From contig DF237513.1 in NCBI GenBank assembly GCA_000708835.1, forward strand, positions 1 to 58,155: DNA of 58,155 nt, read 5' to 3'. The position numbers and the translations under genes are program-made. Positions within the stretch are counted from its first letter, which is position 1. Every line of letters begins with the position of its first letter. Below the pieces are notes generated by a model. The model was not told the DNA's origin. It did no database searches and was given only the letters and a program-made list of their open reading frames with translations. Positions 1 through 58,155 of the stretch are shown here, one piece after another. The stretch comes from Klebsormidium nitens (taxonomy: Eukaryota; Plantae; Klebsormidiophyceae).

Positions 1-1032
1 GTGGGGGCGGTAACCTAGGCATTTTGATGAAGGGGGGGCCTGAGGCTTCGCAAGTTCGCATACGGTACTCCATTGACTGTGAGTACGGTATTATTGCAAC
101 ATGCCGCAGGTCCATACCTGCGTTGTACCGTTCGTTCAAACGTCATGCGCCCGGGTTTGCTAAAAGCTAGGCCGGCCGGTGGGGTGAAATGGCCGGGGCC
201 TCTAGCTTGCCGGGGGGCAGCCCCGGACCGGGTAGTTATTCGAACGTTGTAGCCAGGCCGGTGGGTGGAAATTACACATGCAGGACATGTACCGTACCGG
301 ACCCGGTTGGCAGCTTCCGGCAGTGCTTCTGGGTGAGCGGGGTCAAGGAGAATCAGTATTATTTGGGGACAGGGGCAAGCAATTCTGCGGTAACCCTGGG
401 GTTACGTAAGTCAAGGATAGGTACTGTTGTGAATTGTGAACGGCGAGTGTTCAGTGGGGGGTGGGGTTCGAGGCCTGCCCGCCGTGCCCGGCCCTGATCT
501 GAAAAAGTGTACGGGGCGCGCCCCGCCCGCATCGAAAGATATACCTACCCCGGTCCCCGCTGCCACCTCAACAATGGATCGCGGCGCCCCGGCTAGGAAC
601 TTAGTAAGGGCTATCAAGGTACCGACGGTACGGTATGACGGTATACGATGTAGGTAGGTACATCATAACCCCACCTCCCAGGGGCCAGGAGTCTCGTGAC
701 TCGTGGGTACCTAAGACCGGTAGACCGTAGGCCACATGCGTACTAGGTCGGTACTAGGTACCCAGGTACTTCCACAAGTACAAGCAGGCCGCATGCGCCA
801 AGTTGTGGCGCAGTAGCTTCCAAAGAATCTTAACGGCTTTTGCCATCCCTGTGGATCCAATCAGAACGCCCAGTTTAGATCCGGCCCCACCTGCATTTGG
901 ATCTTGAGTCTTGACGTCATAATGAATCAGCCTCTGGGGAGCCGGCGGGGCGGCCCTCGCCGCGGGCTTCCGAGCAGCCTGCAAGCCTGAGGGCCGCCGC
1001 TCCCTGAGGGCAGTCGCAACGGTGTATGGTCA

Positions 1033-1467
1033 TATTCGCACCTGAACGATTTCAACTTTTCCTGTGGATCTTTTCTTGCCGCTTTTCTTGTGACTACGGC
1101 CAGAAAAGGGAAGAAAAGACCGGTTATTCGCATCGGGCTAGCTGTATTCTGCTCAAGTGTGTTCTGCCCGGCCCGACAGCCGTGATCTGACGGCTAGAAA
1201 TGGCTTTGATTTTCGCACCGGACGGCGTCGATGAATGCGAAGTCGACCATACGGGGGTGGGTGGGTGGGGGGTGGATAGCATATAAGCAATATATCGCAC
1301 AAGGACCGGCAAGAAAAGCCGCCACAAGAAGACAAGAAAAAATTGCCTGTCAGTTTTCTATGTCCAATTTTCTTGCTGTCGAGACTGGAAATGGACAGAA
1401 TCGGCGAAAACTCGCAAGAAACTCGCGAGAAAAGAACAGATCGGCCGGAAAATGTTAGGTGCGAATA
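1033..1467. mobile_element. Candidate MITE-like foldback element
   Basis: Perfect 11-bp inverted repeat TATTCGCACCT (1033-1043) / AGGTGCGAATA (1457-1467). Imperfect inverted similarity continues ~60 bp inward (TTTTCC..GATC..TTTTCT..TTTCTTG). Terminal TA on both sides could be a TA target duplication. No ORF. Confidence 0.4.
1253..1272 (+). other. Canonical G-quadruplex motif
   Basis: GGGGG-T-GGG-T-GGG-T-GGGGGG: four G-runs with 1-nt loops. Confidence 0.6.
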
Positions 1468-1575
1468 CCCTCATCGATATAGAACCCTTTTGGTAGAGTC
1501 GAGAAGTCGAGCATAGACCAAGATGCAGAGCTCTCGGTCTAAGAAAAACACACACTTCATGCATACATGTATGCC

Positions 1576-2179
1576 ATGAGAAGCCTATGGCCTATTTGGC
1601 TACGGCGAGTACGAAAAGAGACCATCACTGCCATCAGCGTATCCATTGAACTGAGTTGGCTTGGGGGCCTACCTATCCTATATATCCTAGTACCATACCG
1701 ACTTACGGTCAGAAGTTAGAACGGGCCTATGGCAGGCCTATAGCAACTCCATCACGTTGTTTCCCAACACGACTCCGCGATAACTCTCGTGTGACCTAAG
1801 AGCCGTGTGACCTATTAAGATAGGCACCCGGGGGACGGGTGGAGTTTCGGAGTTGGTATGGTGGTTAGGGTGGGTTGGGATCGGAGCGGGTGATTACCTA
1901 TTTGCGTTATCTGGGATTAGGGTTTTTTAGTTCTTCGAGTTGCCCGGGGTTTCTGAGGGTTTGGAGCCAAGCCCCTTAGGAGACTGGGAGTTGCTAGTAC
2001 CCCTCTAGTAAGGCTGCAGAAATGTTTTTACAAGCTGTTTTGTCCACGTTTTGTCTTGTTTTGTATATTATCATCTGGCATCGCGACGTGCGAGTCGCGT
2101 GCATGATGAGAAGCCTGTGGCCTACCTATTTGGCTAGAGTTTGGCTACGACTCTACGACGTATTTGAAAGGAGACCATC
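1576..2179 (+). repeat. Two-copy degenerate direct repeat (1576-1626 and 2106-2179)
   Basis: Both copies read ATGAGAAGCCT[A/G]TGGCCTA..TTTGGCTA..GAAA.GAGACCATC. Copy 2 has internal duplications of CCTA and TTTGGCTA. Confidence 0.8.
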
Positions 2180-3734
2180 GTCTAAGGTAATGATTGATAG
2201 CTTGCGACTACGCTAGTCTTGCAACAATGCATAGTACGGTATACCAGCCTCATCACAGCATGGGTCCTATCTTTTGTCACGCTGTCAATCCTGATCACCG
2301 GCCTAGGGGCTAGCCTATAGAGCGCATGTTTTAAGGTAGCCATGGTCGTGGGCGTACCCGGCTATTACTGGTTAAGTTCCTAGTCACACATATTATATAC
2401 ATGCACACACACCGCACACACACACCCACACAAGTGATGATCGAGACCCGCTCACCAGCAAGAAGGTCGAGGAAGAATGATACCTTGAGATCATACAATA
2501 GACACGGTCGAGGACGACCGATGTACTCAATGATATCATACGGTAGACCGTTTCACCGAAGAGAGCTGTTAATTTGTGGTACCGTTGGGAGGTAGAGGAA
2601 AGGAATTAGACGTTAGGGAAACATATTCACGGTAAGAGTTGGATTCACGCAATCCAGATTCACCTCCGAAGCTAGCGCTACATATAAGCGTGCCACAATG
2701 ATGGTAACTTCCAATTTATTAACGCCCTTAGCCGCCATGGCCGTGGAGCACGGTCTCCGGCGCGGCCGGGAATTTGTTTTTTGACTCCGCAACTTGCTAC
2801 GGCTACGAGTCATGTCCAGCAAGATATGCAAACCCTTATGCTACATGGACGCTAACAAGCAATTCAAGTAGCATGCATGGTGTGCCACTCGAACATGGCG
2901 TTGTGCGGAGCATGTAATGTTTGTTAGTATGCAACGGACTCGAGTGAGACTATGAGCCTATGGTACTCGGACGTCCGAATCACTACATCCGAGTTGGCCC
3001 GATACATCGGAGCGCTTCGACTAGGTGACTACTCCTTGTCCTTGCCCTTGCGGAAGCGGTTGTGGATGATCATTGGATGCAATCGATCTACTGCTGGAGC
3101 AATGTAACCGACCGCATATTGGGTACATAACCCGCATGTACAACTAGTTCATGCCTGCCCTAGACAGACGGTATCCACCTTGTGAATATCGAAGAGATAT
3201 CACTTGACAAAATGCACATAAATACCGTTTAAAGGAGCACAGCACTGGACACGGCGTATGAGGAGCGCCTCAATCGATCATACGAAGTCACGTCAATTGA
3301 TCGAACGGAGTCATATCAATCAACAATCCATTGAGCACAGGCGTACAATCTAAGGCGCACATTATACGAATGGCAGAGCCGGAAGCATTCTCACCATTTG
3401 CGGTCCCCAAGATAGCAAGAATGATTCTGTCTGAAGAACAAGTCAGACACTTGTTCCGTCTTCCATGCTTCATTACGAAATAGCTCTCAGATGAAGGGCA
3501 TGGTGATTACCATATACCATGAGAATCATGAATAATCCACATGCCAAGAAGCAGAAATGGACGCTAATATGTTACCTCAAAGCGGCATCCAATTCAATGA
3601 AAGGTCCTGCTAACTGACTACGTACACTGTAGTTAGTTTTGAGTCCTTTCCTTCTGCTATTTGTTTAACTTGCAAACCTAAGCTCTACTTTGGCTAAGTC
3701 CCGAGAAACGTGTTCTGTGACTCCCACAAGCTTT

Positions 3735-4019
3735 GCCCAGCAGAGCTACCGCAGACAGAGGTTTGCTTAAGATTAGGCATGTGACACGCAGAATGGGTTG
3801 CAACAGCAGCTGCAAAGCCTTCGTCTCACTGCAAGGTTAAAACCAACGAAACCACTGCACAACCTAGCACGTCATTTCTTCTGAGCCGAGCTGAGGATCT
3901 TCTTCATACCTGAAAAGAGGAGCAGGAGGTTGATGAGTCCGGAAGCCTTCAAGTTGATTGCAGTCAGAATGCACCCAGGCGAAATGGTATCCAACTGCAG
4001 AGCGGTAGCTCTGCTGGGC
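3735..4019. repeat. 18-bp perfect inverted repeat pair
   Basis: GCCCAGCAGAGCTACCGC (3735-3752) and its reverse complement GCGGTAGCTCTGCTGGGC (4002-4019). Confidence 0.85.
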
Positions 4020-4685
4020 CAGGCGACGGAGAGACTTGTTAGTGCGTTTGCTGTTTCTGAGCTCTTTTAATTGTTGCTCTATAGTTGGGCTAAGTTCTCC
4101 AAATGACAATTGTTCAAATGTCTTCAGCTCAAGTGCTACAGTGCCCGCACTGAGCTGACCGGGCAGAGTGCCAGAGCCGTGAAGTCATCTAGTCAGTCAA
4201 ACCAGCCAGTTCATTTAGTGTCACTCCATGATCAGTGCAGACTCAAATCGTGCACGGGAAGCAAAGTAGGAAGATTCGAGGAGCCTGCGCAGGGTTTAAG
4301 GCCGGCGCATTCTGCGCGCCGGGGTTCAATGCGCAGCTGTGCAGCTGTGCGTCATCAGAGGCGACGACGTTCTCGGCCGCGCTCATCTGAGGCGGCAGCG
4401 GTCGGAGCTGCCGCCGTCGACATACTTATAAGTTCAATAATGCACAGAGCAGAGAACGAGCCTTGAAAGACAATTGTTGCATAATGCAACCTTAACAGAA
4501 AGTGAGCTGCGTCAATTCCGGGAGCAAGAATTTGAATCAGAGACTGTGTCGACACGACGGCGCCGTCGCGACACGCGTCGGACTCAAGCGAGAACTCGGA
4601 AACTGAAAATGCTCGCGCACAGAGTACAATGGCCGTACGATGAAAATGCGACGGTCAAAAATGTTCGATGAACTCTCGAACCTTC

Positions 4686-4694
4686 AAACCCTAG
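4686..4694. promoter_or_regulatory. Telo-box-like motif AAACCCTAG
   Basis: Motif match only. Lies downstream of the gyrB stop, with no assigned gene. Confidence 0.25.
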
Positions 4695-5089
4695 CACTGT
4701 CTGCGGCCGCCGTTGATCGCCGCTGGCAGCTAGCTTATACTATAATTGTAACTAAGCTCGGTTTACTGGCACCGCAAAGTCTGACAATCAATCAGACAAG
4801 GGGTCTTCATACTTTGCATCGTTCAGTGTTAATAAAAATATCGAGCACGGCGTATCAGGAGCGCCGCAATTGAGTAGGTACTTGCATCTTATTTCGAGTA
4901 CGAGAAATGGATCTCAACTTGAAGCTCCATTCACCAAGCTGTTGGTGGTCATTCAATTGTACCAAGTGCACGCTTCTGTATTAGAATCTTAACGCGATTC
5001 AGTGATTGACGATAGCTGCTGAAACACGAATGCGTTGACCACGACGTAACGAACGTCGCCTCCCTGATATCTTCCAAATTAGATAAGCC

Positions 5090-10561
<5,472 letters not shown>

Positions 10562-13500
10562 ATGACGGCCTCAAGCCCGTCAAGTTTTTGCGGCTCGCTT
10601 GCTTTTCCAGCAATCAACATCTTGTTTGCAGGATCCCATGGACACTCTTGTGACCTGCATTCCACTTTCATCACTTCTGCCACATGGCCTGATCTAAAGG
10701 TCATCCTCCACAAACAGTTTGTTTTTAAGCAAGGGCGGGAATTGCGCTATGTTTCTGGATTCGACTATAAGACGAGACAATGTCTTCTGCGTTCAGCAGA
10801 GATTTTTTGCACGAGTCGAGACATTTCCAAAGCCGATTGCCCGCACTTAGGGTCTCGACCCTCCCAAGCCCTCCGCTTGCAGTCCAAGGCTGTAGCCAGC
10901 GAGCGGTGCTCTGACATGAGCCCCACAGACTCGACGGGCCTCACCCTATGTGAGCCTGAAGAGAAGTCTGTCCAGCGGGGCAGAGTGTTGGCAATAGGGA
11001 TGGGCACAGCGGGGGGTAAGATGGTGGCCCACATTGGGGACTGCCTGGCGCAGCAGTCACGCGCGGAGTTTGACGCGGTGGAACTGTGGGCTATGAACAC
11101 CGACGTGCAAGCATTGAGGGACACTCACGCTCCACACCATCTACAATTGGGCAGTGAGCTGACCAAGGGCCTGGGTGAGTCGCCAGGGTGGTTGCAAAGG
11201 GCGCTGGGCGAGGTGGGCAATTTGAACCTGTAAGGTCATCTTGGACCGATCGAGCTCCTCCAGAAATTTCTCGCTCCCCCCGAGAAGTTAAGAATGTTTC
11301 ATAGGAACTGTCTACTTGCAATAGGGAGGTTGATGACTGGCTCACCCACCTCCTGTCCTCCACTCAGGCACTGGCGGCGACCGCACTGTGGGGGCGCAGG
11401 CTGCAGAAGTCTCCGCCGCCGCCATTGCGGAGGTGGTGGGGGGCCGGCCGGGGGTGTGCTTCGTCATCTGTGGCGCGGGAGGGGGCACGGGGGGCGGTGC
11501 CTCTCCGCTGGTCCTGAGTGCCGCGCGGGCGGCTGGCCATTTGGCTGTGGCCGTGGTCACATTGCCCTTCAGCTTTGAGGGGCAACGGCGGCTGCGACAG
11601 GCCCGCGCCTCACTGGCGGCGCTGCAGGGAGCGGCTGACGTGGTGTTCGGTGAGGGGCTGGCCAGGCGCTCTTGTCGGCACTTTGGGCCAGACAAGATGA
11701 GGTTGGGGGCTTGGGGGGGCTTTCTGATTTGGTATGTCTACGTCCGACCATGTGGTCCACTTTGACTTGTGTCAAGTTTGTAGTTCTCACCCCTCCTTTC
11801 CTTTGTTGCAGCCATCGACCAGGATGCATTCCTGCAGCAGCGCCAGGACCTGTCCATGACGCAGGCGGCCAGAATGGCGGCCGACCTGGCGCTGCACGCG
11901 ACGCGCGGGATCACAACTTGCCTCCAGGTGAAATCTTATTCCTGCAGAAGACGGGACGGGCAGGCAACCATGCTTTGACTTGAGCACTTCAATCCTCTGA
12001 CATGACCATTCATTAGCGCCCTGCCTAGCATGACGCATGCCGCCAGCTTCGGCAAGAATCGCCAGCACCTCGGGTCTGACTTTCGGCGCCCCTATCCTGT
12101 CCTCAGGCCGAGGCCGCTTCTCCCCCAGCCCAGCCCGCCAGCTTGTCCCGCTCGCTGCTTCAGAGGGGCGTCGTCCAGGTGGGTTGCTCTCCCACCCACG
12201 AGCTGGTCCCTCCTCAACACACTGCCTCACAGAGGACCTCCTCAACAGCTGTCACTAGCCTCCCAAGCGAAGGGCCCCGGCTGACCCTTCTGTCTGGGCC
12301 TGCGTGCAGATGCTGAGGGCATCCGGGCGGGCTGTTGTGGGGCACGCTGAGGGCGCCACCCCCGTGCGGGCCCTTCTGGCAGCGCTCCAGGCGCCGGGGC
12401 TGGGCAGCCTGCACATGGTGAGACTCCCATCATCCGTCCCAGACGTCTCTTACCCCAGAATGGTCATTCAAGTCACATCACGCTAGGCAAATTGGGGGCC
12501 CACAGGAAATGGGCCCCCAACCTCTGGTTGCTGCCTGGTTGACCGGCTCTTGGCAGATCCCCACCTGGTCTGACTCCAGGTCGTGAGCCCGACAGTGTCG
12601 TCCGTGGTGCAGTTTGCGAGCAGCGTGGTGTGCGTCCTGAGCAGTGCGGCCCCGCTGAGCCCGGCCCAGGTGCGGGACGCCCGCGCCAGCGCACAGGCGC
12701 TCACGGGCGGGCGCATTCCGCTGGTGGTGGCCACACGCCAGGACGCAACGGCAGCAGCAGTGGGCGCCACCGTCATCCTCACAGGGTGTGTCCCCGCGCT
12801 CGTCCCACTGGTCGAGGCATAGCCACGAGTCTTTTGAGTCTGCAGCCTGCGAGACATTTGTGCAACTCGACTATTCCTCCTGGACTTCTCCCGCAGTTCT
12901 CCTCCAAGCCCTTGAATTTAGATTGTGATCGCGGGCATATTTTGACTCATGTTTCCCGCCTGTGTCTCTGCAGGCTGCCACACGAGCTGGCGGAAGCCCC
13001 CGCTGCCTCCACCGCTGCCGCTCGCCCACCGCCCCCCCAAGCACCACTGCCACCCCTGGCAGCGCGAGTGAAGGCTGCCCCCGTCACGCCTGGCCTTCAG
13101 GCATCGGCAACTGCACAACGGCAAAAGCCGAACAGAGAAACTGTTACTCAGGCAAGCTTGACGTCTTCCTCCTCGAAAACGCGTGGGAATGCTGCTACCA
13201 AGCAAGCCGTTGCGTCGGAGACACGGCAAAAGGACGGCGCGCGCTTGCCCCCTCCACCTGGCAGGATTAGGGTCTGGTCAGCAGGGGGCACGAGCGTTGA
13301 CGAGCTTTCCAGCCAGCCGAAGGCACAAGACATGCACGGAGACAAGGAGCCGCTGGAAGGGCAAGCGGGGGTACTGGAACCATACAGCAGCATACTGGAT
13401 GGCCCTCGTAATGGGGGCTACGCTGCCCCCCACAAACGGTCAGAAGAGTCGCCGCGACCCCAAGAGCGAGACTCAGGCCAAGGATCGCGACCTGGGGCCG

Positions 13501-15943
13501 ATGCGATCCACGTGGATCGCGAAGCTGGGCGAGAGAGCAATGGTGCTCAAGCTGCGGGTCAAAAGGATGAGCGGGGAACCGCGGCTCCTCGAGAAAAGCT
13601 GTTGGACCAACTGTCGGCAGCAAAGAGTAACGGCACGCCCAACACCCCGGTTCAGGGAGTCGGACCGGTCGGAGCCCCAGCAGATGCCCGCAGGCAGACA
13701 GGGCAGAACGGGAGGGCAGGGATGTCAGTGGAAAACGAGAGCCAGGGGGGGGGCGCGCAGGCAGAGACGAGGGCGGGGGCGCAGGGGGCCACCAGGGAAC
13801 AAGACCACGACAGGGCGAGGAGCTTCACCGCCGCATCTCCCTCGAGGAGCGATGCAACGCAGGGGCCTGCGCAGGCAGCGTGGACCCAGTCGAGGCGAAG
13901 GCCAGAGAGCCTGTCGTCGCCCGCGGCAAGAGCGCAACCCACGGAGCGACTCGGGGCGGGACAGGGCGCGGGGAGCAGCCCCGCCGACCAGCTGGACGGT
14001 GCTGCGGCCGCGCACGCTGCCGCGCTGCAGTGGTGGCGGGAGGTGGTGGAGGCGCACGCGGAGGACAGCACAGACGACGCAGGGGAAGGACCGGACGAGG
14101 ACGACGAGGGCGTGCGGGCGGATCCCGAAGAGGGCAGCGCAGCGAGCTCGGTCTCGTCGCGGGCGCGGGCGATCCTGGTGAGCATGCCTGGGGACGCGCT
14201 GGCGCTTGCGGCAACATGGCCGGGAAGCTCCATGCAGCTGACCCCTTGTTTGATTATCAGTCTTTGTCAGAATCTTCCTAGCCACGGTCTTCTTTGAAGT
14301 TTGCGCAAGGTCAGTCGAGGGTAGGACTAGCTTGTTCGAACAGTTAAGCTATGACTCACTTAGTCATGTGGCAGTACTGAAAACAGAGCTCGTGCAAGCT
14401 GGAGTATGTGGGTCGTCGTTGGAGGCAATCGCTCCGTTCATGGTTCAATCATTCGTACCTCCAGTTATTGGTGACTTACTTCCGCTGCTTGCGGGCATAT
14501 GCTCCAGCTCCGCGTCCGTTAGCGTGAGTTTGATCCTGGAATTGGACACGCGCAGCGGAGGGTGGGTGGATTGCGGGGCACACTCGTATGTGTTTTGGCG
14601 CCCCCCTCACAGCCGGATTGAATTCACGCAGGAAGGACTATTGTATGTCAACAATCCGTTTTCACATAACTGACGAGTACTAGTATAGTAGTACCTTGGA
14701 CTTTCCTCGCTGGTCCCAGGCCGGCTTTCGACAGAGACCAAGGCCTCTCCTAAGTTTCGTATTCAACGGCTGCCTTTCCAATCCGTTCTTCTCTTGTTTG
14801 TCTGCCTGTGCCTCCGTCTCTCACCTCGTGTCCCTGTCCCCCCCCAGGCCCGCGAGCGCGACCAGGAGCGCTACCGGCAGGTGCGCGGGCGGCAGGTGCT
14901 GCCAGATGGCAGCGAGTACGAGGGCCACCTGGCAGCCGGCCAGCCCCACGGACACGTGAGCCTCTCATCTCCGCTGCCTCTTCTCTCCAGCCAGCCGGCT
15001 TCAATTGCGACTGTATCCACGTATCTCTCCCATCATGGCCTCTATCATCGCTCATGGCTTGTCAGTCGCCGTGAACTTGGCGAGGATTATTTTGATTGAC
15101 TCGTAACACCAGGAGCTGACATGACCTTGCCATAGCCTAAAATTGTTCTGTGCTTTTGGCACCACGACCCCCGCCTCCTGCGTCGCTTGGTTGTCGCCCT
15201 CGTCTGTGCGCCCGCCTGAGCGGCCGCCGTCCCCGCCTGCCTGCTGCTCGCAGGGCCGATGCGCGTACCCGGGCGGTGACGTATATGAGGGGGCGTGGAA
15301 GAACGGCGAGCGGCATGGCTGGGGCCGTCTCGCCGAGGCCTCCGGTGACGTGTACGAGGGGGACTGGAGGCACGGCCACCGCCACGGCAAGGTACACCCT
15401 ACCCGACGTTGCCGCACCGTCGGGCCTTCTGCCACAGGGCCTGAGTCGTGCTCGGAAAACCGGTCGCACACTGGTTATCCCACGGGCTCCCCGTCACACT
15501 TTTAGTCAAGAGCGCAGAGGTGCTTCGTTCAAATGTGCTACAGCTTGCAAGAGAGCCCCCGCTCACGTCTGCGCGCTGCCGTGCAGGGCCGTGTGGAGTA
15601 CGCGGATGGGCACGTGCTGAGCGCGCGCTTTGTGGGCGGGCACGTGCACGGGCCGGCCATCATCGCGTTCCGGCAGGGGAGCACCTTCTACGGCGCCTTC
15701 GCCTTCAACCGCCGCCAGGGCGTCGCTGTGACAGTGGACGCAAACGGCAAGCGGTACGGCGGCGGACTTTGTGGGAGCACAGAGCGTTTCTGCAGCCAGG
15801 TGTCGGGTGATTCCGCTGTTGTCGTGTTGGATCAGGGTAGCACTGCTCATGCCTTTTCCTATGTTTTTGCCAGCTTTTGCTGACTGCCACTGGTTGTTTG
15901 CAGTGAGTGGGAGGTGTGGGAGCACGGCCAACGGATCTCTTGA
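10562..15943 (+). CDS. ARC3: ARC3-like chloroplast division protein (FtsZ-like domain + disordered middle + MORN repeats); 11 exons, ~997 aa
   Basis: Exons 10562-11174, 11368-11649, 11812-11927, 12134-12178 (uncertain), 12310-12417, 12613-12785, 12974-14177, 14848-14955, 15254-15391, 15587-15753, 15904-15943 (2994 nt). FtsZ motifs: VLAIGMGTAGG, NTDVQAL, GAGGGTGGG, TLPFSFEG. MORN repeats: YEGHLAAGQPHGHG, YEGAWKNGERHGWG, YEGDWRHGHRHGKG. The FtsZ+MORN chimera defines ARC3. Start codon uncertain. Confidence 0.9.
12492..12520. repeat. Perfect 11-bp stem / 7-nt loop hairpin in an ARC3 intron
   Basis: TTGGGGGCCCA-CAGGAAA-TGGGCCCCCAA. Confidence 0.85.
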
Positions 15944-17192
15944 CTCTGGCTCATCACCGTCCACACGTAGTGGCACTCAGGTCGGAGAGGTGCACAAAGA
16001 ACAATATTCCCCAAGCGTAAAAAGGATTGCCTGGTCACAGAACCCAACTTCGGGTACACGGAAATCGGGATGAGCTTGGAAAACGAGCTCGAGTTAAGCC
16101 ACTTAAGTTGGGTACGCACCATTCTGTGCTCTGTGCTGGGGTTTGCTGTTGCAATGCTTGCATATGAAGACCACAAGCACATGTGTTCAGGGGTTTGCTA
16201 TCCACTATATAGCCTTGAAAAACGTTAGTCGGCTCAATGACCTGATACTGAAGTGAAAAACCATTTGAGTGTTTCATAATAGTTATTAGTCTCGATTGGA
16301 CATCAGCTCCGTCGATTAGGGTCCTAGCCAACGGGATAGACTTCTAATCATCGTATTATAGGTCCTGTGACGGTCAGTGCAACAAGATGTGGTGGCTTAT
16401 GGTGACTGTTGCAGCTAGCGTGCATGCGCCTCGTAATGGACTGCTGTAGCTGCAGCGAATGCACAAGTGGCAGCGCGTTGTGAAAAGCAGCGCGCCGGAT
16501 AACAAGCATGCAGAGTCGATGCTAAGTTCTTCCCACATGCAGTTTCATTGCAGGCCGTCCGCATATGAAGTTCAACGGTTTCTTTGCCAAGGTATGTTGC
16601 ACCGTCGTTTTTGACAGGTATGCCAACTATTTCATGCCTAGCTCCGACCACACGCCTCAGCTGCTGTTTCATGCCGCATGTCTAGGTATTTCGACCACAT
16701 TTGGGTCCATCTCGTGTACATGGGAATCGATGCTGATATGTACCTGTGCCAGCCGCCGCATGATGCAAATCTATGGAGAGCCTATAGCCGGTGAGGCGTT
16801 TCGGTCACATTTTTGAGAGAAGCTGGAAGATCACGGAATGCCCTTTGTCCTTCTCGAGCGCGAGGAGGAACTGGACCACTAGGGACCAGGCTCGTTCAAT
16901 GATGGTGAGATTGATCGTTTAGGACAATCATCCTAGCCGGCTACTACTTGCAGCCAACGCCTGCAGCTAAGAACTCCTGTGCTCACTTTGCTGGGGCAGC
17001 TTGAAGCAAGGCCGAGATCGATCACACCAAAACGCTGGTGACGAGTCTTTTATAGCAACACATGCCTCTGTATTGGGACCGTATGAACATGTACAGTTAA
17101 GCAATCAGAACTGCAGTAGCTTGTGACCAAACCCAGCTCGCAGACGCGGCGACCAATGCCATTGAGGACAATCCGAGCTTATTGGGTCGAAA

Positions 17193-20100
17193 TTACAATT
17201 GCTGCAACGGAAAGAAGGGTGTGTCAGTTGTGCCATGTTGCTTGCATGATGCGGGTCAGAGTTGAGATAAGTGGCAAAAAACAACACTCTCGACAGTGAG
17301 AAGCATGGAAGCTGGCTACTATCAGAGCCACGCAAGGCTGCCTGATGGATTCATAAACGGCCGAAAGGTGCCTCACCGCGAAGATCGTGTTGTGGCCGGG
17401 GTCTGCCAGGTGGGTTGTCAAGTTGTCAATGGGACCCACTCCGGTGTACACGGCCTGGAAAAAGAAGCCGGCCACTGCACAGACAGGATCGCACATGATT
17501 AGGGCCAGAGAAGTAGAAGTTGTGCAAGTAAGGATTGCAAAAAGGTGGAAGCCTATGCTCTGACAGACTGTGTAGCAAATGGAGGAGAAGGCTGGATCAG
17601 GCTACGTCGTGGATAGATTATGCAGATTAGATTGCCAGAATACTTACTTGCGAGCATGGCCAGTCTAGCGTTCTTGATCTCCTTCAACTTCAATTCCCCT
17701 GCCTGCACACAAGAATCCGAGGTTAGGGCAATGCTAGTAAAGAGGTCATGCTGTTTGCATGAACGGCCGACTGCCTGCGAAAACACATAGTCTCCTTCCC
17801 GCTCACAGAGAGTTCGCTTACTCTCTTTCCAAGAAAGTAAGAGTCAAACCTCTTGCATCATTGTAGGACTTGAAGTGTTGCTGTTGGACTGGTGTGCCGT
17901 GCGGAACATTTGCTTTTAGATTCAAGAGAAAATCCCACTGGCTTAAGTGGAGCGCACCTTGCTAGAGTCCTTTGCATAGCCGAACGGATCGAAAATTCCC
18001 CCAGGGTACCCAACTTCGTTTCCGGAGGGCAGCTTGTTGTTAGGGAAGACGGGGTCCTGCACAAAGATTGTCACACTTTACTGCCTATTTGTTGACAGCG
18101 TTGTTGGTGGAAAAATTGCAAGATAAATTTCAACAAGCTATTGGTTAAACAGTTGTCATGAACGAGACCAATGAGTTTTGACATTTTGTCCAAGTAATAA
18201 AAGGACACCGTGAGGGCTCAGGTCGACTTTAGGTTTTCGACAGGGCCTATTGGTATCGACATCTCAAAGTAGCACTATGAATAAGGAGCGGCCCTTTCAG
18301 GCCGTCACTGCCGCCTGGCAATGCTAACAGACCAAGACCGCACATCTGAGGATTCTTCGACACTTGTGCCCATTCCCAGAAGCAACAGCATCAGCATCAA
18401 GTCTCCAACGGGCTCCGCGTTTTGGCTTACTTACCACGTTGACTGAGCCGGGGTTGTTGATGTCTGCCCATCTCCTGATCTCAGCCCAGGCCATCAGGTT
18501 CAACTGCACACATGGATTCAACCATGTCAAGCAGCTTGTTTGAGCATTTGGTTTGCAGGTTGCAACACAGCATTCAATTCATCCGGCACCGTAAGCCCAC
18601 AGCCACACCAATTGGCAAGGTATTCTGCTCTGCTCACCTGGACAATGGTTAGGACCTTCTTGTCAGCGAAGTAATCAGCAGCGCCAGCCTCGTACCAGTG
18701 AGGGGTGTGCAGGATGCCAGCCTGCAGGGACACGAGGCTGCAAACTTTAGCCCTCCTACGTAGACGACGCTAAGGCCCGAGGAAGAGAGATGGCTGCCTA
18801 GATGACTCTGAACACAGTTGCAGCTGACTGATCAAAGATCTAAGGATGGCCTTGCATTTCAGGACAGCATTCATCACACAGACATGATGCGATGGCGGCC
18901 CTTGGCAAAGGCTGTTATTGACACTTACCGAGGTCAGGGCCTCAGGGATGAGGATGCCGGCGGCTCCGAGCATGGCCCACCTGCAGCAAACAAATGGTGA
19001 GCAGCTTATCAGGGGCCTTGCTAAAATACACACACGCACAGTTACAAGCGTCTGCAGGGCATCCCCTGTTCAATGTTCTCTTGGCTGGCAGAGCTGTCGG
19101 CCCCAGGCTCACCTGCCATTCTGGAGTTCAGCCTGCTGGAACCACTTGAGAAGCTCGGGGTCAGACCCTGTAGGAAGTCAGGAGGAAAGATGAGTCAAGG
19201 AGACAACCTGCGCAGCACAGAGTCACAAACTAGATGCAAGTAGAGTGCATTCATTCCAACCAATGTGGCCGCAAACCTGACAGTGAATCTCCGGTGGTCG
19301 AATGCAGTCCCTCAAGAGCACGAGTTTGCCCATCCTACACAAAGGTCCTGGTTGGGAAAAAGATATGCACAACTGTCAACAATCTGAGTGCACTTACCAA
19401 GGTTGAGAGGGTCAAATCCGAAGTCGCCTGGCAGACTGCAGAAAGCACGGTTGACATGCTCAGAACAGCAGCTCTGCCGCCCTTGTGAACATCCAGAGCA
19501 GACGGATCAAGACTATCACAGACAAGGAAAAAGATTGCGAGAGGGCATTCCCCACTTAAGCAGAACCAATCTCACTCCATTTGGAGGACGATAGAGACAC
19601 TGATTGCAGTTACTGGGATGCACTGATGCAGAAACTTATTGGCTTGGAGATACTGAGAAGAGAGGTGACGTACGAGCCATCCAGGTACTCAGGGGCGGTG
19701 GCGCCCGGATACCAGAGCTCGCGGTCTGCTGTGTACTGTCCTTGGGAAGCTGCGGAGATGACACCATTGCCAGCAGCCCGGGGAGCTACGGCCTTCACAG
19801 ACTTGCGCAGAGTAGCGCCAGACAGGAAGGCAGGCCTGACGGCAATCCTCTGAGTAGTGACAGCCTTAGAAACGCTGCAGGACAAGGTGACAAGAGAGGG
19901 ACTGCATTAGACTGCGGCACTTACAAAGAAAGCTGCTAGGCAGCTGGAATGAGCATCAAGCACTTCAAAAGCCTCTCACCACAGTCGCATTAAGGAGTAC
20001 GAGCGACCCGTGCTGTCTTCCCAGCTCCGGAGGTGCTTCCCCACATTCCCCAGTATCCAACTGCTGTACTCTGTTCAGGCTTCATCAACTTGGTCAAGAT

Positions 20101-20356
20101 ACAGTAGCCCTCTTGCTATCAGCTGCACAATGCTGCTCCCAACCACCGGAGCAACCCGCCTTGCATTCCATGCTGCATTGCCTCCCATTCACCATGCATA
20201 TCCCATCAGGCTGCGTGGAGTTCCTGCATAGATCAAATGCAGCGTATGCAAACACAATGCAGGTCGATTTGTCCAGCTTTTTGGCCAGTGGGCGCCTGCC
20301 ACTGACCTGGTGGCCGCGATGGACCCGGCCAGCTTGGCAGCGACGCACTGAGCCAT
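17193..20356 (-). CDS. LHCA: Photosystem I light-harvesting chlorophyll a/b protein (Lhca2/Lhca4-like); 11 exons, 269 aa
   Basis: Exons 20356-20307, 19874-19674, 19435-19398, 19167-19113, 18980-18929, 18721-18638, 18503-18435, 18056-17958, 17702-17648, 17474-17377, 17201-17193 (810 nt). Motifs: [96 protein letters not shown]. Confidence 0.95.
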
Positions 20357-20918
20357 GGCTGCTGAGAAGGTACCCGACACCCGAAGCTAATGCAATGCGG
20401 CAGTATGCACGCAAAGAAGTTTCTCAAGCTGACAGAGTTCCCTGTGTAGAGAGATGCAGGAAAGCAAGGAAGCAGAAGCAAATCTTGCTCGAGGCAGAAG
20501 CCAAACACATCGAAGCTCGTCCTCTCCAAAACGACTTGGCCACCCATGTCGGATCCCATTGGTCCGAGCTGGACTTCTATCCAGCATTTGATTGGTTCAC
20601 TGCCCGACACTTTCCGAATCTGGATTATGCTCGCGCGCACCACTTTTGGACGTCCAACATCCACTCCTCTTCAAAGTGGAGCCATGATCATGATGTGTCC
20701 GAGTGACCGACAGTCGGCGTTCCGTCCGCAATCCTCATCAGTCAGGGACCGACGGATTCCGCCCATTTTTGACTGTGTTTTTAGGGTTGTAAAGATTCTT
20801 TAGGGTTTTAGCACACAGTCAAACAGCCACATGAGCCTGCAGTGTGCACCCTGACTCTCATGTACTCTTGACTCATGAGTCGCCTATATGCGTTGCCGCA
20901 GCACAGCATGCTAGGTAG
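20357..20918. promoter_or_regulatory. Divergent promoter region LHCA/MOR2 with telo-boxes
   Basis: 562 bp between opposing ATGs. TTAGGGTT at 20781-20788 and TTAGGGTTT at 20800-20808 (reverse complement AAACCCTAA, the plant telo-box). Confidence 0.55.
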
Positions 20919-23900
20919 ATGGCGGAGAAGGTGTGGCTCTCGCTGATGTCGCCTGCAGCTGCATCTTACGTGGTGCTCATCTGACAGCGTCCCATGGTAG
21001 CCTCCTCGTAAGAAGCGGGCAATCATGCCAGCCAGCATGCTGCCGGACGCTGGTACGGCGCAGCAGGCCCCCGCGCAGCTCATCGTCCAGTCCCTGCTGC
21101 AGCGCTTCCTGCCCTTGGCACGCAGGAGGATTGACACTGCCCAGGCGCAGGCGAGCCTCTGCCTATCTCTCCTTCGCTTGCTTGGATAGGTGGATGTGGA
21201 CATTCTCAGTTGTGGTGCGCAATTCCGCAATTGGTATGTTATTGGACAAACTTAGTGGTGATCAGTGTCCTGTCTATCAGGCTTGCGCCCACTTTCATAC
21301 TTTTCTTTCATTACACGGTGGTGCAAAATCCTTAGGCTGGTGCGCTCTGCAATTCTGCGTTCTCACTTAGTTCTACAGATTTTTTGAGGTGCAAACGCTT
21401 TGAGTAGCCACTTCGCATTCTGTGTGTTCAGCATACATTCTTGGGTTGAACAGCCTAGCTCCTTTTAGTCAGTGGGTGCGTGGAAGTGCAATAAGTTTGT
21501 TCGCTTGAGTCCTCCTTGATGTCTCCTTGCCCCTCATTGATCAAGGCCGGCTTTAGACCGTGGTGGTGCGCGGTGCAGGATGGCGAGTACCTGCGGGCCT
21601 CCGACCCCGCGTATGAGCAGATCATGGACTCCCTGGCCATGGTGGCGCGGCACACCCCCACCCCGCTGCTGGAGGCACTGCTGGGGTGGCGCAAAAGGTG
21701 GGCCATCATTGCTGACTCCAGCCCCAAGTACGCTCGGAGGGGGGATTGGGACCCTGTGCCTTGTGATTGTCTTAGCGCTGTTCTTGTGTGCCGGTTGAAG
21801 GTGTTGCAATGTTGCTTCCGGACTTATCTTTTGGGCCTTGTGACTCATTTGAGTGGCTTGATTGTAACGCCAAGGGTCCAAGCACAGTAAGTCCGTTGGC
21901 AGACCGACGCTCCCTTCCGTGCAGCGAGTCGCCCAGGCTGGCAGGAGATGCTGCGGCAGTCCACAGGAAGGTGAGGCCCGGCCCACCCTCAACTCTCACG
22001 TCACCTTATGGCCTGTTGCAGTCGTAAAATCAAAACACAGGCAGTGATCAAGATGTAACATGCGACAAGTGGCCCAATCAAGTTGCAGATTGATCTTGCA
22101 GAATGAAACATGAACGAGGGCCTTGGGCTCACCCTCTTTGTCCTGTGTCTCCAGCTGGCGGTAGAGTGCATCTTCTGTTCTGCGGCTGTCCGCTTCGTGG
22201 AAGCGTGCCCTGCGGAGGGACTGAGCGGTGAGTACATGCTTCGTTTGGTCGCACACCTCGATCAAACCCCTCTCCAAGCTGAATCTATGTATCACCGCAA
22301 GTCTAACATGGGTGGGCCCTTTGTCTCCTCCTTGCTGTTCGTCCAACACTCTTGGACCTGGCCCACTGATGGCCGTTTGGTGCCTCCTCAGAGTCGCTGT
22401 GGCGGGGGCTGGAAGACTGGGTGTTTGACTGGATCATCAATGCGGACAAGTAAGTCAAATGGGCCCTGCGATCATCTCACTTCTTTGGCCTTCCTGGAGG
22501 CAAGAACGTACTCGAAACTTGAAAGTTATGTATTTCATCGTCGTTAAGAAGTCTTCGAATTCACAGCTTGAAGGTGTCTCGAGTGGCCAGTGTGCAATTC
22601 CAATACTCATCGCGCAAGCTTTGTTGGCTTCTGTTTGGCTTCGCACTAGGCGACTCCTGGGTTACGCTGTTCCTGGTCTGCGCTTACGTCCAGGTTGGTG
22701 AGCCACGTGGAGTACCCGTCGCTGGTGGAGCTGCGCGCGCTGCTCCTGGACCTGGTGGCCCAGCTGCTGGGGGCCCTCTCCGGCAAGAGGCAAGCGCAGC
22801 ACGCCCTCCACACATGCTCGCAGTGCAGCATGTTCGTGTTTATGACGCCAGTGAAGCACGATAAGTTGAGGTCCCCGGACTTGTACATTCACACTGACCT
22901 CCCTTCGTAGACTTCTCGAGGCTTCCGTTCTAGTTTTAACTGCGTCGAATCGAATGCAAATATGGGATCAGAAACGTTTGAAAGGTTCTGGCCGCCTTCA
23001 ACTGTCAGAGCGGCCTAACGGCCCTTCTCGGAGAAAACTCGTGAAGAAGGCTCAGAGAGACTGACAGCGGTTTAGGATCGGGCCAGGCCAAGGATGTGGA
23101 CAGGTTTTCAGGCTCAAGTGCAGCTGTTTCAAAAGCTAGCCAAACTGGTATCTCGAGATATTGATCAAGTGGAGTCCTCTGTGACTGCCAGAATGTTGTG
23201 GTCGACAATTGGACGGTCGATAATCGCCAGACTGTACGCTCAACCCTTTCGGCTTCTAACTTCGAGCTTTCTCCCTGCGGAAGACTTTGCAGGAGCCAAT
23301 GAGGAGCATTGCGCTTGCAGCAAGATCGTTTTCTTGCCCGCACCGTCATACCCTCAATCCAAGACGTTGTGAGGCCATGACAAACCCGCAGCCTGACTGT
23401 TTCTACGGTCCATCTCATGAATCGTCCTCTTGAGCTCCGCCCGAACCACTCACACCCACGCTTGTGTGTCCAGGTTCGGGTCCGCCTCGAGCCGCCTCTT
23501 CACGGAGCTGAACCTGCGGCGCGGGGATAGCAGCGGCCAGCGCAACGAGACGCTCAGCCTCATCAGCGGAGCGCGCTATCTCAGGCTCGATGTGAGGCCT
23601 CCCCTACCCAATATTTTACCACCGATCCCGTGGGACCCTAACTCGCCCTTGTGAGAGCGGCCAGGAAATGTTCATATCTGGTGATCAGGACAGGGCTGGC
23701 CAAGACTGCATTTGAACACGCCGTTTTGCGGGGAGAAAGAAACGTGTCTCATTCCGGGCGGGCCGCCTTCCAGCTTTTATTCAAGTCCTGGTTCCTTACA
23801 CCTGCCTGATTGGGTGTCTTGCTTGGTGCAGGTGTCGAGCGCCAGCACTCTGAACGCGTCCACGTCGTTCCTGCTCAAGGCGAACCCCCTGTCGTGGACC

Positions 23901-26900
23901 CCCAGCAAGAAGCGCACGGAGCTGCACCACGCGCTGTGCAGCCTGCTGACGTCCGTGCTGGTGCCGCTGGTGGAGGCGCGTGGGCGCTGGCCGCCCCGCC
24001 ACGTGGACGAGGCGCTGCGCCTCTGGCACGAGGCCGTCCTCAAGCTGCGCACGCAGCTGTCGCAGTGGGTCGACAAGCACAGCAAGCACATCATGGTGCG
24101 CACCCGCTGGAGGCCGCCCTCTAACGCCTGCTTGCCCTACAGGCCTCCATAGACGCTCCGCCATGATCCTGTGTAAGGTTAGGCTGGTGCGGCCAGATTC
24201 GACATCCCTCTGGTCCAAGTAGTGGTCCCTGCTCGCCTGCTTGTGACGGTTTTGCGGTGGTGGCGTGCAGGTGGGGTACCCGCTGGTGACGGTGCTGCTG
24301 TGCGTGGGCGACCCCGCCCTCTTCACCATGCAGCTCCCGCCCTACCTGGAGGCGCTCTTCAAAGTGCTCAAGGTGCGGCCTGGCGAACGGGTAGCCGCTC
24401 CTCAAATTGCGGCAGCAATCCTTCCTCTGCAAGCATCATGTTTTCGTCTTTCCTAGTCCAGTCCCTAGCTTTCGCGAAGCTTTTTGAATGACATCGAAGC
24501 CCCCCTTCTTCCTGCGCCTCGCAGTGCACAGTCTCTCGTCGTGCCTTCGTTCATCTGTGTGTCTCGCATCGTCGTGCAGGAGAAGGCGTACCGCTCGATG
24601 GCGCTCGAGTGCCTGCAGCGGCTGGTCCGCTTCTACCTGGAGGTGCACGCGGCCCGCGAGGCGCGCGCGGTGACGGTGGGCATCCTGGCGGGCGTGACGG
24701 GCCACCTGCTGGCCAGCCTGCGCAAGGGCAACCTGCCGCTGGAGGCGCAGCACGACAAGCTCGTGCACTTCTGCGCCACGCTCGCCGACAGCCACCTCGA
24801 CTTCGCCATGAACAGCATGCTCCTCGAGCTGCTGCGCCCCGACAACCCCCCCGAGGCCAAGGTACGATTATGCGGCGCACATGTGACCGCAATACTGCCG
24901 CATGCACTGGCAATTGTCACGCCACAGGCTCCTTTGCCGTTCCTTGACACCTTCTCTGGGCCAGCCTTGAATCGGACTAGTGTGTACGGCCTTTTACGCG
25001 TAAGTCTTTGAGTAGGGCGAGTTGAATGCTTATCTAGTTGGAAGAACCACCGAGCGACCTTCCGGAATCGATTGTTGCCTCATTGTCGTCCCCCTTCCAG
25101 GTCATTGGCCTGCGCGCCCTCCTGGCCATCATGCACTCCACGTACGGCCTGTCCTCTGACGCCGCCGCCCCCCAGCCCGCCTCCTTCTCTCTGTCCCTCT
25201 CCTTGGGCCAGCCCCCTGCGCCTGCCCGCGCCCCGCAGCCGGCGGCGGTGGCCGCTCTCGGGGCGTACCTGCCGCAGCTGCGCGCAGCACTGGGGTCCAT
25301 CATGCACACGTGCCACCTCATGTTCGGGCAGTCGCTTCTGATCGCGTCCAAGACGTCGCAAGGTGAGGGGGAGAACTCTAAGCGGAGGACTTTGTGCTGG
25401 CCTTGCTCGCATCAACTTGAGGATGTTAAAAGAAGAGTGAAGCCTCGAAGGCAGTTGAGCAGGTACTGCAGACTGCGCATGTCGTTGAGACCCGTTCGCT
25501 TCTTGCAGCCGCTCTGCTCGACATCTTCTGAAGCAGGGCTCGACGGCACCAGCCGAGTCAGCGCCTGGCAAAAACCACCATTCGTCTGTCAAGTACGAGC
25601 TGTGCCGTCTTGTTGGTGGCCCAGCTGCTGGCTCACCTCTTTGCTGATGTTTCCTGCAGAGCCGGTGACCAAGGAGCGCACGCAGCAGTGGGTGGTGTTC
25701 CGGTGGGCGCTGCGCTGCGTGCCGGCGCTGATCCCGGAGCAGTGGCACGACAACAAGATGACGGAGACAATCCCCGTGTACGCCATTAGCGTGGAGCCCG
25801 CGGTGCGCGAGGAGGCGGTGCAGGTGCTATTTCGCACCGTGCGCGACCTGCCGCAGAGCCGCTTCGCCGTCATGCGCGGCATGGCCAACTTCATCCTGCG
25901 CGTATCCGACGAGTACCCCGCGCTCATCAATACCTCCCTCGCGCTGCTCGTCAGGGTGAGCCCGCCCACCGGACGAGGCTCACGAGCTCGTTCGAATCCT
26001 TCCGCTCATGTGTCTGCAGAGATTGTCACGCAAGTACTGCGATTGATTGAAAGTGGTTCGCATAAGTACTCCAAACAAAGTTATTTTAGACACGGATCCG
26101 TTTGGAAAGTTGATGCTACTTCTAGGTCCACTTTTCGCAAGATTGGCACCCTAACACGTTGACTCGTGGCCCTGCATTTGCCCCTCCCAAGTCAGGTTGC
26201 CAAAGTCTGCTGTGTCATTGTCCTTACAGCTCCTGATCGCGTGGCGCTCGTGCCTGCTGGAGGAGGCCTCTCGTGGCGCCGGCAGCCCCGGCGCGGTGCG
26301 CGGCGACCGCGAGGGCTTCAAGGACGAGCCGGTGGGCACGTTCGACCCGTCCGGCATGGACGCCGTAGGGCTCATCTTCCTCTGCTCCGTCGAAGTCCAG
26401 ATCCGCCGCGTCGCGCTCGAGCTGCTCTACGTGGTGCGAGCCCTACACCACGACCTGGCCGCGCTGGCTGGCGCAGGCGGCCGGGACGGCAGTAGCGGGG
26501 CGCTCGAGGACGAGCCTCCGCCGACGTACGTCATTGACATCATCGAGGAGGTGGGCGACGAGATCGTGGCGGGCGCGTTCTTCGACACGGGCAAGTGGAC
26601 GGAGGTGCTGCGGCACGAGGGCGAGCCCGTCCCTGCAGACGCGAGCATCGTGGGCGTGCTGGAGGGCGGCGACAAGGGGCGGTGGGGCCGGTGCCTGAGC
26701 GCGCTGGTCAAATACGTGGCGCAGCTGTGCCCCAGCTCGTGCCAGGGCGCGCGCCTCGAGGTGGTGGCGCGCCTGTCCACCATCACGCCCGTGGACTCGT
26801 TCGGCAAGCCAACGCCGTACACGTACAGCCTGGAGAGCGAGAGCAAGATCGAGCAGTGGCACCTGTACTGCATGTTTGCGTGCGCGTGCCCCGCGGAGGA

Positions 26901-29900
26901 CGCCGTGGACGGCGGCGTGCAGAGCGTGCGCGAGCTGATGCGCCTCGTGATGCCGTGCCTCAAGAGCGGCAACGACGCGCAGCAGTACGCGGCCATGAGC
27001 GCGCTGGGGCACGCGCACCCCGACATCTACGGTATCATGATGAGCGAGCTGGACGCGTTCGTGGAGGACGTGGCGGCGGGGCGGCTGGAGCGGCCCAAGT
27101 GGGGCAAGAGCCACAAGCCGGTGCGCGACGAGGTGCGCATGTGGGTCGCGCAGATCTACCGCCTCGTGGCCGAGAGCCTGTGGCCCGGCCAGCTGGCGCG
27201 CCGCCCGGAGCTGGCGGAGGCCATGATGCGCTTCATCGAGGACCAGTACAAGGTCATCAACAGCACCACCACCGAAACGTTCGCCGAGGCGCAGCCCGTC
27301 AGGTGAGCGCGGGAGTGAGGATTGACGTTGACAACGCGGCGCAGCTCTTTTGTCAGCATGTACGCTGGTTCACCCAGTCAGATGCACAAATCTCCTGTTG
27401 AAGACTCACACTGCGAGCAAGGAGGTGTACTCTTTCGAGTGATCAACGAGTCTCAAGAGTTTCGTTGCTACTTGAACTGTGCTTCACTTCATATACTCGC
27501 TCTCAGCCTACTTTCGGCTGATGTACGTGTCCCCGTCCTGCCTCGCTAATGTGCAGGTACGCGTTGGCAGCCATCCTGCGAGTTCTGTCTTCCGAGCTGG
27601 CGGCGGTGCTGCCGGAGCGCTTCAGCGCGCGCACGCGCAAGCGGCTGTTCGACCTGCTGGGCAGCTGGGGCGACGACGGGGGCGGGCTGTACCAGAGCGG
27701 CGAGCTGGCCGGCTACGCCGACTACCGGCGCGAGGTGGACAAATTCAAGACGGCGCAGAGCCTCAAGATGCGCGAGAGCCAGGACAGGATGGCGCTCGAC
27801 CGCGACCTCGCCGACCAGGTGCGCCGGCGCGCGCTGGCCGGGCTGCCATCCGACGGATGAGCTTCACCTGAGAAGCTGGTTGTTGCTAACGGACCTGCAA
27901 TCACTTCAATCATGATTTCGTTGCCGTGCTGGTCCAATGCTGATGGAAGGCATTACTCCAACCATTGATTCTGCACCCCAGTGCCATGTGACCACTTCGC
28001 GGCTCCCCTTCTGCCCGTCCCCCGCTGTTCCCTGAGCGTGGCTGCGGCGGCCTCCCGTGCAGGTGGAGTGCATTCAGTGGGCCGCCACGAACGCGATGGC
28101 GGCGCTGCTGTACGGCTCGTGCTTCGACGACACAGTCAAGAAGATGAACGGCCGCGTCATGGTGTGGATCCACGGCCTCTTCACGGGCACCAGCGACCGC
28201 GTCCCCATGGGCGGCAACTACTCGCCCGGCGACCCGCGCACGCCCTCCCCCCACATGCGCACCGGCTCTTACGCCGGCGTCATGGCGTCCTCCGTCTTCG
28301 GCAGCACCACCACGCTGCCGCGCAGCAAGAGCGGGCTGGGGATGGGAGGCCCTGCCATGGCGGCGCGCATCGGGGTGGCGCGCACGGCGCTGCTGAACCT
28401 GCTGCTGACCAACCCGGACATGTTCCACTCGTGCATCGACCAGTGCTACTCCTCCGACCCCCCCATCGCGGATGGCTACTTTGGCGTCCTCGCAGAGGTG
28501 CGGCCCCGCAGACTGGTCCAAATTCGCTTTGCTATCTTCTCATCTAGCAGCAATGTCGGCTCCATCTTTTCAAGCCATCGGTCAGGTCGACTGTCCAATC
28601 ATCCTTTGGAAACGTGCACAAAAGTTGCTTGTTTTAGCCACCGACCCGTGCTGCGTGCTTGGTCAGGTGTACTTGCGGGAGGCAGTGCCGGCGTGCGACG
28701 TGCCAGTCCTGCTGAGCCTGATCCTGTACAAGGTGGTCGACCCCAGCAAGGCCGTGCGCGACGACGCGCTGCAGATGCTCGAGACGCTCTCGCTGCGCGA
28801 GTGGGCGGGCGAGGACGCGGGCAGCGCGGGGCGGTACCGCGCGGCCGTGGTGGGCAGCCTGCCCGACAGCTACCAGCAGTACCAGTACCAGCTGAGCGCG
28901 CGCCTCGCGCACGACCACCCCGACCTCTCGGAGCTGCTCTGCGTCGAGATGATGCAGCGCCAGCTGGACGCAGTCGACATCATCGCACAGCACCAGGTGC
29001 GGCCGCGGAAAAGCAGGCGCTGGCAAGGCTCGGGACTGCGTTTAAACATAAAGCTAAGGGGCTGTCTAGCGCGTGTTGGATTGCGAAGAGTTAGTGCCCC
29101 TTGTACGAAGTACCTCTCCATGAAGGGTAAGTCAAACAGAGTCGCTTTCGTAGGCCATATCTTCTACCTCGAATCGAATTGACCTGGTGAGTCTTCCTGT
29201 TCGCCACGCTGCCTCAGAACAGTGAAGATTGCCGTCTGTTGCGCGCAGGTGCTGACGTGCATGGCCCCGTGGATCGAGAACCTGAACCTGGTGGCGCTGT
29301 GGGAGACGGGGTGGGCGGAGCGGCTGCTCAAGAGCATGTACTACGTGACGTGGAAGCACGGCGACCAGTTCCCGGACGAGATCGAGCAGCTGTGGAGCAC
29401 GGTGGCGCACAAGTGGCGCAACATCATCCCCGTCCTCGACTTTCTCATCACCAAGGGCATCGAGGACTACGACTCGCAGGGCGCGGGCGAGATCGGCGGC
29501 GCGCTCTCCACCTACTTCAGCGTCGCCAAGCGCATCAGCCTGTACCTGGCGCGCATCTCGCCGCAGCAGACGATCGACCACCTGGTGTACGAGCTGCAGC
29601 AGCGCCTCCTTGAGGACGACCTCGACGACGCGCACGCGCCGCCCCTCCTCCCCGACGACCTGCCCCCCGGCCGCGCCCTCGAGTTCTCCGCGCCGCCGCC
29701 CGCGCCCGCGTTCGACCAGTCGCCCACCGTGGTTGGCGGCCCCGCCCACATGTCGCCCATTCGGAGCTCGCGCACCTCCTTCGACTTCTCCAGGTGCGGG
29801 CCCTTGCCGCGCCGCCCGAGGCTTGTCTCCTCATCCTTCGACCGTGCCTTATTCAAAGCAATCTCCTCCACTTTGTGTTGCCATGTTGAGGACCCTGGCT

Positions 29901-32900
29901 GCTGCTTCCCCCGCTTGTCTTGCTGCTTCCCCTTACTGCTTTGCCGCCCTGCTGCCTGCAGGCACCTGTCGCGGGCGAGCTTCGACCGGCTGGGCAGCGG
30001 GGGCGCTGCAGGGCGGCCCTTCAGCAGCATGCGCAGCCTGAGCGGGCCGCGGCGGTCGGCGCACATGCCCACTCTGTCGCGCGACAGCGGGGACTTATTC
30101 GTGGACACGCCGGGGTCGTCCGTCGAGGACGTGCGCGTCAGCACACCGCTCAGCCACCACCACCACCGGCCGTCCGCAAGTGAGCACCACAGCGGGCAGT
30201 TTGTCGTTGCGCATGCCGCGCTTTGCACTCTGAGTTGCAACAACATCATGATACAGTTGCTTGTACAGCGGGCAAAGAGGTCGAGAAAGCTCCAGAGAAG
30301 TCGGCCGTGGTGCGTGGCTTGTCTCACCTGCTGCCTGTGCGTGCCTGCTGCAGGCGCTGGGCTGCCGGCGGCGCTGTCCCGGGCGGACCTGGCGCTGATC
30401 CTGCTGGCGGAGATTGCGTACGAGAACGACGAGGACTTCCGCGGCCACCTGCCGCTGCTGTTCCACGTGGCGTTCGTGAGCATGGACAGCCGCAGCGCGC
30501 TCGTGCTGGAGCACTGCCAGCAGCTGCTGGTCAACCTGCTCTACTCCCTTGCGGGCCGACACCTCGACCTCTACGAGGCCGCCGGCGGGGACACTGCGGG
30601 CAACCACAAGAACAAGGTGAGGACCGAGACAGACCGCAGCACACTCCGGATCTCACAGGCTGGCACAGGCTGACCACGCTGTGAAGTCTTTGTGGCTCGT
30701 CCCCGGCACTCTGTGAGGAGGGTGATCTTTGTGTTGTCCTCGCCCTTTCCACTTCTCTTGTCCTCTCTGGAGTCAGTCGAGCAGACACTTTGAAATCTCA
30801 TTGTGCACCACAAAGAATGTCTGAACCCCGTCCGTTGGATCATCTGGGCGGTGCGCTAAGTGGGTGTGCGTTCGGTGTGCAGGTGGTGACGCTGATCAAG
30901 TACGTGCAGAGCCGGCAGGGCGCGCGCATGTGGGAGCACGAGGCCATGACGCTGAGCTCGACGGAGCTGCCGAGCGCCATCCTGCTGGGCAGCCTCGTGA
31001 AGTCCGTCGTGGACGCAATCTTCTTCCAGGTGATTGGCCCCCGCCCCACCGCAACCACAGCACGCCTGCATGCCGGCGCATTGGCCGCAGCCCTAGTTTT
31101 CGGCCTGGCCGTCTGACAAGGACTGCGCTCCAGAAGGAATGCTGCTGATAATCTCAGTGGCTGGCGAAACGTCAGGAGGCACTTGCAGGCATGATTACTG
31201 TGAGTCCCGACTCCCTTTTCTAGGACCATCTATGAGTTTGCTCGCTGTGTTGCTGGGGTGCAGGGCGACCTGCGCGAGCTGTGGGGCGCGGAGGCGCTCA
31301 AGTGGGCGCAGGAGTGCGCGAGCCGGCACCTGGCGTGCCGCAGCCACCAGATCTACCGCAGCCTGCGGCCGCCCGTGAGCAGCGACACGTGCGTCAGCCT
31401 GCTGCGCTGCCTGCACAAGTGCTTCGCGCACCCGACCACGCCCGTCCTCGGCTTCGTCATGGAGGTCCTCCTCACGCTGCAGGTCAGCAGCGGGCCTCAA
31501 AACCTGTGCTCGTGTATCAGGTTCACGAGAAAGATGAGCACACTGCGGGCGTCGTGCATCATCATTCCGGCCCGCTCCTCGCTCTACACGTGAACAGCGG
31601 TCCTCTTGGGACCAGACACCACTCGAGCTTCAGCATTGCATGGGGCGGTGGGACTACCTTGATTAAATCCTGTTTTGAGCGTTTAGACGATCTGGGCGGC
31701 TGTCTGCGGCAGCAGCCGTCCTCCTGTGAGACCGCTGCTAACCCCAACCTTGATGCTGCGCAGGTGATGATTGCGAGCATGGCCCCCGAGAAGCTGATCC
31801 TGTACCCGCAACTGTTTTGGGGCTGCGTCGCGCTGCTGCACTCGGACCTGGTGCCCATTTACACGGCCGCGCTGCGCCTGCTGACCGCCGTCATGGATCG
31901 CCTCGCCGTGCACGACCGCACCGCGCAGACCGTCCTCCTCTCCAGCCGCCCCACCCCCGACCCTGCGCCCGCCTTTTCGGGCGCCGTGCCCCCTCTGACC
32001 CCCACCGCTGTGCCAAACGGATCGTCCACCGCCGATGCCCCCGTCGCCGTAGAAGGTCTGCCTCCGGCCGGGAAAAAACCCGCCTCGCCCGCGTTAAACA
32101 AGGCCTCGTCTGAGAGCTTGAGCACGGAGGCGAGCTTCGTGTCGGCGTCCAACGCGAGCGTGGGCCTGGTGCGCGGCGCCAGCGGCAACCTGGGGGCCAG
32201 CAACCGGAGCCTGCCCACCCTGGCCGACGTCGTAATGGAAGACACCGCGCCGCCCAACCCCGAGACGGCTCCCGCGGCGCCCCCTCCCGCAGCCCTGTTT
32301 AACGACATGCAGCCGCTGATCCTGAAGGGCCTGCTGTCGCCCGTGAGCCATGCCGCAGCGGTCGCCGCGCTGAGCCGCATCACGTTGCTGCCGGGGGACG
32401 CCATCTTTGGTCCAGCGGCGACGCGGCTGCCCATGCACATCACGGGCCAGCTCCCTTGGCTCTGCCTGCACGTGCGCAGCGCCCCCCCCGCCGGCCCCGC
32501 GCCCCTTACCGAGGTCCAGCCGGGTTCGCCGTCTGCCTGGGGCGACGCCTCGCCTGGCGGAGGCTGGGGGGCAACCGGCAGACCGGGCGTCTCTTCGGGG
32601 GCAGGCGAAGAACCAGAGCCGCGGAGTGTGGCGAGCCACCTGGCGCAGGCGTGCCGGGAGCAGGGCCTGACTGACCTGGCCAGCGTGTTTGGCGCGTACG
32701 CGGAAGGGGGCTACACATCCGCGGAGCAGCTGGTCACCCAGGTGGGCATGCGCACCGGCGCGTCCCTGAGCGGTCTTTCAGGGTGTCCGCCCTGTCAGCA
32801 CAGCACCTCGCATACTGGACATTGAGTCAGCTCGTATCTGGTCTCCCCGCGTGGATCCCTAAGTTGCTTCGATGAATCGATTCTACGAGGCAAACCAGCC

Positions 32901-33588
32901 TGTTGATTGCACCGTGTCCTCGCGCCGCCGCCCTTTTCGAGCAGGCCCTCAGTCTAGCCCCTCTTTCTGTGTGCGCCAGGTGGCCCCCCTGGTGGGCGCC
33001 GCCTTCTTCCCCCGCCACGCCGGCCCCGCGTTCGTGCACCTGCTGCGGCTGCTGGAGCGCGGCCCCGCCGAGTACCAGCTCGTGGTGCTACTGCTGCTCC
33101 GCGCGCTGCTCGCACTGGGGCCCCCGGCCGCCGGCCAGGGCAGCTCCGTGTACCGCGCCGTGTCGCGCCTCGTGGAAGGGCCCCTGTGCGGGCCGGCGCT
33201 GGCCGTGCTGGAGGCGGCGCTGGTGAGCACGAGCGGCGAGCGCGTCCTCCTGCACGCCTCCTCCGACGGCCTGCACAGCGCCGCCTCGCTGGGCAAAGCC
33301 CGGGGCGCGCAAGCGCACAACTTCCCGTCGCCGTCGCGGGGGTGGCAGTTCAGCAGCATGGGGGAGGGGATGGGCGAGAGAGAGGCCGCAGGGGGTTGGG
33401 GGTCGAGCGGGACGGAAGCGCTGCCAAGCCGGGAGGAGGCCCTGCAGAACACGACGCAGGCGCTGGGGCTGGTGCTCAAAACGTACGGGCCCAGCCGGCG
33501 ACGCGACGAGCGGCGGCTGATCCCGTTTGTGACGGCCGGGGGAATTGTGCCGGGCAGCCCCGCCAGCAGGGCCGCGAATTGGACGTGA
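20919..33588 (+). CDS. MOR2/PAG1/TAO3/Furry-like ARM-repeat cell morphogenesis scaffold; 24 exons, ~2296 aa
   Basis: Exons run from 20919-20930 to 32980-33588 and sum to 6891 nt (in frame). N-terminus LIVQSLLQRFLPLARRRIDTAQAQDGEYLRASDPAYEQIMDSLAMVARHTPTPLLEALL, plus LAVECIFCS, VEYPSLVELRALLLDLVAQLLGALS and GDLRELWGAEALKWAQECASRHLACRSHQIYR, match plant Furry/MOR2 homologues as I recall them. Confidence 0.93.
21151..21578 (+). other. Non-canonical GC-AG intron (MOR2 intron 2)
   Basis: CAG|GCGAGC donor. Read-through hits an in-frame TAG before any GT. The junction restores the conserved TAQAQ|DGEYL. Confidence 0.85.
22790..23473 (+). other. Non-canonical GC-AG intron (MOR2 intron 7)
   Basis: AG|GCAAGC donor, phase 2. 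Joins ALSGK-R|FGSASSRLF, matching the conserved ALSRIR-FSSVTERF alignment. Confidence 0.85.
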
Positions 33589-35201
33589 CCGGGACAATTG
33601 AAGTCACCGCACAGCTACGATAAACTGCTTACGAGCCTGGCTGGCCGCTGCATGAATTGTTCGGAAAAGATGTCGCAGGAAACCGCTTTGCCTAGGGGAT
33701 GGCAGACCTGCTACTTATTTCCGCATCGGGCCAGACTATAGGGTCAGGATATGAGATACTTATACAGATTCAGCGCAAGAAGCGGCACGGGGTGGCCGAC
33801 CCACAGGTGAGAAGCAGGGGTGACTCAGCAAGCCTTCGGCATAGGAGCTGTTGAAGCCGCTTCGAAGAGGAGTGCTCTGGAGTTTTTACTACGACGCTCC
33901 TGTCGCTTGCAGCTCGCTTTGCAGACTCTGTCCTTGTCTGAAGCAGTCCATTCCGGCTCTGACTTGTTCGTGTGCTTTCCTACAGGCTACCTACAGTCCT
34001 TCACTCCGAGATCAGAAGACCCGTTAAGAAGTCTCAAATCGATTGAGCTTTTTGAAGTGAATACAGTTGCACGCAGATTATCAGCTCTGTATACAATACA
34101 CCGTCAAGTAGATGGTCACAGTCGAGGATAGGTCAGGTATTTGTGCGCAGTGACGTTATAGGGGTAGCTTGCTAAAGTTGGCCTCTTGTTCGGACGAGGG
34201 GAGCTTCTTCAGCGGGAAGCCCGCTCGTGCCAAGTACTCTTAAGGAGCTGCTTGGCACCGCTATGAGATTGGAAAAATTGGTGATTGCATTGCGTTATGC
34301 ATGTGATCTGTCCAACACAGCGGTGCTACTGCGAGTTGCTGACTCTCCGCCACCTGTACATTATACAAATGTTGCACACTAGTTCCAACGGTTCAAGTTC
34401 ATGAAATTTCCGTGCCACAATGTATACCATTGATAGCTAGCGGACCGTACGCTTATGATCATAATGTCAAGGCGCAGTTCTGCTTCAGATCTCATGGCAC
34501 AGATCTGCTCTACTTCTGTCACAGTGTCGAAGTGCAAATCTGCTCATGATATCGATTCATGTGGGTCCAAAAACATGGGTGAGAGCTTCTAAAGGGGTCG
34601 CATGCCAGGTACTACCCTCCGGCGCAAAAGTACCCCGTCCAGAATCTCAACCAATGGCCAATTTGGCAAGGAATCCAGGCTTCCGATCGTTCGACAACAG
34701 CGCAGGAGGGGGGAACCTTCCGTGCAAGACACGGGCTCAGGCCATGCCGGGCGGGCATGCTTTTTACTGAGGTCGACCAAATGCATATTAGCGCAGTCGT
34801 GGTGTCTCCACCTGATGACCCTACCGAGCTGGTATGCTCAAACTGTATACCCCAAATTGACATACTAGTCAGATCATGCTCGGAAATTGCTGCCTAAAAA
34901 CCTCGACGCGGGCATGCATTCTGCCCTGCTGCATGCTCCGTTTGCCGCAGCTTCATGCAGACGTGTGGGCCGTCCAAATGCAATGATAGGCAGGCGCAAA
35001 GCAATGCAAGCCAGGCCAAAGCTCGGAACTGATTGGGACATCGATGATCACCTCCAAATTCAGTCTTGATCTTGCTTGTTTGCACCTATGCGGTAGTAGA
35101 TTCCAAAAGCACTTCGTCACGGTGCTAGATGAAAGATTAAGGGAGCCGACTAAAGTATGGAAATAACCTCTTCAAAGAGTACTGAATGGCAACCCCGGGG
35201 C

Positions 35202-38164
35202 TCATGAACTTTGGCTACTCAGCAATTGCGCCAGCACATCGTCTGGCTGCTTCGTTTCCTCGACTTGCGCTCCAGCCCCGACCTTGGATTGCACGCTGGC
35301 AAGTGGGCGGGGCGCCAGCAGTTCGTGGAGCAGGATGCCGGCTGCCACGCTCACATTCAATGAATCTACCACCACATCCCCGCGCCTGTCAGCCAGTCGC
35401 TCGTGGATTCCTTCGTCGTCGCTCCCATCGCCGTCGTCATCACCCTCGCCTTGAACTACGTCGACCTCATCTCTATCGTTCTGAACGGAAGCATCTAGGA
35501 TGGGAAAGGCCGTGCCCTTGCCGGCTATCCGAACGAACCCAGAACATGCTCGACGAACGTTCGTCCGAAGGCCAACGCCCTGCACAAGGAACGGAAGGAG
35601 CTGAGCTGGACGACATTTTTGCCGTTCAGGCCGGTCGTCAGGAATCCCATCATGAGCGCATTGCTTGCCCTCCCACTTCACGAAGTGAAATCGAGTGTCT
35701 GGTAAGTGTCCAGTGGGCCTCCTCGCTTCATCAAACTTCCTCCGACAGCGACTTTTTCAGGTCGGCACCGGGGTAGAGAGCAGTGTGTGTCCTCACCTCG
35801 TTGCCTAGCACAATAATGGAGGGGACCCCTTTGGGCAGTTCCGTGATAAGTGGCGCATCTGGGTCTGCGCTGGCCCCCAGCACCCGCCAGCCGTCCTGCA
35901 CCGCCAGCTCGAGAGTGGTGGGCATGTTGTCGCAGCTGAACACCTCCAGCGCCTCCGCGGCGCCCGCGCTCGCCTTGCTCACCACCGCCCTGAACAATTA
36001 AACACATGGCCTCCACCGTTTACTCCTTGCAATGCTTATCACGTGACAATAATGCAGAGGGGGGCCGCCCGACCACCATGGGCGGAAGAGGGGCCAGCCG
36101 TGAGCTAATCCTACCTGAGTTTTATCACAACCTGTCTCACTATGGTTTGCCACACGGATTTTTTTTGAATATTGGCATGCAATCGCGACCCCCCAATCTC
36201 GACTTCCCAACTTCAGTGTTCATTGCCAGGCTGTGTCTCCGCGGCACGAGCTTACGTGAGTGGCGAGGAGTTCCTGGCGCACGTGAGCACGCCGGCGGCC
36301 CCGAGGAAGTAGGCGGACCGCAGCACCGCGCCAAAGTTCTGGGGATCCACCACCTCGTCCAGCGCCACCCACACGGGGGCAGCCGCTGAGGGGGCCGCCT
36401 CGGCTGGCGGGGGGGGCAGCTCGTCCAGCCCAGTGAAGCCAAGGGGGGCAGCGTCGAGAACCAGCCCCTGAAAATGCAGGAACAATCGCATGAGCATGTG
36501 GTACAAGGATGCAGCAGAGCTCTGCACCTTGGGCCGCTAGCTTGGGAAGCTGGACACGGCATGCGGGGTGGCAAACATCAAAAGACAGCGTTGGCGCCAC
36601 GCAAACGAGCCACTTGCAAAGCCTGCAATTATTATACTGAAGTCTGCCCGAATCACATGCTGGCGAAGGCGCTGCACTGCCAGGGGCCGGGCGGGAGGCG
36701 CGCACCTGATGGGGCCGGTTGTCTGCCAATAGGTTGAGCGTGTGCTTTGACGCCTCTCGGAGCGCCGCGCCCGCTGCCTGAGCCTCCTGTTTGATGCGTT
36801 CAACCGCGGCCTTGTCGCCCTTCTTGCGCGGCCGCAGGTTCTCCTGGACAACACCAAAAAAAGTGCGCCACAATCAGTTGAAGTGGAAACATGTTAACTT
36901 GCCAGCCATACAGAACGGGGTATTAATCAGGGCTTCAGCTTTACAACGCTCGGTCTCCACGTTCCAACTAAAAGCGTTGCCCTGTGACTGTGCACTGGAC
37001 AGCCCAGCCCAGTGTTGTGTGTCTGTGTCTGACCTGCACATACAGCGTGAACAGCTCGCGCCTGCCCGCGCGGATGGCCGCATGCACTGGCGCAACCCCA
37101 TACAGCACCTCGCCGCTCAGCTCAATGCCCCCCCGCACTAGAGGACCCACTTCCTCCTCCTCCCCAGGGCGCCCCCGCCCCCTGCGGTAGTCCTGCCTGC
37201 CCCATTCATTCTCACCGCCCCAAGCCTGCCGCTCTGGCTCTGCGTACTGCCCCTGGCTTCTGCTCGCCGCACCACCACCACCACCGCTGACGTCCCTCCT
37301 GCTACTCGCAGACCGCTGCTCCCCGCCCCTCCTCCCTCGCTCGTTGTACTTACTGATTCCTGGCCTCATCCTGTCTCTGCCCCCTTGCTGCCCCGCTGGC
37401 CTCCTTCCGTACTGGTTGCCACCACCACCACCACCACCATCAGCATCGTCCCACATTGGAGCCCCTGGCTCACTGGCAAAGTCTCGCCTCTGCCTCGTGT
37501 ACCCCTCCTCTGCCATGTAATCCTCCATTTCCTCCTGCCCTTGCTTGCCTGCCGGCCTCCTCCTCTCAACCTTGTCCAGGTACTCGCCCCATTCTCCATC
37601 CCACTCTGCCGTCTGTGAGCGCCGCCTGGCACCACCTCCACGTGAGTCGCTGCTACGATTGTATGACGTGCTGGCCCTGCCCCCCGTACGATCGCTGGGC
37701 CCCGGCGCGGTCTCCCGGTCGTCCACTTGTCCCCATTCGTCAATGTACTCTTTGCGTGGTGGTCGCGAACCTGTATTCAGGTCTTTCTCTGCCCCATATG
37801 TTCTAAAAGAACGAGCACCACCGTCAGCATTCCAGTCATTGTTGGTCCGTCTGGTTGGACGTTCAGAGTAAGCACCACTACGACCGTTATCATTCCAACC
37901 GCCGCCAGCCCCTCTGCGCTGATCCTGCCCCTGCTGCTCGTTTTCCTGCGGATCAGCATCCTCCAACCACAAGCTCTTCCCGGCCCCCCGTGCTCCGCTG
38001 CCACTCTTGCTTCCCAGTGTCCTCCGGACTGTCCAGCTTGAAGACCCAATTGGAAGAACCTGCGGCAATTGCAAAAAGGGCACCCGCTTCAGAATGCTTC
38101 TTTCTGCAGTCTGAGCGGCCAAAGGCGCCATGTGCCATGACTTCCGTACAGCACAACTCCACAT
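35202..38164 (-). CDS. SpoU/TrmH-family (RlmB/MRM1-like) rRNA 2'-O-methyltransferase with long low-complexity N-terminus; 5 exons, ~683 aa
   Basis: Exons 38164-37034, 36843-36706, 36467-36256, 35989-35797, 35579-35202 (2052 nt). Motifs: RPHQGLVLD, VALDEVVDPQNFGAVLRSAYFLG, VSKASAGAAE, VLGNEGVGL, DSLNVSVAAGILL. Start could be 38131 or 38359. Confidence 0.92.
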
Positions 38165-38961
38165 GGTACAGACTAGCACTTCTGCAATGGCGCTGCGGTG
38201 GTTGCAAGTCGCGGACGTTTGAGGAGCAGAGACTTCCCTCCTGAAGCCTGTGAAGGTGCCAGACACAAGGAAACCTTCAGACTTCAGTCTCCAGAATAGG
38301 GAGCCAGGCGCTGCCACACTGACAGTGCCACAGTCCACTGCCACTTGCTGCCACCCCATGTTAAAGGCCCAGGGTTCCGTTGTTTTCGGAAAGCAGTACC
38401 AATGTGCCGCGATCAGTATGTAATTGCACTTAGTCTATTGTATCAAGGTTTAATCTAAACTTTACAACGACAGCCAGGGGGTAGAACCCGGCGAATGTGG
38501 CCGCGAGGGTGGCCGCAGTGCAACGTGACTTCCCTTTTTCGTGGAATGTAGGAAGTTGGGACCTGGCTGACCGGTATCAGGCCTACCGGGCAAGGAATTG
38601 TTTTGCCGGGCGCAATCGACGCAACCCGGTACCATCAGCCATTGGTCTGCAATTTAAGGTTAAACAGCTCTTGTTCGACGCCAAACCTTCGATGTTCGCC
38701 GAACTCGTTGGGTAACCTATAAGTACATGTACCAATTTGAAGGACCGAAATAAGAAAGAAATTGATTGGCCAGCGTGCATTGCTGTTGGATGCACGTGTC
38801 AAAGTCACTGTGGAATCTGAGAGGAAGTAGGGGATTCCGAAAACTTTTCGGAAAAGGAGGGGAAGCGCATTACGGTACGATCAGGTAGGCGCATCCAATA
38901 TTGCTGGGCGCTTATTTTCTTCTTTGCCTGAGCGGCTCAGGCAGCTTTACTGTCTGCAAGG
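38165..38961. promoter_or_regulatory. Divergent promoter region SpoU/ATPD
   Basis: About 800 bp between opposing starts. Contains AAAGGCCCA (38363-38371), GTGGCCGC twice (38497, 38509) and G-box CACGTG (38793-38798). Confidence 0.5.
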
Positions 38962-39795
38962 ATGAAGGCTGTCGCTCAGACCGCGGCCCGGGGGCTTCGC
39001 ATCCCTGCAGGATGCTCTGTCTTGGGGAGCGCATGTTCTCAGCAGCAACAGGGTCGGACTCCGCCGGTAATGGCACGGCAGAGCAGACTGTCATTCACAA
39101 CGGCCGCAAGCAACGTGGCTGCTTGCTACATGGGTAGCAGGCTGCGTGGGGTATCTGCATTGAGGCAAGGGAGGCGACCAGCACGAGGAGTGGTGGTCAT
39201 GGGAGTGCAGGAGCAGGTAGCCAAGGGCTACGCCAAGGCGCTCATGGAGCTTGCTCAGAGCAAGGGGGCTGCAGATGCAATTGCTGCTGACATGGAGAAA
39301 TTGGAGGCCCTAGTTGAGAACCCGGATGTTGTGAACTTCCTGTATAATCCCGTCGCGGATGTCTCCAAGAAGCGGCAGCTAATTGGGACATTGGGCAAGG
39401 ATGGTGGCTTCAGCAAGTACACCGTGAACTTCCTCAACCTCCTCGTTGAGAAGAAGCGCATTAATGCTGTGGGGTCTGTCATCAAAGCCTTCCAGGATCT
39501 GTACAATGACATGACGCAGACCCAAGTTGCGACCGTTGTGTCAGCGATCAAGCTCGAGAATGAGCAGCAGGCCCTCATTGCAAAGAAGTTGCAGACATTA
39601 ACCGGCGCCAAGAACATCAAGTTGAAGAATGAGGTGGATCCGGAGCTGATTGCTGGGTTTGTGCTGAAGTATGGCAAGGGGCAGTCGGAAGAGATTGACT
39701 TCAGCGTCAAAGGGCAGCTAGACAGGTTGAGACTCGAGTTTGAGAGCGGGTTGGGAGCAGCAGCAGAAGAGGCGGAGGAAAAGGTTGCAGCATAG
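38962..39795 (+). CDS. ATPD: Chloroplast ATP synthase CF1 delta subunit, apparently intronless, 277 aa
   Basis: Single ORF: transit-like N-terminus, then AKGYAKALMELAQ, FLYNPV, TVNFLNLLVEKKRI, IAKKLQTLTGAKNIKLKNEVDPELIAGFVLKYG, IDFSVKGQL. Confidence 0.95.
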   Translation: MKAVAQTAARGLRIPAGCSVLGSACSQQQQGRTPPVMARQSRLSFTTAASNVAACYMGSRLRGVSALRQGRRPARGVVVMGVQEQVAKGYAKALMELAQSKGAADAIAADMEKLEALVENPDVVNFLYNPVADVSKKRQLIGTLGKDGGFSKYTVNFLNLLVEKKRINAVGSVIKAFQDLYNDMTQTQVATVVSAIKLENEQQALIAKKLQTLTGAKNIKLKNEVDPELIAGFVLKYGKGQSEEIDFSVKGQLDRLRLEFESGLGAAAEEAEEKVAA

Positions 39796-41051
39796 TTACC
39801 TGCGCGAAGACAACAGCAATTCTCCGAGCTTACTAAATTTTGCAGTATGTCTCACTTGGAGGCACTGATGAGTTGATCAAGCAACCCCTGTGGGCTGCAG
39901 TTTTTGCGCAGCTTCTTTTGAACAAGGGTTCTTGCAGACAGGATGAGTTGGCATTGCTGCCAAGGACGAGAGTGTGTGCTCGATTTCACTGTGCGCACAG
40001 TCTCATAAAAGGCATTGTTCCTAAGGGTTCCAACGTGTGAAGAGATTTCGAATGTATATGGGCTCAGAGTGCTGGCTCAAGAGGGCTAGCCAACGCTGTC
40101 TGTGATTCCTCCGGTAGACAGTTTGCCCACAAGTCTGATTTGGCAGCATAATAACTTTGCATGGTTGCCTGAACACCATGTGCGACATGTTCAAGGAATT
40201 ACATCTGTAGTTTGAGGTTCGCACAGATCTGCTGTCATTAGCACCCCGGGCCTTGTGAATTATCCTTACATCTTTAGCATTTTTGCTCAGGAATCTGCCA
40301 TCTCGTGAAGTGTAGGTTTGTAGGACTTTGATCAAGATGACTTGCCGCTGTATAGCAAGCTGCACAGTCAGCTCATTGTGCCCCGGTCTCACCATTGCGT
40401 TGCCCAATGGCTCATGTGAGTTGGCGTGCATATATCAGATTGCAAGCATGACAATATGCAGGGTTTAGGATACACCATGATAGAAATGACAAGGGGTGAC
40501 CGTTTTGCTAAGACAAAGGCCCGAAAGCTTTCTCGCAAAACTATGGCTACATGGATCAATATGCCATGGAAGCCTACGGCCCATGTGGCTACGGCTTTTG
40601 AAAAGAGAACATCAGTCCGCGCGGAACTAGGAACAAAATCAGTGACATAGCCACTCGAACCTAGATTGTACAAATGCCCCACACATGATCCTGTCACATC
40701 TCACATCGCATGCAGTCAGGTAACGAAGTAAGGCATAGCCTGTGGTCGGATTGAAGCGTGGCAGATCAAAGGCGTACGCATGATCGGTGAAGGGAATAAT
40801 ACGACCATCTTCACATATAAGCCATTGATCGCTTGTGCCACATATTGTTCTTGTGCTTCAAGCCCCACTCTCAATTATTCGCTTTAGTTGCAAATTGTGT
40901 GCAGACAAATTGATTGCCACAATGTACCAAGCTTAAAGTAGGTAGAGGTGAGAGAAGCATGCCCGAAGGATATGTAAGAGTGGCAAAGCTGCTCTTCAAA
41001 GCCGGAAGAGACTCCACGATCAATAGAGCAACCTACTCGTGCCAAGTAACA

Positions 41052-42824
41052 TCAGACTTGGGTCTTCTTCTCTCCGGGAAGGATTGTTGCGTCCGGTGGG
41101 GGCATGCCAACAATCTCTTTCAATGGGTACCACTCAACTTGCCGGCTGCAAAACAAAGAAAGTAAGTTGGTAAGCCGGATGCTATGATTGATGAAAAAAC
41201 AGAATCGTAACACAAGAGCTCCCTAAAACGAGGTGTTACAAGCAATACAGGATGCCTGTCCACTCAGCTTTACTCCAGGATTTTGAAGCTTGAAGTGCAG
41301 CATCTTCTAGCAAGTAACTCAAGACGTGTGTGATTGCACAGCACACTGGGTGCACAAGGAGCCTGTAGCAGACATGGCATTGCACCCAGACTTTGGCTGC
41401 ACTCTATTGAGCTGATTGAGCATTAAGTCCGTCAACTTCCATGAAGGAGGACAACACGCTGCAGGTTGTCAGATGACGGAATAACTTACGCTCCACCCAT
41501 TTCAACAACAACTCGGACTTTAGGACGGAGGACTGGAATCAGGGTGAGGTACTGCAACTCCGCACGTGACAAAACCTGCAGGATTGAAAAGTCAGTCAGA
41601 TATCAATGTGCCAGTGCCGGGCAAACAATCTCCATGTAAGTCTTGATTCCTTGATCATTGAGGGTAAAACAAAACAGAACTTATACAATGAGGCAAGCAA
41701 GACCACACGGAAAAAGTAGTGCCAGAGCTTTCAAGTTCAAGGTAGATGGAGGTTGCTTCTGCTTTTGCCTTGCGTGACCGAACTTGCTGGAATCCATTGT
41801 GAAAAGCAGCTCGGATCATGTAAATCAAGCTCTGACAGATATCTGGAGGCGCACGGTCCAGGCAACACATCCCTGGTCCGAAGGAATGGTGTCTGAGAGG
41901 TGCCTCACCTTGCCATCGGTCAGCCACAGCACTAGACCCTTGGAGTCCGGATGGAGCAGGGACAACCGGAAGTCAACTTCTGGAGGCATGTAGAAGGTTG
42001 CAATAGGCTCTTTTCCAAAGTGGGCCTGCAAAGATTGAGCTCGTCATTCAGGGTGCGGGGCCCAGCTCAAGTTCCTCAACGGGAGCAGTGCATTTGAAAC
42101 AAGCAAACTGTGTGGCTCTTATGTCAATTCTATGCTGGTGAACGTAAGTCCGACGCCAAGCCACACTATCCCTCCGTCACCAAGTTGAGCACACACATCT
42201 GGCATCTGGTGACATGATGCAAAAGCTTGACCTACCGGACATGTCCTTGAACGTGCTCTCAAGGAAATCTTTCCCTAGTGCCAGCGCAGTCAAAGTGCAC
42301 ACAATGCAACTCTGTAGCTTTTGATCCACAAAAGTGCTGCTTACCGGCCTAACCCCATGGACTTTCATCAGGTATGCTTCTGGGTCCCCAAGACCCCTTG
42401 CATTCAGATTGAGTATGTGATACCCTTCGTCTTTCAGCTTCAACACGTATCGTCCCTCGGGGCCACCTTCCAAGGGCATGTACATGGCCATGGCCCCATT
42501 CTGCTCCACATCCTCATACCATTTGCCGGTGTCAAACCTGAGCAAGTCTCTTCCGACAAAGTCCAGCAGACCACAGGTTGTTTCACCCTTCTGCACTGCA
42601 TTGTTCTTCCTCTTCTCAGCTGAAATCAGGTTGGATTGTGGAAGGAGCAATGAAGACCCAGACAGAAAGGGCTTGGATGCCGTGCCACAGCGCCTAGCAG
42701 ATGGAAGGTATGACGCAGACGCTGCAGCACTTTGCCTGGATCGCCTAGCATCCGAATGTTGAGCAAACGCCACCCCCGCAGTCTGGCCTGCGACCACCCC
42801 ATTGGATACTACGGTCCCTGCCAT
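41052..42824 (-). CDS. ndhN: Chloroplast NDH complex subunit N; 4 exons, 258 aa
   Basis: Exons 42824-42345, 42025-41909, 41575-41490, 41145-41052 (777 nt). Motifs: DVEQNGAMAMYMPLEGGPEGRY, GYHILNLNARGLGDPEAYLMKVHGVRPAHFGK, GLVLWLTDGKVLSRAELQYL. Confidence 0.93.
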
Positions 42825-43567
42825 TTCGGATACCAAAGCCTAAGGCTAAGGAGAGGTCAAACGGTTTCCAGCAGCAACCTCAGTGCACAATCAAAGCATC
42901 TACCCAGCTGCCGGCACCTCGGGCCCTTCCTCTGGAGTCAAGACTGTCTTGAATCTTGACAAAGAAACTTTGAAAGGAACTGACCTTCGATCAAATGAAA
43001 CTTTCATTAAATTGAAAGGCCCAGCCATACGCAAGGTTAGTGTCACCTAGGTGGATAACCCTAAAAGCAAGGTTCCCGTTTCCATGTTTCCGGCCCGTGA
43101 GCTCTTCGCAGGACCACTCCACCCGGTTTCTTTGACGCGAGCCTCCAGGTCGCCCACGGTTGCGCGTTAACCCACCTTCAACTGCACCTGTGCTGTATCA
43201 TTTATAACGAATTTGCAGCTGAACTCCCCATCCTTGTCCCTCACTTTAAGTTTCTGCTCTTCGAATGCAAATAAGCTGCAGCTAGAGTCGGATAGACCAT
43301 CCACAAACCTTCTCACATTGACAAGTAGGTAGTTGCTGAGACTCAGAGAGTGGAACAGAGGAGGTAGCTAGATGTTGGAAAGTTGGCAGAGTATGTGATC
43401 ATTAGGTGCTACCATGTGTTGCAGACAAAAGAACCCCAGTACAAAGTCCCCACCTTTGTCCGACTGCCAGCATTGAGTAAGGATGCATCGGATTGCCGTC
43501 AATATCTCCGTAGTCACAAGATCTAAATACATTTGCTCCAAACTCCAATTCTGACCGCTGCTGAGCC
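42825..43567. promoter_or_regulatory. Divergent promoter region ndhN/APC
   Basis: 743 bp between opposing ATGs. Contains AAAGGCCCA (43015-43023) and telo-like AACCCTAA (43057-43064). Confidence 0.5.
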
Positions 43568-46500
43568 ATGCCCCCTCCCATCCCCCTGCACCAGCTCCCT
43601 GCTAAAACAGCAGCAACTGCTTACCCCCCGCTGGGACAAAAAGCGTCTCTCGATGACCTGGAGGAGGCGCTCGGCGAAGACCCAAAGCAGCGGACTCTGC
43701 GGCTGCGGGAGCTCTTTGCCGTGTTTGATGAGACTGCCGGCAAGACGGGGAGCGTTGATCGAGCAGCATTGGAGGCGGGGTTCGATTCCTTGGTGCGGTT
43801 GCAGAGTGTTGTTCATTCTCTTAGTCATTTGTTATGTCTGGACACTGTTAAGTCCTCTGCATTCTACTCAAGCCTTAGCAGCCAAGATCATCCCTTTTGC
43901 TGGGAGCTGTCACCGCTGTAGGCCTGCAGTGAGGCTTCAAGGAGCACTCACAGTCAATCATCATGCTGGTTATTTCGCAACGTGGAAGCTGATTACACCA
44001 CTTGTTTGGGGCCAGCCACTAGAGCCTTGACACAGTACTCGAGCGGCGCTGAGGTCGTATTGGAAGGTTGTCAAAAGACGCTGTCGTGCGTGCAGTCGAT
44101 CCCGAACCACCACAAGTATGCACGAGAGCTGCTCGAGGTGGCGGACTCGAACCACGATGGGCGCCTTGACTTCAGCGAGTTTGAGGCGTACATGAACCAG
44201 AAGGAGCTGGAGCTGCTGGAGCTGTTTCGCGAGGTGGACGTGGAGCGCGACGGCAAGCTCTTCCTCTGGGAGATCAAGGCGGCGCTGCAGAAAGCGGGTG
44301 CGCACCACCGCCCCCCCACGCCCCACAGCTTGCGGTCGGGGCTTGGCCCAAAAGGGGCTTTGTTGTCTCACTAAAGCAGAGCTTTTGACACCTGGGAAGC
44401 CATCACAATATCAACAAGGCATCCATCATATCTAGTCTTTAAGCACTCAGGTCTACTTTGTACACCGCGAAGGGGTACGAAGAGGGCGTGACATGTCAGC
44501 TTTTGCCCCAGTCTGTGCGGAGTATCTTCCAGCTCTGAGTATCCCTGGCATGTCTGTGCAGGGGTGACCATTTCCCCTGGGGAAGTGAATAACTTTATGC
44601 GCCAGGTCGATGCCAACCACGACGGCTCCATCAGCTTTGCCGAATGGCGCGACTTCTTTCTGCTCTTTCCACACAGGGTCAACGTGCGCGCCCTATACGG
44701 GTACTGGCACGACATTGCGCAGGTTAGTGCGGACCCCAAGTCTTGCAGTAAGGTGCAGGTTGTACGCATGTTCGGACTACCCAGTCCTTTGGCTTGTGTC
44801 TCTGCTTTCTACTTTGGGGAGCTTGTTCTTGTGTTGAGGCCTTTCACAAAGCCGTCTCCAACGTCATCGCCGCCCTTCTTGTGCTGATTCAGGTGGATAT
44901 TGGGGATGCGCCGGTGGTGCCCTCCGATTGCTCAAACGCGCGGGGGAAGGGTCGCACGCAGGACTCCTGGAAGTACCTTTTTGCAGGGGCGGTGGCGGGG
45001 GCCGTCAGCAGGACTGCGACGGCGCCACTGGACAGATTGAAAGTGTTGCTGCAGGTGAGAACCGGGACTTGTCTTTGGCTCAAGCTGTTTTGAAAGGATC
45101 AGTGTGTTTTACAGCGGTATGCTTTTTCATCGCATTATTACATTGGCATGCTTTTCCATTGTACCTTCGGGGCAAATAGTGGTGCCAAGTACAAATCGCG
45201 TTACGATTTGAAATATCAGCGTTGTGCCCTGCGAGCATGACGAAGCCTCCTGGTGATGGAGACAGCAATATTCCACGGACATTTACAGCTTCAATACAAA
45301 GGGCGCCTCGCACTACGTCTTTTGCTCGTTTTGAAGGAACCTGGTTCCGGAATTGTCTTTACTCCGGAATGTGCGAACCTATCCGTCCAGACCACTGCAG
45401 AATCATCGATCCTGCAGGCCCTGTCTGTGCATGCAGGTTCAGCGCCAGATCGCCCCCGCCGCGCTGTCCACTGAGCTGGGCGGGGCAGCCACGCTTGCGA
45501 CGGTGCGCGGGTCGGGCATGGCGGCAGGGCTGGCGCACATCTACAAGGAGGGCGGCGTGCAGGGCTTCTTCCGCGGCAACGGCATCAACGTGCTCAAAGT
45601 TCGTGCCGCTGCACTACTTGCTTGGCCACACGGCTTGCGAGAACGTCCATCTTGCTTCGATCTGCAGCAGAGTTTTTGATTCATAGATTGTCAATGGGCT
45701 GTTCCATTCCCAAGCATGACGGTCTCTCTTTCTGCTGTCTCTGGTGCCCCCGTCTGGTCGACCCACCGCTTTGTTCTAGCTGAAGTATCTCTCATGGACC
45801 TCTGCGGGCTGCCTGACATCGCTTTGCGTTTCGCAGGTGGCGCCTGAGTCGGCCATCAAGTTTGCGGCCTTCGAGATGCTGAAGCCGATCCTGTGCCGCT
45901 ACTTTACGTCGTCCCTCCCCAAGCAGGGCGAGGCCCCGCGCATCAGCACGGCAGGCCGGGTTGTGTCAGGGGGCCTAGCAGGCATGATCGCACAGACTGC
46001 GATCTATCCCCTGGTAAGTGTGCCGCAATCGTTCCTTAGACCCCTGGCGGGTATTGACTCTCTGTCATCTGATCGCTCGTGCTGAGACGGGAGACGTTTT
46101 GGGACGCCTCGTTGAGGCGTCACTCCTCTTACTCCAAGACAGCGGGCGAAGGCGCCACGACTCTCCAAGCAACGATGGCAAAGCCTACGATCATGTGTAA
46201 TGCTGTCATAGGAAGCGCTTAAAGAGAGCGAGGTGCTTGAGTTCCGTCGGGGCATTGTCAACAGCGGGAGCCAACTCAGTGCTTCAATTAGTCGGAGATC
46301 ACATTTTGGAAGACAGCAACGACAGCGGTGTTGTCTGTCACGGTCGCCCATCTCCTGCCCACGGCAGTGTTGTGCCGCTCTCGAACTTGGGCTGATACCT
46401 GGTCCTGATGGCTCCTGGCAGGAGGTCGTGAAGACCCGCATCCAGACCGCGCCGTCCAGCGTGCCCCGGCCGACCCTCCTCCGATGCGCGGCCGAGGTGT

Positions 46501-47109
46501 ATTCGAGCGCGGGGCTGCGCGGCTTCTTCCGCGGGCTGGGTGCGTCCCTGGCGGGCGTCTTCCCGTACGCGGGCCTCGACCTGGCGGTGTACGAGACGCT
46601 CAAGGCGCAGGTGGAGAAGAGCACGTGGGCCGAGTCGGGTACGCTCACCCAGCTGGGCTGCGGCACCGCCTCCGGGGCGCTGGGGGCGACCGCCGTGTAC
46701 CCGCTACAGGTGGTCAGAACCAGGTGAGGGGCCGGGACGAGACTATCGGAGGAGGAGCTTGGGTGGGGAGACGGCTTCGAGCGGAAGCGAACGCCATGTC
46801 TGTCGTAATACTCTTTGCAAAAGGTACGCGCAAAGTAGTTCCGATTGGAGCGCAACGTTTCTTCTTGGAATGGTATTCCCCTAATGAATGAATCTGCCCT
46901 TTCATGCACGTTGCAGGTTACAAGCAAGTCTAAGAGGCGATCCTCACGGCTATACCGGCATGGTCGATTGTTTCACCAAAATCCTGAACGAGGAAGGTCC
47001 GAGAGCGTTCTACAAAGGCCTTGCTCCGAACCTTTTGAAGGTCGTGCCCGCCGCGTCAATCACCTATGTAGTCTACGAGGGCTGCAAAAAGCAGCTCGAC
47101 ATAGGATAA
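43568..47109 (+). CDS. Ca2+-binding (EF-hand) mitochondrial carrier, ATP-Mg/Pi transporter (APC/SCaMC type); 8 exons, 527 aa
   Basis: Exons 43568-43792, 44096-44297, 44562-44722, 44893-45054, 45437-45598, 45837-46013, 46422-46723, 46917-47109 (1584 nt). EF hands: [39 protein letters not shown]. Carrier motifs: [71 protein letters not shown]. Confidence 0.95.
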
Positions 47110-48649
47110 ACTCAGAGACATGTAAATATGAGTCGGTTCTCGGCATGTGTCACAGTGCGCGCAATTCCACTATTTTTCCTGTGCGAGTAGAGGACATTTT
47201 GAGTTGCTACCTTTTGGAACAGAGTTATGCTTATGGCCGCGTGGTTCTAAATTTTTATTGCGGCCTGCGCTGCTGCTGCGCATACACATCATGACCGATC
47301 AGCCTTAAGGGGCAATGTTTGCCGTTTCCTTCCCAAGTTCACCGTCCTTAAGAAGCCTTTTCCAACTCATGATCGATTATATATGTATTGCGCACTGCGT
47401 TGACTACTAAATTGATTGTAATTACTGCCTCATTGAATCGCTGTTGCTTCCATATGTCGCCATTTGTATGTTAACATGTACAGCTAGATCGAAAGGTCAT
47501 CACCAAAGCGGGAATGACATGTCGTCGTGGAAGCTTCGATCCTTCATTCGAATGTAATGCCCATTGCATGATAAGTTGCAATATCAGCGCTCTGCATGTT
47601 TCAATAATTGTACATGTATGTATATGACCGTTGAAGCCTGCTACGACGGTACAGCTATAGGGATCGAACCGCGAAGAGTTTTCTTTAAATACCTTCCTGG
47701 TGAAATTGGGATGATAGTTTCGTTCGTATTTAAACTGCGTTTCGTGGATCGGATGTACAAGCATGAAATTTGCACGGTCTAACGCATGTTTCTTTGTACT
47801 ACCGGAGCAGGTGCCTGCAATCATGTGGTACCGGGTGCTAGCCCGCCGATTGTGGCCGCTTGCATTAGCTTGCAACGCGTTGCAAGCGGCTCAGCAGATT
47901 GCCAGTCAATCGAAGACCGCGACAGCCAACACAACACTTCATTGTATGCAGCTTGACGGTCTGTGTGCGGTTTGAAGCAGACCTCAGCCAGCATATCGAG
48001 CATGTATGTGTTCAGCCTGTTTCTCAGTACACCCTCTGTTGGATTGACTCAGGTATGCGATCCGGATAGGTCCGATGATCCGTTCAAAAACAAGTGGTTT
48101 GAAAGGTGCAGTATGATCATGCAAAATCAAGGAAGAATATATGAGTTCAGTTGTTTCCGCCTATCACTGTCCAAACGAGCGAGAAGGCCTGACTCGTCCT
48201 AGTATGCGTTCTTTCAAGATTCTGCCGCTGTAGCAGCAAACTTGAGGTTGACTTCAAATGCAACTGCAGCGCGTGTTTGCAGTGATTTTTGTAATAGCAC
48301 AATGCCCTTAGGCATGCTACTCAGGTCGCGTGCTCCGCTTTGGAATTGAGTGTCTTAGCTGCTGCGGCAACTCCGCCTAATGCTTCTAACTATTTACGAC
48401 TAAGACTAAGCGTCCAAAATTCTTGCAACTCCTCTGATCGCAGGTTTCTACTATACAACGCCGTCTTGCGGTATCCATTTCTACTACTTCGATGACAATC
48501 CTTTGCTTCCTTTGTGAACAGCTGTCTTCGTTTCGGACTTGGACACAGGAGAGCCCACCTTCGAGGCAATACTTAAATAGATCTGACTACTACTCTAAAA
48601 TGCGGAGAGTGTTTGTTGGAAGAGTTGCTTTCAATAGTCGGTAAAGTCT

Positions 48650-51600
48650 CTACTCCTTACTCGTGCTTTGAAGCGTCCCATTGGCTTCTTCTTTCACCGG
48701 AAAGTACTCAGCTAGGACAAGGCGCAGCTGTTTCTGATCCAGGGGTTTAGGGAGATAATTTGACATTTGGGCCTCAAAGCACTTCTCCTTGACCCCTTCC
48801 TGCAGAGTGAAGCGGACAGAGGCAGGTGAGACAACGGACGAGCCCGCACCAGAACCAGTTGCATTTGTGTCACGCTCCACATCCAATTCTGCAACAAAGT
48901 AGACAAAAATCTCCCAAATCGTTTTCATATCGCAGTTTACTGACAAAACCGTTTGCCTCCCATACCATGACATCGGCCGTCAACGCCACGATTGGAACGC
49001 CCAGCTGCGCTGCTTCTGATGGGGTGGAGCTCAAGACCTCCTCCCCATCGAGGCTCGCGTCCTGCGTAACCTCTGGTGACGTGCCCCGGGCTTCAGCCTC
49101 GACTTGCCGGATGGCCCTGGCCGCTTCAAACCCGTCCATGCCGGGCATCTGCACACAAGACACTTGTTTCAAGGGTCGCTCAAGCTGAGTTCGTCTCTGC
49201 ATCTGCACCTGCTAACATGCGAACAGCAACCTTAAAGAATCCCGGTGAAAAATGTGCACATGACCAGTCCTTGTAGCAATAAGCAAGTGCAGTGAGCATT
49301 CCTGACAACCGACCTACAATTGCTTGCTGCCGTCTAAAATCCCCCCTACCTGCAGGTCCATTAAAATCATATGGAAGGGCTTGTCCTGCGAGTTCTTGAA
49401 GAGCTCCACCGCCTCCTCCCCACCGGCCGCGGGGACCACCTCGCAACCGTACCGCTGCAGCATGCTCCCTGCCACTTTCCTGCAGACATCCACCGCAGTC
49501 TCGGCAATGAGCTTGACGTAGCAGAAAAGAAGCGGCTTGAAAAACAAGGTCTGCAGCACGGGTCAGTACCGGCTTGCAATGCCGTTTGACCATGTGCAGA
49601 TGCATGTGATCTCAATTTCCCCGGCTCCCTGCTTCTCACAATCCAACTTCGTTGCCGTTATCAATGGGCAGCCCCGGCGCGCACCTGTTGATGAGCGTAT
49701 CGTCGACCACCATGATCCGCACTCCCGCCAGCCACGACTTGAGTGCGCCGCCCACCCCGTCCAACGCCGTCGGCTGCATCCTCCGCATGGCGATGCCCAG
49801 CGCTTGCAGCATGCACACCGAGATGGTGCCTGTGCGGAGCGGCTTCACGAGGACCTGCCACGTGGAAAGCGCAGGGGCACCTTGAGGCAGAGAATACTCG
49901 ATGAACGGTCAAAGGAAGGTACGGACTGAAGGTAGAGCTGTGGCGTCTGAACGTCCAAGAACGAGGGCCTGAGGTAGCTCAAAAGCCTTGAGCTTATCTT
50001 TATGCAGACCAGGGATGAGCTGTCTTTCATCTCCACAGAGAACATACTGACCATCCTGAAGGTCGACTTCCCCATCCCCACTTGACGCGTTGAGCCGGAA
50101 TTCCAAGGCCCACCTGCGCAAAGCCTGCCCACTTGGCCTTGGCCTCCAGCTGCGCGTTGATCCGACACGTGGCCAGCACCAGCGCTATCCGGCCACTCAG
50201 CCGCAGGTCCGTCCCCAGCTCCTGCCCTAGCCTGCGGGCATCCTCATGCCCCCCGACGGCCTCTGCGTCCACAATGGCCAGGCGGAAGCGGGACGGCGCA
50301 TCAACGCAGGCCGCGGCCATTGAAAGAGCGTCGCTGGCGCGGGGCGACACCACGGGCTGCATGCCCAGCCTGGAAGGACAGCAAACACCGAGATCCTCGT
50401 CAGCCAGGCTGCATATCGTGTGAACAAGCTGTTCAAGGCGTCTCCGCGAAATGTTGATTCTGCTCTAGATCAATGCGCCCAATGGACGCGGGTGAGCAAG
50501 AGCAGCCGCCACAGAGCAGAGACCAGCCTGCGCTGGCGCACCCACCGTCGTAGGTGTGCGGCGACCACTTCTTGGCGGACGGCGTGGCTGCCCACGACCA
50601 GGACGCGCACCCCGCGCAGCCGCTCCGACTGGAGGCTCTGCAGCTGCAGCGTGGCGCTGCGCTCGACGCCCAACCGAGGCACCGTCAACTCGACGTCGAA
50701 CTGCGGGGATACGCCACCAGATGAGAACGCATGCCAGTAGAGGAAGTCAGGGATACTTCAACAGCTCAAAACCGCCAAGAACGGAAGCACGAGTTTACTG
50801 ATGCAAAATATACTCACGATCGAAGTCGTTGCTGAGGCCGGAGATCAGAGCACACAGATTTGCAGCAACCAGTGTTTACAGCTTCTATCTGCAGAAGCAG
50901 CAAGATTTGGGGCCCACCTGGAAGGTGCTCCCAACGCCCGGGATGCTACTGAAAGCAATCTTCCCGTGCATAAGTCGAACCAGCGCCCGGGAGAGGCTGA
51001 GCCCGATGCCAGTGCCGCCGAACTCACGCGTAATGGACGAGTCCGCCTGGAAGAACGGCTCAAACAGCCGCGGCTGCACCGCCAGCGGAATGCCAATGCC
51101 TGCACCCACAGCGGCAGCTCGGCTGACGTGTCCTCTGATAGCAACACCAAGGCCCTTCGTGTTGCAACTCGGATGCCGCCAAAGCAACAACTTTTCGGTG
51201 ACTCTAGTTTGACACAGCATGCACCACTGCAAGACGAGACCGTATGCAGCATGGCCCTGCCAATCGTCGAGCCTGCCAACCTTTCCCGCAGTAATAATGG
51301 GACTGGGACTCCAGGCTTTGCAAAAACGCACCTGTATCCTCCACAGAGAAGATAAGCCGAACTTTTCTACTTTGCCTTGGAAATGGAGGCGCCCTGCCGG
51401 ACCCGTTATCCATAAATAACCTGCAATAGGGCATGCCCGCGTCAGCTGAGGAGGAGAAGCATGCGGCGGACAGGCATTTCAGAGGGCAGCTCCGGTTGTG
51501 CTCAAGAAGATCAGACTCCCCAGGCAGAGAGGGCACCCGGATCTGCCTTGCCTACTTACCTGACCGCCCCTGGGCTGCTTTGCGCATCTGCCCGTAAGGA

Positions 51601-54600
51601 CACCGGCGGTACCACTTCCCCTCGCTCCGTCTCCGATCCTTGCCGGCTCTGTGCAATATGATCCAGCGGAGCGTCCCCCGCCGCTCCCACCGCCCCACCC
51701 CGCTGCCAACGCCGCCTTCCAAACCACTTCTTTCGACTGGCTGCCTGGTCTTGAAGATCGCTACTGACCGCGGGCGCAACCCGCGTGGGGTCCTCTGCTC
51801 GACTCTCTGCTCCAGCACCAGACCCTGAGGTCGTTGGCGTAACCCCCTCTGTGTCCTCGGATGGGGACTCGAGCACGTGGTTGGTGCCTTCTGACCGGGG
51901 GCTTAGATCCCCTTCGGGAACATCGACATCAATGGTGTGATGTCCGGGCGGCTGCTCCCCCTCGTCAACGGGCTCCATGCGTATGCAGACCAGCACGCTC
52001 CCCTCCTTGGTGAACTGCACGTCAAGGGGAGCGTGAGGGACATCCGTAGAAATACCAGAGGTTTATTCGTCCAAGCAACTCAAGAAGCAAAGACAGTGGG
52101 CTCTCCACGAAACCCTGTGTCAGAAGCAGCAAATCCTGGTTCAAGGGGCATGACAAGAGCGGCCAACAGCTGCTGAATCAGGAATGGAGGCTCACCTTGA
52201 CCGCGTTTCCCACCAGATTGATCAGCACCTGCCGGATCCTCCCCGGGTCGCCCAGCAGCAGCTCCGGGACGGAATCCTGGACCAGGCCAGCCAGCTCCAG
52301 GTTCTTCTGCCGCGTTCTGCAGGAAACAAAAAGAAGCTTCTACAAACTGGCCTCATTGGCTTTGTACGAAGGAGCCCTGCTTTACTGTGTCTTGGGGTAG
52401 TTCCTCAACTGCAAGTATGGATGTCCTATTCCATAGTTGCTCATCGACTGCATGACCTGCTCAAACGACTGATGTGCTTGCTTGCATAGCTTGCCCTGCA
52501 ATAACCGCCGCTGTGCCTTCCCCGACCTCCACAGCACACCTGCCACTCGTCACATGAGCCACCCCTTCCCCCCGCTGCCTCACCTCTCCTCGAACAAACC
52601 CAAGACATCGTCCAACTCTGTCCTGATGTCCAGCAGAATCGAGGCGATCTCCATCCTGCCTGCCTCGATCTTGGACAGGTCCAGAAAGTCGTTGACGAGC
52701 GAGCACAGCGCGTTCCCGCTTGCGCGCGCCGTCTTGACGTAGTCCAGCTGCTGCGCGTCGAGCTCCGTGCCCAGCAACAAGTTCGTCATGCCTGCAGCAC
52801 GGCCGACAGGAGTACATCACTCATAAGAACCAACGAGTGAGATGGCCCACGACCTCGGATGAGCAGAAAAATCTGGAGCAGGGATGTAGTGGACCAGTCA
52901 TGTCATGTGAGCTGCCCTCAAAAACCCAAAGAGAAAGCCTTCTGCGGCTTGGCGTTCTCCACATGTTCAGGACTTCGGGCGCCGCCAGTCTTTATCTTAC
53001 CAATCATTCCGTTCATGGGCGTGCGAAGCTCGTGGGACATGTTTTGCAGGAAGTACGTCTTGGCCACGTCAGCAGCCTCGGCTGCCACCTTGGCCTCCCG
53101 CATCTCGTTGTTCAACCTTTCCATTCGCAGCAGGTTCTTCTCCGCTTCCTCCGCTCGCTGTAAGATAGAAAGACAACCGACTCGATCGGTCTAGTTTTCC
53201 TTGCCTTAAAGCGAAAATTTGGGTGGATGCCGTGCATACCTTGCCACAGGCCATGACACAATCGGAAATTTTTGCAACAAGATGGTGGTCCAACTGCCAG
53301 GTTAGCACAGCTGCAAATAAGACTGGATCGAATATCTACCTGCCTTGTAGCGTGAACCCAAAACTAGCTGCTTGTGGACCAACCTTGAGCGTAAGCCAAA
53401 GGATGAAGCCTGCTAGGAAGCCGACGATGAGAACCAGGGCAGCCCATGCAAGCGGCCGGCGAGTGGCTATGTGCGAGTTGGTGACAGGACGAGAACAGCC
53501 AACTTGATACCTGCCAAAAGACAGTAACGAACATCCTTTGGAGAGAGTCAAGCTAATGATGCATGCTATTGGCTGTGAGCAGAAACAGCAGTACTGCTGT
53601 CAGCAAAGCATTTCAGCCATGACCCCAGCATGTCAGATACCATCTGAAGAAGCACATAAACACTAACCTTCGAACTCCCGCTGTGAAGACCTCAACATGC
53701 TCAAACTTTGTATGATTTGCAGTTCCAAAAATGAGTCCGTTGTCAGGGTCGAAGACGACCCCAAGGGCTTCGTTGGCAGTTGACATGTCGTAGATCCACA
53801 GCCTGCAGGTTTGAAGGATTATGCGACTGAAAAACAAAAAGTCGAGCCTGATCTTCCGTGCAGCTCTAAGCATTCCTTCATATAGGATTGCTGAAAGGAC
53901 GCGGCACCGTAGGTTGACTTGCATGCAACTGCTTGCAAGTGCGGCACCACTCTCATTGTACATGTGGGGAAACCACACTCGGCAGATTGGCCTGAAGCAC
54001 CACACTCACCTGATGTTGGCTCCCGCATCCGACTCTTGCTTGAGCTGCGCAACTACTTGCGCTGCAAGTTTACTCACAGCATACTGGGCCCCAATCCAGC
54101 CAGCAATCCCCGCTCGTCTCTGCATCACAAAAAGCATTGGATATTGCAAGCTACAGCAGCCTGTACTACTGGCTTGCAAAGCCCTGGTTGCCTAAGTGCT
54201 TGCAAAAGCAGCAGGTCAACATGTAAACCTGTGGGGAGCAGGTCAAAGAGCTTTCAAGGTGGATGACAAGGGCAGAGGATCACCTGCTCGAGTGTTGCGT
54301 TGGAGCCCTCTGAAAAGTTGTTCGCCCCATAATCAGGATAAAACCCAAGGAAGCCTCGCATTCCGTTAGCAAACGTCTGGGGCGAAGTGAAGGCAGCGCC
54401 ACCGCTGTCTTTTGCCCTGCAAAAGCATCATCATAAAGGTCAGATGCTTCGTGTCCATAAGAGATTGAGAACAAGTCAGATCAACCTCGATCTGAAAGCC
54501 ACATAGCATGTACCTTTTCGGAAAGGAAGTTGCACTTCAACTAAAAAGCTTGGGGCACAACAACCCGTGCTAGAGAAACAGTGTGCCTTCTCAGCATCAA

Positions 54601-56565
54601 ACCAAAAAAGTCCGAATAAATACAGATTGGAACCCACTCATTGATCTTGGACGTCTACGACCGTACCCAACTTATAAGCAGGAGCAATCACAGTCTTAAC
54701 AAAGTGAGGCTAAGACAGAAAGTGAAGTGGACTCGATGTGCCCCCAAGATTCTCACCTGGCCAAGATCGCTGCTTCGTAAGGGTCGGACATCAGATCAAA
54801 CCCAACAGGAATGTTCTTGTTTTCTCTGCTCTGTACATTTACAAGGGCACACATTAGGATGCAGCCATTGGAAATGTCTGTCGAAAGGAAAATGGCTGAG
54901 CCTGAAAGTTGCGATAGCGCATATAAACAAGCATAAGCCCATCCGGTAAAAACGAGCAAGCTAATAAGACCATAGAAGCTGGAGCTGAATCAGGACTACA
55001 TTGGCTGCGGAGGCGAGAGCAATGAGATCTCACATTGAAAAACTGAACAATACCATACTGTTCCGCAGGCTGTCTTGGCAAATAGCCAAACTTGCCCGGG
55101 GCGCTTGAGGGCGTAAATTCTGCAGAAAAAAGCCTTGTTAAAAAAGTGACTGTCTGAGTAGGATATTGGACGTCTCAATATGTCACAGGCACTGTGACAA
55201 GCTGTGTCCTGATCACTGGGGACCAGCTTTGAAGGGGGTAGAATTGAAGTACCACAGTTTAGCAATGGCAACGGCGACACTCCCAACACATTAGCCTACT
55301 GGACCACCATTTTTCTGGGTTCTGTGCTAGCAAGTCTATCCTGGCTCACCCGTGAAGTTTACGCCTAATTGCTGTTCGACCTGCACAGACAAAGAAAACC
55401 AATGAACATCTTGGAGGTCCGGAGGTCCAAATCTGCAGAGATAACCTTCATCAAAACCAAATCAACGGCAAGATTTGGCATCTTGGAACTTGCCAGCGAA
55501 GTCTGGAGCAATAGAAGGCCTACTTGCTGAACAAAACGCTGAAGGCATCACTGACCTGCGTACGATCTGCAGCGCGAACAGCCTTGACGTAGATTACATT
55601 GTTCAGAAGGGGGCGCTGAAATGAGGTCGCAATAGCAAAGTTGGTGAAGCTTGTCAAGTTAACGGTTCCAGGAGCAGATTGTATGAACCCAATGAAAATC
55701 CGGGCAGCTGCAATCTGGGCCTGGAGTGACATCTGCACAGACCAAGAGCATCAATTAGTATGTTGTCTTTGTCAGAAGGCCTGCGATGATTCATCAAGCG
55801 CATCCAGGAAACCTGCATCTTATTTTGCCATCAGGTTGCAGCTGAGGCGACAGCATTTTCAGCCGGTGGCCCCTCTCTCCAATCCTTCTTCCTGGATTGA
55901 ATCAACTTCTTTTCAGTCATGCTATCTAGGAGCACAGAAGGCTTCTCCCAATCGACCACAAAATGAGGGCTGCTGTTCTGACCCCCGAGGTCCACATATG
56001 GCGAGGTTCACCTCAAATCGTGCCGCCACATCCCCGCACGATTGCGTAAGGGTTTTGTACGATGCCTGCTTGTCCAGGGAAAAGACTAGATAGAACGTCA
56101 ATCCAGCAAGTCCCAGCGCCACGATGCACCAGAAGTAGAGAAAGTATCGGAGGTAAGACTTTTTGGAGCTCCAGAATCTGTTCCAAAAGCCCCGCTTTGG
56201 CACATCGTGCGCTTCCAAACTGCAAACAAAGCAGACAATAAGTAAGGCACTGCACCATGGGGCCTATGGATTGTCCCTCGGTGAAACTCGCATGAGAAGA
56301 TGGCTTCCAAACAATGAGTGCTTGCACCGAAACAAGTCCAAGCCTTTGCCTGTGTGCCGACATGTAGCGTTCGTAAGAGCCTTCAGCACAGGTCAGGGAG
56401 CACGAATATAAGAAAGAGACATGAGTTGGGAATCTATTGCTCTTTGTGTTGACCGTCATCTGCAGTGTTGCCATTGGAGCAGAAGGTGTACGAGTTGAAT
56501 CAACATTACAGCTTCTTCGTGAAAACACCTCACCTGAACTGTCCATCAGGAGCAGGCTCCGCCAT
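48650..56565 (-). CDS. CHASE-domain hybrid histidine kinase (cytokinin-receptor-like CHK); 22 exons, ~1122 aa
   Basis: Exons run from 56565-56534 to 48799-48650 and sum to 3369 nt. Domain order: TM; CHASE ([32 protein letters not shown]); TM; H-box [15 protein letters not shown]; N-box [21 protein letters not shown]; G1 VEDTGIGI; F/G2 [23 protein letters not shown]; receiver-like domain; receiver ILMDLQMPGMDG..PIVALTA..YLPKP. Start codon is less certain than the rest. Confidence 0.93.
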
Positions 56566-57199
56566 TGCAACGCTAGCTCACACGCCCCGATGTTACGTCA
56601 CATGCAGCTCAGCATTTGTGCTTCTTGAAATTCCAAGCTATACCTCCCAAAATCCACTGTTGTCAAAACCAAAAACACCGTCTAAACCTCCTGGTGACAG
56701 CTGCTCTTGATGTTTTCCGCCACCTCACCAAACCATCAAGCAAGGGTTTTGGCAGCTCTTACACAACGTTGGCCCTAACACAGGCTCTGTTGCTTGCCAT
56801 AATGCCTGACCCTCCCTTCCGTTGCTGCAGGTCGAAAAGTTAGCCTCGTGCTACATTGCCGTTGACCCAAACTGCTGCATAGCCATCGCCCTGCCATCAT
56901 TCGGCAGCTCTGATCTCCAAAGCACCTCTACCTAGGGCCATTCCGTTGCCATTGCCAGCATTGGCATGAGGTTCCAGCATCCGCGTATGATTCTGAACAT
57001 GCTGATTTAACTCTCAATACCACGTTTGCAGCAGCGGCCCCTCCCCAGCCGTCCTCCACGGAAATTTTATCTCGCACAAATCCCAAGCCTTCTGTCAGTG
57101 TAGTAAAGGCCCAAGCCTAAAGCTTCGAGGATCTTGAACAGCCTGCCAGGTTTAGCGGAATAATGGCAGCTGGTTAATTTATCGTGGCTCGAATAACCC

Positions 57200-58155
57200 G
57201 GTCGGTCCCGGGTCCCGTACACCGTGCGGCACTCAGGACTTAGGAGTCGGGAGGCGGGACGCGTGCGTCATGATGCGGCTTCGTTGTTTACGTGACGTCA
57301 TTAAAATAGGTATGAGCCTAATTGAGGTCGATGTTCTGGCACCAGGGTTTCCCACAGCCGGCAAGACAACCTGGACCTGGCCGGCCGAGATGGGGCCCCG
57401 CCCGGTGCCGAAGGCACCCCGCCGGCTGCTCAGCCGTTAGAAACTGCAGGCAGTTCCTGGGCTCGGCCGACCGGTACACCCATTTACCGACTGTCAAGCC
57501 GGAAGAACCGGGGGTTGCCCGGTGCCGGCAGCTGGCCGGCCGGGACAGAAGTCCGTGGGAAACCCTGTGTTCTGCGTTCCCGGGTCTCGATCTTCGTGTA
57601 CCGGTATGGTACCTATCCTGGGATATTGCCTACTTGTAGGGTTAAGTTGCAGACGTAGGATTGACGATGATCGACCGGTGACCAGGTTTTTGAGCCGGGC
57701 TGTTCTCGAAGCTATTCTCGCGTGAAGTCTTTAATTCTGTATCTTCTGGCTAACCCAGTTCCAAATCTGAACCACGGTAGTTACGGTACTCGGGGTACGC
57801 CGCCCGGTAGATCACGATGACGACTGTACCTACTTTCCCGGTACGTAAATATTCATTCAATGATTGCGCCAGCCTGAGGCCATGAAACCCATGCCGGCCC
57901 GCAAATCTTGCGTCGCTTTTGTACGTGTGGTGACGACGTGGCAGGTCGAAACCGTTCTGCTCGCGAGTCAGCCGCCACAGAGCACTCATGCAGAGTCAGT
58001 AGTCAGCACTGATACAGCGATCACACATGACTGAAAACCGACTTCCGTTGGTCTGTTTTCGACGTTTCAGGTCATTCTGGCCGTCGACGGCGGCCAGAAC
58101 TTTTTCGCCATACTTTTGTCGTTGTCGACGGTCGTTGACTTCCGTCCGCCTACGT
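57200..58155. repeat. Non-genic repeat/TE-like region
   Basis: No recognisable protein. CCGG- and GTAC-rich, with composition resembling 1-800. Confidence 0.4.
57343..57567. mobile_element. Candidate hAT-like MITE (225 bp)
   Basis: Perfect 13-bp terminal inverted repeat CAGGGTTTCCCAC / GTGGGAAACCCTG with a CCGG-rich interior. No exact 8-bp TSD, but TGTTCTG occurs on both flanks with a 4-nt offset. Confidence 0.4.

Follow-up and report, generated by a model that had tools for sequence, protein, structure and literature searches.

An ARC3-type gene of Klebsormidium nitens occupies positions 10562–15943 of the forward strand of the window, the 58,155-nt stretch of contig DF237513.1; spliced RNA contigs from four studies resolve it into 11 exons coding for a protein of 1006 aa. 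Sequence comparison confirms that its FtsZ-like core has lost the T7 catalytic residues. The nucleotide ("top") face of the core appears to be conserved and the T7 ("bottom") face to evolve in a near-neutral manner, the T7 rate being derived from 24 codons in one species pair. We consider it moderately probable that the gene is the K. nitens orthologue of ARC3, which in the stroma restrains the chloroplast FtsZ ring, and that its FtsZ-like domain is one-sided and either caps FtsZ filaments at the bottom or sequesters FtsZ. The family is known, and the conserved variant state is previously undescribed.

Gene Structure and Transcript Support

The gene model was built from three-frame translation and GT..AG sites, which gave 11 exons on the plus strand. 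Contigs from four public RNA runs, belonging to four studies, were placed on positions 10400–16300. They carry clean GT..AG joints, indicating that they derive from RNA. All junctions of the model but one were confirmed by these contigs, the exception being the exon 6 acceptor, which is at 12613 instead of 12580 and thus outside the span covered by the initial annotation.

Exon 1 (10562..11174) contains the start codon, the N-terminal extension, loops T1 and T2 and the first part of T3. An in-frame stop lies immediately 5' of its start, and the exon is unspliced in RNA, with contigs unbroken over 10400/10423–11175 in four runs. Exon 2 (11368..11649) encodes the rest of T3 (GLG/TGGD), T4 (GAGGGTGGG) and T5; runs X1 and X3 contain the junction 11174>11368, and all four runs contain 11649>11812. 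Exon 3 (11812..11927), with junctions in four runs, covers the T6 region (AIDQDAFL) and helix H7. It is followed by exon 4 (12107..12178), 72 nt and 24 aa long, at the position of the T7 loop and the start of H8. The initial annotation had called for RNA-seq confirmation of this exon, and both of its joints, 11927>12107 and 12178>12310, were recovered in 4/4 runs from four studies, showing that the 72-nt exon is used. The "shorter alternative exon" mentioned there found no RNA evidence in the same four runs. Within the FtsZ C-terminal domain, exon 5 (12310..12417), with RNA junctions, supplies strand S7 and helix H9 (MLRASGRAVVGHAEG ... APGL), and exon 6 (12613..12785) the remainder, to ATVILTG. 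The junction 12417>12613 occurs in four runs, placing the exon 6 acceptor after 12612 and not after 12579. Exon 7 (12974..14177), covered by RNA contigs, encodes a middle region of about 390 aa, and exons 8–11 (14848–14955, 15254–15391, 15587–15753, and 15904–15943 with the stop codon) a C-terminal MORN-repeat domain, every junction of which was found in four runs.

The public annotated protein (P0001, 919 aa), retrieved by an exhaustive HMMER search with 100% identity over the exon 2 query, is named [quoted passage not shown] at NCBI. Two features set it apart from the RNA-supported protein: a spliced N-terminal exon without RNA support and an 11-aa insert originating from the 12580 acceptor. 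The insert was rejected, being absent from RNA and leaving a spacing less like that of FtsZ than the short form does. No Pfam match was obtained on the neighbouring ORFs.

Domain Architecture and Predicted Fold

The protein consists, in order, of an N-terminal extension, an FtsZ-like core, a low-complexity middle region of about 390 aa and C-terminal MORN repeats. Pfam Tubulin matches exon 1 (E 5e-4) and, more strongly, exon 2 alone (E 2.4e-17); solved FtsZ chains are matched at E 1.4e-16 by exon 2 and at E 1.5e-30 by the whole domain, a similarity that chance would not produce. Pfam MORN is found on exons 8 and 9 (E 1.3e-6 and 0.01), and PF02493 is precomputed for the annotated protein. The extension ahead of the core, of about 135 aa, is 59% identical in a sister Klebsormidium contig (L001). 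This putative plastid presequence has 13 Ser/Thr and 2 acidic residues among its first 50. Exon 7, of 401 codons, is rich in A/G/S/R/P and 57% identical to the sister contig; it has no Pfam match and no recognisable domain. Pfam FtsZ_C has no match on the protein. The FtsZ C-terminal peptide was sought as the motif D[IV]Px[FWY]L[RK], which is absent from the protein, whose end is formed by the MORN repeats.

HMMER matches to exon 2 are headed by the annotated K. nitens protein, followed by fragments from related Klebsormidium and then by ordinary FtsZs. In word-index protein searches with the core of this protein and the core and MORN domain of a Spirogloea muscicola protein (P0152) as queries, the Tubulin plus MORN architecture was found elsewhere only in three S. 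muscicola paralogues. The remaining matches of these queries are bacterial FtsZs and unrelated MORN proteins, with no land-plant ARC3 among them, and the top matches of the MORN query (P0205–P0233) are without an FtsZ-like domain. In the ESM Atlas feature search the cluster nearest to the Spirogloea relative is "ARC3, chloroplastic" (0.93), and the shape search returned FtsZ matches only; the PDB contains no ARC3 structure. The domain order is the same as that drawn for Arabidopsis ARC3 (At1g75010): presequence, FtsZ-like domain, middle region and C-terminal MORN domain (PMC12232670). The locus is thus assigned to the ARC3 type, as initially proposed, on the strength of its FtsZ-like core and MORN repeats, and its probable orthology to land-plant ARC3 is supported by the architecture and the embedding search. 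Green algae have already been reported to possess ARC3 (PMC10030945), so that the gene itself is no new find.

An AlphaFold2 model was computed for residues 28–372 of the annotated protein (alignment A1). In the predicted fold (mean pLDDT 88, pTM 0.88) no secondary-structure element of FtsZ is lacking; the C-terminal domain missed by Pfam is present too, with the strand and helix of exon 5 modelled. Low pLDDT is confined to the modelled N-terminal end, the T7 loop and the surroundings of the annotated 11-aa insert. Foldseek aligned the model to FtsZ structures with TM scores, taken by target, of 0.87–0.92 over about 330 columns. The core thus has a complete predicted FtsZ fold, composed of the GTPase domain, H7 and the C-terminal domain, and is followed in the protein by a disordered middle region and the MORN repeats.

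Nucleotide-Binding Loops and Base Contacts

Motif states were read from an alignment comprising 40 FtsZs, the Spirogloea proteins and the K. nitens core. The T1–T5 motifs quoted in the initial annotation were all recovered in the spliced protein where it had placed them; its description of T1–T5 as FtsZ-like holds in full for T2–T5, which are canonical, and only in part for T1. T1 (10997–11020) reads GMGTAGGK, with the changes G>T, G>A and N>K, compared with GLGTRGGT in Spirogloea and GVGGGGxN in FtsZ. T2 (NTDVQAL, 11096–11116), T3 (GLGTGGD, 11168–11381, crossing intron 1), the tubulin signature T4 (GAGGGTGGG, 11472–11498) and T5 (PFSFEG, 11565–11582, of the form PFxFEGxRR) are canonical in both K. 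nitens and Spirogloea. The stretch PFSFEGQRR at 11565–11591 carries the arginine equivalent to R143 of Staphylococcus aureus FtsZ.

Several contacts to the base and sugar have been replaced. In the residue numbers of Escherichia coli FtsZ, N24 is K in K. nitens and T in Spirogloea, N165 of T6 is Q in both, and F182 of H7 is A in K. nitens and S in Spirogloea. D186 of H7 is replaced by A in K. nitens and kept in Spirogloea, while D187 is kept in K. nitens and replaced by A in Spirogloea. The replacements outside T1–T5 had been missed initially. The aligned motif states therefore suggest a pocket with an intact phosphate/Mg2+ side and an eroded base/sugar side. GTP binding by K. nitens ARC3 is plausible; it is nevertheless uncertain, because the contacts N24, N165, F182 and D186 are replaced.

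Loss of the T7 Loop

Exon 4 (12107–12178) encodes AEAASPPAQPASLSRSLLQRGVVQ, a Pro/Ala/Ser-rich stretch located where FtsZ has the T7 synergy loop. It contains no Asn/Asp/Asp triad, and its sole acidic residue, E339, is the second residue of the exon. Between GITTCLQ at the end of H7 and MLRASGRAVVG of strand S7 there are 24 residues in K. nitens versus 15 in FtsZ, where this stretch contains NxDxxD; the K. nitens loop is thus 9–10 residues longer. The columns of N207/D209/D212 (E. coli numbering) are occupied by S/S/Q in the MAFFT alignment, by P/Q/S in the register given by HMMER against a solved FtsZ, and by S/L/G when the register is anchored on S7, so that no alignment register places an acidic residue at the T7 positions. 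In Spirogloea the loop is also lengthened and the same columns read S/N/Q, the Q at D212 being common to both algae. A search for N.D..[DE] in all plus-strand frames of 10400–16300 gave no match. The absence of NxDxxD noted in the initial annotation was thereby upheld in all registers, and a transcript restoring the motif was looked for in the RNA contigs of the four runs and was not found.

Selection on the Two Faces of the Core

The 9.2-kb genomic contig from the sister Klebsormidium (L001) provided an orthologue for estimates of dN/dS. The values are 0.23 for the core part of exon 1 (T1, T2), 0.11 for exon 2 (T3–T5), 0.085 for exon 3 (T6, H7), 0.78 for exon 4 (T7 region; 24 codons from one species pair only), 0.16 for exon 5 (S7, H9) and 0.28 for exon 6 (the rest of the C-terminal domain). 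Retention of the phosphate-binding loops, proposed initially from the motifs, is thus accompanied by purifying selection. The parts concerned, namely N/D/Q of T2, T3, T4 and the T5 arginine, serve phosphate and Mg2+ binding and also accept the T7 loop of a neighbouring subunit. In exon 4 only 11 of 24 residues are identical between the two species, with the 72-nt length and the AG/GT borders kept; its counterpart in a more distant contig (L002) was not placed with confidence. Of the columns that 75% or more of FtsZs conserve, K. nitens keeps 43/54 (80%) in the N-terminal domain, which is inside the FtsZ range, 1/5 in T7/H8 and 10/18 in the C-terminal domain. The C-terminal domain has diverged relative to FtsZ.

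A Proposed One-Sided FtsZ Subunit and Alternative Explanations

In S. aureus FtsZ filaments, one subunit carries the nucleotide and contributes D46, Q48, G72 and R143, which act jointly with N208, D210 and D213 in T7 of the next subunit; these T7 residues are required for assembly and hydrolysis, both of which are abolished by N208L, D210N and D213N (PMC8936486). K. nitens ARC3 keeps the nucleotide-side set and is without the T7 set, and could consequently receive the T7 of FtsZ but not offer one of its own. In the mechanism proposed here, the nucleotide face of ARC3, probably loaded with guanine nucleotide, would dock on the T7 face of FtsZ, either of a monomer or at the growing filament end. 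The decayed bottom face of ARC3 could not recruit the next subunit, and further addition would be blocked. The MORN domain would gate this capping activity, as in Arabidopsis. FtsZ filaments gain subunits at the T7-exposing "bottom" end, and a bottom capper reduces filament length while increasing GTP turnover (bioRxiv 10.1101/2020.02.25.965095). [quoted passage not shown] The bottom face is not simply dead, because the C-terminal domain forms part of it and is still selected (dN/dS 0.16–0.28).

Known blocks of FtsZ growth are comparable: in the S. aureus mutants D210N, D213N and N208L and in complexes with MciZ and SulA, which are bottom cappers or sequesterers, an unusable bottom face prevents elongation, as proposed for the ARC3 cap. 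Unlike these engineered FtsZ mutants or unrelated small FtsZ binders, the predicted K. nitens cap would have arisen naturally as a paralogue of FtsZ and would bring a regulatory MORN domain of its own. The changes N24>K, N165>Q, F182>A and D186>A among the base/sugar contacts, and GTAGG instead of GGGGG in T1, speak against the capper model.

The main rival to a bottom capper is a pseudo-GTPase, the core of which binds no nucleotide and keeps its glycine-rich loops for stability of the fold or as a protein-binding surface. We regard this as possible, though doubtful; the protein would in that case inhibit FtsZ without GTP, as supposed for land-plant ARC3. It would account for the altered T1 and for the replacement in K. 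nitens of all four contacts N24, N165, F182 and D186, and agrees with the description of Arabidopsis ARC3 as probably not a functional GTPase (PMC3494859). T2 (NTDxQ), T3, T4 and T5 (FEGxxR) are nevertheless kept in both Klebsormidium and Spirogloea, and in FtsZ the residues of T2–T5 serve only phosphate, Mg2+ and catalysis (PMC8936486). The dN/dS of 0.09–0.11 in exons 2 and 3, which encode T3–T6 and H7, is likewise at odds with a nucleotide-free core, as is the D186 retained in Spirogloea. Tubulins, moreover, are able to bind GTP despite their non-glycine T1 loop.

The bottom capper also differs from the arrangement implied by the phrase "unable to activate hydrolysis" in the initial annotation, in which the T7 face of ARC3 would sit on the GTP-bearing end of an FtsZ filament and freeze the interface for want of a hydrolysis trigger. 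Docking on a filament end as a cap remains the favoured idea, but its orientation is reversed here, the top face being conserved and the T7 face drifting. A cap through the T7 face seems unlikely. It would suit a T7 devoid of all three catalytic/contact residues, and beta-tubulin, with its non-catalytic T7 residue, offers the example of a T7-dead paralogue still binding GTP. Against it, no other exon of the core is under as little constraint as that of T7 (dN/dS 0.78; 11/24 residues identical), S. aureus FtsZ with N208L, D210N or D213N neither assembles nor hydrolyses GTP (PMC8936486), and growth of FtsZ filaments takes place at the opposite end (bioRxiv 10.1101/2020.02.25.965095).

A gene-model artefact, with T7 residing in an unrecognised exon or a minor isoform, is very improbable: the public annotation departs from the RNA at two points, and contigs lose rare isoforms, but a hidden T7 exon was rejected on the identical junctions around the 72-nt exon in four runs from four studies and on the absence of N.D..[DE] from every plus-strand frame of the gene, and both the same-length exon of the sister species, with its AG/GT borders, and the ARC3 of Spirogloea are without T7 too.

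Comparison with Other ARC3 and FtsZ Proteins

The globular fold of canonical FtsZ, both bacterial and plastid (FtsZ1/FtsZ2), is matched by the K. nitens core at TM 0.87–0.92. The K. nitens protein differs from canonical FtsZ in the replaced base contacts, in the fusion to MORN repeats and in being without the NxDxxD of T7, an FtsZ_C match and the C-terminal docking peptide. Arabidopsis ARC3 inhibits and remodels the FtsZ ring in the stroma, and a similar role would be expected for the K. nitens protein, the middle region of which is longer than that of Arabidopsis ARC3. Hallmarks of ARC3 function are inhibition or positioning of the chloroplast Z ring and binding of PARC6/ARC6 by the MORN domain. 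The comparison of the FtsZ-like domains themselves is one by description, the account of Arabidopsis ARC3 (PMC3494859) pointing to a domain that is probably not a functional GTPase. In the ESM Atlas, the clusters of land-plant ARC3 list MORN and not Pfam Tubulin, a family that the proteins of K. nitens and Spirogloea do match.

The three S. muscicola proteins, SM000002S05688 together with two paralogues (P0152, P0166 and P0167), combine Tubulin and MORN like the K. nitens protein, but are shorter (755–770 aa). The core is 35% identical between the two algae, and the MORN domain 39% over 130 aa. The Spirogloea proteins have the same T4 (GAGGGTGGG), keep T2, T3 and T5, share the T6 change N>Q and the Q at D212, and have a lengthened T7. 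They differ in that H7 keeps D186 and not D187 and in that the T7 region keeps one Asn. The initial annotation had suggested that the K. nitens copy may be an intermediate. Spirogloea shows the same retention of T1–T5 with loss of T7, so that among the algae compared the pattern is shared, and for algal ARC3s this goes part of the way to the refutation named there. As an intermediate relative to land-plant ARC3, the state is supported indirectly, by the description of Arabidopsis ARC3 in PMC3494859 and by the land-plant clusters that do not list Tubulin. The T7-loss state thus looks common to streptophyte-algal ARC3 and no peculiarity of K. nitens. Since Klebsormidiophyceae and Zygnematophyceae share this state, T7 loss with kept phosphate loops looks ancestral for streptophyte ARC3.

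The loss of T7 would accordingly be older than the divergence between Klebsormidiophyceae and the lineage of Zygnematophyceae plus land plants. If the description of land-plant ARC3, which for the lack of GTP motifs in angiosperms is a secondary citation, holds, decay of the GTP-binding loops would have come later than T7 loss. In K. nitens the protein might still lend itself to study as a nucleotide-binding domain. The conserved top face and the drifting T7 face together lead to a specific, testable model, namely end-capping by a one-sided FtsZ paralogue. Reviews liken ARC3 to MinC in function while allowing that its mode of action may differ. A more speculative extension, which we hold only tentatively, is that the ancestral streptophyte-algal ARC3 was a GTP-loaded, one-sided capper acting sub-stoichiometrically and freed by hydrolysis triggered by the T7 of FtsZ, and that land-plant ARC3 is its nucleotide-independent descendant. 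Such a nucleotide-timed capper, if true, would provide a concrete mechanism for the replacement of MinC by ARC3.

Gene Model and 5' Leader

The public database protein for the Klebsormidium nitens ARC3-type gene (P0001, 919 aa) departs from the transcript evidence in two places. It starts from the ATG at position 10456, with an N-terminal exon that is spliced (region 10456–10880), and it carries an 11-aa insert, VVSPTVSSVVQ, resulting from the use of the acceptor at 12579/12580 (region 12580–12612). In RNA contigs of four runs, by contrast, the 5' exon is unspliced and the acceptor at 12612/12613 is used. These contigs indicate that the annotation of P0001 is probably wrong at both the N-terminal exon and the 12579/12580 acceptor, and that the real protein comprises 1006 aa.

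The transcript of the ARC3-type gene starts at about 10382–10423, and its 5' leader contains at least two short upstream ORFs (region 10456–10535) ahead of the main ATG at 10562. The first, from position 10456, reads MSPSGKHGIVSTTL and the second, from position 10501, reads MGDKRHLNVRI, each being followed by a stop codon.

RNA Signal Within Introns

Intron 1 (11175–11367) is read through by a 996-nt contig spanning positions 10400–11395 in one run (X8), and depth within this intron is present in runs X1 and X3 as well. Retention of intron 1 would truncate the protein after GLGESPGW...NL, shortly before the T3 motif is complete. Precursor RNA that is not yet spliced, regulated intron retention or carried-over DNA could each account for the signal. 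Another contig, 169 nt long and of low depth (2.9; run X10), lies entirely within intron 8 (15046–15214) and probably derives from precursor RNA.

Related FtsZ-Type Sequences

The fifth-best match to exon 2 (11368–11649) is P0005, a database protein of 840 aa comprising two complete canonical FtsZ cores arranged in tandem in one polypeptide, with the T7 loop intact in each.

The T7 region of the ARC3-type gene is encoded by exon 4 (12107–12178). In L002, a Logan contig from ERR10900018 belonging to a more distant relative, the best candidate for the exon of this region is a 63-nt segment (L002:1008–1070) reading VEPVLASGGKVDPSTPTATIK. This putative exon has K-V-D at the position of N-V-D in FtsZ, and its assignment as the T7-region exon is uncertain.
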